DNA of 64,000 bases. Origin: Candidatus Pacearchaeota archaeon. Lineage in GTDB: Archaea > Nanobdellota > Nanobdellia > UBA10117 > JAFCGA01. The translations under genes and the position numbers were made by a program. Below are positions 1-64,000 of this stretch, piece by piece. The first letter of the stretch is position 1; every line of letters starts with the position of its first letter. The notes beneath the pieces are model-generated. The model did not search any database. It had not been told where the DNA came from and saw nothing but the letters and a program-made list of their open reading frames with translations. Location of the stretch: contig JAFCGA010000001.1 in NCBI GenBank assembly GCA_017608345.1, positions 33,766 through 97,765 of the forward strand, in the 5' to 3' direction.

Positions 1-1360
1 CTGCCTCGCCAACTACCAGCGCCTCGCCAACTTTCAGCGAGCTAATAATATCAACATTACCTGATGACAGAGCTTCAGAGCTTCGTTTAATATGGTCAAT
101 ATCATAAGGATTTGTAACCCTAAGAATAATCTGCGTATTGCACTGACTCAAGGCAGTCGTACTCAATTGAACTGGCCGCTGGGATATCAAGCAAATATTC
201 GCGTAGAATTTACGTCCTTCGCGCGCCAAAGTTTCAATAATCTTTCTAGATAGCGCATACTCCGCTCGAGTTCCTTCTGGACAGAAGTTATGCGCCTCTT
301 CAATGATCTCTAAGTACGGCGGACACAAGCCTTGCTTACGGAGATCAAACAGCCGACGGGAGACATAATTCACAATTAGCTGCTTCTTTCGAAGACTTAG
401 CATTTCCCTAAAGTCAATAATAATCATCTTGCCTTGCTGTAACATAGTAGATGTGTTCGGCCAGTCAGCAGAGGCAAATAGCTTCATACTTTGCAGCTCG
501 CCAAGCCAAGCAGTCAGGGCTTCCTTAGTCGTAGTTCCCATACTGCTGTCTGTAATTGCCTGAAATATCTGATCCAAACTAAATGAATTATTCGTCGCCT
601 TGCGCACGTCCCCTATGACTTTTCCCAGCTCGCGAACCTGCACTGGAGACATCTTTGGTAATAAGGCAGCAAACCCTTTCTCATTCATCTTCGACACAGC
701 TAGCTTAACATCACCTGCTTTAATCACCTGAACCTTATCTGGATAATCCTCTGCCAAGCTAACATACTCTCCGTGATTGTCAATTATTATGACCGCTACC
801 CGACCGTGCTCAGCTTTCCGGTTCAGCAATTCTTCTAGTAGTACTGCAGTCGCGTAGGATTTGCCAGCTCCAGAGATAGCAAGGATAGCTAAGTGTTTCT
901 GAATCATCCGAGTTAGATTAAACTTAGCTGGTAGTGTATGCTGTTGAACTTCGCCAAGGTGCAATCCTCGTTCTTGATCCAATCCTAGAAAGCGATTCAG
1001 TACTGCAGTATCTATTTCAGTAACTGTAAAACCCGGCGATGGCGGGAAACTAGGACGAATTAGCATACCGTCTTTAGTGTAAACTCCGAGCGCTTTGGCA
1101 TCAGCGATCGTGTATTCCCATTCCTTAACTGGAAAAGCAGAGAACAAATCCGAGCAGCGATTATATTCTGTGACTGCGCCAGCTGATTCGAAATATTTAT
1201 TGGTTTTATATATGTTCGTTACATTTCCGAGCAATAATCCTTCTTTAGTCTGGATGGAGATAAATTCCCCGCGTTTAATATTCGTGTTAGTAATAACAAA
1301 TGAGAATTCAGATACAGATGGTCCGTTTGGAGTTGTTATTATGGTTCCAATAGCTTGCAT
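1..1360 (-). CDS. herA: HerA-type (DUF87) ATPase/helicase, C-terminal part cut by the window edge
   Basis: The ORF runs off the left edge, so it is absent from the track. My minus-strand translation from the ATG at 1360 reads MQAIGTIITTPNGPSVSEFSFVITN... It has Walker A AILAISGAGKSYATAV, Walker B-like RVAVIIIDNHGEY, plus IIEEAHNFCPEG and ICLISQRP, as in archaeal HerA. Confidence 0.75.
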   Translation of the reverse strand, partial: MQAIGTIITTPNGPSVSEFSFVITNTNIKRGEFISIQTKEGLLLGNVTNIYKTNKYFESAGAVTEYNRCSDLFSAFPVKEWEYTIADAKALGVYTKDGMLIRPSFPPSPGFTVTEIDTAVLNRFLGLDQERGLHLGEVQQHTLPAKFNLTRMIQKHLAILAISGAGKSYATAVLLEELLNRKAEHGRVAVIIIDNHGEYVSLAEDYPDKVQVIKAGDVKLAVSKMNEKGFAALLPKMSPVQVRELGKVIGDVRKATNNSFSLDQIFQAITDSSMGTTTKEALTAWLGELQSMKLFASADWPNTSTMLQQGKMIIIDFREMLSLRKKQLIVNYVSRRLFDLRKQGLCPPYLEIIEEAHNFCPEGTRAEYALSRKIIETLAREGRKFYANICLISQRPVQLSTTALSQCNTQIILRVTNPYDIDHIKRSSEALSSGNVDIISSLKVGEALVVGEA

Positions 1361-1439
1361 GCATGCTCTTTTTTAGCGGAGATATAAATAGCTTTGTTTG
1401 CTTGATTAGCTTTTTAAGATTTTGGTTAGATATTAAAGC

Positions 1440-1742
1440 ATGGAAGCGCCAAATCCGAGCATATCTAAATGGATGCCTGCTTGTGGATTAGAGCAGGACA
1501 TTCGAGGGGAGCTAATTGCGCAATGGATCCGAGATCGCCCGCTGATAGAAAAGTTCTGTAATATGTATTATCTAAATCTCACGATGACTGACTGGACAGA
1601 TGAGAATAGCGATGTTGAGATTGATCCAGTTACTTTTGAGGTTAAGCGAATTACAGAATGGAAAGTAGAGCTGATGTATGTCTTCGATGACGGATTGGGC
1701 GGCTATACTCATCGAGGGATCATAAATTCGCTGGAGGATTGA
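1440..1742 (+). CDS. hypothetical protein (100 aa)
   Basis: ORF in the track that fills the gap between two convergent or divergent genes. No motif recognised. Confidence 0.35.
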   Translation: MEAPNPSISKWMPACGLEQDIRGELIAQWIRDRPLIEKFCNMYYLNLTMTDWTDENSDVEIDPVTFEVKRITEWKVELMYVFDDGLGGYTHRGIINSLED

Positions 1743-1744
1743 CC

Positions 1745-2635
1745 TTAGCGTCTAGATTCTAATTCCTTTTGTATAATCTCAGCAAGATTATTCCTTCCAG
1801 ATTTTCTTAGAGTATTTATATTGACTTGATCGGAGTGGAGCGAATCATCAAATACATTATACTGCGAAAGCTCGTCTAAATCAGTATTTTTAATTGCTTC
1901 TTCGATAACTAATCGTGCTGCTTTTGCGGTTTTAGTTACTACTTCCATTACTCCAATATGGGTTACAGATGGCGCTCCGGGATAATTTGAATGATCCACA
2001 CACATAGCAAGCGCGGCGTAAGGTATGCTCATTTCTTTAGCTAGATGAACCTCTGGAACAAGAGTTTGACCAATAACTTTAGGATTTATGACTGTCTCTC
2101 GGAGTCTAGCTTCGCGGGCAGGAGTTGTGAATGCAGGACCCTGTATGTTAAAATAAGTGCCTTCATGAAAACCACATTGAAGGTTCTTAGAGTCGTGATA
2201 TAATTCCTTTAGTTCTTCGCAGACAGTATCATATGCGCTAGTAAGTATTTTTCGAAGCTCTGGATGAAATGGCTTGTTCATGGACACGTGCAAGAGTAAA
2301 CCTTGTTCTGCGAAAGTTGTTTCACGACGCAAGTCATCCCAATCAACATCATCGACTACAATCAAGTGACCGGGCAATACTTCTCTGGCTAGTCTTCCAG
2401 CAGCAGAAATAGAATAAATTGCGCGCACGCCTAGCATTTTTGCAGCTTGAATATTTGCGCGGTAATTTACTAAATGCGGAGGTTCTAAGTTCTGATGCCG
2501 CGCGATTAAGTAAACTTCTTTTCCTCCGATCTCTGCAGTGCTAACACTTGCGTATCCATAATCTGTTTTTATTTGTTCCGGCTTGGTTTTATCATCAGAA
2601 AAGCCAGTTCCGCCAATTATAGCTATATTATCCAT
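1745..2635 (-). CDS. purine nucleoside / 5'-methylthioadenosine phosphorylase family protein
   Basis: N-terminus MDNIAIIGGTGFS, then ...YLIARHQ...RANIQAAKMLGVRAIYSISAAG... and an overall 296-aa layout typical of the MTAP/PNP family. Confidence 0.8.
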   Translation of the reverse strand: MDNIAIIGGTGFSDDKTKPEQIKTDYGYASVSTAEIGGKEVYLIARHQNLEPPHLVNYRANIQAAKMLGVRAIYSISAAGRLAREVLPGHLIVVDDVDWDDLRRETTFAEQGLLLHVSMNKPFHPELRKILTSAYDTVCEELKELYHDSKNLQCGFHEGTYFNIQGPAFTTPAREARLRETVINPKVIGQTLVPEVHLAKEMSIPYAALAMCVDHSNYPGAPSVTHIGVMEVVTKTAKAARLVIEEAIKNTDLDELSQYNVFDDSLHSDQVNINTLRKSGRNNLAEIIQKELESRR

Positions 2636-2734
2636 ATATAACTCCAGAGGTAGACCACATCGAGCATAAAAATCTTTATCTGCTCTTCAGGACAGTATCG
2701 TAAGAAATATAAAGCCTTCTCTTAATCAATCCGT

Positions 2735-3373
2735 ATGCAAGCTAAAAAAGGCGAGTTCATAGAAATAGACTATATCGCGAAGATTAAATCTACTGGAAAG
2801 ATTTTCGATCTAACTCTCGCAGATGCGGCTAAGAAAGAAGGCGTATTTCAGCAAAGCCAGACTTATGAGCCACTAATTATCTGTGTTGGAGAGAAGCACG
2901 TAATTAAGGGCTTGGACGAAGTTATTGAAGGAAAGGAGATCGGAAAAGAATTTGAAACAGATGTTCCTCCAGAGAAAGCCTTCGGAAAGCGCAATGCTAA
3001 ATTAATCCAACTAGTTTCTCAAAGAATGTTCAAGAAGCAGAAAATGAATCCTTTTCCGGGTCTGCAGCTGAACATCGATGGAAACATCGCAACTGTTCGC
3101 AGCGTATCTGGTGGAAGAGTTATTATAGATTTTAACAACCCCCTCGCCGGGCAAGTAATACATTACTGGGTTAAGATCAACCGCACAGTTACAGATAATA
3201 AAAAGAAATTGCAAGCGCTCGCGTACAGCTTACTCGCGGAAAGGAGCGCAAGAGTCGAAATTAAAGACAAGACTGCAACTGTTACTCTAAAAAATAAGGA
3301 TAAAGACCTAAGAAAGAATTTCTCAGAGACTGCTAAGAAGCTAGTTCCTGGAATTGAGATCAAAATAATCTAA
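2735..3373 (+). CDS. FKBP-type peptidyl-prolyl cis-trans isomerase (archaeal long type with IF insert)
   Basis: GEFIEIDYIAKIKSTGKIFDLT, VIKGLDEVIEGKEIGKE, PPEKAFGKR and IIDFNNPLAGQVIHYWVKI match archaeal FKBP/SlyD-like PPIases. Confidence 0.8.
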   Translation: MQAKKGEFIEIDYIAKIKSTGKIFDLTLADAAKKEGVFQQSQTYEPLIICVGEKHVIKGLDEVIEGKEIGKEFETDVPPEKAFGKRNAKLIQLVSQRMFKKQKMNPFPGLQLNIDGNIATVRSVSGGRVIIDFNNPLAGQVIHYWVKINRTVTDNKKKLQALAYSLLAERSARVEIKDKTATVTLKNKDKDLRKNFSETAKKLVPGIEIKII

Positions 3374-3403
3374 TTATTTGGTCCGAGTATAAGTTTTTTT
3401 GAT

Positions 3404-3567
3404 GATCACTTATTTGTATTTACTCCGTTGTGTTATTTCTGAAGCGGAGCCGAACTTGTTCGGACCAGAAGCGTTAGCTTCTGGGCTTCAGATAGAATCT
3501 TCTTTGGGGCGCGGCGGGAACTTTCTTCTTAAGAAAGGGTCCGCTTTGTATAAACTATCCAGTGATC
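3404..3567. repeat. free-standing copy of the tRNA-intron-like structured element (three-way junction plus Y/R hairpin), bounded by the inverted 7-mers GATCACT/AGTGATC
   Basis: 3438-3492 folds as TCTGAAGC[CCGAAC-TTG-TTCGG][CCAGAAGC-GTTA-GCTTCTGG]GCTTCAGA. The reverse complement of 3495-3544 (GCGGACCCTTTCTTAAGAAGAAAGTTCCCGCCGCGCCCCAAAGAAGATTC) aligns with the tRNA-Pro T-loop insert, including an identical GTTCCCGCCGC. Confidence 0.6.
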
Positions 3568-3686
3568 CTTTACTGTTCTCTCAAACCGCGCAAAGTTTAT
3601 AAAAAATTGAACGTACTATTAGCTATATTAGAGAGGTAACACAGTGAGGGTTCTGTAATTCGACGAGCCCTAGCTTAATATGAAAA

Positions 3687-4880
3687 ATGGATGATCAATC
3701 TTTCGGTACGGGATTCGAAACTATAGCTGACCCTGCAGATGATATTTTTTCTTCGCCCCCACCACAACAACAGCCACAACCGCAGCCAGTTTATCAAGCA
3801 GCTCCTATGCAGGCAGCTCCAATATCTGTTCGGGAACCTGGTAATTCTGAGTTAGAAGAAATACTTGCTAAAAAGAAAGCTAGAATTAAGGTAATCGGAG
3901 CAGGTGGCGCAGGTAATCACACTATTTCGAGAATATCTGAAGTGGGCGTGGTCGGCGCTGAAACTGTAGCAATTAACACTGACGCTCAGGATCTTTTGAG
4001 TAATGCTGCAGATAAGAAAATGCTAATCGGCAAAGAACTTACCGCAGGTCTTGGTGCAGGTTCAAATCCTCAAGTCGGTAAGGAAGCTGCTAAAGAATCT
4101 GAAAATGATATTAAAAATGTATTAAAAGAAGCACACATGGTTTTCCTAACTTGTGGGCTTGGAGGCGGAACCGGAACAGGTGCGCTTCCAGTTATCGCAG
4201 CAGTAGCTAAAAAACTAGGGATTCTGACTGTTGCCGTAGTTACACTTCCATTCACAATGGAAGGTCAGCTGAGACACGAAAACGCAATGGTCGGCCTTGA
4301 GGAACTCGAAGGACTTGTCGATACGTTAATAGTTATACCAAATGATAAGCTAATTGAATTAGCTCCAGATCTTCCCCTACATACTGCATTCAAAGTTGCG
4401 GATGAGATTCTAACCAATGCAGTTAAAGGAATTGCAGAGCTGATCACAAAGCCAGGTCTTATTAATTTAGATTTTGCAGATATTAGAGCAGTTATGTCTT
4501 CTGGCGGAATTGCAATGATTGGTGTCGGAGAGAGCGATACTGAGAATCGTGCAATTGAGTGCGTTGAGAAAGCTATTTCTAACCCGTTGCTGGATATTGA
4601 TATTTCTGGAGCAAATGGCGCGTTGATTAATGTTGCTGGCGGTCCGTCTATGACTTTAGAGGAAGCTCGACAAGTAGTAGAGACTGTGACAGGTAAGCTA
4701 GACGATTCAGCTAAAATTATCTGGGGAGCTCAGGTGCAGCCGGACTTGCAGAATACTATCCGAGTCATGCTAGTAATTGTGGGTGTTAAATCACCGCAAA
4801 TCTTCGGACCTAAGCGGACGTTCTCTCAAAAGAGAAAAACAGAACTAGCTGACGATTTAGGGATTAAATTCGTTGACTGA
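3687..4880 (+). CDS. ftsZ: cell division GTPase FtsZ with a Q/P-rich N-terminal extension
   Basis: [10 protein letters not shown] and the tubulin signature [13 protein letters not shown]. The C-terminal domain is typical of FtsZ. Confidence 0.95.
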
Positions 4881-4900
4881 CCAACCCTATTTCTTTGCCA

Positions 4901-5062
4901 TTTTCTTTCTTTTGCAAAACCAGAGCGGAATGAAATTCCGCTTGGCCAACCGGAACTAGTTCCGGTCTGGAGAAAGAATTAGGCGTCCAAAGAAAGAAAA
5001 GCATATTTCTCCGCGACTGCGTCGCGTCAATAATAATCGCTCACTCATCAGTTCGCTCTAGC
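4901..5062. repeat. free-standing intron-like structured element between convergent genes
   Basis: Y-tract 4901-4914 (TTTTCTTTCTTTTG) pairs with R-tract 4988-5001 (CAAAGAAAGAAAAG) around the twin hairpin 4920-4970. That hairpin is about 47/50 identical to the reverse complement of 57276-57325, which lies inside the tRNA-Ala(GGC) D-loop insert. 5036-5062 (CGCTCACTCATCAGTTCGCTC) matches the sense strand of the 26903-26925 element. Confidence 0.65.
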
Positions 5063-5095
5063 GAATCGGGGCGATTCGCGCTTAGAGTGGTTGAG

Positions 5096-5473
5096 TTAGT
5101 TATGTTTTTTTACTCGCAGTTTCCTACTCTTTTTTTGGCTAAGCCAGGAGAACTGTTTTAATAGATTATTTGTAATTTTGCATAGGTTTTGTGGGTCGCT
5201 AGTAATTACGTTTATTTTTGGGAAGTTATCATCACAAGTTGTTATTTCAAGTGCTGCTTCTATTCCGTGTAAGCTTATGAAGTATTGTTTGTGACTAGCG
5301 GAGTATGCATTTACATTTTGAGAGCCTATTTGGTGGGCATTTCTAGATAAAAAGGCATATAACTCAGCGCCTTCGTAATCTTCACAACGTATACCGAACA
5401 GAAGTGATAGTTGATGCATTGGTTTTGTATGACCCCCTAATGTTTTTGAGTAGTATGTTTTCATATAATTCAC
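5096..5473 (-). CDS. hypothetical protein (125 aa), last gene of the NurA operon
   Basis: ORF in the track, on the same strand as and 58 nt downstream of the NurA-like gene. No motif recognised. Confidence 0.4.
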   Translation of the reverse strand: MNYMKTYYSKTLGGHTKPMHQLSLLFGIRCEDYEGAELYAFLSRNAHQIGSQNVNAYSASHKQYFISLHGIEAALEITTCDDNFPKINVITSDPQNLCKITNNLLKQFSWLSQKKSRKLRVKKHN

Positions 5474-5531
5474 TCAGAAAGGGGTCTTAAAAACTTTACT
5501 ATTTATAGTTACGCTATGTATAGCGTTTTTA

Positions 5532-6614
5532 TCAGAAGGGACGTATCTCTCTTCTCAGCTCAAATAAACTTGGATTTCTCCCAAGTTTTTCATTCAAAGC
5601 AGATTTAAAGACCATAATTTCCTGTTCTCGCAACTTGGCTCGGCCGTCAGCTTCTATTAGAACTGAGGGATAGGAATAACTGCGATTCTGTCGGGAGATC
5701 TCAAAGATTGTCGAGGCAACTTGCTCGGGGTCGCCGATGAAGTCTAGGCGCATAGGTCGGTCGTATTCAACTGCTTTGATGTACATAGCTCTCACAGCTT
5801 CGCTCCACTTGCCGATCTCGCGCATGACTGGTAGTTCGGCTCGCGAGGAGGAGTACTCGAAGTCTTCTGTCCGCCAGCCAGCTTGCAAGAAGTAGAAAAG
5901 AAAGAGCGTATCTGTTGTGCGATCCAATACTGGCAAGAGCTCACTGAGTTCTTTTTTTATCTCCTCTGGAAGGGCAGCTTCAGAAAATCTCTGCTTTAGC
6001 AAGCTGCAGTACTTTGTTCCTTTGCAGTCTTCAATTGCGCCGATCAGCAGGATATTGTTCTTTGTGCAATATTCGTAGAGCTCAATATATTGGTTAATAA
6101 CTTTCTCGTAGAGCGGCTGAACTTTAGAATCCTTGTCAGGCACGCTAGAAGGATGAAGTACAATCGAGCCGTCGGCGACTAGCACATCTGGCTGCAATTC
6201 TTTAGCAGCTTTTAGCTGAGTTGCTAATTCCATTTCAACGCGTCGTAAGCTAGCGAGTGTAGAAAACTCTGCGGAATTGAATTCAGATCCAATTATAATT
6301 GGTTCTGGCTGAGGTCGGCGGGAAGGGAAATAATCTGTCTTGACTAATTTATTTTGTTTATAGTGAAAGCAAGCTGCTACAGCTCTTCGAAGAATTAGAC
6401 CCATTCCGTGATATTCTTTAGCTAGAAATCCGCCATCTACTCCGCAGATCTTATTGTTGAGTTCGATTGGCTTGATTTGCTTTGCTAAGCTTGGAAAAAG
6501 TTTTAGAGAATCAACTTTTTTGAGTAGTTTTGCTAGCTCGGAGCGGTTTTTAGCTAAGTCATTGATGTGTTGAGCTATCTGATTAATGGTGTCTTCCATC
6601 GAATATTGGGTCAA
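5532..6614 (-). CDS. nurA: NurA-domain 5'-3' nuclease
   Basis: KICGVDGGFLAKE (N-terminal catalytic Asp motif), VLVADGSIVLHPS, LDRTTDTLFLFYFLQAGWRTEDF and SYPSVLIEADGRAKL follow the NurA motif order. Confidence 0.7.
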   Translation of the reverse strand: MTQYSMEDTINQIAQHINDLAKNRSELAKLLKKVDSLKLFPSLAKQIKPIELNNKICGVDGGFLAKEYHGMGLILRRAVAACFHYKQNKLVKTDYFPSRRPQPEPIIIGSEFNSAEFSTLASLRRVEMELATQLKAAKELQPDVLVADGSIVLHPSSVPDKDSKVQPLYEKVINQYIELYEYCTKNNILLIGAIEDCKGTKYCSLLKQRFSEAALPEEIKKELSELLPVLDRTTDTLFLFYFLQAGWRTEDFEYSSSRAELPVMREIGKWSEAVRAMYIKAVEYDRPMRLDFIGDPEQVASTIFEISRQNRSYSYPSVLIEADGRAKLREQEIMVFKSALNEKLGRNPSLFELRREIRPF

Positions 6615-7209
6615 TTAAGAATTCTAATTCTCTAATAGTCTCACTGTTTTCTCTTAGGCCTTTTATTCCATGTTCGTGCATTGTTTGAGCCAATTTAGCT
6701 TTATTTTTTACCCAGAGCTTCGATATATATATTGCTGCTGAGGCTCGATTAAGCCAATCATATCGGTTTTCCTCGTGCTGATCTGATAATTCGCATAGTT
6801 GTAAGAATTCATCATTGACTGTGGCTTTTGTAGCGTAGAAGTCTAATTTTAAGTTATGTCTATCTCCGGTCTCGAGTACGCTGATATCTCCTTTAAGATA
6901 CACGCTAGAGACCCCCATTTGTGTATAGAATCCGACATTAGCCGCGCCTACCATCGATGCTAGATAGATTGTATGCTGTAGTGGCAGTCTGAATCCGTTC
7001 TGTACTTCTTGTGCGCTCTTAACTGCCGCCACCCATCGGGAATTTATTTCAGCGATGTGTCTTGCGCTCTCAACAGCGTGGCAAGCAGGAATAAGATCTT
7101 GTGTTACTACATCTATTAGTCCTCTTTCAAAAGTATAATCCTGTACAACGCGTCGTTCATATTCTAACCCCATCGCGTCTGCGATGATAACCTTAGATCC
7201 GATTTCCAT
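6583..7209 (-). CDS. hypothetical protein (208 aa), overlaps the NurA start by 32 nt
   Basis: ORF in the track. The overlap with the downstream gene suggests an operon. No motif recognised. Confidence 0.45.
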   Translation of the reverse strand: MEIGSKVIIADAMGLEYERRVVQDYTFERGLIDVVTQDLIPACHAVESARHIAEINSRWVAAVKSAQEVQNGFRLPLQHTIYLASMVGAANVGFYTQMGVSSVYLKGDISVLETGDRHNLKLDFYATKATVNDEFLQLCELSDQHEENRYDWLNRASAAIYISKLWVKNKAKLAQTMHEHGIKGLRENSETIRELEFLIDPIFDGRHH

Positions 7210-7400
7210 AAGTCTAAGCTTCGGATAGCATATTTATATCTTTATTCGCTCAAAGAAACATTCGCAAGCTTTTTAAGACCATATAATAATTGATATTTGG
7301 TGATCAAATGGGTACTGAAGGCGATTATCGGATGTGTCAGTAATTCTTCCCAGCGCGAGCTTTTCACTAGTTTTAAATATGTCAATAGCGAGGTGATACT

Positions 7401-9248
7401 ATGAAGAAATTCTATATCACCACGACAATTCCATATACTAATGATTCTCCGCATATTGGTTTTGCTTTAGAGATTATTCAGGCAGATGTGCTAGCTAGAT
7501 GGCACCGTCAGAAAGGAGAGGATGTTTTCTTCTTGACTGGAACTGATGAGCATGGTACTAAAAATTACCAAACTGCGAGAAAGCAGGGGTTAACACCTAA
7601 GCAGTTTGTTGATAGGATAGCTGCTCAATTCAGAGAATTAACAAAAGTTCTTAACATTTCAAATAACTATTTCATCCGAACTACTGATAAAAAAATCCAT
7701 TGGCCTGGCGTTACTAAGATGTGGAAGGCGCTGTACAAAAGCGGCGATATTCATAAAAAGGAGTATACTGGTTCGTATTGTTCTGGCTGTGAGAGATTTA
7801 TAACTCGGAAGGAGCTTGTGAATGGAAAGTGTCCTAATCACCCAACTCGGGAAATTGAATATATTTCAGAAACGAATTATTTCTTTAAGTTGTCGAAGTA
7901 CTCTGATAAGATAAGAAACTTAATCAAATCGGGTAAATACAATGTTCAGCCACAAATATGGCGTAATGGTTTCTTAGCTTTAATCAAGGACGGCTTGCAG
8001 GACGTTAGCTTCTCAAGAGATAAAAAACATCTACCCTGGGGGATTCCAGTGCCAAACGATCCAGAGCAAGTTATGTATGTCTGGTGTGATGCTCTTACGA
8101 ATTACTTAACTGGAATCGGATATCCCAATAAGAAATATACGAAATATTGGCCTGCAGACATTCACGTGGGTGGAAAAGATATGCTTAGGTTTCACGCCGG
8201 TATTTGGCCAGGGATGCTCCTGTCGGCAGGCTTTCCGCTACCAAAGAACCTCTTTATTCATGGGTTTATAACAGCAGAAGGTCAGAAGATGTCAAAGTCA
8301 GTCGGAAATATCGTAAATCCGTTTGAAGAGGTGAAGAAGTTCAGTGCAGATGCAATTAGATATTATTTGATAAGAGAAATTCCGAGCAACAGCGATGGAG
8401 ATTATTCAAAGAAAGCTGTTGTTGAAAGATACAACAATGAACTGGCGAATGATCTCGGCAACCTTGTCTCAAGAGGTTTATCACTAATTGAAAAAGGCGC
8501 TGATGGGAAAGTTCCGAAAGGAAAGATAGATTCTAAACTAGATAAGCTAGCTAAGAGCGTTCAGAAGAAATCTGAAGCAGCGTTAAGCAAGTTTGAACTT
8601 CATCGAGCAATCGAATCGGTTTGGGAATTAATTAAGGCGACCAATAAATATATTCAAGATAATAAACCCTGGGAAAAGCCAAAGAATCTTAATGATATTT
8701 TGTTTAACATTGCTAACTCCCTAAGAATTATTTGCGCTTTAGTTTATCCGTTCATCCCATCTTCAGCAGAAGAAATTGCAAAACAAATCGGAATAAAGAA
8801 AGTTCCAAAATTTGCAGAACTAAAGAAGCCGGTTAAAGTAGGAACAAAAGTCAAGAAAGGAGAAATTTTATTCAAGAAGTTAGAAGTTAAGAAAGAAGAA
8901 ACTAAAAATAAGTTAAAGGTAAAACCAATGATAAATTTCAAAGAGTTTGAAAAGCTAGATCTACGAGTTGGGAAAATTGTCCATGCAGAAGAAGTTCCGA
9001 AGTCAAAAAAGCTAATCAAAATGAAAGTTGATTTTGGTGCAGAAACTAAGCAAGTCGTAGCGGGAATAAAGCAATACTATAAACCAAAAGATCTTAAGGG
9101 AAAGCAAGCAGTTTTTGTTGTAAATCTTGAGCCAGCTAAGATTATGGGCTTGACTTCTGAGGCGATGATTCTTGCTGCAAGTGATAAAAATAAAGTTTCT
9201 ATACTAAGTCCAGATAAGAAAATTAAGACCGGTTCAGGGATTAGCTAA
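7401..9248 (+). CDS. metG: methionyl-tRNA synthetase with a C-terminal Trbp111/EMAPII-like tRNA-binding domain
   Basis: PYTNDSPHIGFALE (HIGH), a CSGCERF...CPNH zinc knuckle, KMSKSVGN, and the C-terminal FEKLDLRVGKIVHAEEVPKSKKLIKMKVDFG. Confidence 0.95.
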   Translation: MKKFYITTTIPYTNDSPHIGFALEIIQADVLARWHRQKGEDVFFLTGTDEHGTKNYQTARKQGLTPKQFVDRIAAQFRELTKVLNISNNYFIRTTDKKIHWPGVTKMWKALYKSGDIHKKEYTGSYCSGCERFITRKELVNGKCPNHPTREIEYISETNYFFKLSKYSDKIRNLIKSGKYNVQPQIWRNGFLALIKDGLQDVSFSRDKKHLPWGIPVPNDPEQVMYVWCDALTNYLTGIGYPNKKYTKYWPADIHVGGKDMLRFHAGIWPGMLLSAGFPLPKNLFIHGFITAEGQKMSKSVGNIVNPFEEVKKFSADAIRYYLIREIPSNSDGDYSKKAVVERYNNELANDLGNLVSRGLSLIEKGADGKVPKGKIDSKLDKLAKSVQKKSEAALSKFELHRAIESVWELIKATNKYIQDNKPWEKPKNLNDILFNIANSLRIICALVYPFIPSSAEEIAKQIGIKKVPKFAELKKPVKVGTKVKKGEILFKKLEVKKEETKNKLKVKPMINFKEFEKLDLRVGKIVHAEEVPKSKKLIKMKVDFGAETKQVVAGIKQYYKPKDLKGKQAVFVVNLEPAKIMGLTSEAMILAASDKNKVSILSPDKKIKTGSGIS

Positions 9249-9576
9249 CTCCTTCTCTTCGTAAGTATAAGGCTACTACTGTTTTGGTCAGTCCCGGATC
9301 ATCTGGATTAACTAATACCTTGTGTCGGCTAGGAGTATATGAACCAGAGCCAATCTTAATCCAGCCGTCTTCGATTTTGACACCTTGTTCGGCTTGTATG
9401 ATATTGCTTGAATTAATATCGGTATGGTTTAGAATTACTACTCTCTCGCCTTCTACTGTTTTTGTTAGTTCTTCTAATCCGGGCAGTTCTTGTAATTCCC
9501 GCGTCGGAATACTTTCCCCTCGAAGCTTTTCAAGAGCTTTTTCATAGAGTCCGTATAGTTCAGATGCCTTGCTCAT
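9241..9576 (-). CDS. hypothetical protein (111 aa)
   Basis: ORF in the track. Its sequence is more protein-like than the antisense ORF 9284-9547. Confidence 0.45.
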   Translation of the reverse strand: MSKASELYGLYEKALEKLRGESIPTRELQELPGLEELTKTVEGERVVILNHTDINSSNIIQAEQGVKIEDGWIKIGSGSYTPSRHKVLVNPDDPGLTKTVVALYLRREGVS

Positions 9577-9606
9577 AATTAATAGAAGTAAATAGAATTT
9601 AAAAGA

Positions 9607-9774
9607 CTATTCCATCGGCTGATCATCAGAAGTAACAATAACATCCTTGTTGTCTGGCCAGTCGACTTTAATCACACGCACACATTTCTTGCAGATACCA
9701 ATATGATATCCTTTTTCTTTTACTTTAGCTTTATACTCGCAAAGCATGCATTCAAAGTTCGGTTTGACTGCCAT
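9607..9774 (-). CDS. small zinc-ribbon-like protein (55 aa)
   Basis: My translation is MAVKPNFECMLCEYKAKVKEKGYHIGICKKCVRVIKVDWPDNKDVIVTSDDQPME, with CxxC...CxxC. It falls below the size cut-off of the ORF track. Confidence 0.4.
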   Translation of the reverse strand: MAVKPNFECMLCEYKAKVKEKGYHIGICKKCVRVIKVDWPDNKDVIVTSDDQPME

Positions 9775-9883
9775 GCTAATATACACTCCGAAATTCTTTT
9801 TATTGTTTTGTTCGATGAATCACAACAAACTTTAAAAGCAAAATCATCCGGCGGGAGTTAAGTTTTTAAGTATTTTGGTCTGT

Positions 9884-10198
9884 TTACTCGAGACTATAAC
9901 TAATTAATCGTTTATTTGTTTGTGGTGTTAAATTATACTTTAACTTGCTCTCTAATCCGGAGTTAGAGATACTAATGGAGTAATTAGGACTGTGAATCGT
10001 GTAACGGGTATTAAATTGTTCTCGGTCTGTAGCGTAGCTTCTAAAATTAATAGTATTATTTTGCGCTAGCTCACCATCTTGTATTGCATTGATGTATGTC
10101 TCTAACGCGCTAGCAGGAATGGAGTATGAGCCAGATCCACCATAATTATTTTTAGAAGTGTCTTTGTATTTTGGCGTATTAGAAATAAGCGCTGCCAT
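9884..10198 (-). CDS. hypothetical protein (104 aa)
   Basis: ORF in the track, immediately downstream of tfb on the same strand. Confidence 0.4.
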   Translation of the reverse strand: MAALISNTPKYKDTSKNNYGGSGSYSIPASALETYINAIQDGELAQNNTINFRSYATDREQFNTRYTIHSPNYSISISNSGLESKLKYNLTPQTNKRLISYSLE

Positions 10199-10207
10199 TG
10201 CGAGTAT

Positions 10208-11161
10208 TTACTCTTTATCAACTTTCTTTTCTTTCTCTTTTTTAGCTGCTTCAATCATCGTATCTAAGTTTAGTTTCTCGATGATTTCTTTGTATCTGTT
10301 TCGAATTGTGACTTCAGTTACACTTACAACATCTGCTATTTCTCTCTGCGTTCTTTTCTCACCAGAAATCAAAGATGCTACATAAAGTGCAGCTGCAGCA
10401 AGTCCGGTTGGACCTCTGCCAGAAGTTAGCTCTTCTGCTTCGGCTTTCTTAAGGATTTCAATGGCTTTAGTTTGAGTCTCAGCTGAGAAGTTCAGTTTGC
10501 TAGCAAATTTTGGAATATAATCAATTGGCCCGCTCGGAAGCATTTTGATGCTTAGTTCCCGTGCAATAAATCGATATGTCTTACCAACGTCGCGTTTATT
10601 TGTGTTTGTTAATTCTGTAACTTCATTTAGCGATCTTGGAAGATTGAATAATCGTGCAGCAATATAAATTGCGCCTACGACTACAGATTCCATGCTTCGA
10701 CCCCTTACAAGACCTTTTGTGACAGCTAATCTATATATTCTAGCTGCTTCTTCCTCAACATCTGGAGGAATGTTCAAAAGTGAGGAAACTCTTCGCAGCT
10801 CAACCAGAGCATACTTTAAATTTCGCTCTAAAGATGTAACAGATCTTTGCTGCCATTTTCTCAGGCGCATGAATTTTCGTCTTTGAGCTCCACCGAGCTT
10901 GTAAACTTCAGAACTTGTACCGACTTCAGTGCCAGTACCCATATCAAATTTTGCAAAACTTGTTGGTGAGCCAGCCCTTCGCTGTTGTTGGCCTTCACCT
11001 GAGCCGAATTCCCGCCATTCCTGACCGAAATCAACCATGCTTTCATCAAGCACTAGTCCGCAGCTCTTGCAAATAACCTCACCTTGTGATTCGTCAATTA
11101 CAAGATTAATACTACTGCATTCAGGACATTTTTTGATCATTGAGCTTTTAGCTATAGCCAT
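10208..11161 (-). CDS. tfb: transcription initiation factor IIB (TFB)
   Basis: N-terminal zinc ribbon CPECSSINLVIDESQGEVICKSCG followed by two cyclin-fold repeats; the 317-aa length is typical. Confidence 0.95.
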   Translation of the reverse strand: MAIAKSSMIKKCPECSSINLVIDESQGEVICKSCGLVLDESMVDFGQEWREFGSGEGQQQRRAGSPTSFAKFDMGTGTEVGTSSEVYKLGGAQRRKFMRLRKWQQRSVTSLERNLKYALVELRRVSSLLNIPPDVEEEAARIYRLAVTKGLVRGRSMESVVVGAIYIAARLFNLPRSLNEVTELTNTNKRDVGKTYRFIARELSIKMLPSGPIDYIPKFASKLNFSAETQTKAIEILKKAEAEELTSGRGPTGLAAAALYVASLISGEKRTQREIADVVSVTEVTIRNRYKEIIEKLNLDTMIEAAKKEKEKKVDKE

Positions 11162-11302
11162 CTTATTGATCCTTCTAAGAGTACAGTCTTTACAGATACT
11201 CTTTTTGTGGTTCTACCGCGGGGGTATAAACAACTTTTATAAAAGGTGCGAGGCGCGCTTTATAAACCTTGTGATTAAGGTTAAAATTAGCAGAGGATAA
11301 AC

Positions 11303-11310
11303 TATTTAAA
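11303..11310 (+). promoter_or_regulatory. TATA-box-like element for rps6e
   Basis: TATTTAAA lies 22-29 nt upstream of the ATG at 11332, a spacing that fits a leaderless or short-leader archaeal mRNA. Confidence 0.4.
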
Positions 11311-11331
11311 CCCTTTATTATTGATAAGAAT

Positions 11332-11901
11332 ATGGAATTCAAACTTGCGATAGGCGATCCGGCTAGCAAAAGAACATACAAAGCAGAGCTGAAAGGCTCA
11401 GATGCTGAGAAACTGGCTGGAAAGAAGATTGGAGAAAGCTTCAAAGGTGAGTTGCTGGGATTGGGTGGCTATGAGCTGCAAATCACTGGCGGCAGCGATA
11501 ATGCTGGCTTTCCGATGCGGAGGGATGTAACTGGTCCCACTAGAAGAAAGATTATTCTATCAAGCGGAGTTGGCTTTAATAGCAAGCGCAACGGTCTAAG
11601 ACGAAGAAAGTCTATTCGCGGTAATACTATTTCTGTAGATATTGTTCAGGTTAATTGCAAGGTCGTTAAGGCTGGCAAGAAGACTCTTGCTGATGCTTTT
11701 GGGATTGTGCCTAAGGAAGCTGAAAAGAAAGAAGGGGAAGCTGCTGAAGCTCCAAAACAAGAAGCAAAGCCAGAAGCTAAGATAGAAGAGAAGCCTATAG
11801 CGGATAAGAAGGAAGAAGCTCCAAAAGTAGAAGAGAAACCAGTAGAGCAGCCGAAGGCTGAGGAAAAGAAAGAGAAACCGGCTGAAGCGAAGAAAGAATA
11901 A
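11332..11901 (+). CDS. rps6e: 30S ribosomal protein S6e with a Lys/Glu/Pro-rich C-terminal extension
   Basis: MEFKLAIGDPASKRTYKAEL...GYELQITGGSDNAGFPMRRDV is the S6e core. The tail is KEAEKKEGEAAEAPKQEAKPEAK... Confidence 0.9.
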   Translation: MEFKLAIGDPASKRTYKAELKGSDAEKLAGKKIGESFKGELLGLGGYELQITGGSDNAGFPMRRDVTGPTRRKIILSSGVGFNSKRNGLRRRKSIRGNTISVDIVQVNCKVVKAGKKTLADAFGIVPKEAEKKEGEAAEAPKQEAKPEAKIEEKPIADKKEEAPKVEEKPVEQPKAEEKKEKPAEAKKE

Positions 11902-11912
11902 TTCTAATAAGA

Positions 11913-12611
11913 ATGCTAACTTCTGAAGAGGAAATATATTCGAGATATCTTAATGGGAGATATCGCTGGCTCACGACTGATGCATCACCATATCTTCTTG
12001 AAAATACTACCTTACCGGATGATGTAGCACGGACTGAGTTCTATCCAAAAGAATGGAAAGACTCCTTTGGATTATTAAGTGCCTTACGGGCAAGAGATAT
12101 ACCTTCTATTATTCAAATATCCCTTCGTAAGTTAGATTTACGCGGATATGATCCACGATCAATTAAAGCGTCAGGTATACTTGAGCTAGACTCGATAATG
12201 GCTGAGGAAGAGGACTGGTTCTCTGAGCAGTATGGACTATTTAGTTCTCAAGAAGAACTTTTAATAGATGATCAATTACATGCAGCCATACTTCAATATC
12301 AAGCAAGGGATCGTTTTTGTCCCGTCGGATATGTTCAAACTATGTTCTATGCTGATCCAGAAGCACTTATCGTAGCATATGGAAATGAAGGAATAAAAGT
12401 ATTACCAAAAGAGGAAACAACTGCTATCCTTGAGAGGGGGAGAAGAACTCGCGAGGCTCTTCAGTCGGGAAATCCACACGCAATAGCAGAATTATTTATT
12501 GGTTGTATTGAAGAAGCTAATAGAATAACAAATGGTAAGCTAGATTTGCCTGAAGATGCTAAGAAAGAATTATCACAGGTATTCGCGGATTGTGTAGAAA
12601 TTAGGGATTAA
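11913..12611 (+). CDS. hypothetical protein (232 aa)
   Basis: ORF in the track. No motif recognised. Confidence 0.5.
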   Translation: MLTSEEEIYSRYLNGRYRWLTTDASPYLLENTTLPDDVARTEFYPKEWKDSFGLLSALRARDIPSIIQISLRKLDLRGYDPRSIKASGILELDSIMAEEEDWFSEQYGLFSSQEELLIDDQLHAAILQYQARDRFCPVGYVQTMFYADPEALIVAYGNEGIKVLPKEETTAILERGRRTREALQSGNPHAIAELFIGCIEEANRITNGKLDLPEDAKKELSQVFADCVEIRD

Positions 12612-14371
12612 ATCCCCCAAGTACTTCTCTCTTTCCTTTTAATCTCCGCTAGCTCCTTAAGAATCTCAACATCAGACTTCTTCAAGTGCTTTCTAGCTCG
12701 TCCTTTCAGCAACCGATAGCTAGCTTCTGATTGATCAACATAGAGAATATCATCTCCGTCTACCTGTCTGCCGATTGTCAAGCCCGGTACGGAAATTGCT
12801 GCCTGCTGATTCATTTTAAGCTCTTCGAGTTTCTTGCCTTGGTCCTCAAGAGTCTTAACTGCTCCAACTATTACTCCTTCTTCGGTCATCAACTTAACGC
12901 CGGGCTTTAATTTCCCAGCGATTACTTCTACGCCAAAGACTGCGGGATTGCATTGCCTAAAGATATATTGAGATAAGATTCGAATTTTAGCTGGCCAGAT
13001 CAAGCCCTGAAGCTGTTCGATTTCTAGCCGCTTAGCTATCTTTTCTAGCTCCTTTTCATACTTCTCGACTAGTTTATAGATAACTGGCTCGCTCAAAATA
13101 ATAACTTTAGATTTTTCAGCGTCTTTTTGAACACTTGAACTAGCCTTTACGTTAAAACCCAGAACAAAAGCTTTCAGCGGCTCATTTGCAGCTGCGGCAG
13201 CGACGTCGTTTTTATTGATATTTCCGATCGCAGCTCGCTTTATTGGGATTTCTTTTTGCTTAAATAGATTAGACGCAGCTTCTAATGAACCAAGAGTGTC
13301 TGCTTTTAATATAACTCCCTCCTCTTGAGTTTCGATCAGAACCTCTGAGATTTCCTTAGCAATTTCTTCTTTTGCAGTTTTTATTTGCTTTTCATTGCGC
13401 GCAGAAGCAAATGGCGCCCCGGCAATAGCGTCCTTCAAATTAGGAGCTATAATTTTTATGCCTGTGGCAGCTACAACTTCCTTGACATTCTTGAATCTGC
13501 TCTTCTTATCACGAATTTCAGCTAGCGGAAGCGGTTTTAGCAGGGATCTGATTTTGGTCTCAACTAATCGGTCGATTCCACCAACGATTATCGTATCATC
13601 CTCAGTTAGCGAACCGTCGTAAATTATCACGTCAGCTGTCGTACCCATCCCCTTTTCTTCTTTGATTTCAAGGATTGTTCCCTTCGCAGGCTTTTTTGGA
13701 TCGATCTCTAGCCGCTTGCTTAAGAATCTTTGAGAAAGCCCTGTTGCTAGAGCTAGCAGTTCAGCTACACCTTCGCCAGTCTTAGCTGAAATTGGGACTA
13801 CGGCTACTGATTTAGAATAATCTTGAATGTTCGTATAGAGATCTACAGTGAATCCGAGCTCAGAGACATCTCCGATTAGTTTATAGAAGCGCTTTTCGTA
13901 ATTCTCTTTCACAGAAGGGATTTGCTTTTCGATATTTTTAATGAATAGCTTGTTGTGGAGCTTCCATCCTGTGACCACGTCTAGCTTATTCGCGGCGAGA
14001 ATAAATGGAACCTTGAATGTTTTTAGAATATCAATAGCTTCTTTTGTTTGCGGCTGCACTCCTTGGTTGATATCAACTACTAGGATAGCTAGGTCTGCTA
14101 TGCTCCCTCCGCGCTTTCTCAAGTTGGCGAAAGCCTCATGCCCAGGAGTATCTACAAATAATAGCCCAGGTATGGTAAATTTAAGATTCGTGAACATTAA
14201 ATCACCGCAGACTTTGCGAACTGTGTCTAGCGGAATCTCAGTAGCTCCAATATGCTGCGTAATTAAGCCAGCTTCCCTCTGAGCTAGCGTTGTTCCCCTA
14301 ATCCAGTCTAGCAACGTAGTTTTTCCATGATCTACATGACCTAAGACTGTGATTATTGGTTGGCGGATCAT
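12608..14371 (-). CDS. infB: translation initiation factor aIF5B (IF-2 family GTPase)
   Basis: PIITVLGHVDHGKTTLLD, DTPGHEAF and ANKLD (G1, G3, G4 motifs); the 587-aa length is typical of archaeal aIF5B. Confidence 0.95.
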   Translation of the reverse strand: MIRQPIITVLGHVDHGKTTLLDWIRGTTLAQREAGLITQHIGATEIPLDTVRKVCGDLMFTNLKFTIPGLLFVDTPGHEAFANLRKRGGSIADLAILVVDINQGVQPQTKEAIDILKTFKVPFILAANKLDVVTGWKLHNKLFIKNIEKQIPSVKENYEKRFYKLIGDVSELGFTVDLYTNIQDYSKSVAVVPISAKTGEGVAELLALATGLSQRFLSKRLEIDPKKPAKGTILEIKEEKGMGTTADVIIYDGSLTEDDTIIVGGIDRLVETKIRSLLKPLPLAEIRDKKSRFKNVKEVVAATGIKIIAPNLKDAIAGAPFASARNEKQIKTAKEEIAKEISEVLIETQEEGVILKADTLGSLEAASNLFKQKEIPIKRAAIGNINKNDVAAAAANEPLKAFVLGFNVKASSSVQKDAEKSKVIILSEPVIYKLVEKYEKELEKIAKRLEIEQLQGLIWPAKIRILSQYIFRQCNPAVFGVEVIAGKLKPGVKLMTEEGVIVGAVKTLEDQGKKLEELKMNQQAAISVPGLTIGRQVDGDDILYVDQSEASYRLLKGRARKHLKKSDVEILKELAEIKRKERSTWGI

Positions 14372-14390
14372 AAAATAAGTTAGAAGTTAT

Positions 14391-14411
14391 GATTTTTAAA
14401 AGTTCGTATAT
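14391..14411 (-). promoter_or_regulatory. promoter module (TATA TTTAAAAAT on the minus strand) for infB; copy 1 of a perfect 21-bp direct repeat
   Basis: GATTTTTAAAAGTTCGTATAT is identical to 15084-15104. It lies 20-40 nt upstream of the infB ATG at 14371. Confidence 0.55.
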
Positions 14412-15065
14412 TTAGAAGACTACTGCTGCAGCGTCTTGTTCAGTGATTTTCTCGTGGATAGCTGCTATATTATATAGCTTAGCAAAACTTTCTATTATTT
14501 CTACTTGTTTATAACGTAGTTTCGGAACAATAATTTGGTATGTATTATCTGCTATTTTTGAAAGAGCTATTTCAACTCCATTATCCCAGTCTCCTTCCCA
14601 TACTCCGACTCTGCCATCGCGATGCAAAGTAACTGTGCTTAGTCCATTATCTAGAATAATTCTCTCTCCGTTTTCTTTATCAGTACGGTGCTGAATTTCG
14701 TAGACCTTAATCTCCAAATCTAACGTCTCCTTGCTCAGGGAATATTTGCGTAAATCCCGCGTTCCGGTTGCTCCGCATGGAACTACAAAACCAACTCTTT
14801 CAGGTGCTATTTCATTATGATAATCTAATAGTATATTAAATTCCTCCTTAGTTATCTCTGCTAATCGCGGTAAGTGATATATAGCATAACCTCCCCAAGT
14901 GTTCATGTCGATCTTGCTACTACCGTCCATATTTCTCCAAGTAGCGTAATCAGTCGCCGTAGGCATGCTATGTAGAATATCTCCAACTTCCTTCGATTCT
15001 TCCTTGCGGAATATGGCTTCTAAGGTTGTAGAAATACGCGAATCTTTGATTAGTTTAATCTCCAT
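14412..15065 (-). CDS. hypothetical protein (217 aa), ORFan cassette gene 3
   Basis: ORF in the track. No motif recognised. Confidence 0.6.
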   Translation of the reverse strand: MEIKLIKDSRISTTLEAIFRKEESKEVGDILHSMPTATDYATWRNMDGSSKIDMNTWGGYAIYHLPRLAEITKEEFNILLDYHNEIAPERVGFVVPCGATGTRDLRKYSLSKETLDLEIKVYEIQHRTDKENGERIILDNGLSTVTLHRDGRVGVWEGDWDNGVEIALSKIADNTYQIIVPKLRYKQVEIIESFAKLYNIAAIHEKITEQDAAAVVF

Positions 15066-15083
15066 GCTGTTGCTTAAGCATTA

Positions 15084-15104
15084 AGATTTTTAAAAGTTCG
15101 TATA
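15084..15104 (-). promoter_or_regulatory. promoter module, copy 2 of the 21-bp direct repeat, upstream of the 217-aa gene
   Basis: Identical 21-mer, 19-39 nt upstream of the ATG at 15065. Confidence 0.55.
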
Positions 15105-15116
15105 TCTAAGGATTAG

Positions 15117-16763
15117 CTACTTGCTACTAAAAGCGGTAGTAGTAGAATAATCATCTCTCATTTCGTCTAAAGCAGCTCTTCCTGCTGCGGTTATCCACCA
15201 GATGACTTTGCCGCCGTATTCTCCGCCAGAGTTGCTGAACATCAACTTATACACATATCCGCGGTTTAGCAAGCTATTTTCTCTTTCTTGTAATACATTA
15301 TTGACTTTAATTCCTAATTTTAATTGTGCTGTTATGAATTCTTTGTCGACTGCAAGTAACTGACCATCAACAAGATCATCAAGCATATCTCCCCAAGGTG
15401 CAGAATAGGTATGGTCTTTTCTATTAGTTTCCTGAGAACCGCCTATGCCGTATTTCTTAATCTCTACTTCGTAAGTCGTACGTAAGCCTCCGCCAGGGGT
15501 TAGAGCCTCCTTCTTCAATTCAGGATCTTCTCGCCAGCCTTCTCCGAGCTTTCCATTCCAAATTGCTTCTTGCTCCTTGTAAGTTTTCTCTAAATTGTAT
15601 AATGCACTGAGAACTTCAACATCATATTTTTGATGGAGCCAGTTGGAGTCATCCATTTCATTGAATATTTTGGATTCTAATTTATCTATCTCATATTGAG
15701 GTATTCCTAAGCTATCCGAAACATCATGATAAGTTCGTCTTAGTGCAGCCATTGCTGCGGATACTTTAGCTTTCGTCGAATGTATAAATGTCGGATGCTT
15801 TTTGAAGCCAGTATATTTAGTAAATCTCGCATATCTGGTTTTAGCAGTGGCTATCTCTTTCATAGCCAGGTTATTCTCTAATCCGATCCGAGTTATTATC
15901 TGATTAACAGATTTTCCAGGAATCCAGTCTTGGATTGGCATGAGGGATGCATTAGCAGCGTCAACTAGTTCATGCGCTTCTACGAGCTCCTGCTCCAATT
16001 CGCGTAAATTATATGTGCTATTCTTATGCTTTGCTAATGCGAAGAATTTCTTCTTTAGTCCTTCAACGCCCGTCTTCGCCAGAATAGTGGGATAGTCCGC
16101 AATGAACTTATCTAGATAAATTAGCATAGAGATTTTCGGATCATGCGAGTAGACTCTTAACTCTTCAGCTAGATCCGAAGGATCTGAATTGTTGTCTCTA
16201 AAATCTCTACAAGCTAGGCGGATTTCGCTAAATTCCTTTTCTGATTTAATTTTCCAAGACTTTGTGTCATGGTAGAGAGCTGCAAAAATATCATTGCTAG
16301 GAGTAGCATCTAATTTAGCACATTCTGCGCAATATTTCATTACAATTTCATTCAGTTCTAAACCGGTGCTATTTACAGCAACATCGAAAAGATGTTTTAC
16401 TGTACCGATCGGTATTATTCTCTCATCCTTTATTGAATCTTGCCAAGAGTGGCGTAAATTAGGGTTGTTTCTAATCTCACTTTGAGGCAATACATAGAAC
16501 GTTCCTAATAAATCGCTAATTTGCATATGCATATTTCGTAGGCGATCAATGTTACCATATATATCATCAAATATTGCTTCGCCTTCGAGATCCTGCCTTC
16601 TTTTTTTCCAGTTATGCAATTCGGGATAATAATATGTTCCTCGTCCGTAACCGCTTTCTTCTCTGCGAGCTTTAATGATGTTAGCTAAAGGTTTAATTCT
16701 ATTCTTGATTAGCGATTCTAGATTCTTTCTTGCTTTATGTGGAGTTAAAATATTCTTTGTCAT
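15117..16763 (-). CDS. hypothetical protein (548 aa; 558 aa if the start is at 16793), ORFan cassette gene 2
   Basis: ORF in the track. The ATG at 16763 sits 1 nt after the stop of the upstream gene (16765-16767), which favours this start. Confidence 0.65.
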   Translation of the reverse strand: MTKNILTPHKARKNLESLIKNRIKPLANIIKARREESGYGRGTYYYPELHNWKKRRQDLEGEAIFDDIYGNIDRLRNMHMQISDLLGTFYVLPQSEIRNNPNLRHSWQDSIKDERIIPIGTVKHLFDVAVNSTGLELNEIVMKYCAECAKLDATPSNDIFAALYHDTKSWKIKSEKEFSEIRLACRDFRDNNSDPSDLAEELRVYSHDPKISMLIYLDKFIADYPTILAKTGVEGLKKKFFALAKHKNSTYNLRELEQELVEAHELVDAANASLMPIQDWIPGKSVNQIITRIGLENNLAMKEIATAKTRYARFTKYTGFKKHPTFIHSTKAKVSAAMAALRRTYHDVSDSLGIPQYEIDKLESKIFNEMDDSNWLHQKYDVEVLSALYNLEKTYKEQEAIWNGKLGEGWREDPELKKEALTPGGGLRTTYEVEIKKYGIGGSQETNRKDHTYSAPWGDMLDDLVDGQLLAVDKEFITAQLKLGIKVNNVLQERENSLLNRGYVYKLMFSNSGGEYGGKVIWWITAAGRAALDEMRDDYSTTTAFSSK

Positions 16764-16764
16764 T

Positions 16765-18141
16765 TTACATCCTCGATAAATACTGCTCGCCATTATATTC
16801 TATTACGAACGTTCCCCAATTAGTATTATCTATCTCAAAATCTCGAGTTATGTCTGCATACCCTCCAACCCTTCGCTCCAGAAGCTTGACTTTTTTTCTC
16901 ATTGTTAATATAATATCCTTAGCTAAGTAATCCTCAGAAATTAGTTTTCCGGTAAGCACTCCGCTCTCGAATCTGAAAGGCTCTTGCCATTTATGCTGAA
17001 GTATATCAACAAGCCAGAGCCCTTTATCATCTCGTGTTAAAACTGAAGTTTCTGTACGCTTTACTTTGATATCTTTATCAACTAGCGCGGTTTGGTACAT
17101 ATTATTAATATCTGTAGGTATTAGCTTGAGCTGATAAGTGTCTTCAGTGATCTTCTTATTAGAAACAAACACGATTTTTTTATCGAATAAATAATGGTGT
17201 GCTTTTTCTGGGTCTTCATCCACCGTCTTGAATCCCTTATTCAACTCGGTATTAATCAAATCTTCGCCATCTTTTTTTGTTAGTTTCTTATCTGACTTGT
17301 CTAATATAGTACTTACTTTCGGCTGAGCTCGAATGAAAAGTGCTTCACTGTCTAATTGAATGAAATGCCGCTTCTTAATATTTTCAATTGGCCATTTATG
17401 ACCATAGCTATATGGTCTGAACTCAGTCATACCCGCATCACCCATAAGGCTTTCTTCATAATAGTTATCTACATGAAATAAGCAGAAATGAGATCCAAGA
17501 TATTTACCTACAATTCCATTCTGTAATTCGATTCTATCCCCAATGCTTACATCTCTTAAACCTACTTTTTTATGAATTCGTTTTGTATCTTTCATAGCTT
17601 CAAGATATGGCTCAGAGTTCTCAGGTAATAGCACAAGTCTGCTTCCTTTGCTTTTATCCCAAGCCCACACGCATTTTCCCTGAATCTCGCCATGATCGAT
17701 AATGCAGTACTCCATAATTTTAGCCATATTTCCTGATTGAATCTCTAATTCAAAACCGCGAGGATCCTCGATCCGCCAGACAACGTTACCGCCATTCCAG
17801 CTGCTAGTTCTTTTAACTTCTCGGGACATTTTGAATCCGGACTGAAGAGGATTGTCCATGATTTTAGCTTCAAGGTCTGGAAGCGGTACTTCTATTCTCC
17901 CACGCTCAAATTTCTCCAAGTGCTCACTCCATCTCGAATCGCCTTCATGGATTTGTTCTAAGTAGTACGGCTTCGCCCAACTATCTATTGTCCCCTTCCG
18001 CTGTTCAAATGCTTTATTTTCTTCATAATAAGTCATAAATCCCAGAATAATCCTCTCTTTCTCATCTCTAGGTGCGTTCCAATCTCCCGTAAGACGCTCC
18101 TGGAATCCAATATATGCTTGCTTAGGTACTATTATAGCCAT
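16765..18141 (-). CDS. hypothetical protein (458 aa), ORFan cassette gene 1
   Basis: ORF in the track. No Walker, HxH or nuclease motif recognised. Confidence 0.65.
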   Translation of the reverse strand: MAIIVPKQAYIGFQERLTGDWNAPRDEKERIILGFMTYYEENKAFEQRKGTIDSWAKPYYLEQIHEGDSRWSEHLEKFERGRIEVPLPDLEAKIMDNPLQSGFKMSREVKRTSSWNGGNVVWRIEDPRGFELEIQSGNMAKIMEYCIIDHGEIQGKCVWAWDKSKGSRLVLLPENSEPYLEAMKDTKRIHKKVGLRDVSIGDRIELQNGIVGKYLGSHFCLFHVDNYYEESLMGDAGMTEFRPYSYGHKWPIENIKKRHFIQLDSEALFIRAQPKVSTILDKSDKKLTKKDGEDLINTELNKGFKTVDEDPEKAHHYLFDKKIVFVSNKKITEDTYQLKLIPTDINNMYQTALVDKDIKVKRTETSVLTRDDKGLWLVDILQHKWQEPFRFESGVLTGKLISEDYLAKDIILTMRKKVKLLERRVGGYADITRDFEIDNTNWGTFVIEYNGEQYLSRM

Positions 18142-18166
18142 TCTTAAAGTATCGATTAAGGAAAAC

Positions 18167-18174
18167 CTTTTAAA
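18167..18174 (-). promoter_or_regulatory. TATA-box-like element for the ORFan cassette
   Basis: The minus strand reads CTTTAAAAGG, 26-33 nt upstream of the ATG at 18141. Confidence 0.4.
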
Positions 18175-18287
18175 GACTGTTTTTACCTATATTTTGTTAA
18201 CTGCTTAGGCAGCAGATGTCGAGTGACATCGAACATTGCGAAAGTGATGGGTTCTAAGCAGTTTCAATTTCGCAGAAATTGGAACCC

Positions 18288-18320
18288 CGCGAAAACGCCT
18301 CAAAAGGCTGACTTTTCGCG
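18288..18320 (+). promoter_or_regulatory. stable stem-loop in the L1 operon leader (candidate autoregulatory site)
   Basis: CGCGAAAA pairs with TTTTCGCG and encloses GCCT-CAAA-AGGC. The structure ends 14 nt before the rpl1 ATG. Confidence 0.3.
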
Positions 18321-18334
18321 TTGGTATTACTGAA

Positions 18335-18982
18335 ATGGCTATTTCAAGAGAAAGCTTCAAAAAAGCAATTATCGAAGCTAAAAAGCAGTCTGGTGATCGA
18401 AAGTTCAAGCAATCCTTAGACATAGCTATAAATCTTAAACTTTTGCCAAAAGGAACGAAAATAGAGGAACACATTCAACTCCCGCAAGGAAGGGCTAAGC
18501 CAGCTAAGATTTGTGGATTAGTTAGCGCGGAACTTAAGGACCAGGCATCAAAACTTTGCGATTCTATGGTTCTAGCAGATGATTTTCCGAAATGGACAGA
18601 TAAGCGGAAAATAAAGAAACTTCTTTCTGAGCATCATTTTTTCATAGCGCAGGCAAATATAATGGCGCAAGTCGCTAAGACTTTCGGTAAATATATGGGT
18701 CCGCGAGGTAAAATGCCGAACCCAAAAGCAGGCCAAATCGTTCCGCCAAAGGTCAATCTCGAGCCAATAGTTAAGAAGCTTAAGGCAACTGTTGTTCTTA
18801 AGCTAACCAAATCTCCAGTTCTTCATACTACACTCGGTTCTCAGGAGCTAGATGACGATAAGCTAGCTGAGAATGCATATCATATTTACGAGGCTATTTT
18901 ACACGTGCTTCCGAATCACGATCAAAACATAGCTTCAATGTTCGTAAAGACAACAATGGGCAAGGCGGTGAAAGTTGCGTAA
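18335..18982 (+). CDS. rpl1: 50S ribosomal protein L1
   Basis: MAISRESFKKAIIEAKKQSGDRKFKQSLDIAINLK... and the gene order L1-P0-P1. Confidence 0.95.
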   Translation: MAISRESFKKAIIEAKKQSGDRKFKQSLDIAINLKLLPKGTKIEEHIQLPQGRAKPAKICGLVSAELKDQASKLCDSMVLADDFPKWTDKRKIKKLLSEHHFFIAQANIMAQVAKTFGKYMGPRGKMPNPKAGQIVPPKVNLEPIVKKLKATVVLKLTKSPVLHTTLGSQELDDDKLAENAYHIYEAILHVLPNHDQNIASMFVKTTMGKAVKVA

Positions 18983-19944
18983 TGATAAAAGGAGCTAAAA
19001 ACCCCGCAGCATGGAAGCCGAAGATAGTTCAGGAGATTGTTCAAAATATTGAGAAATATCCTACTATTGCTGTAATTGATATGATGTATTTGCCTAGCAA
19101 GCAGCTGCAAATTATTCGCGCTAAAATCAAAGATCACGCTCTTATTATTATGACTCGAAAGCGGCTAATTAAGCATGCCTTAGAAAACTGCAAGAAACCG
19201 TCGGTTAATCAATTGTTAGAGTATATCACGGGCATGCCAGCACTTTTATTTTCAGATATGAATGCGTTCGAACTTTTCGCAGTACTTAAAGCTAACATGA
19301 GCGACGCGCCAATCAAAGCCGGTCAGGAAGCACCCTATGATCTAATTGTTCCTGCTGGTCCGACACCATTTGCTCCGGGTCCGATTATTAGCGAGCTCGG
19401 CGCAGCTAAGATCAAAGCTAGCATTCAAGGCGGAAAAGTTGTTGTAGTACATGATTCAACTGTGGCGAAAGCTGGTGAGCAAGTCAGTGAAGCAGCAGCA
19501 GGAATCCTTACGCGTCTAGGAGTTCACCCGATGAAGATCGGAATTAATATTCAAGCAGTCCTCGAAAAGGAAGACATATACACCAAGGCAGTTCTAGATA
19601 TCGATAGCGAGCAGTTCACTCAAGATTTACTACTGGCTCATCAAAACGCTTTTAAACTTGCTCTCGGTCTTGGTATCTTAACTAAGGAAACAGTAATTCC
19701 TCAGATTCAAAAGGCTTATCTTGAAGCCAAGCAACTTGCTATTAGCCAGAATATATTGGCTGACGAAGTTAAGAATCAAGTTTTGGCAAAAGTGAATGCG
19801 CAAGTTGAGCATTTGAGAGAAAGCTTGCCTGAGGCGAAGGTAGAAGCTGAGAAATCGGCTGAGCCAAAGTCGGAAGAAAAGCCGACCGAAGAAGCTAAGC
19901 CCGAGGAAAAAGCTGAGGAAAAGAAGGAGGAAGCAAAAGAATAA
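18982..19944 (+). CDS. rplP0: 50S ribosomal stalk protein P0 (L10), lacking the hydrophobic C-terminal tail
   Basis: Lies between L1 and P1; it has an L10 N-terminal domain and a charged linker. The protein ends ...EEKAEEKKEEAKE with no GLGALF-type tail. Confidence 0.9.
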   Translation: MIKGAKNPAAWKPKIVQEIVQNIEKYPTIAVIDMMYLPSKQLQIIRAKIKDHALIIMTRKRLIKHALENCKKPSVNQLLEYITGMPALLFSDMNAFELFAVLKANMSDAPIKAGQEAPYDLIVPAGPTPFAPGPIISELGAAKIKASIQGGKVVVVHDSTVAKAGEQVSEAAAGILTRLGVHPMKIGINIQAVLEKEDIYTKAVLDIDSEQFTQDLLLAHQNAFKLALGLGILTKETVIPQIQKAYLEAKQLAISQNILADEVKNQVLAKVNAQVEHLRESLPEAKVEAEKSAEPKSEEKPTEEAKPEEKAEEKKEEAKE

Positions 19945-20249
19945 TGGGATATGAAGGGAATCCATTAGCTGGAACGCGGAGAATGATGCAAGATGCACAA
20001 AAAATTCTCGATAGATATAAGGGTCTAGATAATGGGAAAGACTTCACAGAGTATATTACTTCCTTGTCGCAAGGAGATAAGATAACCCTGTTGCTCATGA
20101 TGCGAGGGACAGGCGCAGATAAGGAGAGCCAAAAGATAAATGGTTTAGCGGAGATATTAGAAACTCAATTAGGAATCGGGAATAATAGTCTAGATGGAGA
20201 AGGAGTAGAAAGAAAATATTCTGAACTTGCATCTCAAACTAAAAATTAA
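19944..20249 (+). CDS. hypothetical protein (101 aa) inserted between P0 and P1
   Basis: Its ATG overlaps the P0 stop (TAATG), suggesting translational coupling. No homology recognised. Confidence 0.5.
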   Translation: MGYEGNPLAGTRRMMQDAQKILDRYKGLDNGKDFTEYITSLSQGDKITLLLMMRGTGADKESQKINGLAEILETQLGIGNNSLDGEGVERKYSELASQTKN

Positions 20250-20263
20250 GGAGAAAAAAGAAA

Positions 20264-20575
20264 ATGGAATATCTATATGGAGCATTACTCCTGTTTAAAG
20301 CAGGAAAGGAAGTAACTGAAGACGCGCTGGATAAAACCCTAGCAGCAGCAGGAATTAAAGTAGACAAAGCTAGAGTAAAAGCCACTGTAACAGCTCTCAA
20401 GGATGTTGATATTGATAAAGTATTATCAGAAACTCAACTAGCAGCAACTGCACCTGCGGCAGCACCGGCCGGAGCACCTGCAGAAGCCAAACCTGCGAAG
20501 GAAGCACCTAAGGCGGAAGACTCAGCTAAACAAGAAGAAGCTGCGGCAGCGGGACTCGGAGCACTGTTTGGTTAA
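20264..20575 (+). CDS. rpl12: 50S ribosomal stalk protein P1 (L12)
   Basis: MEYLYGALLLFKAGKEVTEDAL..., an Ala/Pro hinge, and the C-terminal EEAAAAGLGALFG. Confidence 0.9.
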   Translation: MEYLYGALLLFKAGKEVTEDALDKTLAAAGIKVDKARVKATVTALKDVDIDKVLSETQLAATAPAAAPAGAPAEAKPAKEAPKAEDSAKQEEAAAAGLGALFG

Positions 20576-20630
20576 ATAAGAATAACAGAGGTAAAGCTAC
20601 TTGGTAATCCAAGCAGCTCAACTTATACTT

Positions 20631-21500
20631 ATGACTAATGAAGACATCAACCAAAAAATATCTCAACTTAGAAAAGAGATACAGCTACTTAATAATAGCT
20701 TAAAGGATCTCAATAATAAGAAAGAGGATAAGTATAAGGAGAAAGTAGACCTCGATGAGAGGCTTAATTCTTTAATTAAATCTGCTAAGGATTTGAAGGA
20801 GCAGAAAGAAGTTCTTAATAAAGAAGTAAAAGAGCTAAAGCAGAAACGTGAAGTTGAAAATAAGGTAGTACGTGAGTTGCTAACAAAACTAAACGATATT
20901 AAGCAGGACAAGCGAACTGAATTTAGGAAGAGTAATTCTCTTTCTATTAGCCAGATTCGAGAGAAGATAAAAAATATTGAGTTCATAATTCAGACGCAAG
21001 CAATTAGTTTCGACCGCGAGAAAAAGTATATGACTTCACTTAGGGAGCTAAAAGCTAAAGAAAAAGAAGTATCTGAGTTCGAGAAAGGCTTCAGCGATTT
21101 GAGTGGTCTGAAAGCTCAGATTAAGACTAAGAAAGACGAAGCAGATAATATTCACAAACAGATACAGGAAACCGCTGCTCGAGTTAGCAAGATCTTCGAT
21201 GAATTGACTGATAAATCAAAGGAAATCTCAGAGATAAAAGAGAAGAGGAGTACGGTATTAGCTTTTCTCAGGACGGTTAAGCTTAATATTAATGTTCTTA
21301 ATAAAAAACTGAATACTGTGCTTAAGAGTTGGTCTGGAATAACTCACAAGTCAATTAGTGAAATTGCAAGCAGAGGCCAAGAATTGCTTCGCCAGAAGAC
21401 CGAAGAAGTTAAAGAGAAATTCAAGAAGAAAAAGAAGCTGACTACAGAGGATATTTTGTTACTGCAGCGGGAAGCTATCCGTAACGCACCTCGGCATTAG
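20631..21500 (+). CDS. coiled-coil protein (289 aa counted from the ATG at 20631)
   Basis: Lys/Glu/Leu heptad-like composition throughout. The track ORF starts at a TTG at 20601; the ATG at 20631 is more plausible. Confidence 0.6.
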   Translation: MTNEDINQKISQLRKEIQLLNNSLKDLNNKKEDKYKEKVDLDERLNSLIKSAKDLKEQKEVLNKEVKELKQKREVENKVVRELLTKLNDIKQDKRTEFRKSNSLSISQIREKIKNIEFIIQTQAISFDREKKYMTSLRELKAKEKEVSEFEKGFSDLSGLKAQIKTKKDEADNIHKQIQETAARVSKIFDELTDKSKEISEIKEKRSTVLAFLRTVKLNINVLNKKLNTVLKSWSGITHKSISEIASRGQELLRQKTEEVKEKFKKKKKLTTEDILLLQREAIRNAPRH

Positions 21501-21535
21501 GAACCTTTATAAGAACAGTATTTTGTCACTTATTA

Positions 21536-21973
21536 ATGGAAAGGGAATTATTGCGTTATTTAGCATTAGGCATATTTATTATTTTCCTGAGTTTATTCTC
21601 GAATGTTGTTCTGCATGAAATAGGTCATTTCTTTGTTGCGGATATGCTGGACATGAACCCATCAATCCACCTAGAGAGCCCGATTAGCATAACTGGCCAT
21701 CATGTATCCTCTAATCGATTTGCGTACGTTAGTTATTCTAGCTATTTTCCAGGAGTAGCGCTGCAGGATGTATTAATCGCTGCCGCTGGTCCAATAGTTA
21801 ATGCAATAATGGCGCTTATCTGCGCAGGGCTGCTTTTTGTAAATTATAAAAATAAAACTGCAAGTTATATTCTTCTGTTATTTTTAGTAGTATCTGTCTT
21901 GTCGTGTGTAATAAATCTGATTCCTTTGTCAGGATCAGACGGATCAGTAATTTTTAGCTATTTGATGCGTTAA
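21536..21973 (+). CDS. small membrane protein with an HExxH motif (M50/site-2-protease-like)
   Basis: VLHEIGHFFVA lies inside the first hydrophobic segment, with several predicted TM helices. Confidence 0.5.
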   Translation: MERELLRYLALGIFIIFLSLFSNVVLHEIGHFFVADMLDMNPSIHLESPISITGHHVSSNRFAYVSYSSYFPGVALQDVLIAAAGPIVNAIMALICAGLLFVNYKNKTASYILLLFLVVSVLSCVINLIPLSGSDGSVIFSYLMR

Positions 21974-23638
21974 TTATCCAAATAACGATTCTATCGCATC
22001 AATTATTATGTCCAGAACTGTCTGTTTCTTTACTTGGAGGGTAATTTCATGGGTTTCGTCAATGCCATTCCCTGTGAAGTATAGTTTTATCTTATTCTCG
22101 CCGATATTCGTTGGAGTTATTTGAAATTCCTTTGCTATTTCTTCAGAGATACCTGCGTACGCTCCCTTACATTCATTTTCAACGCAGATTTTCAAGTCAG
22201 GGATAGCGCTATTTCCATTATTGACTGCGGTTACTGCTAGCTCAAATGGCTTGTCTAGATAAGCCTTATTTGGGTGATGGATGTTTATTGCTAGATTCGG
22301 CTTGGGGATAGCAGTAGAAGAGATATCTGTCTTTAGCTTTTTGTTGATATCACTTAATTTAAGGATATCTGCGCCTTTGTCTGCTATAAAACTACTTTTC
22401 TGAGGTGCAGCGAACATAGTCTTGCTCTCTACACTATAAGTATAAGAGTATAATTCATCCAGATCTGAGGGAATTCTGACTATCCAATGGATTAATTCTG
22501 TTCCTCTCGGCTCTAGCAATACGTATTGTGGATTGTCGGAGATTATCTCCGGTGATTTAGCCAAAGCTACTTCAGGTATGATATAATAATTATTTGGATT
22601 TTCTAGCTGCATCCAGATTATATTGTAGCTGTCGAACCCGATTGTATTTTTCTCGACCCACATAGTAGAAGTTAAGATATTTGGCAGCCCGATTTTTTCA
22701 TCTTGCATGACTATTTGTATATCTGGCTGTTCGCCTTCAACGTCCCCTTTTTCCCAAATGTATCTAATTGACGGAACTTCAGCATTCTGAGTCTCCTGTA
22801 GCCGTATATGCGTTGCATCTACCCACCCGTATTCGTTGTACGTCGGATCAAAAGGTATCCATCCATAGTCGGGGAAATAAACTTCCGCCCAGGAATGCGG
22901 ATTAAATTCATCATCAATATTGCTAAAAGCTACTCCAGAAATGTATCTTACAGGAATTCCGACTGAGCGGCATAGCGACATGAAGAGAACTGTATATTCA
23001 TCACAGACACCTCTTTTTAGCTCGAGCACCTTGCTAGCTTTTTGAGTTCCCTCTAAATATTTTCGGTCATACTCTAGCAGATTATTTACATATTTAGCGA
23101 ATTTAAAAACGACTGCGTATAAGTCATCCTCTCCCGAGGCTAGTTTATTAGCTAATTGTTTTATATTTGATTCATTGCTGTCTATTTTCGGGGTGGCTTC
23201 AGTATAAGGTCGTAAATCTTTGTCTAACGCGAGATAAGGAAAAGGTATTTTTTCTTTAACTTTTGGAAGTATGAAATTAGCCTTGACCTCAGCAGTTAGC
23301 GAATATTCAAGTCGCTCGTCGTTTAATTTATATTTGAGTGTATCTAAATCTTGCTGGATATTATCCGGATCCCAGATGAAGTAGTAGAACTCCTCCCCGC
23401 TTTCTTCTTTCAATTCTGCGCGCGGGCTCGTCTGTACATTAAGGACAGTATTAAAAATATCTGATTTTGGGAAGGAGAACAATTTGAGATTGATATATTT
23501 CACATTGCCGACGGTTCTAAGCGATCCTGTTGCAGAGAATTTCATATCTGCCTGACTAATCTCTTTTTGATCCTCTAGTTGTGCTGCTGCTAGCGGTAGC
23601 ATTAGCAGAAGTAAGAGTATCGCTAAGATGCGTTTCAT
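21974..23638 (-). CDS. secreted transglutaminase-like protein
   Basis: Signal peptide MKRILAILLLLLMLPLAAA. The transglutaminase core is GVCDEYTVLFMSLCRSVGIPVRYISG...HSWAEVYFPDYGWIPFDPT (Cys-His-Asp). Confidence 0.7.
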   Translation of the reverse strand: MKRILAILLLLLMLPLAAAQLEDQKEISQADMKFSATGSLRTVGNVKYINLKLFSFPKSDIFNTVLNVQTSPRAELKEESGEEFYYFIWDPDNIQQDLDTLKYKLNDERLEYSLTAEVKANFILPKVKEKIPFPYLALDKDLRPYTEATPKIDSNESNIKQLANKLASGEDDLYAVVFKFAKYVNNLLEYDRKYLEGTQKASKVLELKRGVCDEYTVLFMSLCRSVGIPVRYISGVAFSNIDDEFNPHSWAEVYFPDYGWIPFDPTYNEYGWVDATHIRLQETQNAEVPSIRYIWEKGDVEGEQPDIQIVMQDEKIGLPNILTSTMWVEKNTIGFDSYNIIWMQLENPNNYYIIPEVALAKSPEIISDNPQYVLLEPRGTELIHWIVRIPSDLDELYSYTYSVESKTMFAAPQKSSFIADKGADILKLSDINKKLKTDISSTAIPKPNLAINIHHPNKAYLDKPFELAVTAVNNGNSAIPDLKICVENECKGAYAGISEEIAKEFQITPTNIGENKIKLYFTGNGIDETHEITLQVKKQTVLDIIIDAIESLFG

Positions 23639-23735
23639 AGACTAATTAAGAATAGAAGGGTATTTATTGTTTACTAATCCTCCCTTTTTCAGAACATTTG
23701 TATACAAGGCGGAGTCGGAAAACCTATCAGCAATA

Positions 23736-24044
23736 TTAGTCGATAACCTGGATTTCAATATTAACGTCAGAAGGTATATTGACACGCATTACTAGATGGA
23801 GGGCCCGCTCATCAGCTACTAAATCAATCATTCGTTTATGGATTCGCATTTCATGGCGTTCCCAGGTGCCTGATCCTTCTCCGTCAGGTGATCTTCGGAT
23901 AGGAATTCTTAAGAACTTTGTAGGGAGATTAATCGGACCGCTGAAGTCAACTTTTGTCTTTTTAGCAATGTCTATAATCTGAGAGCTGACACTATTGAGC
24001 TTTTTTAGCTCAGTACCGTATAGTTTTATACGCGCTTTTGGCAT
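23736..24044 (-). CDS. rps10: 30S ribosomal protein S10
   Basis: MPKARIKLYGTELKKLNSV...GPINLPTKFLRIPIRRSPDGEGSGTWERHEMRIHKR. Confidence 0.95.
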   Translation of the reverse strand: MPKARIKLYGTELKKLNSVSSQIIDIAKKTKVDFSGPINLPTKFLRIPIRRSPDGEGSGTWERHEMRIHKRMIDLVADERALHLVMRVNIPSDVNIEIQVID

Positions 24045-24084
24045 GAAAGTAAGTTGAGAAAGGGCTTTTTAAAGTTTTGGTAGA

Positions 24085-25122
24085 CTATTCCTGTTGATAA
24101 ATAAGCGCGCTAGTTTCTTCAACTATTGGGCGGATTAATGGTTCATCTGATGCCCAACTATTAGGACTATGCTCGGAGTCATATTTTTCAACCGCTGAAA
24201 AAAGTGAACCAGCTTCCTGAATGTCCTCCGGCTCTGCTTTCTTGGCTAGCGCACGGGATAGATAAAGTTGCAATACTGCGACTTGCATATCATAATCTGC
24301 TCCTTGCTTTGATGTTTTGAGAGAATCTCGGTAGTGTTTAATCGCTTTGTGGAGGTCTCCGCGAAATTCAGCGATAAGTCCGATATCTGCGTATATATTA
24401 GATTCCCAAGTCGCTCTATCTTGTTCCCCCGAGTGGTTTAAGCATTCAATCGCTGTATTAAATGATTCCTCTGCGGAGGCTAATTCTTCCTCAAGATCAT
24501 TTACTTGTGCTCCCAGCCATCTCATCGAAGTCCGGGCGATTGTTAAATAATTTCCACCCTTTAGTGCATAAGTCCTTATTGCAATTTGTGCTTCTGCATC
24601 TTCAATAGGCATCTCATTAAAAGTCCTTTCTAGAGCCCTAAATTTTTCTAGCGCACCGCTATAGTCTTTCTGTGCGAATAATGCGTATCCTTCAGCGCTT
24701 TGAACAAGCGAGAGACGTTCGCCTACTCTGAGTTTTAGTTGAGCATCCCCGATAATTGCGGCATTTTTTTGTAATTTCTCGCCGATTTCTCTTGCTTTCG
24801 CGAGCATATTCCCGCGTCGCCATATATCCATAATATTTGTAAATTCTTTTATTGCGTGTATTACATAGGGCTTTAGTTCTCCTCGTTTAGTTTCAGGAGG
24901 AATAGAATCTGATAGAAGTCCCCAGCAGATAAGCGGACTATGAGTTGTATAGGCATTTTCTGCTTGTTTTATTAGTTCTCTCTGCTTGATTGGATCTTTC
25001 TCGTTCTGTGCTTTTTTAGTAATCCGCCAGCCTTCATTAAGCGCAACCTCTGCTGCAGTATCAATTGCTGCGATTAAGTCTTCTTTATCTCCGCAGAGTA
25101 TTGCATCGAGATCTAGTGACAT
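24085..25122 (-). CDS. helical-repeat (TPR-like) hypothetical protein
   Basis: ORF in the track with a repetitive helical A/L/Y-rich pattern. No catalytic motif. Confidence 0.5.
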   Translation of the reverse strand: MSLDLDAILCGDKEDLIAAIDTAAEVALNEGWRITKKAQNEKDPIKQRELIKQAENAYTTHSPLICWGLLSDSIPPETKRGELKPYVIHAIKEFTNIMDIWRRGNMLAKAREIGEKLQKNAAIIGDAQLKLRVGERLSLVQSAEGYALFAQKDYSGALEKFRALERTFNEMPIEDAEAQIAIRTYALKGGNYLTIARTSMRWLGAQVNDLEEELASAEESFNTAIECLNHSGEQDRATWESNIYADIGLIAEFRGDLHKAIKHYRDSLKTSKQGADYDMQVAVLQLYLSRALAKKAEPEDIQEAGSLFSAVEKYDSEHSPNSWASDEPLIRPIVEETSALIYQQE

Positions 25123-25268
25123 CTTTAGCTAGAAGGCATAAAAACTTTTAAAGTTTTCTAAGTGCATAGAGCTCTTAGCTGGAGTATTATATAGCCAATA
25201 AGAGAAGTATTTTTATTTAATTAATATCAATATTTAAAATTAGTATAACCCTTGAGAGGAATATCAAT

Positions 25269-26066
25269 ATGCAGAGCCCCTTTAATAAACCGCAGAATCC
25301 ATCACATCCTTCTGGCACTGGCAGAATTAAGTGGGAGGTCATTTTCCAGCTGATAAATTTCATACTATTGATAGTAATTGTTTTTTTCGTTATACCTCGG
25401 TCCCAAATATCAACGGAGGATGTGCTTACGGGAAATGCTGCTAAGGTTGAAGTGGTAGAGCCGGTTGAAGAGCCAGAACCTGAGAAAGTGGAGGAACCCG
25501 TAGTAGAAGATAAATCGGGGATGGTTTGCAATAAGCCCTATATCGTTGTAGGCAATGATTGCTGCTTAGATAAAGATGGTAATTCAATATGCGACAAGGA
25601 TGAGACTACCGCAATCTCGTTAACTGCTGAAGATGTCAAAGCTATTGCGTTAGATAGCGCTGAGGAGGAAATAGCTGCTTCTGATTCAGATTGCCATCTA
25701 GCTCATGAGGGTTTTAATCAACCAGACTTTAGTCTGCGATTCGAATTAGGCGAGGCTAAAATAGCGTCGATTAAACGAGAAGTAGATTCAGGTTGGGCAG
25801 TTTTTGAGCTAGTCATACAGCCGACTGAAGAAGGACGACTGCATTGCGATGCTGCAGAGTACTATAATAATGTTCCCATTGAAGAATTTGAAATAGATAA
25901 TATACATACTACTCGAGAAGTCGAGCCAATGGACGAAGAAGGAACGCGACTAGTCAACTATCGCGTGACTTGCTATAACGCTAAAGAGTATGAGTATAAG
26001 GACACCTGCGATACAATAAAGTCTAAATTCAAAAGCGGGACGCTACTTATAGAGTATGAAGATTAA
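25269..26066 (+). CDS. membrane-anchored Cys-rich hypothetical protein (265 aa)
   Basis: N-terminal TM segment FQLINFILLIVIVFFVI, then an acidic linker and a Cys-containing ectodomain. Its stop codon abuts the 3' end of tRNA-Thr. Confidence 0.5.
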   Translation: MQSPFNKPQNPSHPSGTGRIKWEVIFQLINFILLIVIVFFVIPRSQISTEDVLTGNAAKVEVVEPVEEPEPEKVEEPVVEDKSGMVCNKPYIVVGNDCCLDKDGNSICDKDETTAISLTAEDVKAIALDSAEEEIAASDSDCHLAHEGFNQPDFSLRFELGEAKIASIKREVDSGWAVFELVIQPTEEGRLHCDAAEYYNNVPIEEFEIDNIHTTREVEPMDEEGTRLVNYRVTCYNAKEYEYKDTCDTIKSKFKSGTLLIEYED

Positions 26067-26207
26067 GCCCCCAATGGGAGTTGAACCCATGACCTATGGT
26101 TTAATTGGAGCTCCCTTCTTTTCTTTTCCCGAGGGTTTTCTTTTCTTTGGGAAGAAAAGAAAAGGCTCTTACAAAACCATCGCTCTACCAGGCTGAGCTA
26201 TGGAGGC
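26066..26207 (-). tRNA. tRNA-Thr(UGU) with a 68-nt intron at the canonical 37/38 site (26102-26169)
   Basis: The minus strand folds as GCCTCCA TA GCTC AGCCTGGTA GAGC G ATGGT TTTGTA[intron]A ACCAT AGGTC ATGGG TTCAACT CCCAT TGGGGGC T. It is 74 nt after intron removal. Confidence 0.85.
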
Positions 26208-26248
26208 TTAGTAAAAAGATAAAAAAGTAGTTTAAAAAGGTTACTAGC

Positions 26249-26650
26249 TTAACTCGGTTGTTTCTGGATTAGTTTCTCAGCAGCTTTGTAATCAAAGCTA
26301 AATCCAATATTCTCATCGTTAAGGATTTCATCTACCGCGCTTATTGTTTTCTCAAGTTCTTGCTTGAGATTTTTAATTTCTTTAATCATATCCTTGTCAT
26401 CATGCAGTTTTTTTCTTGCTAATCTTCCTGCGACCAATATTTTCCTTTTCTCCGTAGCGTTTATTTCTCTTAGAGAATCCTTAATTGCACGGTTTACTTC
26501 GCTATACAGCTCTGCGCATGAAAGAGATAGATTATGCATTTGATTATTGATTAAATCGTGTATTTCATCTTTTAGTTTTTCTAATAACAGAAAATCTTTC
26601 TTTTCCCACGCAAGCGTCTCTTTAAGATATTCTTCTCCATATAATACCAT
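26249..26650 (-). CDS. hypothetical coiled-coil protein (133 aa)
   Basis: ORF in the track. Confidence 0.45.
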   Translation of the reverse strand: MVLYGEEYLKETLAWEKKDFLLLEKLKDEIHDLINNQMHNLSLSCAELYSEVNRAIKDSLREINATEKRKILVAGRLARKKLHDDKDMIKEIKNLKQELEKTISAVDEILNDENIGFSFDYKAAEKLIQKQPS

Positions 26651-26701
26651 ATCCTATAAAGAATATGTAGAAGTATAAAACCTTTATGGTGAGATTAGAA
26701 G

Positions 26702-26870
26702 TGGACCGACCCGGATTCGAACCGGGGATCCTCGCGATGTAAACGCGATGTCATAACCAGATTGTCTTACTGCACGATTCATATTTTCGAGCGAAGCGAG
26801 CAAGACGCCTTTCTTTTAGCACCTTAGCTTTTCTTTCGCGAAAGAAAAGGCAGTTCTAGACCATCGGTCC
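26702..26870 (-). tRNA. tRNA-Val(UAC) with an insert of about 92 nt in the D-loop
   Basis: The minus strand folds as GGACCGA TG GTC TAGAA[insert]TCTGGTTAT GAC A TCGCG TTTACAT CGCGA GGATC CCCGG TTCGAAT CCGGG TCGGTCC A. Confidence 0.75.
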
Positions 26871-26879
26871 ACTAATTTG

Positions 26880-27068
26880 CTCACGTGGACTTTTGTTCTG
26901 TAGCGAGCTGATGAGCGAGCGTTTATTTCGAAGCTCCGTAGGAGTTGAGCAAACTGCTTCTCTTTGGGGCTACTCAACTTTGTTGAGTCCCCAAACTCGT
27001 TTGGGCTACCTTACCACCTTTCTCTTCGCAAGAGAAAGGGGGCAGCGACCAATCGGTCCACTACTATT
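26880..27068 (-). pseudogene. tRNA-Val-like 5' fragment fused to an intron-like element (leader or pseudo-tRNA)
   Basis: The minus strand starts AGTGGACCGATTGGTC, versus AGTGGACCGATGGTC for tRNA-Val. This is followed by GCTGCC-CCTTTCTCTT-GCGA-AGAGAAAGG, the hairpins CCCAAAC/GTTTGGG and ACTCAAC/GTTGAGT, then CCCCAAAGAGAAGC...CTCCTACGGAGC, which is homologous to the tRNA-Ala(GGC) D-loop insert. I could not build any anticodon or T arm. Confidence 0.35.
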
Positions 27069-27083
27069 AGGCGTAGCAAGTCC

Positions 27084-27091
27084 TTTATAAA
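27084..27091 (-). promoter_or_regulatory. TATA box (TTTATAAA) for the transcript containing the tRNA-like element and tRNA-Val
   Basis: About 22 nt upstream of GTGGACC at 27066. No TATA-like element lies directly upstream of tRNA-Val itself. Confidence 0.45.
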
Positions 27092-27167
27092 TCTAACTGC
27101 TAATCATAAAATCACTTTCGAGTAGGTCTGGAAGCTTTAAATAGCAGAGCTTCTTTGGGCTAGAATT

Positions 27168-27302
27168 ATGGAGCTAGATCTTATAGAAAAATATCCGCTA
27201 TTATTCCCTGTGGACGACGAAGAGGACGCTGAAGAAGAAGAGGAAGAAGACGACGAAGAGTGGGAAGATGGTCCTAAAGAAAGGAAATTTGTGGCTTGCT
27301 AA
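27168..27302 (+). CDS. possible small acidic protein (44 aa)
   Basis: My translation is MELDLIEKYPLLFPVDDEEDAEEEEEEDDEEWEDGPKERKFVAC. The ORF is short and low in complexity. Confidence 0.2.
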   Translation: MELDLIEKYPLLFPVDDEEDAEEEEEEDDEEWEDGPKERKFVAC

Positions 27303-27383
27303 TTAAGTTCTGTATTTTCGTCTTTTTTTACAATTCAAAAGCCTTTAAAGTATTTCGTTTCTAAAGAGTAGTAGTGATTCAAA

Positions 27384-27929
27384 ATGACAACTGATTTAGA
27401 AACGAAAGTAGGAACTACAACCGTTGGACCAGATCTTGGTTTATTTGGAGCTAAGACTGGCGTACAAGCTGATGCAGAGAAATTATATGATAGAATTATG
27501 AAATATAATCCTCTCTCAAAACCAACTAACTGTAAAATCGGCATGGATGAAGCCTTTGCACTGCGTGTTGAAGCTGATGATAACGTAAGAGTACAAGTCA
27601 TAAGTCCGGTACAGTTTGACGAACAAACTTTGTATTGTCCTGGCGGAGTTGTGAATAGTAAGATGCATGGCAAACCTTGCAGAGAGATAACCCAACCTAC
27701 CATGTATACAGTTACAAAAACAGGAGTAGCAACTGCAGTACAATGGGATAATATAACTAGTGGGATGAAGCCTGGAGAGCCAGTTGGATATCAGCAAAAG
27801 ATTGCTAAGAATAAGAATATTGTTCCAATCTCTAGAGATGTAGTTAAAGAAATAGCTACCCTTATAACAAAGTACACACCAAAACAAGCACCTACACAGA
27901 AGAAAAAGGTTGCACATAAACAAAAATAG
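27384..27929 (+). CDS. hypothetical protein (181 aa)
   Basis: ORF in the track with normal amino-acid composition. Both antisense ORFs look like junk. Confidence 0.55.
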   Translation: MTTDLETKVGTTTVGPDLGLFGAKTGVQADAEKLYDRIMKYNPLSKPTNCKIGMDEAFALRVEADDNVRVQVISPVQFDEQTLYCPGGVVNSKMHGKPCREITQPTMYTVTKTGVATAVQWDNITSGMKPGEPVGYQQKIAKNKNIVPISRDVVKEIATLITKYTPKQAPTQKKKVAHKQK

Positions 27930-27969
27930 TTTTAAGAGCAGGCACTTGCTTGCCAACTTCTTTTATTTT

Positions 27970-29637
27970 TTACTTATGCGTAAAGCAGAATACTTGTTTT
28001 GTTTTTAATTTTCTATCTAATTTACAGAAGCCAAACCGCTCAAACTGGATAATTGCACCAACTTTTAGTTTTTTGATATTTGGTTCTGCTACGCCTTTGA
28101 CAACTGTTCCGTCGGGCATAAGGATTTCAGTCTTAACAGCACTTTTAGATACCCACTGTATTTTTTGAATCTTTTTATTTGGCTGGCTGGTGAATTCTCC
28201 GGAAGTATCTAGTTTTATGTTGTAGAGATCTTTTAATCGGATCTCAGTTCCGTAGAATCTTTCAAAATCAGACTTTGCGATGCAAATTAAATTATTTACT
28301 TTGATTTGACGGGTCTTGCCAGAGTAAGGGCTTATCGGAACACTTATCTCTTGTATGTCCTTTGGAGCATTTGGAATTTCTATCTCTATTGGATCTGCTA
28401 CAAAGGAATATCTATTTGCAATCGGGTCAATTATTTCGCGATTGTGTGCATAGATTATTTTCATGAATTCTTCGAAACTCACGCGCTTATCTACATTGCT
28501 CGGACCAACGCCGATTACGTATTTTCTAAATGCTTCTGGCTGTAAGCCTCTGCGCCTTAGCGCTTTTAGCGTCGGTAATCGAACGTCATCAAATCCACTA
28601 TATTCCTTTTCCTTGACCCCTTTTAGAAATTCCCGTTTGCTAATCTTAATGCCTGTGAATTGAATTCGTCCGTGATGTATATATTGCGGCTTCTTCCAGC
28701 CCATCGCATCAAAGATGTATGCCTGTCGTAGGGTATTATCTGCATGATCTTTGCCGCGGATTACGTGAGTGAGACCAAGCGTGTGATCATCGACCGCAAC
28801 TGCTAGATTCATTAGCGGCCATACGCGATATTTCGTTCCCTGCCGAGGATGCTTATCTTCGGCGATTCTAAATACTGGAAAATCTCGCATAGCTGGATTT
28901 TTGTGCTCCAAATCGGTCTTTATTCGCATAACAGCGTCTCCAGCTATGTATCTTCCAAACATATCTTTCCATCGTTCAAGGGTTTCTGCCGGAGGCAAGG
29001 TTCTGCAAGGACAGGCTGTCTTCTTGCTTAATAAAAATTTGAATTTCTCAGGATCGCAGGTACATATGTAAGCAACGTCTTTTTTTATTAGCTCTTCAGC
29101 AGTATTATAATATAAGGCCATTCGATCAGATTGGATATGAACTTCATCGACGCGATCTTCTGTCAGCCAGTTAGAATCTTCATCAATATGATCATAAGCT
29201 TTTTTGTAAACTCCTGCTGGATTCGTATCAGAGATGCGAATTATTAGCTTACCGTCGTACTTGTCTGCATAGCCAGCGTTTAGTAGCAAGGGAAAGGAAT
29301 GCCCAATATGCATCGGTCCGCTCGGCGCAGGCTCGAATCGAAGGACAACTTTACCTTGTTTAGCATTCTTAAGCGGAGGCAGTTCTTTTTTGGCTTCCTC
29401 TTTTTCTTCGAAGAAATTTGGGTCGATTTGCATAAGCCGAGATTTCTGCGCATCTAGGGATAGCTTGTTAATTCGCGGAAGAACCAGCCGTATCTCTTCG
29501 CTTACTTTTAGAACATTATTTCTCAACTGCAGCTTCTCAGCAAGAACTTTTCCAAGGACAGCTTTTTCAGTCGCCTTGCCGTTATGCGTTACAGCATTCA
29601 TAAGCGCTGCTTTCTCAATTAATTTAAGTAAGCTCAT
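27970..29637 (-). CDS. gltX: glutamyl-tRNA synthetase (archaeal type)
   Basis: MSLLKLIEKAALMNAVTHNGKA is a typical archaeal GluRS N-terminus, and PSGPMHIGHSFPLLLN is the HIGH motif. The start is set at the ATG at 29637 rather than the upstream track start. Confidence 0.9.
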   Translation of the reverse strand: MSLLKLIEKAALMNAVTHNGKATEKAVLGKVLAEKLQLRNNVLKVSEEIRLVLPRINKLSLDAQKSRLMQIDPNFFEEKEEAKKELPPLKNAKQGKVVLRFEPAPSGPMHIGHSFPLLLNAGYADKYDGKLIIRISDTNPAGVYKKAYDHIDEDSNWLTEDRVDEVHIQSDRMALYYNTAEELIKKDVAYICTCDPEKFKFLLSKKTACPCRTLPPAETLERWKDMFGRYIAGDAVMRIKTDLEHKNPAMRDFPVFRIAEDKHPRQGTKYRVWPLMNLAVAVDDHTLGLTHVIRGKDHADNTLRQAYIFDAMGWKKPQYIHHGRIQFTGIKISKREFLKGVKEKEYSGFDDVRLPTLKALRRRGLQPEAFRKYVIGVGPSNVDKRVSFEEFMKIIYAHNREIIDPIANRYSFVADPIEIEIPNAPKDIQEISVPISPYSGKTRQIKVNNLICIAKSDFERFYGTEIRLKDLYNIKLDTSGEFTSQPNKKIQKIQWVSKSAVKTEILMPDGTVVKGVAEPNIKKLKVGAIIQFERFGFCKLDRKLKTKQVFCFTHK

Positions 29638-29689
29638 TGTAAATCTTTGATTTTCAATTCCACAGAAATTGCTGAGCAATTTCGTGGAT

Positions 29690-29739
29690 CCACGGAACTT
29701 CGTTCCGTTGGTCCCAAAAATCCGCCCGAGGATTTTTGG
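29690..29739. repeat. twin hairpin in the tyrS-gltX spacer
   Basis: CCACGGAAC-TTC-GTTCCGTTGG followed by CCAAAAATCC-GCCCGA-GGATTTTTGG. The first hairpin resembles the CCGGAAC-NN-GTTCCGG module of the tRNA inserts. Confidence 0.45.
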
Positions 29740-29781
29740 TTATAAAACTAAAAATGAGACCGTTGTATTTAAATTCAACGG

Positions 29782-30828
29782 TTAATAGCCTGCTTTCTTT
29801 AATAAATTCTTCATCTTCTGACTTGAAAAGTGCTTTCTAACTGGAGCAAGAATATCATTTAGCTCTCTAGCCACTGCTTTCTTGAGATCCATCGGATGCA
29901 GCTGCTTATCTGCAAAGGCTTGCTCTAGCTGTCGATAATTTCCAAACTCAATATTCCCACCGAATTTTTCAGGCCGCTTAATTATGAATTTCTTGCTAGC
30001 GTCTTTTAGGCGAGGCATTATGACTAATTTTATTAGTTCTAGCAAGCCGTTTTCTTCTACTTTTCCAGTGACGCAGAAAGCAGAGTTTATTTTCTTGCTG
30101 ATATCTTTTTCAGAGTCTAACAGACTGATTTTAGTAGAGGAGCCTGCGGAAGCGCTCATCTTTCCACCCATTTTTCCACCAGATAGACTCGGAAGCAGCG
30201 GACCAAAAACACAAGTTGGCTTCTTGCGACCAACTGCTGGAAAGACCTCTCTCCCTAGCATGTAGATACCGCGCTGATCTACTCCTCCGAAAGCGACATC
30301 TGCGTTAAGAGCAGTGATATCTTCAATTTGCATTAGCGGATATATGAATCCGCCTAGCTTTGGCGCATCTCCGAAACGAACAACCTCCGAAGCTGCCCGT
30401 TTAACTCGAGCAAAAGTTACTTCTCCAGCAAATCTTAGAACATCGAGCTGATAGTCTTTTTCTAATTGAAAGTCTGAGCCCTTAACAAATTTGATATTCT
30501 TTGGATCAACGCCTAAAGATTTTATCGCACTTTTCGCTAGCTCTTCATAAACTTTGGCTCTGAATGCTAGCTGCTCCCAGCTGGATTTTTTATCATCTAA
30601 GTATGCATGAATATCTGCAACCAAGAAGGTGAATTTGAAGCCAGCTCGCAAAAAGTCAGCGATTTTTAGCAAAGGAACTAGATGGCCGATATGCAGTAAA
30701 CCTGTCGGAGCATAGCCAACATAAGCAGTAGGATTCTTCTTCTTTTTTAGAAGCTCTTTTAGCTCTTTCTCTTCAACGATTTCCTGAGTGTTTCTTTTTA
30801 TTAGCCTAAATTTTTCTTCTGTATTCAT
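29782..30828 (-). CDS. tyrS: tyrosyl-tRNA synthetase
   Basis: Aligns closely by eye with archaeal TyrRS: LIKRNTQEIVEEKEL, GYAPTGLLHIGH, KMSAS, IKRPEKFGG and QLHPMDLKKAV. AGGTGA lies 4 nt upstream of the ATG at 30828. Confidence 0.95.
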   Translation of the reverse strand: MNTEEKFRLIKRNTQEIVEEKELKELLKKKKNPTAYVGYAPTGLLHIGHLVPLLKIADFLRAGFKFTFLVADIHAYLDDKKSSWEQLAFRAKVYEELAKSAIKSLGVDPKNIKFVKGSDFQLEKDYQLDVLRFAGEVTFARVKRAASEVVRFGDAPKLGGFIYPLMQIEDITALNADVAFGGVDQRGIYMLGREVFPAVGRKKPTCVFGPLLPSLSGGKMGGKMSASAGSSTKISLLDSEKDISKKINSAFCVTGKVEENGLLELIKLVIMPRLKDASKKFIIKRPEKFGGNIEFGNYRQLEQAFADKQLHPMDLKKAVARELNDILAPVRKHFSSQKMKNLLKKAGY

Positions 30829-30869
30829 AATTTCACCTCGCAATACCGTCTATTAAATCTTGCGGCAAG

Positions 30870-31136
30870 CTAACCGCGAGAGAGATAAGTTCGTAATCGG
30901 TATACTTCTCCCGCGACGGTTAGTCCAACAACTACTGCAGCCGTTCCAGCAGCTAGAATCGGATCAGATAAAATATGTGCATCCCAGACTGGAAGCTCAC
31001 TGATTTTCTCTAGTACTGGATTTCCTGCGAAGTAGTTGTTTAGCAGTACGCCAGTTCCAGCGCCCGCCATTATTCCACTAGTAATCTCTACTAGCCCGCT
31101 ATTCTTTGCTTTCCTTAGTAATTCCTGTATTTCCAT
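30870..31136 (-). CDS. small membrane protein (88 aa)
   Basis: ORF in the track with Gly/Ala-rich hydrophobic segments. Confidence 0.4.
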   Translation of the reverse strand: MEIQELLRKAKNSGLVEITSGIMAGAGTGVLLNNYFAGNPVLEKISELPVWDAHILSDPILAAGTAAVVVGLTVAGEVYRLRTYLSRG

Positions 31137-31547
31137 TTATCTCACCTCAGTCCCGCGGGCCGGAGTTGCACCAGCAGCCTCTCGGTCTACGGCCGAGCGC
31201 TCTTCTAACTGCTCCAACCGTTTCTTATTTCCGAGCGAAGCGAGCAAGACGCCTTTCTTTTGGCATCTTAGCTTTTCTTTCGCGAAAGAAAAGGCAGATT
31301 GAGCTACCGCGGGAAGAATTAATTCACCAGTATGAGTTAGAGAAATTAGCTTACTATCGCCGAAGCTGATTAGTCTCTTATTTCTGAGCTGGCGAAGATT
31401 ATGCCAGCCAGTTGATTTAGGTAAGTTTAGAGAAGCGACAAATTGTGATGCAGTTAGTAAGTCATTATCTGCGATTGCGAATAAAAGCTTACGCTGAAGA
31501 TCAGGTATATTATTAGAAATTAATTCGCAGAGGATACGGATGATCAC
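31137..31547 (-). CDS. winged-helix (HTH) protein ORF whose C-terminal 58 codons run through tRNA-Tyr
   Basis: The first 78 aa (…LTASQFVASLNLPKSTGWHNLRQLRNKRLISFGDSKLISLTHTGEL) look like a wHTH. There is no in-frame stop before 31137. Confidence 0.4.
   Translation of the reverse strand: MIIRILCELISNNIPDLQRKLLFAIADNDLLTASQFVASLNLPKSTGWHNLRQLRNKRLISFGDSKLISLTHTGELILPAVAQSAFSFAKEKLRCQKKGVLLASLGNKKRLEQLEERSAVDREAAGATPARGTEVR
31151..31313 (-). tRNA. tRNA-Tyr(GUA) with an insert of about 87 nt in the D-loop
   Basis: The minus strand folds as CCCGCGG TA GCTC AATC[insert]GAGC G CTCGG CCGTAGA CCGAG AGGCT GCTGG TGCAACT CCGGC CCGCGGG A. The archaeal Tyr identity pair C1:G72 is present. Position 33 reads C rather than U. 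Confidence 0.75.
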
Positions 31548-31720
31548 CCATCAAAAATTTAGAGCTATGGCTAGGGATTTCGTTACTAACAGTACCGACA
31601 CTCACCTGCTATGTCTGGTGAGCTATCGGAATTTATTCCGATTTGATCGCCTATATTTATCATACTACTTCAATAGCGAGCGGATTTAAAAAGCTTTTGT
31701 GCAACGATTTTTGTATAATT

Positions 31721-32059
31721 TTATACGGCTCGAATTAGCTCGCAATCTGGAGTAACCTCAACAAAATGATGCGCTCGACCTTCTATAAACTCTTGGCATT
31801 GGTTCTCCGGAAGATTATCAATTTCTTCCCGCGGCGAGTGAGCAATATCACAAACCCAATCATCGACGTTCCATTCAGTATGCCTTTCAGAAATACACGG
31901 TCCTGAGGGCTTATCATCATAGTCATACTGCTGACACATTAAAATGCAATACGCCTTAGCTAGCTCCGCGGGATCTTTATATTTTGCACTTTCGGGAGCA
32001 ACGCAGCCGCTAACTAGCAATATTCCAATAAAGGTTAGGATTACCCATCGCATAAACAT
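31721..32059 (-). CDS. secreted or lipoprotein-like Cys-rich protein
   Basis: Signal peptide and lipobox-like MFMRWVILTFIGILLVSGC. The start is moved to the ATG at 32059 to avoid overlap with the divergent HAD gene. Confidence 0.5.
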   Translation of the reverse strand: MFMRWVILTFIGILLVSGCVAPESAKYKDPAELAKAYCILMCQQYDYDDKPSGPCISERHTEWNVDDWVCDIAHSPREEIDNLPENQCQEFIEGRAHHFVEVTPDCELIRAV

Positions 32060-32103
32060 AAAAGTAGACGAACGTTTATATATTCTTTTCTTGATAGATA
32101 TAT

Positions 32104-32697
32104 ATGGCAATTAAAGCAATTGTATTTGATGTTGGACAAATATTTCAAAAGAAGAAAATTATCTATCAGAAGATCTGCGAGAAATATCCACATATATCCT
32201 TAGAAGATATAGCTAAAGCAAAATGCAAATATGGTCTAAAAAGCAAATTTAGAACCGGCAAGATGTCCCAGGAGGAATATGCCCGACGCTTTTTTGATAA
32301 TCTCGGATTGAAAGATGCGGAACTTCTTGCTCTCACGAAGAAATCTTCTGAAAAATACCCAAAAGTTATTGAATTCGCAAGACAGCTTTCTAAGAAATAT
32401 CGAATAGCAGCTCTAACAAATATTGGATATGGTCCTAGACTCGAGGCTCGCAAAATAATGCTCAAAGAAATAGCTGAGTTTGTAATGGCTTCTGCTGATG
32501 CCGGCGCTTCCAAGCCAAGCAAGAAAGCATATCAAGCGTTATTAGACAAGCTTAAACTTAAGCCAGCGGAAGTTATTTTCATTGATGATAAAAAGAGAAA
32601 CATCGACGGTGCTAAGAAGCTCGGAATAAAGGGAATTGTTTTTAAGAATCTAGCGCAATTGAAGCGAGATCTGGAGAAGTTGGGAGTTGTTGCTTAA
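32104..32697 (+). CDS. HAD-superfamily hydrolase
   Basis: IKAIVFDVGQ (motif I region), ALTN, and VIFIDDKKRNIDGAKKLGIKGI (motif IV). Confidence 0.75.
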   Translation: MAIKAIVFDVGQIFQKKKIIYQKICEKYPHISLEDIAKAKCKYGLKSKFRTGKMSQEEYARRFFDNLGLKDAELLALTKKSSEKYPKVIEFARQLSKKYRIAALTNIGYGPRLEARKIMLKEIAEFVMASADAGASKPSKKAYQALLDKLKLKPAEVIFIDDKKRNIDGAKKLGIKGIVFKNLAQLKRDLEKLGVVA

Positions 32698-33929
32698 GCT
32701 CGGTGCTTCTTTAAATATTTATGATAGTGATGCATATGCAAGCTAGAAGGAACGGGTTCTTTTGCTCCCCGCTCTTTAATATTATATTTCTTCCTAAATA
32801 CAACAAATAAGATAGAGATGATTAACGTTGTGAAAGGCACTGCTGGGGCGAAGATAGATATAGCACTTTTATCGACAAATACTCCCATTTGAAGAGCTAG
32901 TAGGAGTATAACTAATGATTCAACATCTAAACTAAGAACAGAAGCGGCGATTATTCCCGGATATTTTAGCTTTTGGCGCTTTGACATTACAAAGGCGATG
33001 ATAAATTTTGTGCTGACAGCAACTGCTAGAAGGATAAGTGCTGGCACAATGTTTGCTATAATTCCTTCTGGTCCCCAAAGCATTAATTCTAGGCCGAACC
33101 AGCCAAAGAAAAGCGGTACAAATAATCCAAGAGATATTGCCTTAATGCTATCTGCAAATTTTTGCGTGCTAGCAAATCTCGTCCGAGCTACTACAACTCC
33201 TCCTAAAAATGCGCCTAATATACTTGAGAAACCCAAAGCTTCGGTTAAGTAGGCTAAGAATAATACTAGCACAAATGCCAGTGTAAATTGAACAGCTTCG
33301 CTTTCGAATAATGCAACTTTCTGAGAAATTTTATTGATTAGCGCATGAAGACCGAAAAATAATCCGGCGAAGATGCCGATCCCTAAGAGCTTCATAGCAA
33401 TAGCGCTAGCAGTAGGATTAAAGAAAAGAGTTAGCCCGACTAAAGCGCTGAATCCGAATAGAATATTTATTACCCCCGCGTTTAATGCAGAGCGTCCATA
33501 TTCTGTATCAAGTAATCCTAAAGATAAAAACAGTTTGGCAGGCACACCTAAATCAACAACTGCAAAGGCTAAAGCGAAGAAAATAATCTGCATGAGATTG
33601 AAAGAACCCATAATAAATAGTGTTATGAATACTGCGGCAAATGTACCTAGCAAAAGTGCTATACCTATAGACACCGCTTTTTTATTAGTATATATTTGCG
33701 CTGCATTTTCTTCTTTTAGTCCAGCCATAAATAAAATTAGAACTGCACCGACTAGAGCAAAATCTTCGACAATGTGAGGATTCACTAGTTTCAAAATAGA
33801 CGGACCTAGAAGCAGTCCAGCTAGCAAATATCCAATAACTGCGTCAAGGCCAAAACGCTCAAATACTTCCCCAAGAGCGAAAGATGCAAGCAAGAGCACT
33901 GCGATTGATAGTAAGAAATTTGTTATCAT
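32694..33929 (-). CDS. cation:proton antiporter (CPA2 / Kef-NapA type)
   Basis: About 12 hydrophobic helices, beginning GEVFERFGLDAVIGYLLAGLLLGPS, which is typical of the Na+/H+ exchanger family. Confidence 0.8.
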   Translation of the reverse strand: MITNFLLSIAVLLLASFALGEVFERFGLDAVIGYLLAGLLLGPSILKLVNPHIVEDFALVGAVLILFMAGLKEENAAQIYTNKKAVSIGIALLLGTFAAVFITLFIMGSFNLMQIIFFALAFAVVDLGVPAKLFLSLGLLDTEYGRSALNAGVINILFGFSALVGLTLFFNPTASAIAMKLLGIGIFAGLFFGLHALINKISQKVALFESEAVQFTLAFVLVLFLAYLTEALGFSSILGAFLGGVVVARTRFASTQKFADSIKAISLGLFVPLFFGWFGLELMLWGPEGIIANIVPALILLAVAVSTKFIIAFVMSKRQKLKYPGIIAASVLSLDVESLVILLLALQMGVFVDKSAISIFAPAVPFTTLIISILFVVFRKKYNIKERGAKEPVPSSLHMHHYHKYLKKHRA

Positions 33930-34366
33930 GGTTTATGTATGCATTTTATCAAGTTACGGAGGTGAACTACTCCAACTACTTTTTTGTTTTTTATTATCGG
34001 TATTGCTCTGATTTCTTCTTTGTACATTATGAGTGCTAAATTCGGTATCGGCGTGTCTGGCGCAGCGACGAAATCATGCGCGTGCATGAGATCTCTAGCG
34101 TCCTTTGCTATAAATCCGCGATCATAGCCCATACCTAATATGCCTACAACTTCTTCTTCACTTATTTCTTGTTCAGGTACAATTAATTTTAATAAATCAT
34201 ATTCGTGAATCTCGCCGAGAAATTTACCACGTTTGTTTATGACAATGATTGTGTCTTCTGTAGTCTTTAGAATGCGTTTTAGTTTTGCTATTGGATCACG
34301 AGGATGGACGATTTTAGGTCGAAACATTATATCTCTTGCAGTGAGCAGTTTGTTGACCATGGTCAA
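33926..34366 (-). CDS. CBS-domain pair protein
   Basis: Two CBS-like repeats (…IIVINKRGKFLGEIHEYDLLK… and …IPIIKNKKVVGVVHLRNLIK). It overlaps the antiporter start by 4 nt. Confidence 0.7.
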   Translation of the reverse strand: MTMVNKLLTARDIMFRPKIVHPRDPIAKLKRILKTTEDTIIVINKRGKFLGEIHEYDLLKLIVPEQEISEEEVVGILGMGYDRGFIAKDARDLMHAHDFVAAPDTPIPNLALIMYKEEIRAIPIIKNKKVVGVVHLRNLIKCIHKP

Positions 34367-34426
34367 TTAAGGAGATTGCAGTTCTAAAAACTTGCTGAGC
34401 ACTTTAAGGGAGTAGATTTTGTTTAG

Positions 34427-34728
34427 TGGACCGGCCGGGATTTTCTGAAGGACAAATAGACCAAAGTATTTTGGTTTTACCAACTTCAGGGAGGTTGGTA
34501 CACCTTGGTTGGCTATATTTGAGTTGAAGGAACTTCAACTCCAGCCAGACAATGTGCTAGGGGGTCTTGCCCTTACTTTGAACCCGGGGCCTTCTACGTG
34601 CGAGGCAGACGCTCTACCGCTTCAGCAGCGTTTTCTTATTTTCCGAGCGCAAGCGAGAAAGAATTTTTCTTTTTCGCCAACGTTTTTCTTTTGTTAAAAG
34701 AAAAAGGCTGTGGCTGAGCTACCGGCCC
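34427..34728 (-). tRNA. tRNA-Ala(CGC), 302 nt, with a D-loop insert (about 90 nt) and a T-loop insert (about 136 nt)
   Basis: The minus strand folds as GGGCCGG TA GCTC AGCCA[34621-34710]GCGGTA GAGC G TCTGC CTCGCAC GTAGA AGGCC CCGGG TTCAAA[34441-34576]T CCCGG CCGGTCC A. G3:U70 is present, and the gene is 76 nt after removing the inserts. Confidence 0.75.
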
Positions 34729-34832
34729 ACTACTTATTCGCAGTCACTAACTATTTTATGTAAGGGATATTATAAAGATTATGTATCGCTAGAAATCTTC
34801 GGACTTCTGGAATTACAAATCAAATATTAGCA

Positions 34833-36767
34833 ATGGTAAGACAGCCTCCAGCACAAGTTTACAGTCAAGTTAGTGATCCTGCTCTAAAAAAAGGCGAGCT
34901 AAAGAAGAGCATACCTTTCTCGATATTACTTTTGCTAGCGATTAATGCTATCATCGGTACAGGTATCTTCTTTGTTCCGGGGATTGCAGCAGGGATTGCT
35001 GGTCCAGCTTCGCTGATTTCATGGGTGGCTGTAGCTAGTATGGCTATATTTATTGCCGCGTGTTTTGCTGAACTTTCAGGTATGTTTCCGAAGTGCGGAG
35101 GAGTATATGAATATACAAAGCAAGCTTTCGGGGAGTTCGGGGGCTACTTAGTTGGGTGGACTTCTTGGATTGTGGCGAACGTGACGATTGCCATGCTCAC
35201 AATCGGCTCTCTTGATTATCTCGGGACCATCGTTCCAATTCCTCACTGGCAAAAGCTAGCATTTTGTGTGGCGTTCTTGATGGGAATGAATTATATTTCG
35301 TTCCGAGGAATAGACATGTCAGTTAAAGTTCTCTTAGTGTTTGCAATATTCACAATTCTAAGCTTATGGACTTTATTTAGCTGGGGAATTTATCATGTTA
35401 ATCTCGCTCACCTGAGTCTAACAACGTTTCTTCCGCTTTTCCCAAAAGTCTCGCTCACGATAGCGATGCTTTATATTATGGAGACGTTCTTCGGCTGGGA
35501 AACCGTCGCATATCTATCTGAAGAAACAAAGGACGCTCAACACGTTATTCCGAAAGTCATGATGTGGGCTACGGTGGCAGTCTGCCTTCTGGCCATAGCT
35601 GTTGTCACAGTTACACTCGGTGTTGTTCCATGGGAGCAGCTTGCCGCTTCAGCTTCACCATTAGTAGACGCAGCAATTGTATTTATGGGTACAACTGGGG
35701 CCAAGTTTATGGCTATTTTGATTTTCCTTAATATTATTGGAGGCGCAGCTGCGTGGATAGTAGTCACTCCACGTTTAGTATATGCGCTTGCAAGAGATAA
35801 ATTGCTGCCTGAATCATTAGGCAAAGTTCATCCTAAGCATAATACTCCTCATATGGCTATCCTCTTGCAGACATTTCTCAGCATTGCAATCGTTCTTGCA
35901 GGAGCCTATAAGTTTCTATTAGAAATGCTATTACCCATGGCAGTATTCATGTATTCAATGGTTATTGTAAGCGTAGCAATACTCAGATTTACAAAGCCTC
36001 ACCTTACAAGAACGTTTAAGGTTCCATGGGGCAAGTATAGTCCGATAATTATTGCGTTGATTATGCTATTTCTAGCCGGTGCGATTGAGATTGGAACAAT
36101 TGTTTCTGGTGCTTTGTTCATCTTAATCGGAATTCCGCTGTATCTGATTACTGTAATAAAATACAAACCAGAGGTCATTAGGGATTTTCTTAATATTTCG
36201 GCAGGACTTACCAAGCTGACGTATAAGTGGTGGCTGTCCAAAAAAACTCGGCGAAGAATTATTCATTTATTGGGCAGTCTAAAAGCGGGTAGAATATTTA
36301 ATCCGAGCTGTAATATTGGAATACTAGCTGTTGATCTATCTAAATTTGTTGGTCCGCAAGGCAAGATATTTGCTACAGATTTATCGGATAAACAGATTAA
36401 TGAAGCCCAGAAATATGCTCTGGAGAATAAATCAGAGAATATTCAATTCATATTGGAAGATCCAGCAGGTAAGCACAAGATTCATCAAGATATACATTCC
36501 TTGCATGGCGCCGCGTCTGTTGATATGCTCAGTTATCTTGAAGATCCTAAATTGTTCTTATGCGAACTTAATCGTAGAATGCATCACCAAGGCAGAATAT
36601 ATTTTGTAGAATTTGATAAGGTGTTTGGTATGCGCACTCAGAGTTGGCTCCAAGAAGATCAGAAAGCAATCCAGGCATTTGCTCAGTGTGGGTTTCATAT
36701 TAAAATCGAGCGAGAAAAGAAGCTTTTCTGGGAGACAATACACCTTCTTGGCTATAAAGTACGATAA
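34833..36767 (+). CDS. APC-family amino-acid permease fused to a C-terminal class-I methyltransferase-like domain
   Basis: The N-terminal ~440 aa have 12 TM helices and an APC pattern (INAIIGTGIFFVPG, FAELSGMFPKCGGVYEY). The C-terminal ~190 aa have a Rossmann-MTase-like layout (IFATDLSDKQINEAQKYA..., RMHHQGRIYFVEF), but the Gly-rich loop is degenerate (NPSCNIG). Confidence 0.75.
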   Translation: MVRQPPAQVYSQVSDPALKKGELKKSIPFSILLLLAINAIIGTGIFFVPGIAAGIAGPASLISWVAVASMAIFIAACFAELSGMFPKCGGVYEYTKQAFGEFGGYLVGWTSWIVANVTIAMLTIGSLDYLGTIVPIPHWQKLAFCVAFLMGMNYISFRGIDMSVKVLLVFAIFTILSLWTLFSWGIYHVNLAHLSLTTFLPLFPKVSLTIAMLYIMETFFGWETVAYLSEETKDAQHVIPKVMMWATVAVCLLAIAVVTVTLGVVPWEQLAASASPLVDAAIVFMGTTGAKFMAILIFLNIIGGAAAWIVVTPRLVYALARDKLLPESLGKVHPKHNTPHMAILLQTFLSIAIVLAGAYKFLLEMLLPMAVFMYSMVIVSVAILRFTKPHLTRTFKVPWGKYSPIIIALIMLFLAGAIEIGTIVSGALFILIGIPLYLITVIKYKPEVIRDFLNISAGLTKLTYKWWLSKKTRRRIIHLLGSLKAGRIFNPSCNIGILAVDLSKFVGPQGKIFATDLSDKQINEAQKYALENKSENIQFILEDPAGKHKIHQDIHSLHGAASVDMLSYLEDPKLFLCELNRRMHHQGRIYFVEFDKVFGMRTQSWLQEDQKAIQAFAQCGFHIKIEREKKLFWETIHLLGYKVR

Positions 36768-36810
36768 GTTAGAGATAATTATATATACTTTCTCTTTGTT
36801 ATAACTACTT

Positions 36811-37587
36811 ATGGAAGATAAGATAACGTTCCTAGGCACAGGGGGTGGCAGAGTAGTTGTATCTAATCAAATCAGATCTACAGGCGGTTTTATGATAAAT
36901 CTAGCCGGCCATCAGATTCATGTCGATCCAGGTCCTGGTGCGCTAGTAAAAGCCAGAGAATTCAATATAGATACTAGCAGGACAGGTATATTCTTTGTTT
37001 CTCATGCTCATCTTGACCACGTTAATGATATAAATGCAGTTATCGATGCCTTGACTCTCGGCGGAGTTCATAAAAAGGGAATACTAATATCTGTTCCATC
37101 TGTGATTGAAGGAACCGACGCAGATATCCCTTGGTTGCGGAAATTTCATCGTTCTGTCCTCGACGAGTGCTTCTCTATACGCGTGGGTGATTCAGTAAAG
37201 ATCGGAGAGCTGAGCTTTACAGCTACACCAACAAAGCACGATGAGCCGATGAACGTCGGATTTAAATTAGAATCATCTAAACTGAGCATTGGCTATACTT
37301 CTGATACAACTTATTCTGGCGAACTCTGGCGCACGTTCAAAGGAGTTAAAATTCTAATTATCAATACCTTGCGTCCCGGTAAGGATCGCTGGAAAACTCA
37401 CATGTGCACAGAAGATGTAATTCGCCTGATCGATAAAGTCCACCCCGAGCTAGCTATTATCCATCACTTCGGAGCCAAAATGGTTAGAGCTAACCCGCTT
37501 TACGAAGCTAGAAAAATTCAGACTCGCACAGGTATTCGTACGATAGCCGCTGCCGACGGGTTAGTGGTTAGTTTGAAGGGTTTATAG
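36811..37587 (+). CDS. metallo-beta-lactamase-fold hydrolase
   Basis: ITFLGTGGG and VSHAHLDH (the HxHxDH motif). Confidence 0.8.
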   Translation: MEDKITFLGTGGGRVVVSNQIRSTGGFMINLAGHQIHVDPGPGALVKAREFNIDTSRTGIFFVSHAHLDHVNDINAVIDALTLGGVHKKGILISVPSVIEGTDADIPWLRKFHRSVLDECFSIRVGDSVKIGELSFTATPTKHDEPMNVGFKLESSKLSIGYTSDTTYSGELWRTFKGVKILIINTLRPGKDRWKTHMCTEDVIRLIDKVHPELAIIHHFGAKMVRANPLYEARKIQTRTGIRTIAAADGLVVSLKGL

Positions 37588-37672
37588 CTCTTTGGATTTC
37601 TCAGTAAGATAAGGTTTTCCGTCCACGCTTTTGCGAGTTCGGGTACAGTAATGAGCAAAAGGGTGGCTGTCT

Positions 37673-37705
37673 GATGGATTAGTTGTTAGTCTTAAAGGAT
37701 TATGA
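37673..37705 (+). pseudogene. relic of an alternative 3' end of the MBL-fold gene
   Basis: GAT GGA TTA GTT GTT AGT CTT AAA GGA TTA TGA encodes DGLVVSLKGL*, identical to the real C-terminus at 37555-37587. There are 9 nucleotide differences, all synonymous. An upstream in-frame stop lies at 37652-37654. Confidence 0.55.
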
Positions 37706-37762
37706 GACTGTAAGGTTATACTATTTGTTAACTTAAGAAATTTAAAAGAAAGAAAATGCCGC

Positions 37763-38008
37763 TTAAAATTGCTTTGCTGCGGCTCTTTTTGCTGCAGATG
37801 CGGCTGTTTTTGTAGCTTTTGCAGAAATATTTGCTGCAGCTGATTTCATAGCTGCTGCTACTGCTTTATGCGCTGTTGCTTTTGCTCCGGTTGATCTCGC
37901 TGCCATTGCCGCTACATTTGCTGCTGCAGCACGCATAGATGCTGCCACTGCTCTATTTGCTGCAGCCGCTACTGCTTTATGTGTTGTTACTTTGCTAGCC
38001 ATTGCCAT
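37763..38008 (-). CDS. small Ala/Lys-rich repeat protein (81 aa)
   Basis: MAMASKVTTHKAVAAAANRAVAASMRAAAANVAAMAARSTGAKATAHKAVAAAMKSAAANISAKATKTAASAAKRAAAKQF. The longer track ORF adds an implausible N-terminus. Confidence 0.45.
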   Translation of the reverse strand: MAMASKVTTHKAVAAAANRAVAASMRAAAANVAAMAARSTGAKATAHKAVAAAMKSAAANISAKATKTAASAAKRAAAKQF

Positions 38009-38102
38009 GATAAAAGAATCGTTTGAGAAGTATATAACTGTTTTGCTTTTAATCTCCGAAGAGTTTTTATATTTTAATCTATATTGTGTTTTTGAGGATA
38101 AA

Positions 38103-38390
38103 ATGGCAGCCAGAAAATTAAGAGTAGCAAAAGAAATTGGAATCGGGCAGAGAGAAAAGAATCTCGGAGCAAAAGCGTTGAGGAAACTAGGAGACTGCAC
38201 GAAGAGAATGAGAACTGTAGAGCGGCTTTTTACAATCGAAGAAAGATGGGAAATGAAAACCGGTCGCGAAGCAATCGGTCTTGATAGCGTAGAGATAAAG
38301 GATCTGAAGTATATACTAACGGAACTTCAATCAGTGGTAGCATTAGTCGAGAATCTGCTAAGGATGGAAGGAGTTGACCTTCGCAGTTAA
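38103..38390 (+). CDS. hypothetical protein (95 aa)
   Basis: Uses the internal ATG (MAARKLRVAKEIG...) of track ORF 37992-38390. The upstream part overlaps the divergent gene. Confidence 0.35.
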   Translation: MAARKLRVAKEIGIGQREKNLGAKALRKLGDCTKRMRTVERLFTIEERWEMKTGREAIGLDSVEIKDLKYILTELQSVVALVENLLRMEGVDLRS

Positions 38391-38408
38391 CTTAATATCC
38401 CGAAATTT

Positions 38409-39299
38409 TTAGCTTTCGTTTGTTTTATTTTTAAGTAAGTAAGCAGCGCCAGCAAATATTTTTTGGAAATATTTGTGCTGAAATTCCCACGACCAGCTAA
38501 ATTCAGTATCATAGAGCCGGTCAATTCCGTAAAATTCTTTGACAATCTCTTGAGCGTGCGGCTCATACTTATTTTGTATATAATTAATTAATTTCTTTGC
38601 TTTTGGATTTGGATAGCTCTGAAAAGGAAGAACTACTGACAAAAGAGCTAGTTCAAATAAAATAGCGTTTAATATTTCTTCTTTTGTGGCCTTGTCAAAG
38701 CTCTTGTAAAATTTCGGAGCTTTTACTGGCTTAACAAACTGGCAGTAATATGCTTCTAGGAGGTAATCACCTAATCCCCGATTTATTAATTCTGAAGCCA
38801 TATATAGGTCTTTTAGAACAAACGTTGCTGTTTCTCCGATAGTCACTGCTAGCTTTTCTGTTTCAGCTGGAGGATATTTTAATTTCTGTAGGATCTTGTA
38901 ATATTCATCAAAAAAATGATTAAAACAGTCGCTTAAATGCTCATTCATTCCTTCTCTCTTTTGGAAAACATGTGTAAGCTCGTGTGCTAGGATACCCATG
39001 CAAGCGTTTATGTTACTCTTCAGATACTTATCTTGCTTTGAAATGAAAATAATAACTACTTCTATATCTTTATATGTGAATGCCATAGATGCTTGTTCTT
39101 GTTCAAACGTGCTAAGGAATTTCTTTCGGGTGTTCTTTGGAAAGTCTCTGAATAAGCTTGCTGCGTGTTTAACCTGGTCGATGATAAAAATCTTTTCGAT
39201 ATAATCTGGTATAGGGAGCAATTGCTTTAAATTAGCTTCAACTTTCTTAAAGTAGGTCTTATTTAGATTTCCCTTGATTAAGAATTCCATAAAATTCAA
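38409..39299 (-). CDS. hypothetical protein with an HExxH motif (putative metalloprotease)
   Basis: GILAHELTHVFQKREG. Confidence 0.5.
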   Translation of the reverse strand: MNFMEFLIKGNLNKTYFKKVEANLKQLLPIPDYIEKIFIIDQVKHAASLFRDFPKNTRKKFLSTFEQEQASMAFTYKDIEVVIIFISKQDKYLKSNINACMGILAHELTHVFQKREGMNEHLSDCFNHFFDEYYKILQKLKYPPAETEKLAVTIGETATFVLKDLYMASELINRGLGDYLLEAYYCQFVKPVKAPKFYKSFDKATKEEILNAILFELALLSVVLPFQSYPNPKAKKLINYIQNKYEPHAQEIVKEFYGIDRLYDTEFSWSWEFQHKYFQKIFAGAAYLLKNKTNES

Positions 39300-39381
39300 T
39301 CGCTATCCTTACTTAAAAAATTTTAGAAAACTAGCAAGTAAGAACATAATTGTTAAATATCTCAAACACATTTTTGATATA

Positions 39382-40707
39382 ATGATTAAGCATCATCATA
39401 AAAGGAAAGTCGAAAGAAAGCAAATTACCTTAAAGCGAGACCTCGGATTGCTCGAAGCAACTTTCTGCGGTGTAGGAATTATCTTAGGAGCTGGAATCTA
39501 TGCTCTAATTGGAAAAGCTGCTGGAATTGCAGGTAATTCTGTATGGCTATCTTTCGCTATCGCGTCATTAGTTGCAGCTCTCACAGGTTTATCCTATGCA
39601 GAGCTATCTTCGATGTTTCCGAGCGATTCTGGAGAATATATTTATACAAAGAAAGCATTTGGAGCTAGAGTTGCCTTCCTTGTAGGTTATTTTGTCATAG
39701 CGGCAGGTATTATTTCAGCAGCAGCAGTAGCTCTGGGTTTTGGCGGCTATCTTGCAGCTCTATTAAATGTAAATTTCATCATACCAATGGCTATCGGCTG
39801 CATTGTTCTTTTCTCTTTAATTAACTTTTGGGGCATAAAGCAGACAGCATGGGTTAATATTATTTGTACAGTTCTTGAAGCTGGTGGATTGATATTAATT
39901 ATAGTTCTAGCACTCAAGTTCATTGGCAGAGTAAATTATTTTGAAATGCCACACGGATACGTGGGCGTTTTCTCAGCAGCATCTCTGATATTCTTTGCGT
40001 TCATTGGTTTTGAGAGTATAATCAAACTATCCGAGGAAACTAAGCAGCCCAGGAAAACAATCCCTAAGGCTTTAATTTTATCGATTATTATAAGTACCAT
40101 ATTATATATTTTAGTAGGAATCGCAGCGGTTTCTGTTCTTGGTTGGGAAAAATTAGGAGCTTCAGCTGCTCCGCTAGCAGATGTGGCAGCAGCAGCTATG
40201 GGAAGCAACGCATTTACGATGTTAGCGATTATAGCTATTTTCTCAACAGCAAATACTGTTTTGATAATCTTGCTTTCAACTTCAAGAATAATATATGGTA
40301 TGAGTGCTGATAAGTCCCTACCTAAAATACTATCTCATATCCATAAAAAGCAGAGAACTCCTTGGGTAGCTATAATTGCAGTAGCACTTTTGGCAATTGC
40401 TTTCGCACTAATCGGAGACATTACTTTTGTAGCTGGGGCAACTAATTTTGCTATATTTATTACCTTTGCAGTTGTTAATGCAGCGCTAATTGGTTTGAGA
40501 TATACTGACTCTAAGCAAAAGAGACCATTTAAGGTGCCGTTGAATATCGGTAAGTTCCCAGTACTAGCCTTACTTGGAATTATAACTTCTATATTTATGC
40601 TGTTCAACCTGGACAAAATGGTTCTTATTAGTGGCGTTGGTTTGACCTTAGTTGGAATCGCAATATACGAAGGTTATAGTAGGGTGCATATGAATAAGAA
40701 AAGCTAA
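39382..40707 (+). CDS. APC-family amino-acid permease
   Basis: LGLLEATFCGVGIILGAGIYALIGKAAG, YAELSSMFPSDSGEYIYTKKAFG, and 12 TM helices. The start is set at the internal ATG (MIKHHHKRK). Confidence 0.85.
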   Translation: MIKHHHKRKVERKQITLKRDLGLLEATFCGVGIILGAGIYALIGKAAGIAGNSVWLSFAIASLVAALTGLSYAELSSMFPSDSGEYIYTKKAFGARVAFLVGYFVIAAGIISAAAVALGFGGYLAALLNVNFIIPMAIGCIVLFSLINFWGIKQTAWVNIICTVLEAGGLILIIVLALKFIGRVNYFEMPHGYVGVFSAASLIFFAFIGFESIIKLSEETKQPRKTIPKALILSIIISTILYILVGIAAVSVLGWEKLGASAAPLADVAAAAMGSNAFTMLAIIAIFSTANTVLIILLSTSRIIYGMSADKSLPKILSHIHKKQRTPWVAIIAVALLAIAFALIGDITFVAGATNFAIFITFAVVNAALIGLRYTDSKQKRPFKVPLNIGKFPVLALLGIITSIFMLFNLDKMVLISGVGLTLVGIAIYEGYSRVHMNKKS

Positions 40708-40743
40708 AAGTAGTATCTAGCTTAAACTAGATTAAATAATATA

Positions 40744-41676
40744 ATGGAACCTTTAACTGCTGCAATAGTGATTTTTATCGTTTCTATTTTATTATTGGGT
40801 GGCTCTTCAGCGTATTTAGTTAGAGCGCTAGCGTTTATTGCTCAGAAAATAGGCATATCGGAATTCGTAATCGGCAGCGTTATATTAGCAATGGGGACGA
40901 CCTTGCCTGAGCTAACTAGCACTGTAATTGCTAACCTTCAGGGCAAACCTGAGCTGGGAGTGGGTGTAGTAATCGGTTCGGTTGTTACTAATCTCTGTCT
41001 AATCCTTGGAATAGTATCTCTACTTCGCGAGCAGAAAATTGAAGGCAAAACAGAGAAGAGAAGCTTCTTATTTGCGCTGGCTCCGCTCATTTTATTCGCG
41101 CTTCTAGCTTTCAACGGAACTATCTCACGATGGGAGGGCGTTCTCTTAGTCGGTGTTTTTGCGATGTATCTTTATTATATGTTTAGTCAAGGTATTTTAG
41201 TTAGCCGGAAGAGACCGCAATTTAAGACCATGCATTTGCACTATCTCATGGTGCCGCTAGCGATCTTCACGATAATAATCGCATCTAGACTTTTAGTAGA
41301 TACTGCTCAATATGTTGCACTTGCTGTAGGGATACCGCTCGCAGTAGTTGGTCTTATCATTGTTGCTTTTGGCACGTCTGTTCCAGAGCTAGCCTCGAGC
41401 ATAGCAGCTACTGTTAGCGGGGAGCAGAACTTAGCAGTCGGAGACCTAGTCGGAGCAAATATAACTGTCGTCCTTTTTGTTATAGGAGTTGCAGCGATAA
41501 TAAGACCAATTACGATTGTGTTTAGACAGTTTTATGTTCCGTTATTTATTGGACTCGGCGCAACCGCATGGTTCATGAGCTATGTCACTATTCGGCACAA
41601 GACTGATCGGTTTTTGGGAGCTAGCCTGCTAGGAATATACGTGGTTTATTTAGCGCTTACTTGGTTGAGAATCTAA
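40744..41676 (+). CDS. Ca2+/cation (Na+) antiporter, CaCA family
   Basis: Two alpha-repeats, GTTLPELTSTVIA and GTSVPELASSIAA. Confidence 0.85.
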   Translation: MEPLTAAIVIFIVSILLLGGSSAYLVRALAFIAQKIGISEFVIGSVILAMGTTLPELTSTVIANLQGKPELGVGVVIGSVVTNLCLILGIVSLLREQKIEGKTEKRSFLFALAPLILFALLAFNGTISRWEGVLLVGVFAMYLYYMFSQGILVSRKRPQFKTMHLHYLMVPLAIFTIIIASRLLVDTAQYVALAVGIPLAVVGLIIVAFGTSVPELASSIAATVSGEQNLAVGDLVGANITVVLFVIGVAAIIRPITIVFRQFYVPLFIGLGATAWFMSYVTIRHKTDRFLGASLLGIYVVYLALTWLRI

Positions 41677-41714
41677 ACAGAATTTTTTTAAACAAGTAGC
41701 TAGAGATAAGTATA

Positions 41715-44081
41715 ATGACCTTGGATAAAAGACCAGATTTTAAGGAATTAGAAGCTAAATGGCAAGCTTACTGGAAGAAGAATAAGATCAATAAGTTCGA
41801 TCCTAAATCCAATAAGCCAATTTATTCTATTGATACTCCTCCACCTTACGCTTCAGATGCGCATCTTCACATAGGGCATGCAGAGAGCTATACTCAATTT
41901 GAAATTATTGCTCGATATAGAAAGCTAGCTGGATTCAATGTCTATTTCCCGCCTTGTTTTGATAATAACGGCATGCCAACTGAGAGGTATGTTGAGAAAG
42001 AGTACAAAATCAAGAAGGGCGACATGCCTAGATCCAAGTTCATTAAATTGTGCAGAAAAGTTTCAAAAGAAGTCGAGAAAAACTATTCTGATCGTTTCTT
42101 CAACGCGCTCGGTTTCTCATTTGATTGGGACTTACTCTATACTACAATTGATCCAGAAGCTCAGAAAGTTGCTCAGACTTCTTTTTTGAGACTTGTCAAA
42201 GATAAGCGAGCTTATCGCGCTGAAGAGCCTACGCTGTGGTGCCCGCACTGCCAGACAGCTCTAGCGCAGGCAGAAGTTGAGAATAGCTCGAGAAATACTA
42301 AGATTAATCGGATTAATTTCGAGCTAGAAGACGGAAAAAAGATTGAAATCGCAACAACTCGGCCGGAATTCTTGCCCGCAACTGTCGCTGTGTTTGCTCA
42401 TCCAAAAGATAAGCGCTATAAGAAATATTTTGGAAAGAAAGCTAAAGTTCCGCTTTTTGACCTTAAAGTTCCGATTCTTCCAGATGAAGAAGTTGATCCT
42501 GAATTTGGATCCGGAATAATGATGGTCTGTACTTTTGGAGATAGCGCAGACGTTGACAAATGGAAGCGGCATAAGCTAGACTTGCGAATCATGCTAAATC
42601 GAGACGGGACACTCAATGAATTAGCTGGCAAGTATAAAGGATTAGATCTTAAGACGGGCAGGCAAGCAATACTTGATGATCTAGAAGGTCAGGGTTACTT
42701 TATCCAAGACGAGCCGCTGAAGCAGGACGTTGGTATTTGCTGGAGATGCGCGACACCAGTAGAATTCTTAGTTACAAAGCAATGGTTCATCAACGTGCTT
42801 GATCACAAAAAAGATATTATCAAGTTCGGACGGAAGATTAATTGGTATCCGAAATACATGCGCAATCGATTAGAAGACTGGACAAACAATCTTGGTTGGG
42901 ACTGGTGCATTTCTCGTCAGAGATTTTACGGAGTTCCGATTCCAGTTTGGTACTGCTCGAAATGCGATGAAGCTCTGCTGCCTAATGAAAACGAGCTTCC
43001 AGTAAATCCCGAGGATATTGCAGTCAAACGCAAATGCAAATGTGGAAATAGCAAGTTTATTCCAGAGAAAGATGTTTTTGATACTTGGATGACTAGCTCG
43101 AACTCGCCACAAGTAGCTTGCAAATGGCTAGAAAAACCAAAGCAGTACAAGAAAACTTGGCCGATGACTCTTCGGCCGCAGTCGCAAGATATAATTCGAA
43201 CTTGGGCGTTCTATACAATCTACAAGAACTTAGCGCTGTTTAAGGAAAAGCCGTGGGAAGATATTATGATTAGCCCGTATGTTTTAGATCCGAAAGGGAG
43301 AGGAATGTCAAAGTCTAAGGGAAATGCTATTTGGTTACACACTTATTTAGAGAAGTATTCTTCAGATGCAATTAGATATTGGGTTTCGACAGCCGGTCTT
43401 GGTGGAGACATGCCCTTTAAGGAGCAGGAAATTGTTCGAGGGACTAAACTGCTAACTAAAATATGGAACACAGCTAGATTTGCTAGCATGCATCGCGAAG
43501 ATATTCCTAAGAAAGCTGAGCCGGAAATAATTGATAAATGGATTATGTCTAAGATAGCTCTGACTCTAAAAAGCTACAAGAAGTTCTTTGATAAATATGA
43601 AATCGCTAAGGCTCGGAAAGCTCTAGAGATGTTCTTCTACACTGACTTCTGCGATAATTATCTCGAGATGATTAAGTACAGATTATATGGCGAGGACAAG
43701 AAGAGCAAAGCTTCAGCGCAGTATCACCTGTATACAGTTTTATTTGAAGTTCTCAAAATGTGGGCGCCAATCTTACCGCACATAACTGAAGCGCTCTATC
43801 AAGAGCTATACAAAAAGGAGATGAAAGCAAAGTCAATACATCGGTTAGAATTCAGCGAAGGAATAAGTTATCCTAAAGGATTAGAGCAAGGCAAGCTAGC
43901 TTGCGATGTTATTTCTGCACTTAGAAAGTGGAAGCAGAAGCAAAGTTACTCTCTGGGAAAAGAGATTGATAAATTAACTCTTAGCTATTCTAAGGATTTG
44001 TCCAAAATTAAGAAGGTTATAGCTGGAACTATGCGAATTAAGAAGTTGATTGCTAAAAAAGGAAAATTGAAAATTAATTAG
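41715..44081 (+). CDS. valS: valyl-tRNA synthetase
   Basis: IDTPPPYASDAHLHIGHA, FDNNGMPTE, TTRPEFLPATVAVFAHP, WDWCISRQRFYGVPIPVWYC, LRPQSQDIIRTWAFYT, KMSKSKGN and DNYLEMIKYRLYGED align by eye with archaeal ValRS. Confidence 0.88.
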   Translation: MTLDKRPDFKELEAKWQAYWKKNKINKFDPKSNKPIYSIDTPPPYASDAHLHIGHAESYTQFEIIARYRKLAGFNVYFPPCFDNNGMPTERYVEKEYKIKKGDMPRSKFIKLCRKVSKEVEKNYSDRFFNALGFSFDWDLLYTTIDPEAQKVAQTSFLRLVKDKRAYRAEEPTLWCPHCQTALAQAEVENSSRNTKINRINFELEDGKKIEIATTRPEFLPATVAVFAHPKDKRYKKYFGKKAKVPLFDLKVPILPDEEVDPEFGSGIMMVCTFGDSADVDKWKRHKLDLRIMLNRDGTLNELAGKYKGLDLKTGRQAILDDLEGQGYFIQDEPLKQDVGICWRCATPVEFLVTKQWFINVLDHKKDIIKFGRKINWYPKYMRNRLEDWTNNLGWDWCISRQRFYGVPIPVWYCSKCDEALLPNENELPVNPEDIAVKRKCKCGNSKFIPEKDVFDTWMTSSNSPQVACKWLEKPKQYKKTWPMTLRPQSQDIIRTWAFYTIYKNLALFKEKPWEDIMISPYVLDPKGRGMSKSKGNAIWLHTYLEKYSSDAIRYWVSTAGLGGDMPFKEQEIVRGTKLLTKIWNTARFASMHREDIPKKAEPEIIDKWIMSKIALTLKSYKKFFDKYEIAKARKALEMFFYTDFCDNYLEMIKYRLYGEDKKSKASAQYHLYTVLFEVLKMWAPILPHITEALYQELYKKEMKAKSIHRLEFSEGISYPKGLEQGKLACDVISALRKWKQKQSYSLGKEIDKLTLSYSKDLSKIKKVIAGTMRIKKLIAKKGKLKIN

Positions 44082-44494
44082 ACATCTATGCATATCCTAA
44101 ATTCGCGTTCTAAAGCAGACTTTTCTCGCATATCTGCTATTACTGCATTCGTATAATTCTCTGCAGCTCGATTGTAGATGCAAAGAACTTTATTCATACC
44201 GTGAATTATTCTATGTGCTTCCTGAATACGATCTTTCTCGGAGAAACATACATTACCGAATAATCTGCGACCACCATCATTTGCACCCGTAGCTTCGTAG
44301 TCTATATCTCCTTTAAATCTGAGTCCTTCTATTATCTCATCTAGAATTATATGGAATTTCTGATCTAAGAATGGAAAAGTGATATGTTGTTTAGATCTTA
44401 GTCTAATAAAGTGGTCTTCGCCTCGATAATAGACTTCAACAGAATCTACGTATTTATCTTTGATTAGCTCATCAATCGTCTGATATTCTGCCAT
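44078..44494 (-). CDS. hypothetical protein (138 aa)
   Basis: ORF in the track, 1 nt downstream of the 131-aa ORF, forming a two-gene unit. Confidence 0.45.
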   Translation of the reverse strand: MAEYQTIDELIKDKYVDSVEVYYRGEDHFIRLRSKQHITFPFLDQKFHIILDEIIEGLRFKGDIDYEATGANDGGRRLFGNVCFSEKDRIQEAHRIIHGMNKVLCIYNRAAENYTNAVIADMREKSALEREFRICIDV

Positions 44495-44495
44495 T

Positions 44496-44891
44496 TTATT
44501 TTACTGGAATATAAAAATCATCAAATTCGTGACTTCGCGGACAGTTATCGTAAACACTGCATAGCCCGCATAGACTTTCTTTTTTAACATCTTGTTTACT
44601 AACCGGACCGTTTACATTTGAGTCCGAACATACTGCTTGGGAGATACACACTGCTTTCCCTAAGTAAGTTATAGTATAACTTTCTATGCTCTCCTCGCCT
44701 CTTGCCAGATTAAGGACTATAGTATCATACTTTGTGAGGACATTTCTTATTGCTTCGTGTCTATCGCTACGTAGAACTTCCTTTTTTAATTCTGAGCCAG
44801 ATGATTCAGGAGCAGGTTTATCTAAAATGATCTCTAGCTCCTTATTTCTTCTATTAAGTAGAAGAGATATCATAGAATTAGTTAATTTCAT
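44496..44891 (-). CDS. hypothetical Cys-containing protein (131 aa)
   Basis: ORF in the track, with CGLCSVYDNCP near the C-terminus. Confidence 0.45.
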   Translation of the reverse strand: MKLTNSMISLLLNRRNKELEIILDKPAPESSGSELKKEVLRSDRHEAIRNVLTKYDTIVLNLARGEESIESYTITYLGKAVCISQAVCSDSNVNGPVSKQDVKKESLCGLCSVYDNCPRSHEFDDFYIPVK

Positions 44892-44990
44892 TTTGTATTT
44901 GGAGCTGTTAAACCTTATAAGTTTTCGTGGTCTACTTTATAATAGTCTAGAATTAATAATTCTTTTAAACCACCGATTTTTATAATTTTT

Positions 44991-45323
44991 ATGGTAACCT
45001 TCCAAGACTTCCAGAAAGTCGACATGAGAGTCGGTAAAATAACTAAAGTAGAAGACTTTCCTGAAGCTAGAAAGCCAGCTTACAAGCTTTGGATTGATTT
45101 CGGATCGCTAGGAGTTAAGAAGACTAGCGCTCAGATCACTAAACTCTACACTAAAGAAGCTCTTCTTAATAAGCAAGTCATAGCAGTTGTTAATTTCCCC
45201 CCGAAACAGATAGCTAACTTTACTTCGGAAGTTCTTGTGCTAGGTTTAATAAAGAAAAATAGCGAGGAAGTTATATTACTTAAGCCCGAAATAGAAGCTG
45301 AGCTCGGGCAGAGAGTCGCTTAA
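44991..45323 (+). CDS. stand-alone tRNA-binding domain protein (CsaA/Trbp111-like)
   Basis: FQKVDMRVGKITKVEDFPEARKPAYKLWIDFG...AVVNFPPKQIANFTSEVLVLG. Confidence 0.8.
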   Translation: MVTFQDFQKVDMRVGKITKVEDFPEARKPAYKLWIDFGSLGVKKTSAQITKLYTKEALLNKQVIAVVNFPPKQIANFTSEVLVLGLIKKNSEEVILLKPEIEAELGQRVA

Positions 45324-45664
45324 CTCTCAATTAGCACAAGATTCTTGCGCTGTTCTAATGTTATTTTATTATCCTTGAATAAAGCAATTCCTGCTAATCT
45401 GAAGCTGGATTTTGAACTAACTACCTCCGCAGTAAATATTCTATTATCGATCTTAACGTCGGTAGAATATAGGGAAACTTCCTTTCTAAGCGCATCGACA
45501 GATAAGCAATCAGTAGTAGAGAATTTCTCAAGTTTTAATTTTTCAATTAATTCTTCTGGAAGCAAAAGCTCTCCATTAAAACCCGTATCTAAGATTGCTG
45601 TAATTTTATGTTCGTTTACATATAAATCAATTACTGGGAATCCTAGCTCGAATCTACCGCGCAT
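45320..45664 (-). CDS. clan AA (retropepsin-like) aspartic protease, DTGF type
   Basis: KITAILDTGFNGELLLPEE contains the catalytic DTG(F) motif, and the 114-aa size is typical. Confidence 0.7.
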   Translation of the reverse strand: MRGRFELGFPVIDLYVNEHKITAILDTGFNGELLLPEELIEKLKLEKFSTTDCLSVDALRKEVSLYSTDVKIDNRIFTAEVVSSKSSFRLAGIALFKDNKITLEQRKNLVLIES

Positions 45665-45879
45665 CTCGGTGTACCTACAAAATAAGTATATTCAAAACCT
45701 AATCGTTTAACTACAAAAACTTTACCTGGTTGACGCTTTATAAGTTTCTTATAAGCGTCTAATGCCCTATCAGCTATTTCATAATCTCCAGATTCTTCAT
45801 CGATAGCTATAAGTTTACCTTTATGTTTAGGTAGAAGCTTTTTACTAGCTTCTTTGAATATTTGGTCTATTTTGTTCAT
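45643..45879 (-). CDS. small partner protein (78 aa) overlapping the protease gene
   Basis: KGKLIAIDEESGDYEIADRALDAYKKLIKRQPGKVFVVKRLG. It overlaps the downstream gene by 22 nt. Confidence 0.45.
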   Translation of the reverse strand: MNKIDQIFKEASKKLLPKHKGKLIAIDEESGDYEIADRALDAYKKLIKRQPGKVFVVKRLGFEYTYFVGTPRCAVDSS

Positions 45880-46008
45880 ATTAGTTATTAGATAGCATTT
45901 TATTTAAGGATTTCTACTGTATGAGAATTGAAGATTAAGAAATGAACTGAGATTGGGCAGAGCGTCGTATAGCATAGATTTTTATAGACTAATTCTTATT
46001 TTTCTAAT

Positions 46009-47100
46009 ATGGACTCCAAATCAAAGTTCAGATTAAGAAAACTCCTAAAGGAATTATCTAGCTACCGCGCTAGGCATACGGAGCTAGTTTCGGTGTATAT
46101 TCCTTTCGGGTATGATATTGTTAAGGTTCAGCAGCAGCTGTCACAAGAGGCCGGAACTGCTAGGAATATCAAGTCTGCTTCAACTCGGAAGAATGTACAA
46201 GATGCCTTAGAGAAGATGATCCGGCAGTTAAGATTGTATAAGCGGACGCCGGAAAATGGATTAGCAGCGTTTTCAGGGAATATTTCTGGAGAAGAAGGCG
46301 CATCAGATGTGCAAGTATGGTCTATTGAGCCGCCAGTTCCTATAGCTAATCGTTTGTATCGCTGTGGTCAGACGTTCTTTCTGGAGCCGTTATTTGCTTT
46401 ATCTAAACCGAAGGAGGCTTACGGTTTAATTGTTCTAGATCGGAGCGAGGCAGATATAGCTCTACTCAAAGGTAAGGCAATTGTTCCAGTAGTTCATTAT
46501 CATTCTTTAGTTCCCGGGAAAACGCGTGCTGGTGGCCAGTCTGCTCAGAGATTTGCGCGAATCAGAGAGAACATGGCTAAAGATTTCTTTAGGAAAGTCG
46601 GAGACGCAGTCAATAAAGAATTCGCAAATATGAAAGAACTAAAAGGAATAATCGTCGGTGGTCCGGGTCCAGTTAAGGAGTTGTTTATTGATGGAAATTA
46701 CCTAAGCAACGCTATGAAAGATAAGATAATCGCAACCGTAGACATTGGCTACACTGGCGAGCATGGAGTCGAAGAGCTAGTTAATAGAAGTGAGGATTTA
46801 CTCGCTAAGGAAGAGATTATGGCAGAGAAGCAAGCTATAAATAAATTTATGACTAAGCTTGCCACGCATCCGGATCATGTTACTTATGGCATTCAGCGGG
46901 TCAAGAACGCTCTCGAGGCCGGTGCTGTTGACTTATTATTAATTTCTGAGGAGATTAATGACACCGTTATTGAGGAGCTAGCTGAGAAAGCTGAAGCGTT
47001 CGGCGGCGACTGGATGATGATTTCTAAAGACACGAAAGAAGGTCAGCTCTTAATTAATATGGGTCAAGTTGGAGCTATCTTGCGATTTCCTATTGAGTAA
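46009..47100 (+). CDS. prf1: peptide chain release factor aRF1
   Basis: NIKS motif (GTARNIKSASTRKN) and GGQ motif (KTRAGGQSAQRFARIRE). Confidence 0.9.
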   Translation: MDSKSKFRLRKLLKELSSYRARHTELVSVYIPFGYDIVKVQQQLSQEAGTARNIKSASTRKNVQDALEKMIRQLRLYKRTPENGLAAFSGNISGEEGASDVQVWSIEPPVPIANRLYRCGQTFFLEPLFALSKPKEAYGLIVLDRSEADIALLKGKAIVPVVHYHSLVPGKTRAGGQSAQRFARIRENMAKDFFRKVGDAVNKEFANMKELKGIIVGGPGPVKELFIDGNYLSNAMKDKIIATVDIGYTGEHGVEELVNRSEDLLAKEEIMAEKQAINKFMTKLATHPDHVTYGIQRVKNALEAGAVDLLLISEEINDTVIEELAEKAEAFGGDWMMISKDTKEGQLLINMGQVGAILRFPIE

Positions 47101-47580
47101 TCAGATAACTAATAAAATAATTATGCTGATTATGAGTACTATATCTAAGACTAGTTCATAATAAGATATATCTATCATGAAACCATACTTTTTGATTCTG
47201 AAATAGCGTGGATTATATTTTCTAAGCCCGCCCTCTATCCCATCTAGAATAAGATGCGGAAAATATGCAAGGCCGATAATAAGGAGCCAACTATTATTGT
47301 ACACATATAAGATGGCGAGTATTATTAATACTACTATAAATGCTAATGGGTGATGTATAAAAGTTATGTCCCGCTTTTGCTTGATGACTGATGCGTTCCA
47401 TGCGCGTTTGACGCTGAAATCTTTATATCTATGATTAATGACATAAGCCACATAATGATCTATGTCAATAAATACTGCCAATAACCCTGCCAAAATAGCT
47501 GCCTTGTGGTCCAGTAGATTGAATTTTACAAGGATTTCTGCTAAGAAGAAAGGCAGTAGAAAGTGAGTTTGTGGGAACAT
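47101..47580 (-). CDS. membrane-bound metal-dependent hydrolase-like protein (DUF457/YdjM-like)
   Basis: MFPQTHFLLPFF..., FIDIDHYV, and four hydrophobic helices. Confidence 0.45.
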   Translation of the reverse strand: MFPQTHFLLPFFLAEILVKFNLLDHKAAILAGLLAVFIDIDHYVAYVINHRYKDFSVKRAWNASVIKQKRDITFIHHPLAFIVVLIILAILYVYNNSWLLIIGLAYFPHLILDGIEGGLRKYNPRYFRIKKYGFMIDISYYELVLDIVLIISIIILLVI

Positions 47581-47887
47581 ATAGTTAATGACGCTTTGGA
47601 GTTATTTAAATCTTACTTGCGCTATTCTTTTGATTCAGTGAGTGTTCGAATCCGAGAGTCATTGTTAATAAAGTTTTTCGAGTATTTCTGATTAATTCTC
47701 GAAACCTTTTTATCTTCTCGCCTGTATCTCCTTCCAATCGGTGATTCAAAACACGTCGGAAGCATAGCTTCTCGTGTCTCAATTCACTAGATGATATTGA
47801 GCAGGTGAATTAAGATGGCAGAAACAAAACAACTCGAAAACCAGTCACGATTCTTTCGAGAGTTTTATCTCTGCTAGGAGATATAAA

Positions 47888-48280
47888 ATGGCAGAGATAA
47901 AATCAGAAGAAATTGGAAAGTTAAAAGTCGGAAGTTACATTTTAATGGATGGAAATGCAAGTAAAATCGTCAAGATAGATCGTTCTTCTCCTGGCAAGCA
48001 CGGTCACGCCAAATATCGGGTTGAAGCTGTTGGATTATTAGATAAACAGAAGCGGATTACAGTTATGACTGGGCACGCTAAAGTAGAAGTGCCGATTATC
48101 GGGAAGAAAACTGCTCAAGTGCTATCTGTATCTGGCGATAAAGCACAGCTAATGGATATGGTCTCTTATGAGACTTTCGAGGTCCCAATTCCAGAAGAGT
48201 TCAAAGGAAAATTAATATCCGGAGCTACGGTTTTATATTGGGATATAATGGATACGAAGGTAATTAAGCAGTTAAAGTAA
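47888..48280 (+). CDS. eif5a: translation initiation factor aIF5A
   Basis: Hypusination loop SSPGKHGHAKYRVEAVGL. Confidence 0.9.
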   Translation: MAEIKSEEIGKLKVGSYILMDGNASKIVKIDRSSPGKHGHAKYRVEAVGLLDKQKRITVMTGHAKVEVPIIGKKTAQVLSVSGDKAQLMDMVSYETFEVPIPEEFKGKLISGATVLYWDIMDTKVIKQLK

Positions 48281-49121
48281 AGCGAGGCTCTTCTGCTGAA
48301 GAGCATACAGCTTTTGTCCAGAAATTGATGCAATCTTTTACTTCGTTTTTAGAGCAGCTATGATTACCTAATTCAAGAACTATTGGGCCCTCGCATCTTC
48401 TCAATGCTTCAATTACTCTATTAAAGTCACCTACATTATCTTTGGTAGGCAATAGATGCTGATCTCTTGATCCGTCGTTTCCGTGTAAATGAACTGAGAA
48501 TATAGGATAGGGTAATGCTAGAAGCGCCTCAATGGGCTCTTCAGCCATTTTTGTATGGCCCACGTCTATGCATATTCCATAGTTCTTGTCTCCGATCAAC
48601 TTAGGAAAATGCTCTGCTTTGTATCCTAATAATGAGTGACCTGGGTTCGCATCTGGTTCGTGCATGGTCTCAATCGCTAGACGTGATTTCAAATCCAGGC
48701 TTTGAAAGAAGTCTATGCTATTTTTAAGTGCAGTTTTCTCATCAACCCAGAATTGATAGTTCGGATCAGAATACTTTGCTGCATGAACTGTTATTAGAGG
48801 GTATAGATCATATTTCTGAATGTTAGTGTCTAAGTCAATTAAAAATCGCTCCAGGGTTGAGTGAGCTTCTTTTAGAGCGGGCGTCAAAAAGATATTGTTA
48901 ATAATGAAATTATATGGATGAATATGAACTTTAACACCATATTTCTCCTGGAGCGAGCCTAATTTTCTGAAGTCAGCTTCTATTAATCTACTTTTAGAGT
49001 CAATTAGCTGAATGTCTCCAGCTTTTTTGATCATAATATGATTTATTCCGAGGTCTAGCCAATATTGCGTAGTTTCTTCAACAGTTTTTTTAGAATACTT
49101 ATTCTGGCCAGCTAATAGCAT
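48264..49121 (-). CDS. sugar phosphate isomerase/epimerase (xylose-isomerase-like TIM barrel)
   Basis: ICIDVGHTKM and FSVHLHGNDGSRDQHLLP metal-ligand motifs. Confidence 0.65.
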   Translation of the reverse strand: MLLAGQNKYSKKTVEETTQYWLDLGINHIMIKKAGDIQLIDSKSRLIEADFRKLGSLQEKYGVKVHIHPYNFIINNIFLTPALKEAHSTLERFLIDLDTNIQKYDLYPLITVHAAKYSDPNYQFWVDEKTALKNSIDFFQSLDLKSRLAIETMHEPDANPGHSLLGYKAEHFPKLIGDKNYGICIDVGHTKMAEEPIEALLALPYPIFSVHLHGNDGSRDQHLLPTKDNVGDFNRVIEALRRCEGPIVLELGNHSCSKNEVKDCINFWTKAVCSSAEEPRFTLTA

Positions 49122-49253
49122 GCTATTACTGGCGTGTTCTTATTAATAAATCTTCTTGGCATGGAGTAAATAGTAAGCAAGCTCCGCAGATCTCTTGTCT
49201 TCCATAAAGTCCGATAGCCTAAAGTTTAAATATAACCATTGCTACCATATAAT

Positions 49254-50228
49254 ATGGGAAGCCGCAATCCAAATTGTATAATGAGCTATGATACTCCTCG
49301 CACAGAGTGCGAGGACCTAACAGAGAAGGCTTATCGTTTAGTGGATCCACTTAGAGAAGCCGATCATGTAACGAAACTGGATGCACATATTCTCTGTGAA
49401 GTTTATCATATACAAGACACAGAGAATTATATGGATAAGGTACAAACTCAAATAAAAGATCTAGCTAAGATAATAGAAGACTCACAGCAACATGATACAA
49501 AGCTTGCTATTCCGCGACCAAACCTTGAATATAATTTGGGATTTAAACCTGTTCAGGAAGCACATGACCTGAGATTAAAACAAATAATTAGTTATTTTTC
49601 GAACCGAGCAGTTGAAGAACGCGTGAAACATTATGCTGGAGATCTGAAAGAAAAGAGAGACTTTACAGAGCATGACCAGAGTATTTTTGATATATTTACA
49701 GATTACGTTAGTAAAGCCCATACTTTAGAAAAATATATTGATAACGAACAACCCCGAGATTTATTAAGCGAAGCATTGAAACTATTCGCTGAAGATGCTG
49801 GAAGGTTAGCGGATACAAGGCTTTATTTTGAATGTGCTCTATCTATTGAACAGACTAAGCCGCTATTCTTAGAAATGAGGCAGATGGAGCTGCCTCTGGA
49901 AGTGCAGAATAAAGTTACTGCTTCTGAAATCGAGCTAAGTGATTTAGAAAAGAAAGTAGAAAAAGCTAGAACATATAGTGGGGCATTGGAAATCTATAAT
50001 GGGAACGCAGATCGAATCGGGAGAATTCATTCTAACATGTATAACTGGCTGAATAATGAAAGAACATACAAGCTAATATCTTCTAATAATAGAATGACTA
50101 CTAAAGAACTGATAGATGTAGGAATTGAGCACTTACCAGCGGCAGAAGAGCTAGTTGACTCAGGTAGAATCATTAAAGATAGGGAACAAAGAGGAAATGC
50201 GATTTACTTAGTTTTTGTATCTCCTTAA
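49254..50228 (+). CDS. hypothetical protein (about 324 aa)
   Basis: ORF in the track. The first ATG is used instead of the TTG at 49239. Confidence 0.5.
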   Translation: MGSRNPNCIMSYDTPRTECEDLTEKAYRLVDPLREADHVTKLDAHILCEVYHIQDTENYMDKVQTQIKDLAKIIEDSQQHDTKLAIPRPNLEYNLGFKPVQEAHDLRLKQIISYFSNRAVEERVKHYAGDLKEKRDFTEHDQSIFDIFTDYVSKAHTLEKYIDNEQPRDLLSEALKLFAEDAGRLADTRLYFECALSIEQTKPLFLEMRQMELPLEVQNKVTASEIELSDLEKKVEKARTYSGALEIYNGNADRIGRIHSNMYNWLNNERTYKLISSNNRMTTKELIDVGIEHLPAAEELVDSGRIIKDREQRGNAIYLVFVSP

Positions 50229-50296
50229 TACCGAATCTCGTTGGTCTATTTTAATTAATAGAAAGCTTAATAAACCCAATTTAACTCCCTTAGACT

Positions 50297-50470
50297 ATGA
50301 AAATACCTGAAGCCGAAGCAAGACTATTCAACCGGATATTTGTCTGTCTTAAATGCAAGTCTAAAATCAAGGCGGATTCAGCTAAAATCAGAGCTAAAAA
50401 AATCCTTTGCCGCAAGTGCAAGTCCCGCGACTTCAGAGGCAAGAACAAAGAGAAGAAAGTTGTTGGCTAA
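50297..50470 (+). CDS. rpl40e: 50S ribosomal protein L40e (57 aa)
   Basis: My translation is MKIPEAEARLFNRIFVCLKCKSKIKADSAKIRAKKILCRKCKSRDFRGKNKEKKVVG. It has the L40e-like PEAEARLF start, a CxxC...CxxC pattern and a basic tail. It falls below the track size cut-off. Confidence 0.6.
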   Translation: MKIPEAEARLFNRIFVCLKCKSKIKADSAKIRAKKILCRKCKSRDFRGKNKEKKVVG

Positions 50471-50520
50471 GCTTCCATACAGAACTCTTTTAAGCTTTTT
50501 TCAACTAATTTGACTATTCG

Positions 50521-51030
50521 ATGGTAATCAAGAAACCAACTAAAGCTCCGTCTGTTTCAGCTATCAAAAAGCAGCTAACTGAAGCTAAAAAGCAGGCTGA
50601 GGAATACAAAGAGACTCTGCAGAGATTGCAAGCTGAATTTGATAATTATAGAAAAAGAATTGAGGCTGAAAAGCCAAGTCTTATTGCCTCCGCTAACAAA
50701 GAATTAGTAACCAAGCTGTTAGAGGTTTTGGATAGCTTTGATAGAGCGCTATCAGCAAAGCTATTAGAGGATCCTGGACTCAAATTAATACATAAGCAGA
50801 TTTATACAACTCTCGAAAGCGAGGGCTTATCGCTAGTACAAGCTATCGGAAATAAATTCGATCCGCAGCTACACGAAGCTCTTTCTTGTAAGGAATCAGA
50901 TTGTGAGGGAGATATTATCCTCGAAGAAGTCCGGAAGGGCTATTTATTCAAGAGCAAGCCAATACGGCCAGCTCAAGTCATAATCTCAAAATCGAAAGAG
51001 AATAAAGAGGAACAAAAAAATGGTAAATAA
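50521..51030 (+). CDS. grpE: nucleotide exchange factor GrpE
   Basis: [14 protein letters not shown] and FDPQLHEA motifs, located upstream of dnaK. Confidence 0.85.
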
Positions 51031-52903
51031 GATTATTGGTATAGATTTAGGTACAACTTTTTCAGCAGTCGCGGTTATGGAGGGCGGAAAGCAAACCATA
51101 ATTCCAAACGCAGAGGGCAGTCGAACAACGCCTTCAGTGGTCGCTTTTAAGGACGGCGAGCTATTAGTCGGCGAAGTTGCTAAGCGGCAAGCAGTTGCTA
51201 ATCCAAAGAACACGGTTAGAAGTATCAAGCGAATAATGGGCTCAAAAGAGAAGATAACTCTCGAAGGAAAGGATTATTCGCCTGAGCAGATATCCGCTAT
51301 GATTCTACAGAAGCTTAAGCGAGATGCAGAAGCTTATCTGGGAACGAAAATAACCGACGCAGTTATTACAGTTCCAGCCTACTTCGAGGACGCTCAACGA
51401 CAGGCAACAAAAGATGCGGGTAAGATTGCTGGCTTAGAAGTCAAGAGAATCGTAAACGAACCTACTGCTGCATCGCTAGCTTATGGATTGACTAAAGAAA
51501 AGGATCAGACCGTTATGGTTTTTGATCTAGGTGGTGGTACTTTTGATGTCTCAATTTTAGAGCTGGGAGATGGTGTATTTGAAGTTAAGGCAACTTCAGG
51601 TAATAACCATCTTGGTGGAGATGATTTTGATGAAGCTATTATTGATTGGCTAGCAAGTGAGTTCAAAGAAAAGCACGGAATTGATCTTCGAGAAGATCCA
51701 TCAGCTAAGCAGCGGTTAAAGGATGCCGCGGAAAAAGCTAAGATCGAAGTCTCGTCAGCTCAGAAGACAAATATTAATCTTCCATATGTTGCGCAAGGAA
51801 AAGAAGGTCCGCTGCATATTGATATTGATCTAACGCGGGCGAAATTCAATGAGCTAACTTCAGATCTTGTAGAAAAAGTTGTGAAACCAGTAAAGCAAGC
51901 TCTAAAAGACTCCAAGCTAGACAAGGTTGATAAAGTTCTTCTCGTAGGCGGATCTACTAGAATCCCAACTATACAAAATAAAGTCAAGGAACTAACAGGT
52001 CTGGAGCCAGACAGATCAATTAATCCAGACGAAGCTGTAGCTCTTGGAGCGGCTATTCAAGCAGGAATACTGGGCGGAGATGTTAAAGATGTCTTACTCT
52101 TGGACGTAACTCCATTAAGCTTAGGCATAGAGACCTTAGGCGGAGTTTGCACTAAATTAATTGCCAGAAATACAACTATCCCGACCAAGAAATCGCAAGT
52201 ATTCTCAACAGCTGCAGACAATCAGCCACAAGTAGAGATTAATGTCTTGCAAGGAGAGCGGGATATGGCTGCAGGAAATAAGAGCCTAGGCAAGTTCAGT
52301 TTAGCTGGAATACCACCGGCACCGCGAGGAATACCGCAGATCGAAGTAACCTTCGACATCGACGCTAACGGAATTGTAAATGTATCTGCGATGGACAAAG
52401 CTACTAACAAAAAGCAGTCCATAACCGTTACAGGCAGCACTCGGCTAAAAGAAGATGAAGTTGAGAAAATGGTTAAGGAAGCTGAGCAGCACGCAGAGGA
52501 AGATAAGAAGCTTAAGGAAGCTGTTGAAACAAAGAATTCTGCTGAGACCTTGATATTTACAACTGAAAAAATGCTCAAGGAGCACAGTGACAAAGTTGAT
52601 AAAAAGACTAAAGAGAAGATTGAGAAAGCTATTGGCGAGCTAAAAGAGACTTTGAAGGAAGGCAAGACAGAAGACATTAAGAAAAAGCTAGAAGAAGTCG
52701 ACAAGGTAGCTCAGGAAATCGGCGCTGAAATGTATAAAAAAGTCGCTGAGGAGATGGCTAAGAAGCAAGCTGCTGCGTCTAAGACTGAAGAAAACGGTAA
52801 GAAAGATGAAAAGGAAACAGTAGTTGATGCTGAGGTCGAAGACACGTCTGAGCAAGCTCCTCGTGCCTCAAGCGAAGCTGAAGGAGAAAAGAAAGAGAAA
52901 TAG
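51020..52903 (+). CDS. dnaK: chaperone DnaK (Hsp70)
   Basis: [26 protein letters not shown] and LVGGSTRIP. Confidence 0.97.
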
Positions 52904-52908
52904 CGTTA

Positions 52909-53292
52909 TTATTTATATTTTCCTTGAATTCGTTTAATGTTAGCAATAATCTCGTCAGCAGGGTATTGTATTGCAGCAGAGCTCATGTCAAAGCTATGCG
53001 CTATTATTCTTGGTGTTCGGGATCTTAGGATACTAATTGATTCGTAAAAATCATTTTTTACTGGAGTAATATAACCATAATTTCCTCGTACTATTTCACT
53101 AAGTGTGTCTGCACCATTACCTGCAAATGCAATAAAACTAACTGCTGGCGCTAAATAAAAATGCGTGTGATCTGCACCTATTAATTTGCCAAATAAAAGC
53201 CCAGTATCTCTATTACTCAATAGAACAGTTTTTCCTTCTAAGCAACCTAAAGTATTTTTCATTTCAATTACTCGCGAGTAGTAGTTGCTCAA
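52909..53292 (-). CDS. hypothetical protein (127 aa)
   Basis: ORF in the track, 5 nt downstream of the Bro-N-like ORF on the same strand. Confidence 0.45.
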   Translation of the reverse strand: MSNYYSRVIEMKNTLGCLEGKTVLLSNRDTGLLFGKLIGADHTHFYLAPAVSFIAFAGNGADTLSEIVRGNYGYITPVKNDFYESISILRSRTPRIIAHSFDMSSAAIQYPADEIIANIKRIQGKYK

Positions 53293-53297
53293 TAAAT

Positions 53298-53663
53298 TTA
53301 TAAAACTTTCGCCATTTTATCCGCAATCCGCTTCTTCCGCTCAGCTCGCTTTGGAGGAATGGATTGGATGACTCTGAACATTGATTCTGTATCTGCGCAG
53401 TCTGTTAATAGAAGTTTACCGTCTTCTGCTAGCAGTTTCAATTGTACGATAAAATCGTACGGTTCAAATCCTTCTTCGTCTAAACTATTCTTTAGATCCG
53501 ACCAATATCGCTTAGGTATTGAACTTATGTCTAAAGCGTTTACAATATCAACTACTGAGAAAAACCACTTACCTTCATGCCGGATTCGTCGGATATTCTT
53601 TCCGTGAAAAGTGACTAGCGCATTATTTGAAGCTATTTTATTATCCGGAGTAATATTAGCAAT
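53298..53663 (-). pseudogene. Bro-N-domain ORF with no usable start codon (in-frame TAG 12 codons after a possible TTG)
   Basis: My minus-strand translation is IANITPDNKIASNNALVTFHGKNIRRIRHEGKWFFSVVDIVNALDISSIPKRYWSDLKNSLDEEGFEPYDFIVQLKLLAEDGKLLLTDCADTESMFRVIQSIPPKRAERKKRIADKMAKVL*. The first ATG/GTG/TTG in frame leaves only 46 aa, which is why it is absent from the track. Confidence 0.45.
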
Positions 53664-53731
53664 CTAGATTTTATAATGATTTTGACGATCCAAGAGCAAA
53701 CCTCTAAAAGCCTTCCCTATAACTTATATTT

Positions 53732-54808
53732 ATGACCAAAGACTACTACGAAACGCTAGGAGTAAGCAAATCATCATCTAAAGACGAGCTCAAGAAAGCT
53801 TACAAGAAGCTAGCTAAGAAGTACCATCCAGATATATCTGGAGACAAGTCAACCGAAGAAAAATTCAAGGAAATCTCAGAAGCTTACGCTGTTCTCAGCG
53901 ACGGCGAAAAGCGTAAGATGTATGACCAATTTGGCCACGCTGATTTTAATCAGCAGTTCTCGCAGGAGGATATTTTCAGAAACGTTAATTTCCAAGATAT
54001 ATTTAGTGAAATTTTCGGTAGCAATGGCGGCTTCGGCGGCAGCATTTTTGGTGATCTTTTTGGAGCTGGCAGAGGAAGAGAACCGCAACATGGAGAGCAT
54101 TTAAGATATGATTTAGAAGTCGATTTTGAGGAAGCTGCTTTCGGTGCTACAAAAGAAGTTAGAGTAAGCAAGTTAGATAGCTGCGAAGAATGCGACGGAT
54201 CTGGCTCTTCAGATGGAAAAACTAAAACTTGCTCTACTTGCAACGGAACTGGACAATTCCGTCAGGTAAGGCAGACTATGTTCGGAACAATGGTTCAGCA
54301 AGGTATTTGCCCCGACTGCAGGGGACAGCGGGAGAGCATACTTAATCCCTGTAAGAACTGCCGCGGAACTGGACGAGTAGCAAAATCAAAAACTATCAAT
54401 CTAAAAGTACCGCCCGGAGTGGATAATGGATTTAGACTGCGAGTAAAAGGCGAGGGGGAAGCTGGCGTAAGGGGACGAGCATCCGGAGATTTATTTGTAA
54501 TAATTCACGTCCGTCCGCACAATTTCTTCAAGCGGGACGATGAAGATATTATTTTTAAATTGCCAGTTAGCTTTCCGAAACTAGCGCTAGGAGCTAAGAT
54601 CGAAGTACCAACATTGCATGGAAAAGTTAAGCTCAAAATTCCAGCTGGAACTCAGACTGGAACAGTATTTAGAGTTAGGGGTAAGGGCGTGCCTCGGTTT
54701 AGAGGCTTCGGTAACGGTGACCAATATGTTAAGGTGTTTACTAAGGTTCCTGAGAAGCTAGATCGAAAGGCGAAGAAGCTTTTAGAGGAGCTGGATAAGC
54801 GGCTCTAG
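53732..54808 (+). CDS. dnaJ: co-chaperone DnaJ (type I)
   Basis: J domain (DYYETLGV...KKYHPD), a G/F region and four CxxCxGxG zinc-finger repeats. Confidence 0.95.
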   Translation: MTKDYYETLGVSKSSSKDELKKAYKKLAKKYHPDISGDKSTEEKFKEISEAYAVLSDGEKRKMYDQFGHADFNQQFSQEDIFRNVNFQDIFSEIFGSNGGFGGSIFGDLFGAGRGREPQHGEHLRYDLEVDFEEAAFGATKEVRVSKLDSCEECDGSGSSDGKTKTCSTCNGTGQFRQVRQTMFGTMVQQGICPDCRGQRESILNPCKNCRGTGRVAKSKTINLKVPPGVDNGFRLRVKGEGEAGVRGRASGDLFVIIHVRPHNFFKRDDEDIIFKLPVSFPKLALGAKIEVPTLHGKVKLKIPAGTQTGTVFRVRGKGVPRFRGFGNGDQYVKVFTKVPEKLDRKAKKLLEELDKRL

Positions 54809-54846
54809 AAACATTTAAAAGCGCTGTATAAATCTTAAATTTAGAT

Positions 54847-55069
54847 GGGGCTATGGTGTAGCTAGAGCTTAAGTATTGCTTTAGTTCCTACAATGGCTAG
54901 CATCGCAGGTTTGGGACCTGCAGACCCCAGTTCAAAGCGGAGCCTTTTCTTTTGCTAAAAGAAAAGTTCCCGCCGCTCTCCAAAAGAAAAGCGTATTGCT
55001 CGCTTCGCTCGAGAATATTGCCTTTGGCAAGTTAGGAGATGTCGGCACTTGAAAATCTGGGTAGCCCCA
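54847..55069 (+). tRNA. tRNA-Pro(UGG) with a D-loop insert (about 31 nt) and a T-loop insert (about 119 nt)
   Basis: Folds as GGGGCTA TG GTGT AGC[54863-54893]TGGCTA GCAT C GCAGG TTTGGGA CCTGC AGAC CCCAG TTCAAA[54937-55055]T CTGGG TAGCCCC A. It is 73 nt after removing the inserts. Confidence 0.75.
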
Positions 55070-55074
55070 TTGAT

Positions 55075-55213
55075 GCGCCCGTGGTCTAGTGGTACGCGCT
55101 AAAAATCCGTGCACTAAATGACTCAAGCTTGCCAAGCTTGCAACCCGAGTTCAAATTCGGACTGGTTCGAATTACTGCGAGAACTTGTTCGATCGGAAAT
55201 CTCGGCGGGCGCA
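55075..55213 (+). tRNA. tRNA-Gly(GCC) with a D-loop insert (about 24 nt) and a T-loop insert (about 44 nt)
   Basis: Folds as GCGCCCG TG GTCT AGTGGTA[55095-55118]TGAC T CAAGC TTGCCAA GCTTG CAAC CCGAG TTCAAAT[insert]CTCGG CGGGCGC A. It is 71 nt after removing the inserts and starts 5 nt after tRNA-Pro. Confidence 0.75.
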
Positions 55214-55297
55214 TTTTATGTAACTACTATTGTATACTTAAACAAATATATAAATGAGCGTATACTTATTTCTAATAACATCTATAGAGGTGCTAAG

Positions 55298-55552
55298 ATG
55301 GTTAAACACAATTTAAAGAAACACGAGCATCTAGGGTTACTTTTAATATTCGCTGGCGCGACGTGGCTCGGATTCGCTCTATATGGAACACTTCTAGCAG
55401 CTAACAGAATGTTAGTTCCAGCGATGCCACTGATTGCAGGAAAGGAATTATTTATCTTTCCATTATTCTTCGGAATAGGAGCATTACTAGTAACACTAGG
55501 AAAAATAGAGTTAAGAGAAGCTTTACCGGGTAAAAATAGGGGGTTGTTATAA
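55298..55552 (+). CDS. small membrane protein (84 aa)
   Basis: Uses the internal ATG (MVKHNLKKHEHLGLLLIFAG...) preceded by AGAGG. The longer track ORF starts inside tRNA-Gly. Confidence 0.4.
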   Translation: MVKHNLKKHEHLGLLLIFAGATWLGFALYGTLLAANRMLVPAMPLIAGKELFIFPLFFGIGALLVTLGKIELREALPGKNRGLL

Positions 55553-55554
55553 AT

Positions 55555-55662
55555 ATGAAAGAAATGTCTAAAGAAGAAATAGAATATGGAATAAAAGAGT
55601 TCATACAAGGTCTCTTAGTAGGATTCATAATCGGATTCATAATCGCGACCCAGCTATTGTAA
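55555..55662 (+). CDS. possible 35-aa single-TM peptide
   Basis: MKEMSKEEIEYGIKEFIQGLLVGFIIGFIIATQLL, starting 2 nt after the previous stop. Confidence 0.25.
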   Translation: MKEMSKEEIEYGIKEFIQGLLVGFIIGFIIATQLL

Positions 55663-55767
55663 GCTCTTTCTCTTTTATTTTTTTAATTATTTTTATTTTT
55701 AATATACTATTGAAACTAGAAAGTTTTCAAAAACCTTATAAATCCGTTCTTAGCTTTATTCTTTAGT

Positions 55768-55974
55768 GGGCCGTTAGCTCAGAGCCTTTTTCTTTCTTTC
55801 CCAAAGAAAGAAAAACCCTCGGGAAAAAGAAAGAACGGGAACGCGAGCAATCTGGTCATATTCCGTCAGGAATATTCCTGGACGGAGTACTGGAAAGAGC
55901 ACTTGGCTCTTAACCAAGGTGTCGAGGGTTCAAAGCTGCCAAATATTAAGCAGTAGAAAATCCCTTACGGCCCG
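55768..55974 (+). tRNA. tRNA-Lys(CUU) with a D-loop insert (about 105 nt) and a T-loop insert (26 nt)
   Basis: Folds as GGGCCGT TA GCTC AG[about 55783-55887]..CTGGAAA GAGC A CTTGG CTCTTAA CCAAG GTGTC GAGGG TTCAAA[55935-55960]T CCCTT ACGGCCC G. TTATAAAT lies 25-32 nt upstream. Confidence 0.8.
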
Positions 55975-56015
55975 CTATCTAAATTCTTTTATACTCTTTA
56001 TATCCGAAAGATAAT

Positions 56016-56732
56016 ATGGAGTACCAAGTTCTTGTCCATGCTGGCGGTCCTGGAACGAGATTAAGACCCTATACGTTGGAGAAACCAAAGGGCCTTTTAG
56101 AAGTTAAAGATAAAACCCTAATAGAACTAGCAATTCAACCTTTTCTGGAGTTCGGAATTAAGAAGTTCGTTCTTACTGCTAACTATAAAGCAGAAATGCT
56201 CAAAGCGTTCTTTTTAGAAAAACATCCTGAACTGGATATTTCTTTTATTGAAGAGAAAACTCGGTCTGGAAGAGCGGGAGCAGTGAAGCTAGGTATAGAA
56301 CAAGGCAAACTCGACCCCGAAAAACTAACAATAATTGCGCACCAAGACGATCTTATTTCACTCGATGTTGCTAAACTAATCGATACGCATAAGAGCAGCG
56401 GCGCGGAAGCTACTGTTATCTTAGCTAGATCATTTACAAATCCCTTTGGGGTAGTTCACCATTCAGAAGGCAAGATAACAAAGTTCGAAGAAAAAGCCCA
56501 GACGGAGATGCCAGAAACTCAGGCTGTTAATGCGGGAATGAGTGTTTTTTCTAATCTTAAGCTATTCCTAGATGTTCCGATACCTTCGCATGAAGAATAT
56601 GTCATTTTTCCGAAGCTAGCTGAGCAAGGCAAGCTCGGAGTTTTCTTTGCTGACTCATGGAAACCAATTAATACAAAAGAGGAGTACCATAAGCTAATTT
56701 CTGATGTGAGCGATACAGCAGAATTCATGTGA
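56016..56732 (+). CDS. sugar-phosphate nucleotidyltransferase
   Basis: VHAGGPGTRLRPYTLEKPKGLLEV is the G-x-G-T-R-L signature. Confidence 0.85.
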   Translation: MEYQVLVHAGGPGTRLRPYTLEKPKGLLEVKDKTLIELAIQPFLEFGIKKFVLTANYKAEMLKAFFLEKHPELDISFIEEKTRSGRAGAVKLGIEQGKLDPEKLTIIAHQDDLISLDVAKLIDTHKSSGAEATVILARSFTNPFGVVHHSEGKITKFEEKAQTEMPETQAVNAGMSVFSNLKLFLDVPIPSHEEYVIFPKLAEQGKLGVFFADSWKPINTKEEYHKLISDVSDTAEFM

Positions 56733-56764
56733 TAGTTAATTATATCTTTCACTTCGATTTTACT

Positions 56765-56875
56765 ATCTATCCAAAGCTAGCTAAAGTGGGTGAGATAAAT
56801 GCTTATTTCGTAGATTCCTGGAAGTCGGTTAATACAAAGGAAGATTATCTTCGATTGTTAGCTGAGCAGAAATGA
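56765..56875 (+). pseudogene. C-terminal fragment of a second nucleotidyltransferase paralogue
   Basis: IYPKLAKVGEINAYFVDSWKSVNTKEDYLRLLAEQK* parallels the end of the upstream gene (IFPKLAEQGKLGVFFADSWKPINTKEEYHKLISD). The N-terminal ~190 aa are absent. Confidence 0.5.
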
Positions 56876-57193
56876 CTAGCGAATATATTCCTTACGCACT
56901 GCTTCTATGAACTGCGCTATGTTGTTTAGTGGTAAATTATAATGTTTAATCGGAGTCTGATTGCGTCGATTGCTTATTACAGTTTCGACCTCCACTTGCT
57001 CAAAAGCAACAGCTAGTCTACCCTTGCAAATGCGCGCAAAAGTTTCATATCTTAATCCATACGTCTCAATAAGGTATTTCCTATCAAATCCGCTGCGGAT
57101 CTTAATGAAAGCTCTTATTAGCTTAAAGTCATTTAGCTGTTTGTTTGGGAATTCGTCAAGAAGTGCGTCAATTTTCTCTTGCAGATCATTCAT
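56876..57193 (-). CDS. hypothetical protein (105 aa)
   Basis: ORF in the track. Confidence 0.4.
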   Translation of the reverse strand: MNDLQEKIDALLDEFPNKQLNDFKLIRAFIKIRSGFDRKYLIETYGLRYETFARICKGRLAVAFEQVEVETVISNRRNQTPIKHYNLPLNNIAQFIEAVRKEYIR

Positions 57194-57241
57194 TGCTATT
57201 CGATAAGGTTATAAAACTAAACGCTTTTTAAATTAACTAGT

Positions 57242-57587
57242 GGGCCGGTAGTTCAGCCAGCGGATCCCTTGCTCTCCAGACCGGAACAAGTTCCGGTTGG
57301 CCACGCGGAATTTCATTCCGCTTGGTGCAAAGAGAAAGGTCTACGCATCACCCCAAAGAGAAGCGTATTCCTTCGCTCCTTCGGAGCTCAAAAATAAAGA
57401 GATTTGCCTGAAACGGTAGAACGCTACATTGGCAGAGCCTTTTTCTCTTTCCAGAAAGAGAAAAACGTTCGCGAAAAAGAGAAAGCGAACATGGGTTTCA
57501 GACTTGTAGAGGCCCCGAGTTCAAATAGCCTTTCTTTCCTGAATGAAAGAACGAATTTCAGAGGCTAGGAAAATCTCGGCCGGTCCA
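57242..57587 (+). tRNA. tRNA-Ala(GGC), 346 nt, with three inserts: D-loop (about 153 nt), canonical 37/38 (69 nt) and T-loop (about 48 nt)
   Basis: Folds as GGGCCGG TA GTTC AGCC..[insert]..GGTA GAAC G CTACA TTGGCA[57435-57503]T TGTAG AGGCC CCGAG TTCAAA[about 57526-57573]T CTCGG CCGGTCC A. G3:U70 is present, and the gene is 76 nt after removing the inserts. Confidence 0.75.
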
Positions 57588-57683
57588 CTAATAACTTTTT
57601 TAAAGTGCTTAATCTTAGAATTAATTATGCAGAGATTATGCAAAAAAAGGTTTTTGCTAGATCTCAGCACTCACTACGTTCGT

Positions 57684-57769
57684 GCCGAGATAGCTCAGCT
57701 GGTAGAGCGCCAGTTTAATAGGCGAATCTCATAAGCTGGAGGTCGGGAGTTCGAGCCTCCCTCTCGGCA
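57684..57769 (+). tRNA. tRNA-Met/Ile2(CAU), elongator type, with a 13-nt insert at the 31/32 boundary
   Basis: Folds as GCCGAGA TA GCTC AGCTGGTA GAGC G CCAGT[TTAATAGGCGAAT]CTCATAA GCTGG AGGTC GGGAG TTCGAGC CTCCC TCTCGGC A. Confidence 0.8.
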
Positions 57770-57770
57770 C

Positions 57771-57776
57771 TTTTTT
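57771..57776 (+). terminator. oligo-T tract after tRNA-Met
   Basis: TTTTTT lies 2 nt after the discriminator base. Archaeal Pol terminates at T-runs. Confidence 0.4.
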
Positions 57777-57802
57777 ATATCCTTAACAATTATAGCAGCT
57801 CG

Positions 57803-58492
57803 ATGCAACAAATTCTAACCCACAAAGACAAGCAAATCAATTATTCAATCCGAGTCAATAAGCTAGCTAAGCGAATTATTCTGAAAGTCTCTGAAGATGG
57901 AGAAGTTAAAGTTACTGTTTCTCGCAAAAGATTAGTAAAAGACGGGATAAGATTAGCAGAATCAAAAGCTAGCTGGATTTATTCGCATCTTAAGAGATTA
58001 GAGCGAGATAAATCTTTCAGGATGCCAATAACTGAGCAAATTATGTTCTTGGGAGATAGCTATCCTGTCGAGCTAGCAGCTAGTTCTAAATTAAAACTGA
58101 ATTTCAGCTCAGATAAGTTTCAGGTTTATCTGAAAGATCACAATTATGAAGACATTCGCGGGGAGCTCAAAAAATTCTACATTAAGGAAGCTAGAAAACT
58201 ACTTCCGAAGATGGTTGATGACTTGGGATATGCTCAGAGGATTAATCGAATAGCAATCCGTGGACAAAAGACTCGCTGGGGGTCTTGCTCTTCAGACAGA
58301 AACCTGAATTTTAATTGGCGCTTGATGATGGCTCCGGTGACAGCTGTCCAATACGTCGTGGCTCACGAGCTAGCTCATCTAGAGCATATGGATCATTCTA
58401 CTCGCTTCTGGAAAGCCGTTGAAAAGATGAGTCCGGATTATAATTGGCATCGCGCCTGGCTGAAGAAGAATGGGAAGCTTTTGAAATTCTAG
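57803..58492 (+). CDS. YgjP-like (DUF45/M48-type) metal-dependent hydrolase
   Basis: INYSIRVNKLAKRIILKVSEDGEVKVTV and VAHELAHLEHMDHSTRFW. Confidence 0.8.
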   Translation: MQQILTHKDKQINYSIRVNKLAKRIILKVSEDGEVKVTVSRKRLVKDGIRLAESKASWIYSHLKRLERDKSFRMPITEQIMFLGDSYPVELAASSKLKLNFSSDKFQVYLKDHNYEDIRGELKKFYIKEARKLLPKMVDDLGYAQRINRIAIRGQKTRWGSCSSDRNLNFNWRLMMAPVTAVQYVVAHELAHLEHMDHSTRFWKAVEKMSPDYNWHRAWLKKNGKLLKF

Positions 58493-58533
58493 AGTGAATA
58501 AATATTTTTAACTAGCAAACATAATCAAAGATT

Positions 58534-59073
58534 ATGCTAACTACCGACGACGTTGCTAATATTCGAGAAATAAAAGAATATTTTTCTAAGGTAATGAATA
58601 TTTATGAAGACGCACATAATCTTGGTAGAATCCTACTCGAGGGTGGGCTTATCTCCGATCAATACATATTAGATAAAACAAATAAGGGTCTTAGAACCGC
58701 GAGCAGCATGGTGGACACATACGCTGGGCTTAATGCGTTGATCTTTAAGTCTATGCTCCTATCTGCGAATAGTACAGACAAGCCAGACGATTCAGTTGCA
58801 TGGAATTCAGCAGTTGAGCACAGTCTTCTTGATTTACTTAGCAATAAAATGACTGGAGTATTCCCCGAAATTTCTGAAATATCTAAACAAGCTGTTGATT
58901 ATCTCGTTCAGCTCTCCGGAGAGATTTCAGTAATCTATGGAGAAGTAGTCGAGAACAATTCTGAAATTTTAATTATTCCTAAGATTAAACATCAAATAAA
59001 AGAACTAAACAAGTTATTAAAAAGTAATATATCTATCCAGCTGACAATTCAGTATCTTAAGCCTACTTCTTAA
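58534..59073 (+). CDS. hypothetical protein (179 aa)
   Basis: ORF in the track. Confidence 0.45.
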   Translation: MLTTDDVANIREIKEYFSKVMNIYEDAHNLGRILLEGGLISDQYILDKTNKGLRTASSMVDTYAGLNALIFKSMLLSANSTDKPDDSVAWNSAVEHSLLDLLSNKMTGVFPEISEISKQAVDYLVQLSGEISVIYGEVVENNSEILIIPKIKHQIKELNKLLKSNISIQLTIQYLKPTS

Positions 59074-59110
59074 TCGGATCTTTTTTATATCTAACTTCCA
59101 TATCTAATCC

Positions 59111-59461
59111 ATGGAAAAAATGATATCCTTCTGTGGAATAGTCTGCAGCGAATGCCCGGCTTTCTTAGCTAGAAAAGACAACTGGGACTTGGAAAGGAAA
59201 AGAGAAATCGCTGAAAAGTGGGCTAAACAGTTTGATCATTCCGGCTTAACGGCAGAAGACATATCTTGCGAAGGCTGTCTATCTGACTCTGAAAATGTTT
59301 TTAGCCATTGTAAAGAATGCGAGATTAGAGCGTGCGGCAAGGAAAAAGCTCTGAAGAACTGCGCTTACTGCTCCGAGTATGCTTGCGCTAAGTTAAAAGA
59401 GTTCTTTAAACATTCGCCAGATTGTAAGAAAGTTTTGGATGAGATACAAGTGCAGAGATGA
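59111..59461 (+). CDS. Cys-rich DUF3795-like protein
   Basis: CGIVCSECPAF...CEGC...CKECEIRAC...CAYCSEYAC. Confidence 0.6.
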   Translation: MEKMISFCGIVCSECPAFLARKDNWDLERKREIAEKWAKQFDHSGLTAEDISCEGCLSDSENVFSHCKECEIRACGKEKALKNCAYCSEYACAKLKEFFKHSPDCKKVLDEIQVQR

Positions 59462-59631
59462 TTTGCTTTATCTTAAATATTTACTATTAAGACGCAAACA
59501 TTGCGCTCGATAGTTGTTAGTTGCAATTATTTTCAAGGACTAAAATTAGAAGGGGGATGATTAAAAACAAAAAGAGCGGAAGCTATTTCAGATAATTTTA
59601 TAAAGAAGTTCTTCTATTTTATTTATACACA

Positions 59632-60228
59632 ATGGGAAAAATAAAATCTTTTGCAAAAAAACATCCTGTCTGGTCTGTAATCATCGTTATAGTTGTGATT
59701 GGTTTTATTGGAAGTTTATTTAGTTCTCCAGAAACAAATACTAATTCACAACCAACTACAACAACCCAAACACAATTAAATCAAAATACAAATACTCAAA
59801 CACAAACTTTATCTTCTAATTCTCTTGAAAGAATAGAGCAAATTGTAGATAAAGTTGGAGATTACGAAGTTACAATCTGGGATTCAACAGGAGATTTTGC
59901 AACAGAAAGCTCAGCTCCTTATGAAGTGATTGTAAATTCTAAACCAAATCAGTTTAGTGATTGTTTTGATGCTAAAAATTCATTGTATGAAACAATGAAA
60001 GGTTTGTATTCTGATTCTCAATTGAACGGAAAAATCGCAAGAGTTCAATTTACTGCTCGGGGATATCTAAAAGCAAGTTTGGGCAATGATGATGCGAAAG
60101 ATTTGAGATGGGATGTTGGTCCATCAACTTATTGGAAAGTAACTTTACAATACAAAGATTATGAGGATACTTCAAGTCCTTTGTCCCAACAAACATGGGG
60201 CGTAAAGATTAAAGAAGATTGTAACTAA
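59632..60228 (+). CDS. membrane-anchored secreted protein with a Thr/Gln/Asn-rich linker
   Basis: TM segment VWSVIIVIVVIGFIGSLF followed by NTNSQPTTTTQTQLNQNTNTQTQT. Confidence 0.5.
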   Translation: MGKIKSFAKKHPVWSVIIVIVVIGFIGSLFSSPETNTNSQPTTTTQTQLNQNTNTQTQTLSSNSLERIEQIVDKVGDYEVTIWDSTGDFATESSAPYEVIVNSKPNQFSDCFDAKNSLYETMKGLYSDSQLNGKIARVQFTARGYLKASLGNDDAKDLRWDVGPSTYWKVTLQYKDYEDTSSPLSQQTWGVKIKEDCN

Positions 60229-60239
60229 TTTGTTCTAAA

Positions 60240-60566
60240 ATGATAGATTCTATATTCAAACAATATCAAGGTCTTTTAAATAATGCTTCAGGTAATACCT
60301 TGAATTTTAAAGAACAGATTAGTGGAAATGTATGGGTTGAAGGAAAAATAACATCCCCCAATTTAGCTATAATTCCAACCCTCCCAGTAACAGACACAAA
60401 ATTTTCTATAACAACATTTGATAAAAATAGGGGGAGAATTACTGGAATTGATAACCACGAGAATCAATCTCTTCATGAACATATTTCTGGAACGCAACCT
60501 TTTATTTCAGGAAATCACACTCTTGGGACTATTGGTTCTCACGCTTTTTTGAACTTCTTTAAATGA
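60240..60566 (+). CDS. hypothetical protein (108 aa)
   Basis: ORF in the track, in an A+T-rich stretch. Confidence 0.4.
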   Translation: MIDSIFKQYQGLLNNASGNTLNFKEQISGNVWVEGKITSPNLAIIPTLPVTDTKFSITTFDKNRGRITGIDNHENQSLHEHISGTQPFISGNHTLGTIGSHAFLNFFK

Positions 60567-60806
60567 AACAGCCTCTCTTAAAAAAATAATTGTCTCCCTT
60601 GATTCTTGTTCTTGATGTATCGCATTTGCTCATTGGATAGAACGCCCTTGAAAATAACTCTTCAGAATTTTTGCTTCGCAAAAATCGTTGCTCTCTCTCG
60701 GTCTCCGCTTCGCTCCGACGCAATTAATAGGAATTCCGATGTTATATTCAACATTATTTTTGCCCCTAACACAAATTTTATATATCTTAGTAAATAATCC
60801 AACCTT

Positions 60807-60983
60807 ATGCAAGACAAAAACATTTTTTACATCTTTGGTATCTTACAAGCAATCACTTTAGGATTAATTGTATTCTTTATTTTAGGACTAACTAATATTG
60901 GAAAAGACACTGCTGTTCTTTTGAGTATTTTATTTCCATTATTCACAGTGATTATTGAATATATTATATATTCCAAAAAATAA
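60807..60983 (+). CDS. possible two-TM small membrane protein (58 aa)
   Basis: MQDKNIFYIFGILQAITLGLIVFFILGLTNIGKDTAVLLSILFPLFTVIIEYIIYSKK. Confidence 0.3.
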   Translation: MQDKNIFYIFGILQAITLGLIVFFILGLTNIGKDTAVLLSILFPLFTVIIEYIIYSKK

Positions 60984-61035
60984 TAATTTGGATGAGCTTC
61001 GAAGCGTTTAAATTATTTTCTTACTATTAACTAGC

Positions 61036-62004
61036 ATGTTCAAAGTTAATCTAACAAAGTGCAAGGCGATTGGCGAAGAGCTAGCAAAGATTCCGCTAAA
61101 CCCAAATCTTTCTTCTGCCCTTGCTCCGGAAATATCTGATCCGAGAGTTGCATCACTAGCGTATATTTATGTAACGAGTATTTGTCACCAGACTGAAGAA
61201 TTAAAAGGAAAGCTCAACGGAGAGGACAAACGCGGCTGGGATTACTTGATGGGCAAGTTTATCGAGCTAGGCCGATGCGAGCCAGAGAGTCTGCATCCTT
61301 CTCACATAAGCCTCATTTCTGCAAAAGATCTTCAATCGATCTTATCCGACAATGGACGCCCTGATTCATCAACATTAACACGAGCAGAGGAGCGAGCGAA
61401 GTTCCTACAAGATCTTGCTTCAACTCTCAGAGATGAATATGACGGAGATCCAAGAAATCTCTATGGTGATGGAGTTCTAGCTGGCGAGAACGGATTATAT
61501 CTGCGGATGAAGGAATTCGCGGCTTTTGGAAAAGATCCAATTAGCAAGAAAGCTACGGTCTATTTTATGTTGATGAATTTATCCGGAATTTGGGAAGACT
61601 TCGAAGATATGTCCGAGCTGAAACCAATGCCAGACTACCACAAGGAGCGCTTATTTCTTAGAACCGGCTGCGTTAAAGTAACAGATCCGGAGATAGTATA
61701 TAATCTGCTGACTAGAAAAGAAGTATCTATTGATGTAGATAACTCTTTGCGACTAGCAGTTGGAGAAGCTTACAAGGAATTAGTGAAACACTCAGAGAAA
61801 AGTTTCTTCGAGCTGGAAGGATTCTTGTGGTCATTCGCGCGCAGTCTATGCTATAAAATTCCGATGTGCTCTGAGGGACTCGAGAATGTCGGCAATTTTC
61901 CGAGCTACGCAAATATCTCTGAATTAACCGAATGTCCGTTACTTGACTCCTGCGAACAGAGAACCGAATTCTGGCAGCCGATTGTTAATACGAGTTTTCA
62001 TTAA
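61036..62004 (+). CDS. hypothetical protein (322 aa); weak resemblance to the DUF2419/queuosine-salvage family
   Basis: ORF in the track. The ICHQT and PMPDYHKERLFLRTG motifs are only suggestive. Confidence 0.5.
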   Translation: MFKVNLTKCKAIGEELAKIPLNPNLSSALAPEISDPRVASLAYIYVTSICHQTEELKGKLNGEDKRGWDYLMGKFIELGRCEPESLHPSHISLISAKDLQSILSDNGRPDSSTLTRAEERAKFLQDLASTLRDEYDGDPRNLYGDGVLAGENGLYLRMKEFAAFGKDPISKKATVYFMLMNLSGIWEDFEDMSELKPMPDYHKERLFLRTGCVKVTDPEIVYNLLTRKEVSIDVDNSLRLAVGEAYKELVKHSEKSFFELEGFLWSFARSLCYKIPMCSEGLENVGNFPSYANISELTECPLLDSCEQRTEFWQPIVNTSFH

Positions 62005-62049
62005 ATAGAAAGGCATAAAAAGAGTATTTCTAGCTACTTATTAGTTAAA

Positions 62050-62499
62050 ATGATATCATTAGGAGATAAAATTGAGGCTATCCTCGTTAGGGCAGACAAG
62101 TTTGAGTTGAGAGAAGAAAATCTAGCTCTATTTCTAGATGGTATCAGCGAATATTTCTCTGAACAGAGGGGATTAAATCAGATCTATCAAAACGAAAGGG
62201 GACTCTGGACTAATTCTGATACTCTCCTTGAACTAAAAAATGTGGATTTCCTGGAACAATTTACAAAGCTCAGAGAATACAAAAGATTCCGAGAAATCGA
62301 TCTTAGCAAGGGCATCATTAGAGTGCACTATGCGAACACAAAGAAAAAAGAAAGTACATATGATATTTTCCTGCAACTGGCGCCAGTTTTTGCTTTTATA
62401 GATGGAAAGTCTGGAATTTATATATCTCAGGGCGGAGACAATTTAGGATCACCATATCTTCGGCGCCATAAGATGTTTTTCTCAGCTAAGAAGTTATAG
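62050..62499 (+). CDS. hypothetical protein (149 aa)
   Basis: ORF in the track. Confidence 0.45.
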   Translation: MISLGDKIEAILVRADKFELREENLALFLDGISEYFSEQRGLNQIYQNERGLWTNSDTLLELKNVDFLEQFTKLREYKRFREIDLSKGIIRVHYANTKKKESTYDIFLQLAPVFAFIDGKSGIYISQGGDNLGSPYLRRHKMFFSAKKL

Positions 62500-62537
62500 C
62501 TACAAATCTTTTAATACTCCTAGCATTTCAGCAATCC

Positions 62538-64000
62538 ATGACTCTCTTTCCTTTCAAAACCATCCGTCCAGAGCAAAATAAGCTAATTCAAGATATAGCT
62601 CAAGCTATCAAGGATGGCAAGAACATTATCACTCATGCTCCGACTGGGCTAGGAAAGACTGCTGCTGCTATAGCGCCAGCTTTAGAATATGCGTTAGAGA
62701 ATGATCTCACGGTTTTCTTTCTTACTTCGAGGCATACGCAGCATAATATTGTAATTGAAACTTTACAAAAAATAAACAAAATAAAACCAATCATAGCTGT
62801 TGATTTTATCGGCAAGAAAGGCATGTGCCCACAACTATATGGTTCAGATGCAAGGAAAATAAACTTTGTTGAATTCTGTAGCAAGCAAAGAAAAGAGGGA
62901 AGCTGCATACTTTACAAAAATACTCTCAATGGAGGCAAATATACAGACGAAGCGAGAGAGTTCGGCAAGATGTTCACGCGGGGCGAGCCGCTAAATGTTG
63001 AAGACGTTGTTTCAGACTGCCGGAATCAGTTCTGCGCGTATGAGCTATCCATGAAGATGGCTCAGAAGGCGAATGTGATTGTAGGAGATTACTATCATAT
63101 TTTTAGCCCGAAAATTCAAGCTTTCTTTCTTAACAAGATCAAAAAAGACCTTTCCGATGCGATTATTATCGTTGACGAAGCTCATAATCTAGCTGGACGG
63201 ATCAGGAACTTGCTTACGCGGAAAATCAATAGTTATACTCTAGCCAAAGCTGTAGAAGAGCTAGAAGAATTAGAGGAGGATAAATTCGCGAGCATAATCG
63301 TAGCGATCATTGATGAGCTTAAGATTCTAGCTAGGAATCGACTCTCAAATGAATCAGAGATACATATTAAGAAAGAAGAATTTATAGCTCTCGTAGAAAC
63401 TGCTGTAGGCAAGAAGTACTCGGAGTTTGTTGACGCGTTAGAGAAGCTGACGGATGATATTGAAGATCCTGACGAAGAGGATAACATCGGGACATTGCTA
63501 TTCTTCTTACGCAGCTGGCATGGGCCCGAAGAAGGCTTTGTTAGAATCTTCAAGAAGGAAAAGACGCGGCGTGGAAAAGAATTCTTCGGATTAGAGTATA
63601 ATTGTCTTTCGCCAAGCACTTTATCTAAGAGCGTATTCAATACGGTGCATTCCGCGATCCTGATGTCGGGTACTTTAGTCCCAACTGAGATGTATCGAGA
63701 TGTTTTGGGGCTAAGCAAAAGCACGATATTAAAAGTCTACTCGGATCCATTTCCAAAAAAGAATCGGCAAGTTCTGATATCCCCAGATATTACAACAAAA
63801 TTCACAGAACGGACTGAGCAGATGTTCAAGAAGATAGCTACATCTTGTGCTTATGTTATTAACAATGTCAATGGCAACTCAGCTGTCTTTTTCCCGTCTT
63901 ATGATATATTAAACAAGACTCTTCGTTTTCTGGAAGGGATTGCTAGCAAGAAACTATTCATCGAAGCCCGTGGAATGACAAAAGAAGAACGCTCAGAGCT
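62538..64000 (+). CDS. xpd: XPD/Rad3-family Fe-S DNA helicase, C-terminal part cut by the window edge
   Basis: The ORF runs off the right edge, so it is absent from the track. My translation is MTLFPFKTIRPEQNKLIQDIAQAIKDGKNIITHAPTGLGKTAAAIAP... It has DEAH box IIVDEAHNL and four Cys (GMCP, EFCS, GSCI, QFCAYE) in the Fe-S domain position. Confidence 0.85.
   Translation, partial: MTLFPFKTIRPEQNKLIQDIAQAIKDGKNIITHAPTGLGKTAAAIAPALEYALENDLTVFFLTSRHTQHNIVIETLQKINKIKPIIAVDFIGKKGMCPQLYGSDARKINFVEFCSKQRKEGSCILYKNTLNGGKYTDEAREFGKMFTRGEPLNVEDVVSDCRNQFCAYELSMKMAQKANVIVGDYYHIFSPKIQAFFLNKIKKDLSDAIIIVDEAHNLAGRIRNLLTRKINSYTLAKAVEELEELEEDKFASIIVAIIDELKILARNRLSNESEIHIKKEEFIALVETAVGKKYSEFVDALEKLTDDIEDPDEEDNIGTLLFFLRSWHGPEEGFVRIFKKEKTRRGKEFFGLEYNCLSPSTLSKSVFNTVHSAILMSGTLVPTEMYRDVLGLSKSTILKVYSDPFPKKNRQVLISPDITTKFTERTEQMFKKIATSCAYVINNVNGNSAVFFPSYDILNKTLRFLEGIASKKLFIEARGMTKEERSE

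Follow-up and report, generated by a model that had tools for sequence, protein, structure and literature searches.

A putative family of short archaeal tRNA introns built around a mirrored purine tract

In this article, we propose that two inserts in archaeal tRNA genes, one in the anticodon loop of a tRNA-Thr(UGU) gene and the other in the D-loop of a tRNA-Lys(CUU) gene, are probably diverged paralogues of a single short, ORF-less tRNA intron family whose core is under selection for a fold. Both lie in the window, by which we mean the whole 64-kb stretch of DNA analysed. The original prediction had recognised one element in both genes from two strings of sequence, and both strings are present as it described them; the position given for the Thr copy, 26102-26169, coincides exactly with the 68-nt intron found on the minus strand by a strict search for the bulge-helix-bulge (BHB) splicing motif, whose two 3-nt bulges, which contain the splice sites, stand on either side of a 4-bp helix.

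The tRNA-Thr(UGU) gene (26066..26207, minus strand) matches the Rfam tRNA model at 53.5 bits with a large insertion of ~70 nt in the anticodon loop (match at 26207..26066), and after in-silico removal of this insert ARAGORN calls the spliced form as tRNA-Thr(tgt). The predicted intron sits at the canonical 37/38 position, the 5' exon ending in UGGUUUUGUA and the 3' exon starting with AACCAU, and its BHB consists of helix h (AUGGU/ACCAU, 5 bp), helix h' (GAGC/GCUC, 4 bp), a central helix UUG/CAA with 3/4 pairs, and two bulges that each read UAA with the cut between UA and A. Within the intron, in the sense of the tRNA, a homopyrimidine tract Y, TTTTCTTTTCTT (26152..26163), is followed by a CCC loop (26149-26151) and by a homopurine tract R, AAAGAAAAGAAAA (26136..26148), of which Y is the exact complement and with which it forms a 12-bp perfect hairpin; a spacer CCCTCGGG (26128-26135) then leads to a second homopurine tract R', AAAAGAAAAGAA (26116..26127), which is the mirror of R, the four A that follow the last G of R matching the four A that precede the first G of R'. 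With a gap of only 4 nt from R' to the 3' strand of the BHB helix, a full third-strand fold and the splicing-competent fold would be mutually exclusive in this gene.

The tRNA-Lys(CUU) gene (55768..55974, plus strand, 207 nt) carries two inserts and escapes both ARAGORN and Rfam when intact, while removal of both inserts yields tRNA-Lys(ctt) in ARAGORN. The first, a D-loop insert of ~107 nt (55783..55889, ends uncertain by ~2 nt), holds the same succession of Y (55787-55799), CCC, R (55803-55815), spacer CCCTCGGG and R' (55824-55835), with an unrelated hairpin 3' of R'. The strict BHB search returned no motif at the boundaries that restore the D-loop, and excision of this insert from the pre-tRNA is suggested by in-silico splicing only. 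The second, a 26-nt T-loop insert (55935..55960), was likewise delimited by in-silico splicing and lacks the Y-R-R' element; the tRNA-Lys of a relative also has an insert there.

Aligned locally, the two sequences share 50 identities over 58 columns, with 6 mismatches and 2 one-base gaps (score 72), which makes the first ~58 nt of the Thr intron 86% identical to the start of the Lys insert; the match ends there, and nothing in Thr corresponds to the last ~50 nt of the Lys insert, which form a CCGTC..GGACGG hairpin. Dinucleotide shuffles score 21.9 +/- 4.1 (z=12.3; best of 2000, 43), and even shuffles that preserve the purine/pyrimidine blocks reach only 42.0 +/- 7.7 (z=3.9), with 0.04% attaining the observed score, for which reason we regard the similarity as real; the original prediction had named similarity no greater than that of shuffled purine/pyrimidine tracts as grounds for giving it up, and these block-preserving controls came out the other way. 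It would be very improbable that the two are unrelated low-complexity inserts brought together by chance or convergence, any such hairpin resembling any other, although two observations do lean in that direction, namely that the same architecture exists in unrelated bacterial repeats and that shuffling the three tracts alone hardly lowers the score (z=0.9). However, shuffling the flanks and loops alone does lower it (z=4.4), ~20 non-tract positions are identical in Thr and Lys, the loops differ in other members of the family (CCAG, CGTTCGCG, CGCG...), and the architecture pattern, for which chance would give 0.00 matches, has 9 in the window (7 distinct copies). The signal is therefore that of the identical flanks and loops (GAGCC, CCC, CCCTCGGG, GGGA), not of the low-complexity tracts, which by themselves give no evidence of homology; the earlier statement that the loops and most bases are the same stands for loops and flanks, whereas the shared bases of the tracts carry no signal. 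All six mismatches come from a single C/G shift that recurs in Y, R and R'.

Nine copies of the Y-R-R' element were mapped in the window. Eight lie within tRNA genes, seven of the nine that the window holds; their sites are of four kinds (37/38, D-loop, T-loop and 5'-proximal), and every one is co-oriented with its host gene. The ninth (3498..3544, minus strand) lies outside any recognisable tRNA. Besides Thr and Lys, the tRNA-Ala(GGC) gene (57242-57587, plus strand, three inserts, tRNA-Ala(ggc) when spliced) has a 69-nt intron at 37/38 (57435..57503) with a perfect hBHBh' motif and a copy whose Y, R and R' lie at 57440-57450, 57455-57465 and 57474-57484. On the minus strand, D-loop inserts are found in tRNA-Ala(CGC) (34619..34710 in the gene at 34427-34728, delimited by in-silico splicing; copy at 34664-34705), tRNA-Tyr(GUA) (31211..31298 in 31151-31313; copy at 31252-31292) and tRNA-Val(UAC) (26762..26855 in 26702-27059; copy at 26808-26848), the last of which also has a 5'-proximal insert with an expanded Y-R-...-R' copy (26957..27046), where a 187-nt BHB intron is predicted after G10. 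The tRNA-Pro(UGG) gene (54847-55069, plus strand) has a T-loop insert (54937..55055; copy at 54945-54991) of the same subfamily as the copy that has no recognisable tRNA host. Identity is 94% over 79 nt between the D-loop copies of Val and Tyr, and 86% between the two Ala copies.

Removing the inserts, which range from 26 to 190 nt, restores nine cloverleafs in silico: Thr(tgt), Lys(ctt), Ala(ggc), Ala(cgc), Pro(tgg), Gly(gcc), Tyr(gta), Val(tac) and Met(cat). In the unmodified window, ARAGORN found 1 tRNA and Rfam 3, and the standard finders missed 6 of the 9 genes; a 'tRNA-Stop' reported by ARAGORN is an artefact. The strict search gave a central helix, h and h' of 4, 5 and 5 in Ala(GGC), 3, 5 and 6 in the Val 5' insert and 3, 4 and 3 in Tyr, and no convincing motif for the Ala(CGC) D-loop insert, where spurious Y/R' pairings dominate the lists, as they do for Lys. 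From these motifs and the in-silico splicing, the inserts are presumably cut from the pre-tRNA by the splicing endonuclease. No EndA gene was seen among the scanned window ORFs of at least 150 aa, and no self-splicing group I or group II intron family of Rfam matched at gathering score or at E-values up to 5.

That one intron family spread between tRNA genes is well supported by the sequence similarity and by presence and absence in one relative. Because they occupy different positions in different tRNAs, the Thr and Lys inserts cannot both go back to a single ancestral intron site, and the relative (L039/L040, 62-70% protein identity; a single genome compared over about 20 kb) has a tRNA-Thr(UGU) without the intron and a tRNA-Lys(CUU) without the D-loop insert. 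With nine copies in the window, eight of them distributed over seven tRNA genes and four types of site, the case for spread is stronger than originally made. The earlier argument for transposition rather than vertical descent holds in that homologous inserts do lie at different structural positions of different tRNAs, but recombination or duplication is equally compatible with the data as the mechanism. On inspection, Thr and Ala(GGC) showed neither target-site duplications nor long terminal inverted repeats, their insert ends sharing no more than the BHB helix of 4-5 bp; at the Val 5' insert, by contrast, GTGGACCGAT(T)GGTC occurs on both sides as a 13-14 nt duplication. A scan of the window ORFs of at least 150 aa turned up no transposase, homing endonuclease or reverse transcriptase, and within that scope a derivative of a DNA transposon (MITE/PATE), which would be marked by such repeats and duplications and by a cognate transposase, is not supported. 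The copies do resemble REP/MITE small repeats in being short, ORF-less, multi-copy and hairpin-forming, often just 3' of stop codons, but they differ in lacking terminal inverted repeats or target duplications at Thr or Ala, in that no cognate transposase was found in the window, and in that copies within genes would be tolerated only because they are predicted to be spliced out.

The closest precedent among introns is that of the transposed BHB tRNA introns of Thermoproteales (Fujishima et al. 2010, as summarised in PMC4033280), where, according to that summary, similar sequences are likewise shared by introns of different tRNA species and by introns outside the canonical position, with up to three introns per gene, and where the introns are also ORF-less and the splicing endonuclease is the remover, as is predicted here (PMC4033280). 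In contrast, the present host has ~40% GC and looks DPANN-like, the inserts are long (68-190 nt), and they contain a three-tract mirror module that is also found outside introns and in distant archaea, a module of which the literature reached on transposed tRNA introns, including the 2010 study through its summary, makes no mention.

Members of the family begin 1-6 nt past the 5' splice site; their first 4-5 nt (GAGCC, CAGCC or CTGCC) serve to close the BHB motif's intron helix, and the core then runs from Y through a 3-4 nt loop to R and through a 7-15 nt spacer to R'. In all nine window copies, R pairs perfectly with Y and R' is the mirror image of R, and in each of the eight distinct tract patterns three runs have the same length (3, 4 or 5): the U's that open Y, the A's that close R and the A's with which R' begins. 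Since R' mirrors R and the three tracts co-vary, selection would seem to act on a fold, beyond mere copying. In sequence terms, the core is laid out like the class II (purine-motif) intrastrand triplexes, for which ITxF requires stems of 6-15 nt that contain no more than one mismatch, joined by loops of 1-6 nt (PMC4666352), and for which Hoyne et al. 2000, as cited and described there, allow loops of 0-10 nt. The stems (8-13 nt) and the first loop (3-4 nt) lie inside the ITxF limits, while the second loop (7-15 nt) exceeds them; at 8 nt in Thr, Lys and the two Ala copies it still falls within the range of Hoyne et al., and at 11-15 nt in the Val, Tyr and Pro copies it does not.

The known counterparts are the PIT, BoxC and TMECO repeats of Enterobacteria, which are class II intrastrand triplex motifs (Holder et al. 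2015, PMC4666352) and which share with the archaeal element the order on one strand of pyrimidine stem, loop, purine stem, loop and mirrored second purine stem, the multi-copy character, and a complementary strand that carries the matching pyrimidine-motif class. However, TMECO is bacterial, G/C-rich (CCCTCNCCC..) and intergenic, has no orientation preference and has a 3-nt second loop, whereas the archaeal element is A/T-rich, is co-oriented with transcription, lies in spliced-out parts of tRNA and rRNA precursors, has a second loop of 7-15 nt and possesses an outer stem separated from the core by a C.C or C.U mismatch.

Furthermore, the architecture is not confined to the window. In metagenomic archaeal contigs it occurs in tRNA introns at 37/38, the D-loop and the T-loop, in tRNA trailers, inside an archaeal LSU (23S) rRNA intron (L139), and immediately 3' of uS2, archease and uL15 genes, in hosts whose r-proteins and aIF5B are 29-35% identical to those of the window; one contig (L179) has three copies with ~70 nt in common. 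The general pattern applied to viral contigs gave 23 matches, all of them chance low-complexity sequence. Outside the discovery set, full-length matches fit a mirror better in 18 cases and a direct repeat better in 6, with 4 ties, and the run-length test favours the mirror by 10 to 3 of 23 (permutation p=0.024), modest statistics (p about 0.02) from a set picked by a pattern that itself contains part of the architecture. Clear three-G mirror cases are L069 (13/13 and 11/11) and L039 (12/12); in tracts with two G/C positions, mirror symmetry is indistinguishable from a register-shifted Y:R' helix. An outer stem X:X' flanks Y:R in 28 of 105 elements, against 0-2 in slid controls, with 20 different covarying sequences, and is set off by the C.C or C.U mismatch. 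A mini-hairpin closing the turn from R to R' was rejected as weak (15/105 against 7.5 +/- 2.5 in shuffles), and the outer stem, which draws on those same bases, has much better support.

How the third tract might act can be asked at the level of RNA, where Y could pair with R as a local hairpin or with R' as a long-range helix stacked on the BHB helix, a rigid stem then presenting the splice sites and the mirror symmetry being a by-product of near-symmetric tracts. The covarying outer stem would suit such a device, as would the minimum free energy structures that RNAfold gives for the Thr pre-tRNA and the Lys insert, which use Y:R' and keep the BHB frame (the frame is kept in Thr whichever inner helix is used) and which favour Y:R' by about 6 kcal/mol (-52.9 against -46.5 kcal/mol with Y:R forced; z=-3.6), in a nearest-neighbour model that cannot represent base triples. 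However, R' has no consistent partner across copies, pairing with Y in Thr and Lys, lying in a hairpin loop in Ala(GGC) and pairing elsewhere in Ala(CGC). Where a copy is asymmetric, R' follows the mirror of Y instead of its complement, which leaves less Y:R' pairing (~10/11 in Ala(GGC), and only ~8 of 12-13 in the three-G cases of L069 and L039) than a direct repeat would give. G.U wobble is also nearly absent from Y:R, which would be unusual for a helix selected solely as RNA; interior mismatches (n=25, with 1 U.G and 2 C.A) are too few for a strand test of G.U versus C.A. We therefore think an RNA-level device of this kind rather unlikely.

A slightly less unlikely possibility, yet still one we would not bet on, is that the module is an orientation-specific transcription punctuation signal for pausing or termination, of which the intron copies are captured or leaky versions: once R' is transcribed, the purine-rich non-template strand would fold onto the re-annealed R duplex as a purine-motif triplex, and the RNA would be stripped off the template by its own newly formed Y:R hairpin. 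In the metagenome set, an ORF on the same strand stops within the 60 nt upstream of 19 copies, in many cases 1-7 nt short of Y, compared with 1 copy that has only a convergent ORF (the ORF context comes from noisy stop-to-stop frames, of which only ORFs ending just upstream were used), and copies lie directly behind tRNA genes (L039, L099, L125 and L162) and r-protein genes. Mirror purine tracts on the non-template strand are also the orientation studied for H-DNA blockage of transcription (PMC4538819), and the purine-motif triplex is physically established for DNA and not for RNA (PMC4666352). Against this, at least 25 copies lie within tRNA or rRNA genes that require read-through, no window copy lies behind a protein gene, one L039 copy falls between tRNA-Lys and a tRNA-Met without an A/T-rich promoter, which suggests co-transcription, and the bacterial PIT/BoxC elements showed no terminator activity (PMC4666352). 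A terminator-like ancestry is further disfavoured because T4-T5 runs inside the introns should favour archaeal termination.

T-rich tracts 3' of each 5' piece, a conserved ..CTCG(A/G)AAATA(A/T)G.. box after R' in four copies and the DPANN-like look of the host could also call to mind cis-split tRNA genes, whose pieces would be transcribed separately, with Y as terminator and the A/T-rich box as promoter, and then joined in trans as in Nanoarchaeum equitans. We rejected such genes with internal promoters as scarcely credible on grounds of geometry: with 0-4 nt from the box to the following 3' strand of the helix that closes the intron, a start ~25 nt downstream would lie in the exon and lose the BHB partner. 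The box also lacks the TTATAAA-type TATA found upstream of real gene starts, and Thr has no box at all.

Returning to the intron family itself, we suggest that the host archaeon has tRNA genes that are almost all interrupted, with inserts presumably removed from the pre-tRNA by the splicing endonuclease, that the family spread between tRNA genes and between positions, recently for Val and Tyr and longer ago for Thr and Lys, and that its introns may have arisen by capture or insertion of a Y-R-R' module into segments removable by a broad-specificity splicing machinery. The third strand might act while the gene is being transcribed, by building a triplex on the displaced sense strand of the DNA, or it might make a tertiary contact in RNA. 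Grabczyk and Fishman are said to have described, in 1995, transcription-dependent triplexes at purine mirror repeats. We lean slightly toward the DNA level; RNA strands reportedly do not form purine-motif triplexes (PMC4666352). As in GAA.TTC H-DNA (PMC4538819), there is a homopurine mirror repeat on the non-template strand for which an orientation-dependent effect on RNA polymerase is expected, although H-DNA needs just a mirror repeat in duplex, while here a complementary Y lies on the same strand, the tracts are 8-13 nt and the polymerase effect is only expected.

Another comparison is with the triple-helical RNA 3'-end elements, the ENE with its A-rich tract and MALAT1, which are held together by U.A-U triples of two U-rich strands and one A-rich strand. 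They resemble the present element in having three genomically encoded tracts beside a tRNA-type processing site with the A-rich tract last, but the sense RNA here offers one U-rich and two A-rich strands, and only the antisense would yield the U.A-U type. A bolder proposal, which we offer as speculative and think improbable overall, is that many archaea carry a self-contained triple-helix module (Y, R, the mirror R', the outer stem and a conserved C.C hinge) that folds in the transcript or on the sense DNA strand when this is displaced, acts in an orientation-specific manner on transcription or RNA processing and serves as the seed of new BHB introns in tRNA and rRNA genes.

For the gain of introns at odd positions of archaeal tRNAs, the sole documented pattern is, to our knowledge, that of the sequence-similar introns of Thermoproteales, which have no recognisable structure or source, and we know of the Y-R-R' layout otherwise only from bacterial triplex-forming repeats of unknown function. 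The literature searched, whose reach took in few subscription papers, holds no description of the motif in tRNA introns. The family reported here has a core that is sharply defined and co-varying, and hence searchable, and the presence of its module both in segments that are spliced out and free-standing behind genes points to a possible source of new introns. Because standard finders missed six of nine genes here, the tRNA complements of such genomes are badly under-called. If the third strand binds, the family would offer a rare instance of selection evidently acting on a purine-motif triplex in nature, and if the triple-helix module does seed introns, it would be a natural counterpart of the synthetic polypurine reverse-Hoogsteen clamps and would provide a concrete source of archaeal intron gain.

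The tRNA gene at 26207..26066 (-), in which Rfam reports an anticodon-loop insertion of about 70 nt, was searched for the bulge-helix-bulge (BHB) motif of the archaeal splicing endonuclease (a 4-bp helix between two 3-nt bulges, with helices on either side), which puts the splice sites after ...UGGUUUUGUA (5') and before AACCAU (3'). The resulting intron, 26169..26102, is 68 nt long, lies at the canonical position (37/38) and has exactly the coordinates originally given, and after in-silico splicing ARAGORN names the gene tRNA-Thr(UGU). The gene at 55768-55974 drew no call from ARAGORN or Rfam on the unspliced sequence; once 55783-55889 (D-loop) and 55935-55960 (T-loop) are taken out, ARAGORN finds a cloverleaf, tRNA-Lys(CUU), and the strings quoted earlier for both genes can be read where they were placed. 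Inserts interrupt each of the window's nine tRNA genes (at most three each, gene length up to 358 nt), and their removal in silico restores the tRNAs, with a cloverleaf in 9/9. The splicing endonuclease would excise them from the precursor; Thr and Ala(GGC) have a proper BHB whose inner helix consists of the element's first bases and the intron 3' end.

Local alignment of the Thr and Lys inserts gives 50 identities in 58 columns (score 72), against 21.9 +/- 4.1 for dinucleotide shuffles (z=12.3) and 42.0 +/- 7.7 when purine/pyrimidine blocks are kept (z=3.9, the observed score being reached in 0.04% of shuffles), so that the similarity exceeds that of shuffled purine/pyrimidine tracts under the fairer null, the one proposed beforehand. 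The score hardly changes when just the tracts are shuffled (z=0.9) but falls when just the flanks and loops are (z=4.4), and therefore the homology is carried by the identical GAGCC, CCC, CCCTCGGG and GGGA, a set absent from other family members, while the tract bases contribute nothing to the evidence. The original prediction that order, loops and most bases are the same is thus right about flanks and loops, and the homology is real, but part of the similarity is compositional; the Lys insert is related to the Thr intron over its first ~58 nt only.

An architecture scan found nine copies in the window of what I call Y-R-R' (pyrimidine tract Y, loop, complementary purine tract R, spacer, third purine tract R'), and a degenerate pattern gave nine matches, representing seven distinct copies, where 0.00 are expected. 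They sit at 37/38 in Thr(UGU) and Ala(GGC), in the D-loop of Lys(CUU), Ala(CGC), Tyr(GUA) and Val(UAC), in the T-loop of Pro(UGG), in a 5'-proximal insert of the same Val(UAC) gene, and free-standing at 3544..3498 with no recognisable host tRNA; a tenth, degenerate copy lies in the Ala(GGC) D-loop insert. All tRNA-gene copies share the orientation of their host gene, every Y:R hairpin of at least 7 bp in the window falls within these copy-bearing loci, and none was found there 3' of protein genes. Pairwise identity reaches 94% over 79 nt between the Tyr and Val D-loop copies and 86% both for Ala(GGC) with Ala(CGC) and for Thr with Lys. That homologous inserts argue for transposition survives to the extent that the data are best read as one element having spread among tRNA genes, though the mechanism is unproven. 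Similar introns across tRNAs and positions in Thermoproteales, a likeness to the present inserts, have been read as intron transposition (PMC4033280).

The window's gene content is archaeal (TFB, S6e, L10P, aRF1, aIF5B, NurA, FtsZ), and among the genome contigs searched its ValRS is best matched, at 45% identity, in DPANN and Thermoplasmata MAGs. The free-standing copy (3400-3600, -) belongs to the Pro T-loop subfamily, with spacer TTCCCGCCGC.., is enclosed by two helices, AAGCGGA/TCCGCTT and GATCACT/AGTGATC, and its GCGCGG is preceded at ~25 nt by a TATA-like TTTTTATAAAC; the locus may be the remnant of a tRNA gene or encode a small RNA in its own right. The tRNA-Val gene (26702-27059, -) has its 5' end twice, GTGGACCGAT(T)GGTC, about 185 nt apart with a TATA-like box upstream of the first, and from a strict BHB an intron of 187 nt is predicted to follow G10 and to end with the second; the doubling looks like a duplication made on insert arrival. 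tRNA-Pro(UGG) and tRNA-Gly(GCC), 5 nt apart at 54847-55213 (+), each have a D-loop and a T-loop insert, those of Gly(GCC) being without Y-R-R'. The tRNA-Tyr(GUA) candidate (31151-31313, -) has C33 in place of U33; its T-loop, UGCAACU, is unusual, and apparently protein-coding sequence lies directly 5' of the gene with no gap. At 57684-57770 (+) ARAGORN calls a 'tRNA-Stop (tta)', and this suppressor was rejected because excision of the 13 nt behind U33 (AATAGGCGAATCT) leaves a normal tRNA-Met(CAU), hence one interrupted near 33/34 by a short, non-canonical intron.

On the tRNA sense strand the element opens with GAGCC, CAGCC or CTGCC, 1-6 nt past the 5' splice site, followed by Y (8-13 nt of T and C), a loop of 3-4 nt, R as the exact complement of Y, a spacer of 7-15 nt and the A/G tract R'. 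In most of the copies in Val, Tyr, Ala(CGC) and Pro, R' is followed by a box ..TTGCTCGCTTCGCTCG(A/G)AAATA(A/T)G.. (four copies: 26770-26800, 31215-31250, 34625-34660 and 54992-55020), whose spacing to the following exon does not fit a promoter; akin GGCTCGCTGTCGCTCGCA strings also lie 3' of R' in two unrelated metagenome contigs (L087, L179). In a set of 105 elements, drawn from the window and from fetched loci, the pair position that borders Y:R on the outside is C.C in 25 cases and C.U in 20. Beyond this mismatch 28/105 have an outer stem of 3 bp or more, which comes in 20 different covarying sequences, against 0-2 in slid controls.

In the window copies R' is the mirror image of R and not R repeated: in every copy its first G is preceded by as many A as follow the last G of R (3, 4 or 5), a number that differs from the A-run at the R 5' end. 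The three tracts co-vary, agreeing in all eight distinct tract patterns, and the six Thr-Lys mismatches are a single C/G position displaced by one base in each of Y, R and R'. Among copies outside the scan-pattern selection, asymmetric hairpins with a near-perfect third tract fit a mirror better in 18 cases and a direct repeat in 6 (4 ties), and a run-length test (n=23) gave 10 mirror against 3 direct (permutation p=0.024). Tracts with one or two G do not discriminate, since shifted-register pairing with Y is also possible; the decisive class, with three unevenly spaced G positions, is mirror throughout, at metagenome locus L069 (AGAAAGAAAAGAA then AAGAAAAGAAAGA, 13/13; AGAAAAGGAAA then AAAGGAAAAGA, 11/11) and in the relative L039 (12/12). 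To my knowledge, only triple helices or parallel duplexes need mirror symmetry of homopurine tracts.

This tract order fits the published class II (purine-motif) intrastrand triplex, a pyrimidine stem, purine stem and mirror purine stem on one strand, whose complementary strand is of the pyrimidine-motif class (PMC4666352). The best-known natural example, the G/C-rich BoxC/PIT/TMECO of Enterobacteria, folds into a triplex in vitro and has been associated with genome rearrangement, and no function is known for it (PMC4666352). RNA secondary-structure prediction for Thr, Lys, Ala(GGC) and Ala(CGC) found no consistent Watson-Crick-type partner for R'. In Thr and Lys the predicted partner is Y, in a fold that beats the Y:R hairpin by about 6 kcal/mol; in Ala(GGC) R' is predicted as the loop of an additional hairpin, and in Ala(CGC) part of it pairs with other sequence. 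The gap between R' and the BHB helix in the Thr intron is just four bases, so that the full third-strand fold cannot coexist there with the one that permits splicing, and Thr therefore looks like a truncated copy. R' may work at the DNA level, on a sense strand displaced in transcription or replication, given that purine-motif triplexes, unlike pyrimidine-motif ones, are stated not to form with RNA strands (PMC4666352), that G.U is nearly absent from Y:R and that the element is strictly co-oriented with transcription.

A marine relative (L039/L040; MetRS 62% and NDP-sugar pyrophosphorylase 70% identical) has no intron in Thr(UGU) and only a T-loop insert in Lys(CUU), while full elements begin 6-8 nt past the 3' ends of its tRNA-Val, tRNA-Lys and tRNA-Pro and miniature versions lie within tRNA-Met and tRNA-Gly introns. 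A metagenome scan with the architecture pattern matched at least 120 loci, and among the matches listed 77/121 had both complementarity and mirror symmetry and ~20 of roughly 60 distinct loci were tRNA- or rRNA-associated by flank reading and Rfam: anticodon-loop introns (L068, L085, L153, L158), T-loop introns (L089, L116, L129, L151, L164, L165, L183), a D-loop intron (L166), tRNA trailers (L125, L162 and L099, there behind every tRNA of a cluster) and an archaeal 23S rRNA gene (L139; Rfam, 1595 bits). These hosts are distant kin only, with 29-35% identity to the window in L1, L10 and aIF5B. In the 23S gene (3802-3990) a sense Y-R-R' is followed ~25 nt on by an inverted-layout element (Y'-Y''-R''), so this rRNA intron carries a head-to-head pair. 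The sole opposite-orientation tRNA-associated copy among the matches listed (L149, ~6260) is antisense to a tRNA gene, in or beside its 3' half. Some metagenome copies begin 1-7 nt past stop codons, for example of uS2, archease and uL15, and among the matches listed a same-strand ORF ends just 5' of 19 copies while one has a convergent ORF only. Such placement would suit a simple terminator, against which it can be argued that many copies lie within genes that require read-through and one between two probably co-transcribed tRNAs.

A multi-copy repeat of lake-metagenome contigs, GTAACCAAA CTTTTCTTT AAGAAAGAAAAG TTTGATC AAAAGAAA TAAGAGGAA, occurs there in both orientations, with the same three-tract layout and no tRNA association (L078, L090, L106, L109, L123, L124, L130, L142, L143, L152, L156, L163, L172, L181); its host is probably bacterial, since one copy lies 3' of an RseP-type M50 protease gene.

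The literature searched, in which subscription papers are thinly covered, held no account of a Y-R-R' motif in tRNA introns and nothing linking transposed tRNA introns with intrastrand triplexes. One element would have spread between the tRNA genes of this archaeon, and the new points are that what they share is a co-varying, triplex-type three-tract module, and that this module recurs widely among archaea, in introns of tRNA and rRNA as well as 3' of genes.

Follow-up and report, generated by a model that had tools for sequence, protein, structure and literature searches.

How tRNA introns increase in number in archaea has stood unanswered since the work on Thermoproteales, where similar introns in unrelated tRNAs were read as evidence of intron transposition (PMC4090602, PMC4033280). 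One review describes the mechanism of multiplication as unknown and presumes that it operates on DNA (PMC4090602). The 64-kb stretch of DNA analyzed here (the whole stretch is referred to as the window) bears on this question, as it contains two unrelated tRNA genes, tRNA-Val(TAC) and tRNA-Tyr(GTA), whose D-loop inserts have a nearly identical core. What is this common sequence, and how did two different tRNA genes come to hold it? Our best explanation, which we consider probable as a whole, combines a spliced intron composed of a portable core and a host tail, a recent copying of the core, and membership of that core in a DPANN-wide family. Splicing, the mechanism of copying, and the triplex formation discussed below are all inferences from sequence.

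The first-pass annotation of this DNA reported that positions 26787-26853 in the tRNA-Val insert and 31231-31297 in the tRNA-Tyr insert differ at 3 of 67 positions. Direct comparison gave exactly this number, with the mismatches (in Val/Tyr coordinates) at 26787/31231 (T/C), 26818/31262 (A/G), and 26822/31266 (C/T), and the tRNA-sense 67-mer quoted in the annotation is identical to the sequence that we found. By ungapped extension the common tract grows to 79 nt, with 74 of 79 positions (94%) identical; outside this tract the sequences are unrelated on either side, and the similarity ends abruptly. A 15-mer taken from the core has three occurrences in the window versus 0.21 expected, the third of them belonging to an inverted copy in tRNA-Pro. 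The identity of the Val and Tyr cores is far beyond chance. The flanking exons are indeed unrelated, as annotated, since the mature Val and Tyr tRNAs are only 34-54% identical (34% in the multiple alignment). The annotation had stated that its reading would be refuted if the phylogeny of the copies strictly mirrored that of the tRNAs. Intron similarity does not track host similarity: among the hosts, Val and Tyr resemble each other least, and their introns resemble each other most. The proposed recent copying of an intron-like element between tRNA genes is supported by these data, with the refinement that the copied unit is the intron core only.

Nine tRNA genes were identified in the window by hand and by in-silico splicing, and checked with ARAGORN: Thr(TGT), Val(TAC), Tyr(GTA), Ala(CGC), Pro(TGG), Gly(GCC), Lys(CTT), Ala(GGC), and Met(CAT). 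Each of the nine is split, and the introns number 15 altogether; no intron-free tRNA was found in the window. Most of the introns are 48-156 nt long, and their sites cluster in the D-loop (positions 15-20), the anticodon loop (33/34 and 37/38), and the T-loop (59/60). After in-silico removal of the introns, ARAGORN recovered canonical tRNA-Val, Tyr, Thr, Ala(CGC), Pro, Ala(GGC), Gly, Lys, and Met, and the assignments of the three hosts named in the first-pass annotation, tRNA-Val(TAC), tRNA-Tyr(GTA), and tRNA-Pro(TGG), proved correct. Without introns, ARAGORN detected one tRNA in the window and Rfam detected three; standard tRNA finders missed six of the nine genes and gave a wrong anticodon for two others. 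Such missed split genes help explain the incomplete tRNA sets reported for DPANN metagenome-assembled genomes (MAGs) (PMC5829648). The protein genes of the window include FtsZ, GluRS, TyrRS, ValRS, and a GrpE/DnaJ chaperone cluster. The best relatives of the window proteins come from MAGs of Iainarchaeota/Diapherotrites, Woesearchaeota, and Nanoarchaeota (with 58-64% identity for TyrRS), and from these relatives we read the organism as a DPANN-like archaeon. Neither the splicing endonuclease EndA nor an RtcB-type ligase was present among the 20 ORFs scanned, all from the 64-kb window only.

We read the Val and Tyr inserts as introns because their removal in silico restores canonical tRNAs, which agrees with the intron-like character that had been ascribed to them. 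The coordinates of these introns, of their parts, and of the other family members are collected in Table 1. All splice junctions are predictions with an uncertainty of 1-2 nt and without RNA data.

Table 1. Features of the Val and Tyr tRNA genes and of related elements in the window (Y, pyrimidine run; R1 and R2, purine runs; parallel and antiparallel scores are for R2 relative to Y)
Feature	Position	Strand	Basis or remarks
tRNA-Val(TAC) exon 1, nt 1-15, GGACCGATGGTCTAG	26856..26870	-	folds with exon 2 as tRNA-Val(TAC) in ARAGORN
tRNA-Val D-loop intron, 94 nt, after nt 15 (junctions +/-1 nt)	26762..26855	-	in-silico splicing, mini-substrate fold
Val core tract common to Tyr intron, 79 nt, contains the 67-mer	26775..26853	-	sequence comparison
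Val Y run CCTTTTCTTTC, 5' strand of hairpin 1	26840..26850	-	
Val R1 GAAAGAAAAG, antiparallel complement of Y run, 10/10	26828..26837	-	
Val R2 AAAAGAAAGG, parallel complement of Y run, mirror of R1	26808..26817	-	9/9 parallel vs 8/10 antiparallel
Val conserved motif TTGCTCGCTTCGCTCG, identical in Val, Tyr, and Pro copies	26788..26803	-	
Val host-specific 3' tail TGCAGTAAGACAA	26762..26774	-	
tRNA-Val exon 2	26702..26761	-	in-silico splicing
tRNA-Tyr(GTA) exon 1, nt 1-15, CCCGCGGTAGCTCAA	31299..31313	-	in-silico splicing
tRNA-Tyr D-loop intron, 90 nt, after nt 15 or 16 (one-T ambiguity)	31209..31298	-	in-silico splicing
Tyr core tract common to Val intron	31219..31297	-	
Tyr Y run	31284-31294	-	
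Tyr R1	31272-31281	-	
Tyr R2	31252-31261	-	9/9 parallel vs 8/10 antiparallel
Tyr motif	31232-31247	-	
Tyr host-specific 3' tail GTTGGAGCAG	31209..31218	-	
tRNA-Tyr exon 2	31151..31208	-	in-silico splicing
tRNA-Pro(TGG) T-loop intron, 119 nt, position 59/60, diverged copy	54937..55055	+	
Pro Y run	54943-54953	+	
Pro R1	54957-54966	+	
Pro R2	54982-54991	+	
Pro motif	54996-55011	+	
tRNA-Ala(CGC) D-loop intron 1, 93 nt, after nt 17, fourth member	34619..34711	-	11/11 parallel vs 10/10 antiparallel
tRNA-Thr(TGT) canonical 37/38 intron, clearest triad	26101..26168	-	17/17 parallel vs 13/17 antiparallel
tRNA-Lys(CTT) D-loop intron (intron 1) after nt 15	55783..55889	+	14/14 parallel vs 11/13 antiparallel
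tRNA-Ala(GGC) anticodon-loop intron (intron 2)	57435..57503	+	13/13 parallel vs 11/13 antiparallel
Intron-like triad element upstream of tRNA-Val	26874..27046	-	8/8 parallel vs 7/8 antiparallel; 5' exon duplicated at 27047-27062 and 26859-26873

The common tract begins at intron nt 3 in Val and nt 2 in Tyr, and stops 13 nt (Val) or 10 nt (Tyr) short of the 3' splice site. Within the 67-mer of Val, positions 26850-26808 are occupied by a triad of pyrimidine and purine runs that we describe below, and positions 26803-26788 by the conserved GCTCGCTTCGCTCG block. The remaining 3' tails of the two introns are unrelated to each other, though both contain GCAG(T), which is complementary to the (A)CUGC at the 5' end of the same intron. 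In addition, the Val tail contains AGAC, complementary to the 5' strand GUCU of the exon D-stem, and the Tyr tail contains GAGC, complementary to GCUC. Folding of the Val mini-substrate gave GUCU[AGA]ACUGC...GCAGU(A)AGAC (z=-3.6), which reads as a helix, three bulged nucleotides, GUCU:AGAC as a helix of 4 bp, and another bulge; one additional A faces the bulge. In this modeled structure, the Val junction motif is a relaxed bulge-helix-bulge (BHB), and cutting at the predicted sites, AG|A and AA|U, yields exactly the D-loop AGUCUGGUUA. The Tyr junction gave no clean BHB on folding and remains ambiguous (z=+0.3). The fold of the Pro T-loop intron is near-canonical, with the T-stem, the helix UUCA:UGAA, and two 3-nt bulges. 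We infer that the Val and Tyr inserts are protein-spliced introns of the BHB type; no RNA data are available.

Several other identities of the inserts were considered and rejected. No Rfam family except tRNA was found around the introns at the gathering score or at E<=10, including any group I or group II ribozyme core, and a self-splicing intron of either group was rejected on this absence and on the length of the introns, which is only 90-94 nt, whereas such introns measure hundreds of nucleotides or more. The Val and Tyr introns have neither terminal inverted repeats nor direct repeats at their ends, as would be expected for a MITE or an insertion sequence. The sense strand of the core lacks the C (RUGAUGA) and D (CUGA) boxes of an intron-encoded C/D box sRNA; the nearby Rfam C/D matches have E>2 only and are placed elsewhere than the core. 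As an internal promoter, CGAAAATATGAA is weak beside the TTTATAAA boxes of this genome.

The Val and Tyr cores have further relatives in the window. The diverged tRNA-Pro copy mentioned in the first-pass annotation is real: positions 54980-55018 are 89-92% complementary to the Val and Tyr copies (nhmmer E=4e-21). We also identified a fourth copy, absent from that annotation, in the D-loop intron of tRNA-Ala(CGC) (34621-34708, nhmmer E=1e-17). These related introns occupy different sites, namely after nt 15 in Val and Tyr, after nt 17 in Ala(CGC), and at 59/60 in Pro. A profile built from the four copies (Val, Tyr, Pro intron 2, and Ala(CGC) intron 1) finds its own members at E values from 1e-17 to 1e-26, and gives weaker matches to the introns of Thr, Lys (intron 1), and Ala(GGC) (introns 1 and 2), to the element upstream of tRNA-Val, and to the intergenic region 4972-5041. 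An all-against-all BLAST of the non-coding regions revealed a mosaic distribution of modules, with 86% identity between Thr and Lys intron 1, 81% between Ala(CGC) intron 1 and Ala(GGC) intron 2, and 77% between the Val-upstream element and Ala(GGC) intron 1. Module matches inside tRNA genes are in the tRNA-sense orientation in all cases. A direct repeat of 15-16 nt lies on both sides of the element upstream of tRNA-Val, but BHB splicing of this element was rejected, as its geometry is unfit and the repeat would need to pair with itself. Two regions of the window, A and B, were tried as hidden tRNA genes and rejected on the lack of acceptor-stem pairing. The CTGATGAG blocks (26907-26925 and 5040-5060) were likewise rejected as a hammerhead or a C/D box (no stem II, no D box, wrong strand, Rfam E>2).

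Every long element in the window carries, near its 5' end, a characteristic triad that takes up the first 45 nt of the Val and Tyr core. It starts with a pyrimidine run (Y), followed by a first purine run (R1) that is its Watson-Crick complement and forms hairpin 1. The third strand, the purine run R2, matches Y as a parallel complement and is hence the mirror of R1. The antiparallel score of R2 is lower than the parallel score in five of six patterns; in Ala(CGC) it is perfect, yet shorter (Table 1). By shuffling of R2, the P values range from 5e-5 to 0.04 for eight elements, with 0.11 for the weak copy in region A. The block patterns of the runs differ by element: (4,4,2), (5,3,3), (5,1,3), (5,4), (4,3), and (3,1,2). 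As the patterns differ between elements and the mirror relation is kept, the three strands have changed together. An exact 8-mer scan of the window found such hairpins at eight loci only, all within or beside tRNA genes, and the downstream mirror run was present at 8 of 8 loci on the tRNA-sense strand versus 0 of 8 on the antisense strand; Markov simulations gave 0-1 loci. Hairpin 1 starts 1-4 nt past the 5' splice site, whether the intron lies in the D-loop, the anticodon loop, or the T-loop of the tRNA. Loop 1 is 3-4 nt long and loop 2 is 8-10 nt long in the window copies. In Val and Tyr the linker between R1 and R2 is 10 nt, and according to folding R2 could alternatively occupy the loop of a second hairpin. 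Two Val/Tyr substitutions in this putative hairpin 2 retain pairing (G.U to A-U and U.G to C-G), but we rejected them as significant covariation, since transitions opposite G or U nearly always keep pairing.

To find relatives outside the window, we searched one genome per species for hairpin 1 alone, using the pattern GCCTTTTCTTT N3-6 AAAGAAAAG. This search returned at least 119 loci, mostly in MAGs labelled DPANN or related; Micrarchaeota, Aenigmatarchaeota, Nanoarchaeia, Nanobdellati, Iainarchaeum, Diapherotrites, Woesearchaeota, Forterrea, and Altiarchaeota are represented among the matches listed. The usual outside form, among these listed matches, is AAGCC-Y-loop-R1-CCTT-GGG-R2, and the linker between R1 and R2 is mostly 4-7 nt in the DPANN relatives listed. 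Where the listed archaeal hairpins have a strong second purine run, this run is a mirror in 74 cases, direct in 9, and tied in 17, and the mirror preference spans many different Y sequences among the matches listed. In the listed matches, the element directly follows ...GGTTCAAA of the T-loop in 11 cases and ...TAGCTCAG or GGTCTAG of the D-loop in 8 cases, and anticodon loops also occur. A tRNA T-arm within 250 nt was found on the sense strand only for 40 of the matches listed versus the antisense strand only for 4.

Elements of this kind are not confined to tRNA genes. In one MAG they are located inside the 16S and 23S rRNA genes (L129 and L106). The strongest match to the window profile among the outside matches listed (L178, 967-1034, E=1.3e-8) lies in an Elp3 gene as an in-frame insert of 75 nt, which falls exactly between the residues aligned to 166 and 167 of a solved Elp3 structure. 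L178 also has TCGCTTCGCTC, related to the Val motif TTGCTCGCTTCGCTCG. A near-same sequence in another MAG (L115) is an anticodon-loop intron of a tRNA. On the strength of these comparisons, the core belongs to an element family that is represented in most long introns of this genome and distributed across DPANN in tRNA genes, rRNA genes, and one protein gene, and is not private to this genome. Other scans were without result. Exact-pattern scans for the core in genome and metagenome contigs gave chance matches only, mostly in high-GC bacterial coding sequence, and their re-scoring with nhmmer revealed no real relative. Scanning outside the window with a pattern of the tRNA-Val T-arm and acceptor gave no match, and no tRNA genes were found near the TyrRS relatives in genome contigs (identity of 58% or less). 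Viral contigs yielded four hairpin matches, none with a mirror run, which look like chance.

Two of the outside loci are directly comparable with the Val and Tyr introns. The tRNA-Tyr(GTA) of one MAG (L140) is 77% identical to the window tRNA-Tyr and has a triad-bearing intron after nt 15; this intron ends with ...GAGAGCAG versus ...TTGGAGCAG in the window, and the spliced form folds correctly. The tRNA-Val(CAC) of another locus (L169) has the same D-arm and an intron after nt 15 that ends with ...GGACAA versus ...AGACAA in the window. The simplest reading of these sequences is that both D-loop introns predate this genome, and that the identity of their cores arose later. Recurrent insertion at a favoured site, together with constraint on the tails by the conserved D-stem, is not excluded as an alternative to orthology.

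These observations suggest the following mechanism for the Val and Tyr pair. The 67-mer would form the main part of an archaeal tRNA intron whose splicing depends on the tRNA splicing endonuclease and an RNA ligase and is not autocatalytic. The portable core of about 79 nt would provide the hairpin 2-3 nt past the 5' splice site, the mirror purine run, and the GCTCGCTTCGCTCG block, whereas the host tail of 10-13 nt would close the intron on its own 5' end via GCAG(T) and pair with the host D-stem via a 4-mer. Core and tail together would build the helix-bulge-helix cut by the endonuclease, although that this structure is in fact cleaved is an inference. The near-identity would reflect a recent DNA-level copy between two introns located on the same strand 4.4 kb apart, and the likeliest route is gene conversion or template switching that replaced one resident core and left the tails untouched. 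We prefer core exchange to insertion into an empty site because other MAGs have same-site introns with similar tails. The earlier reading is therefore best read in a sharper form, as a putative exchange of cores between resident BHB-type introns, and not as a new insertion, with donor and direction left unspecified, since the analysis covered only a 64-kb window of one genome.

The main competing scenario is duplicative transposition of a whole intron into a D-loop that was intron-free until recently, followed by rebuilding of the tail by selection for the new host. We consider this scenario unlikely. In its favour, the similarity of the Pro T-loop intron and the Ala(CGC) intron after nt 17 indicates that the family has colonised new sites, a near-identical element is present in a tRNA intron and in the Elp3 ORF of different MAGs, and large-scale intron transposition is accepted in Thermoproteales (PMC4090602, PMC4033280). 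What weighs against it is that the tails are unrelated at a core divergence of about 5%, which would require a very fast re-invention of the tail, and that Val and Tyr tRNAs of other archaeal MAGs hold introns at the same sites with similar tails.

Without any recent copying, two old cores could have stayed almost the same because purifying selection acts strongly on a functional structure in RNA or DNA, and the co-variation of the triad, its conservation across phyla, and the two pairing-preserving substitutions in the putative hairpin 2 would fit such selection. However, the remaining family members in the same genome are just 52-69% identical (they differ by 31-48%), so functional constraint alone does not enforce identity; positions in the loop, the linker, and the A-rich spacer are also identical between Val and Tyr, and the retained pairing is not significant. 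We regard this explanation as improbable. Still less credence, in fact hardly any, can be given to an assembly or binning artefact in the form of a collapsed or chimeric repeat, which the first-pass annotation had named as grounds for giving up its reading. The source is a metagenome-type contig, but no positive evidence of an artefact was found: the two copies lie 4.4 kb apart on one contig with unique flanks and five differences within 79 nt, each of them is inside a complete foldable tRNA gene, and the repeat is shorter than a sequencing read. Recent core exchange between resident introns remains the preferred explanation. In this form, the locus provides a dated event, with cores about 95% identical, sharp borders of the copy, and host tails left untouched.

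The introns described here resemble those of Thermoproteales (PMC4090602, PMC4033280) in their location in D-, anticodon-, and T-loops, in the presence of several introns per gene, in their similarity across unrelated tRNAs, and in splice sites that are set by exon-intron pairing and not by the intron sequence. They differ in the DPANN-like host with FtsZ, in the long modular structure (48-156 nt for most), in having only the core in common and the tails host-specific, in the triad, and in the occurrence in rRNA genes and an ORF in other MAGs. A high intron load was previously described for DPANN lineages with an L3 loop in their EndA, and in DPANN the load is linked to endonucleases with broadened specificity (Kaneta et al. 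2018, PMC5829648); values of 92-95% were given for the Asgard groups Atabeyarchaeia and Freyarchaeia (Valentin-Alvarado et al. 2024, PMC11291895). The window agrees with these reports in having nine of nine tRNA genes split, many non-canonical positions, and multi-intron genes. The accessible portions of the two reports count introns and describe the enzyme, and contain no intron sequence family or triad. A literature search of incomplete coverage found no description of a modular family, a core/tail split, a mirror triad, or a spread over tRNA genes, rRNA genes, and ORFs in DPANN. The DPANN-wide element family is thus apparently undescribed, although this is absence of evidence only, given the coverage of the literature.

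The order of the triad corresponds to a known DNA structure. A class II purine-motif triplex is composed of a pyrimidine stem at the 5' end, a purine stem, and a reverse-Hoogsteen purine stem at the 3' end (Holder et al. 2015, PMC4666352). The order and stems of the window triads meet the definition of such an intrastrand triplex (ITxF), which has stems of 6-15 nt, with the first purine stem antiparallel to the pyrimidine stem as its complement and the second antiparallel to the first; its loop range is 1-6 nt, as compared with 3-4 nt for loop 1 and 8-10 nt for loop 2 in the window. Judged by its sequence, the triad is laid out like a class II purine-motif intrastrand triplex, while triplex formation itself is inferred. 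The bacterial class II example, TM_ECO/BoxC, is repeated at dispersed sites and has been linked to rearrangement of the genome, and class II-type motifs in bacteria are linked to polymerase arrest as well as rearrangement (PMC4666352). As in TM_ECO/BoxC, the window triads comprise a pyrimidine stem, a loop, a purine stem, a loop, and a mirror purine stem, with stems of 8-17 nt and many dispersed copies. Unlike TM_ECO/BoxC (PMC4666352), they are A/T-rich and not G/C-rich, are strongly sense-oriented, are located in predicted spliced introns of stable-RNA genes, and have the longer second loop.

As a working hypothesis, the triplex would form on the single-stranded non-template DNA strand. The introns would then be liable to ectopic copying, and the splicing endonuclease would render the copies harmless. 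In its broadest form, which we put forward only tentatively and hold to be rather doubtful at present, this hypothesis describes an undescribed DPANN family of small mobile inserts with a triplex-capable triad, able to colonise tRNA loops, 16S and 23S rRNA genes, and even genes for proteins, tolerated owing to the endonuclease and spread or homogenised through triplex-stalled replication or recombination, possibly extending to CPR and other bacteria. If it is true, the Val and Tyr pair represents a recent event of triplex-driven insert spread. The mirror triad, co-varying in three strands, is a physical candidate for the driver of copying. Since this type of element occurs in many DPANN lineages, in rRNA genes, and in a protein gene, this proposal is accessible to comparative genomics and to simple biophysical tests.

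A role of the triad in RNA instead of a DNA triplex is possible to the same limited degree. The triad may act as the inner helix of the splice motif, as an element that binds protein on the excised circular intron or stabilises it, or as a pairing switch, and both its sense orientation (in the window and among the outside matches listed) and the start of hairpin 1 immediately past the 5' splice site in three tRNA loops speak for such a role. The sense bias, however, is equally expected for the non-template DNA strand, and the mirror relation serves nothing in Watson-Crick folding of RNA; when R2 is used as an alternative helix, it always bears the C.A mismatches that are predicted by mirror symmetry. 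Purine-motif triplexes, moreover, form in DNA and are reported absent in RNA, while a pyrimidine-motif triplex, a form open to RNA as well, could arise on the complementary strand (PMC4666352). Some bacterial MAGs (Saccharibacteria, Omnitrophota, and Clostridia) have such triads in intergenic DNA.

Introns were found in all nine tRNA genes of the window (15 introns altogether), including T-loop introns at position 59/60 in five of them and introns after nucleotide 15 in three (tRNA-Val, tRNA-Tyr, and tRNA-Lys). Six of the nine genes were missed by default tRNA finders. The predicted 13-nt intron of tRNA-Met/Ile2(CAT) occupies the non-canonical site 33/34; ARAGORN's default call for this locus is 'Stop(tta)', and its intron mode gives 'Ile(aat)'. 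The coordinates of these genes, and of the intron-type elements and other features described below, are collected in the following table.

Coordinates of tRNA genes, intron-type and triad-bearing elements, and possible small RNA genes
Feature	Location	Strand	Remarks
tRNA loci of the window, first four	26066-26207, 26702-26870, 31151-31313, 34427-34728		
tRNA loci of the window, other five	54847-55069, 55075-55213, 55768-55974, 57242-57587, 57684-57769		
tRNA-Met/Ile2(CAT)	57684-57769	+	clean fold once the 13-nt intron is taken out
Intron-like element with triad	26874-27046	-	between both copies of the tRNA-Val 5' end
Free-standing composite of intron-type modules	4897-5112	+	between ftsZ and the next gene
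Small RNA gene (probable)	~3398-3572	-	upstream box, AGT before start, terminal helix
C/D box sRNA (possible)	3395-3448	+	UGAUGA ... CUGA, 43 nt apart
75-nt triad element in Elp3 gene, in frame	L178 963-1037		Nanobdellati archaeon MAG JACQKZ010000009.1
Triad element inside 16S rRNA gene			uncultured archaeon MAG CAZXFI010000001.1; after ...GACTGAAAC
Triad element inside 23S rRNA gene			uncultured archaeon MAG CAZXFI010000001.1; after ...TTAAGGTAGCG
rRNA loci of the same MAG	L129 875-2684 and L106 2113-6041		
Intergenic triad layout, Saccharibacteria	L113, L117, L124, L132, L141, L180, L199		
Intergenic triad layout, Omnitrophota	L170, L171, L212		
Intergenic triad layout, Clostridia	L131, L133, L139, L153		

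At tRNA-Val, the start of the gene is present in two copies on the minus strand (27047-27062 and 26859-26873), which lie 188 nt apart; the duplicated stretch, AGTGGACCGAT(T)GGTC, comprises the 3 preceding nucleotides and the initial 12-13 nucleotides of tRNA-Val. The sole TATA box (TTTATAAA, 27084-27091) precedes the first copy by 32 nt, a spacing that matches other tRNA genes. No bulge-helix-bulge motif could be drawn to splice out the intron-like element between the copies. This element may be either a long leader that is cut off by RNase P or an insertion footprint with a 15-nt target duplication.

One portion (4993-5057) of the free-standing composite has a 74% match to the element upstream of tRNA-Val, and no tRNA exons were detectable in the composite, which terminates in a GC hairpin followed by a T-run. 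Another portion (4924-4973) is a 50-nt double-hairpin module, 96% identical to 57273-57322 in intron 1 of tRNA-Ala(GGC). Since this module is inverted relative to its neighbors, we suggest that it is a small palindromic unit inserted or inverted at the DNA level.

Triad elements also lie inside one protein gene and two rRNA genes of other archaeal MAGs. Among the matches listed, the Elp3 element is the closest relative outside the window of the core common to the tRNA-Val and tRNA-Tyr introns. If it is translated and not spliced, it would add 25 residues at a point where solved Elp3 structures have neighboring positions. The rRNA genes of CAZXFI010000001.1 exceed the Rfam models by about 330 and 940 nt. 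Five loci of archaeon isolate SO_2017_SWC_5 (L114, L126, L147, L174, and L185) and a further locus, L143, carry multiple triad units head to tail, reading …GCCTTGGGAAG CCTTTTCTTTT…; some genomes therefore contain arrays and not single inserts. The pyrimidine, purine, and mirror-purine layout was also observed between genes in some MAGs of bacteria, in places in tandem, and part of these occurrences may represent terminators that have a purine run by chance.

Two small RNA candidates were noted, on opposite strands. The possible C/D box sRNA has only weak Rfam matches (E=2-4), all to C/D families. The probable small RNA gene had no match in Rfam and could not be assembled into a tRNA. A TTTATAAA box precedes it by 32 nt, and its start follows AGT, as in the tRNA genes. 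It has the terminal helix GATCACT/AGTGATC, and one module in it is related to the T-loop intron of tRNA-Pro (79%).

Follow-up and report, generated by a model that had tools for sequence, protein, structure and literature searches.

Multiple-intron tRNA genes are reportedly a feature of the Thermoproteales, for which Sugahara (2007/2008) and Fujishima (2010) are said to have described "large-scale intron transposition". The tRNA genes of those organisms share several properties with the gene and the genome described here: introns with bulge-helix-bulge (BHB) or HBh' motifs at non-canonical sites that include 59/60 and the D-loop, up to three introns per gene in a tRNA gene set most of which is interrupted, and near-identical introns in unrelated tRNAs at different positions. 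However, the Thermoproteales are Crenarchaeota, and their EndA is an (alpha-beta)2 enzyme with a Crenarchaea-specific loop, whereas our locus belongs to a DPANN archaeon with one alpha-type EndA gene. The introns of our locus also differ in being long (92 and 136 nt) and built of recurring modules, among which is a Y/R/mirror-R core. In the Thermoproteales, the occurrence of near-identical introns in different tRNAs is called intron transposition (PMC4033280, PMC4090602). Both 59/60 and the D-loop are known non-canonical intron positions, and disrupted tRNA genes have been described in DPANN (PMC4090602, PMC5829648).

The pre-tRNA-Cys(GCA) of ARMAN-2 (Ca. Micrarchaeum), also a DPANN archaeon, has a T-loop intron at 59/60 that uses the T stem as its outer helix, as does our locus (PMC3239211; assay in PMC5829648). 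The ARMAN-2 EndA, however, is an epsilon2 enzyme of three units that has a specificity loop of its own (PMC3239211), whereas the EndA encoded here is a single N+C unit of 243 aa. Moreover, the T-loop intron of our locus has both bulges and an inner helix, and is therefore nearer to a full hBHBh' motif than to hBH. With a known relaxed (HBh') D-loop intron in a two-intron tRNA, our D-loop intron shares the motif type; here, however, the intron follows position 17 and is much longer and modular, and the D-loop is the commonest class of intron site (24 of 36 genes). In another intron-rich tRNA set, as in ours, most genes are interrupted, D-arm introns are missed by annotators and the sites are BHB-compatible, but in our genome copying between tRNA genes is evident (the D-loop introns of Ala(CGC) and Ser(GGA), with 70/94 positions identical).

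We analyzed one locus of this kind. It is very probably a functional, single-copy tRNA-Ala(CGC) gene of a DPANN (Nanobdellati) archaeon, with two protein-spliced introns that would be removed by EndA and RtcB and with CCA added to the product. Its D-loop intron would come from a copied family, while its T-loop intron would be a lineage-specific singleton.

Exon structure and splice junctions

The gene occupies positions 34427-34728 (minus strand, 302 nt) of the window, by which we mean the whole stretch of 64,000 nucleotides that was analyzed. An earlier note had read these coordinates as a tRNA-Ala(CGC) with one insert in the D-loop and another in the T-loop, and this reading holds. In the raw sequence of 34427-34728, no tRNA is reported by ARAGORN (with and without -i) or by Rfam (gathering, E up to 10). 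Once both inserts are taken out, three exons of 17, 43 and 14 nt join into a 74-nt cloverleaf, which ARAGORN calls as tRNA-Ala(cgc). The features of the locus, in the order in which they are read on the minus strand, are as follows:

34752-34759, minus strand: putative archaeal TATA box ATAAAATA, read from the sequence, at -31 to -24 from G1
34712-34728, minus strand: exon 1 (17 nt), GGGCCGGUAGCUCAGCC, comprising the 5' strands of the acceptor and D stems, U8 and A9 between them, and D-loop A14-C17; belongs to the spliced tRNA that ARAGORN accepts
34620-34711, minus strand: D-loop intron (92 nt), after position 17 (17/17a)
34577-34619, minus strand: exon 2 (43 nt), CGGUAGAGCGUCUGCCUCGCACGUAGAAGGCCCCGGGUUCAAA, running from the remainder of the D-arm through the anticodon arm (CGC), the variable loop and the T-stem 5' strand to A59
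34441-34576, minus strand: T-loop intron (136 nt), at 59/60, with an 8-bp closing helix AAGGGCAA/UUGUCCUU around three hairpins
34427-34440, minus strand: exon 3 (14 nt), UCCCGGCCGGUCCA, with U60, the T-stem 3' strand and the acceptor 3' strand with U70 and A73

The spliced tRNA has seven perfect acceptor pairs (GGGCCGG/CCGGUCC). The identity features of tRNA-Ala are present, namely G3:U70 within the acceptor stem, the A73 discriminator and the anticodon CGC (NGC class), as are the conserved cloverleaf residues U8, A14, G18G19, U33 and the T-loop UUCRAnU; the T-arm is GUUCAAAUC (also written GGGUUCAAAUCCC). Because exon 3 is followed by CUA, CCA is not encoded in the gene. The note's sum of 302 = 76 + 90 + 136 needs correction on this account: the exons make up 74 nt (17 + 43 + 14), and the D-loop insert has 92 nt rather than 90, while the T-loop insert has the length and coordinates that the note gave. 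Upstream, the TATA-like box has a counterpart in the tRNA-Ala(GGC) gene (TTATAAAA, at -33 to -26). There is no oligo-T terminator 3' of the Ala(CGC) gene.

It might seem that such a gene is a dead relic, destroyed by two repeat-element insertions, from which no tRNA is made. Standard tRNA finders do miss it, tRNA-Ala(UGC) could cover GCG, and the inverted ends of the T-loop insert, together with its A-rich flanks, might be taken for an element and its short target duplication. However, all exon stems are perfect, with compensatory differences from tRNA-Ala(GGC), and a TATA-like box stands at the expected distance. In addition, interruptions of the same kind, with the same bulge consensus, occur in at least 33 of 36 tRNA genes, some of them single-copy and essential, and a relic is very unlikely in our view. 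The compensatory differences (C11-G24 versus U11-A24, and G-C versus A-U in the T stem) indicate that both Ala genes are under selection. A rough count over the long open frames of all six frames puts GCG at about 15% of Ala codons; since tRNA-Ala(UGC) could read this codon by wobble, the Ala(CGC) gene need not be essential.

We regard it as barely conceivable that the inserts are self-splicing group I or group II introns, or that they host a known small RNA, e.g., a C/D-box guide. Such elements exist in archaea, and Haloferax tRNA-Trp is an archaeal example of an intron-borne C/D RNA. Both group I introns and intron-borne C/D RNAs have been reported from archaea (PMC6125680). However, no Rfam family is found in 34427-34728 with E up to 10, and inserts of 92 and 136 nt are too short for group I or group II introns. 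A C/D-box reading of the CUGA near the 3' end of the D-loop intron was also rejected: this CUGA is the central-helix strand of the BHB, and neither insert has a RUGAUGA C box. A split or permuted tRNA is ruled out, given that all exons are collinear on one strand. To judge from its spliced product, the locus is a genuine tRNA-Ala(CGC) gene with two apparently protein-spliced introns, at 17/17a and 59/60, an arrangement of known kind.

Splice sites were assigned by a BHB rule, in which exon positions -6 to -3 pair with intron positions -6 to -3 before the 3' splice site, and each 3-nt bulge is cut between its second and third bases. The same geometry is given in PMC4090602. As a self-check, the canonical 37/38 intron of tRNA-Ala(GGC) was the top match to the rule (H 4/4, h' 5/5, h 5/5). 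At the D junction of Ala(CGC), exon UCAG, bulge CC^A (the caret marks the splice site) and intron CAGC face intron GCUG and CUGA and bulge AG^C, so that both H and h' have 4/4 pairs. The D-loop insert is 92 nt long in the register that fits the rule, and would be 93 nt long with a D-loop of 8 nt. The outer helix h of this junction is weak (2/3, not contiguous), and the central helix takes U12 and C13 from the D stem; because of these two features, we describe the D junction as HBh'-like. At the T junction, h is the 5-bp T stem, B2 is AA^U, H is UUC(A)/(A)GAA (3/4), B1 is AA^G and h' has 8 bp. An A.A mismatch in H enlarges the 5' bulge, and there is an asymmetric loop at the 5' site. Within the A-run at this junction, four registers yield an identical mature tRNA, but only 59/60 fits the motif. 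Both predicted Ala(CGC) junctions fit the archaeal BHB motif, although the strict hBHBh' form is imperfect in each.

The three hairpins that had been pointed out in the T-loop insert recur in its predicted fold, inside the 8-bp closing helix. This fold has a z-score of -4.95, and none of 200 shuffles folds as well. Searches for homologues of the T-loop intron gave only chance-level matches of 18-27 nt, both in its own genome (blastn-short, relaxed blastn and nhmmer) and, by BLAST, in 60 relatives as well as in each of the 38 remaining genomes of the order. The T-loop intron appears to be a lineage-specific, tightly folded singleton.

The D-loop intron and its relatives

The D-loop intron consists of A, the 5' strand of h' (CAGC), the Y/R/mirror-R module, a 3' unit, the complementary strand of h' (GCUG), the central-helix strand Hc (CUGA) and AG. 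The Y-tract/R-tract module that the note had seen in this insert was also recovered by our module scan. From its start, the intron reads A-CAGC-C, UUUUUCUUUU (Y), AAC, AAAAGAAAAA (R1), CGUUGGCG and AAAAAGAAAAA (R2). Its parts are as follows:

34696-34705, minus strand: Y tract UUUUUCUUUU, which pairs perfectly with R1 in the MFE fold; found in the module scan
34683-34692, minus strand: R1 tract AAAAGAAAAA, the Watson-Crick complement of Y
34664-34674, minus strand: R2 tract AAAAAGAAAAA, which mirrors R1 and follows the linker CGUUGGCG
34636-34657, minus strand: 3' unit CUCGCUUGCGCUCGGAAAAUAA (mini-hairpin plus UCGRAAAUAA), common to many introns of the genome, including the Ala(GGC) D-loop intron, in a flank listing and pairwise alignments
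34622-34629, minus strand: GCUGCUGA, made up of GCUG, the 3' strand of h', and CUGA, the central-helix strand Hc, whose partner is exon U12-G15

The closest relative of this intron is the D-loop intron of tRNA-Ser(GGA) (contig C12, 11321-11572). The two introns (92 and 94 nt, respectively) are collinear from the first to the last base and identical at 70 of 94 positions; their local alignment score is 45, compared with a mean of 8.6 and a maximum of 17 for shuffled sequences. The Ser(GGA) intron is inserted 8 nt into the D-loop, versus 4 nt in Ala(CGC), and its 3' tetrad is CAGA, which corresponds to exon UCUG, versus CUGA in Ala(CGC), which corresponds to exon UCAG. On these alignments, the pair shows what is expected of a transposed intron: similar introns occupy different tRNAs at different positions.

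Among the other alanine tRNA genes, tRNA-Ala(GGC) (57242-57587) has the same architecture as Ala(CGC) and also splices to a 74-nt tRNA. The spliced D-loop of both genes is AGCC^CGGUA. In Ala(GGC), the D junction consists of UCAG, CC^A and GCGG facing UUGC, CUGA and AA^C, and is identical to that of Ala(CGC) in site and register. An alternative register one base off (D:+3, 157 nt) scored equally in a looser pass; we prefer 17/17a on the strength of the bulge consensus across the genome and of homology to Ala(CGC). The T-loop intron of Ala(GGC) is at 59/60, as in Ala(CGC), and tRNA-Ala(UGC) (contig C2, 85684-85868) has only a 59/60 intron. The T-loop introns of these three Ala genes are mutually unrelated, and the D-loop introns of Ala(CGC) and Ala(GGC) are homologous only in the 3' unit (the small hairpin plus UCGRAAAUAA), with a local score of 12.

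In the 155-nt D-loop intron of Ala(GGC) (window 57259-57413), we observed a "twin hairpin" consisting of ACCGGAAC..GTTCCGGT and GCGGAAT..ATTCCGC. This element recurs at about nine other places in the genome with 92-98% identity, and appears to be nested in a Y/R/mirror-R element.

The earlier note had placed the D-loop insertions of Ala(CGC) and Ala(GGC) at points a few nucleotides apart, and had taken this difference as a sign of independent insertion. In the BHB register the site is the same, with the same UCAG/CUGA helix, and so the reason that was offered does not stand. The note had also proposed to align the two Ala genes, and had named identical insertion points together with homologous inserts as the outcome that would speak against it; the alignment gave the former, and the latter only for the 3' unit. 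Independent insertion itself can still be argued for on other grounds. Because family introns with the ending ...CUGA-AR are spliceable only next to an exon UCAG-NN, the same D site would be hit repeatedly, and we give nearly an even chance to independent gains in both genes at such a hot-spot. This site is occupied in three tRNAs whose D-arm reads GCUCAG (Ala(CGC), Ala(GGC) and Arg(UCU)), and the neighbouring +2 site (GCUC/GAGU) is occupied in three others. The closest copy, in Ser(GGA), has an Hc that differs by one base (CAGA) and matches exon UCUG. Furthermore, the Ala(CGC) genes of three relatives, from the same order or class, are intronless, which puts the gain of the introns in this lineage. 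However, the common 3' unit and the identical bulge register could reflect common descent. In addition, no polymorphic or empty-site alleles were found in the 38 other genomes of the order or in metagenome contigs, where an exact scan for exon 2, which was aimed at closer relatives as well, gave 0 matches.

The competing explanation is that one Ala gene passed its D-loop intron to the other, by gene conversion via the near-identical flanking exons, or that both genes inherited it, and that the interiors were later replaced by recombination with family members. This is a serious candidate, if one that falls somewhat short of an even chance. Apart from the 3' unit, the intron bodies are unrelated, and their local score of 12 compares poorly with the 45 reached with Ser(GGA). 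Also, Ala(UGC) has no D-loop intron, and the site with its UCAG/CUGA helix recurs in tRNA-Arg(UCU), which has an intron there. The identity matrix of the mature Ala tRNAs (86% versus 86-88%) does not show recent paralogy of Ala(CGC) and Ala(GGC). What speaks for copying or inheritance is the identical register and UCAG/CUGA helix, with flanking exons that differ by only one base each, along with the 3' unit common to both D-loop introns and the presence of 59/60 introns in both genes.

The Y/R/mirror-R module

A genome-wide scan for perfect Y/R1 hairpins with a purine tract downstream yielded 42 copies of the module, with 26 different R1 sequences. In 27 of these copies, R2 is a perfect mirror of R1 over at least 9 nt. 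Perfect direct repeats occur in only 6 of the 42 copies, and all 6 have symmetric tracts. As a control across copies, R2 was compared with the R1 of other copies, which gave a match of 9.4%, versus 64% with its own R1. The Ala(CGC) copy has 10/10 matches both for Y/R1 and for R2; however, because its tract is nearly symmetric, it is uninformative as to whether R2 is a mirror or a direct repeat of R1. Three-way covariation is instead shown by the homologues in Ser(GGA), in the anticodon intron of Ala(GGC) and at contig C1, 167072. Since a mirror copy cannot arise by template copying, the mirror relation must be selected.

All 17 module copies that lie inside the tRNA introns of our census (see below) are in sense orientation, which could simply be because the junction has to be spliceable. 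R2 forms the loop of a short stem in several subfamilies. In relatives across the order and the class, the module stands directly after D-loop or 59/60 junctions. We found no description of such a Y/R/mirror-R module in the literature searched.

Several further copies deserve mention as observations in their own right. A subfamily with the linker CTAGGCGTCC occurs at 12 loci outside census tRNA genes (e.g., C1:133262-133311, C1:243212-243258, C3:4289-4335 and C15:2564-2610), and has a long conserved 3' tail (a hairpin, GAAATA and ACGCTCACTCATCAGCTC). The closest copy of the module in the Ala(GGC) anticodon intron lies outside the window, at C1:167047-167118; it is preceded by CTGATGA, which is C-box-like, and we recognised no tRNA exon in its surroundings. 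In the genomes of two relatives, a degenerate duplicate of the first 13-15 nt of a tRNA gene, joined to a Y/R/mirror-R element, stands ahead of the complete gene. One of these is an intronless tRNA-Ala(CGC) (locus L013, relative G003:C49), in which GGGCCAGTTGCTCAG plus the element is followed by GGGCCAGTAGCTCAAT...; the other (locus L002, relative G010:C2, 1480-1620) has GCCTCAGTATCTC plus the element, followed by GCCTCGGTAGCTCAAG.... This layout of a partial tRNA copy and an element may be a footprint of intron arrival or loss. A further relative (locus L012, relative G002:C39, 1495-1760) has a tRNA-Arg(UCU) with a module-bearing D-loop intron and a second intron in the T-loop, from which it follows that the intron habit extends across the order.

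The core of the module shows three-way covariation that goes beyond ordinary base pairing. A speculative and, in our estimation, unlikely interpretation is that this core may fold as an intramolecular purine.purine-pyrimidine triple helix of about 10 triples, either in the RNA or in a displaced non-template DNA strand, and that it could help a mobile family of BHB introns to persist or spread. In antiparallel A.A-U and G.G-C triples, the third strand is the mirror of the hairpin's purine strand. The third tract of the module follows the same mirror rule as R.R-Y intramolecular DNA triplexes and the major-groove purine triples of the tRNA D-stem. According to in-vitro work, the purine motif is reportedly disfavoured by RNA strands, and for this reason the triplex is not our main claim. 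To our knowledge, no natural RNA has about 10 consecutive purine-motif triples. If the interpretation is true, the triple helix could clamp the intron ends for a loop-less alpha-type EndA, or could stabilise the excised circle.

Splicing enzymes and the intron load of the genome

The genome assembly comprises 1.05 Mb in 15 contigs, with 39% GC and 88% completeness. The nearest matches of its TyrRS are in MAGs labelled Nanobdellati, Iainarchaeum and Woesearchaeota, with about 58% identity. To take a census of its tRNA genes, we used a T-arm-anchored cloverleaf search that allows inserts in four loops, and assigned junctions by the BHB rule afterwards; some of the resulting junction and anticodon calls are ambiguous. 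This search gave 41 candidates, compared with 8 in the reversed genome under the same filter, and 36 of the 41 are ARAGORN-valid after splicing. At least 33 of these 36 genes are interrupted. The intron sites among the 36 genes are 24 in the D-loop, 15 in the anticodon loop and 17 in the T-loop (14 at 59/60), and the bulge consensus is NN^A...AA^N. Direct runs of ARAGORN and Rfam on the genome report only 15 tRNAs. In its genome, then, the Ala(CGC) gene is no oddity but a typical case. The census should be considered a lower bound, because several module copies adjoin exon-like sequence that it missed.

Such uncalled, exon-like 5' flanks of module copies are found at window positions 31252-31294 (minus strand; C1:65017-65059), at C14:53666-53713 (minus strand) and at C8:50-97 (minus strand). 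They read GGTAGCTCAATCTG^CC... and ...GCCAGTTCAAACAG^CC..., and probably represent more interrupted tRNA genes.

A single EndA is encoded (contig C6, 48847-49575; locus L021, 1057-1788). It has 243 aa, with one N-terminal and one catalytic domain (PF02778 and PF01974) and a Lys-rich N-terminal extension of about 65 aa; tblastn found no EndA paralogue in the genome, of which 88% is represented. Among proteins of solved structure, its best matches are the N. equitans alpha subunit and the M. jannaschii alpha4 enzyme; relative to the former, it is 6 residues short at one loop (between GIKPGGG and HSKW). With one gene and with no beta or fused second unit, this EndA appears to be of the alpha type, its alpha4 state being a prediction from a genome that is 88% complete. 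RtcB (531 bits) and an archaeal CCA enzyme are also encoded. As an additional observation, the single EndA must serve more than 55 introns, many of which have relaxed motifs.

With these enzymes, processing of the Ala(CGC) transcript could proceed as follows. A precursor of about 302 nt would be transcribed from the gene. In each central helix, four exon bases would pair with four bases near the 3' end of the intron (UCAG/CUGA at the D junction and UUCA/AGAA at the T junction), and the sole EndA would cut both splice sites in the flanking bulges. RtcB would then ligate the exons and would probably circularise the introns, after which the CCA enzyme would add the 3' end. The D-loop intron, in this scheme, would be a member of a modular intron family that is copied between tRNA genes.

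It is important to consider what counts against the view that the gene is spliced in this way. Relaxed motifs are cut efficiently only by (alpha-beta)2, epsilon2 or loop-bearing EndAs (PMC5829648), and here relaxed junction motifs would have to be cut by one alpha-type EndA that is shorter at one loop than the N. equitans alpha subunit. The D junction is without a good outer helix, and the T junction has the A.A mismatch and the asymmetric 5' loop. Moreover, Ala(UGC) may wobble on GCG, and the gene has no oligo-T terminator. Despite these caveats, a spliced tRNA-Ala(CGC) gene is the reading that we adopt, at the high probability expressed at the outset.

The D-loop introns of Ala(CGC) and Ser(GGA) constitute a clean, checkable case of a copied intron outside the Thermoproteales, in which the 3' tetrad is changed by the one base needed for the new exon. 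This copy bears on how archaeal tRNA introns arrive, a question that a recent Asgard survey left open. The tRNA intron load of the genome, among the heaviest seen (24 D-loop introns, and interruptions in at least 33 of 36 genes), in combination with one EndA of apparent alpha type, is a pairing that published enzymology for relaxed motifs does not predict. Finally, because standard annotators miss genes like Ala(CGC), the tRNA sets of DPANN genomes are under-called.
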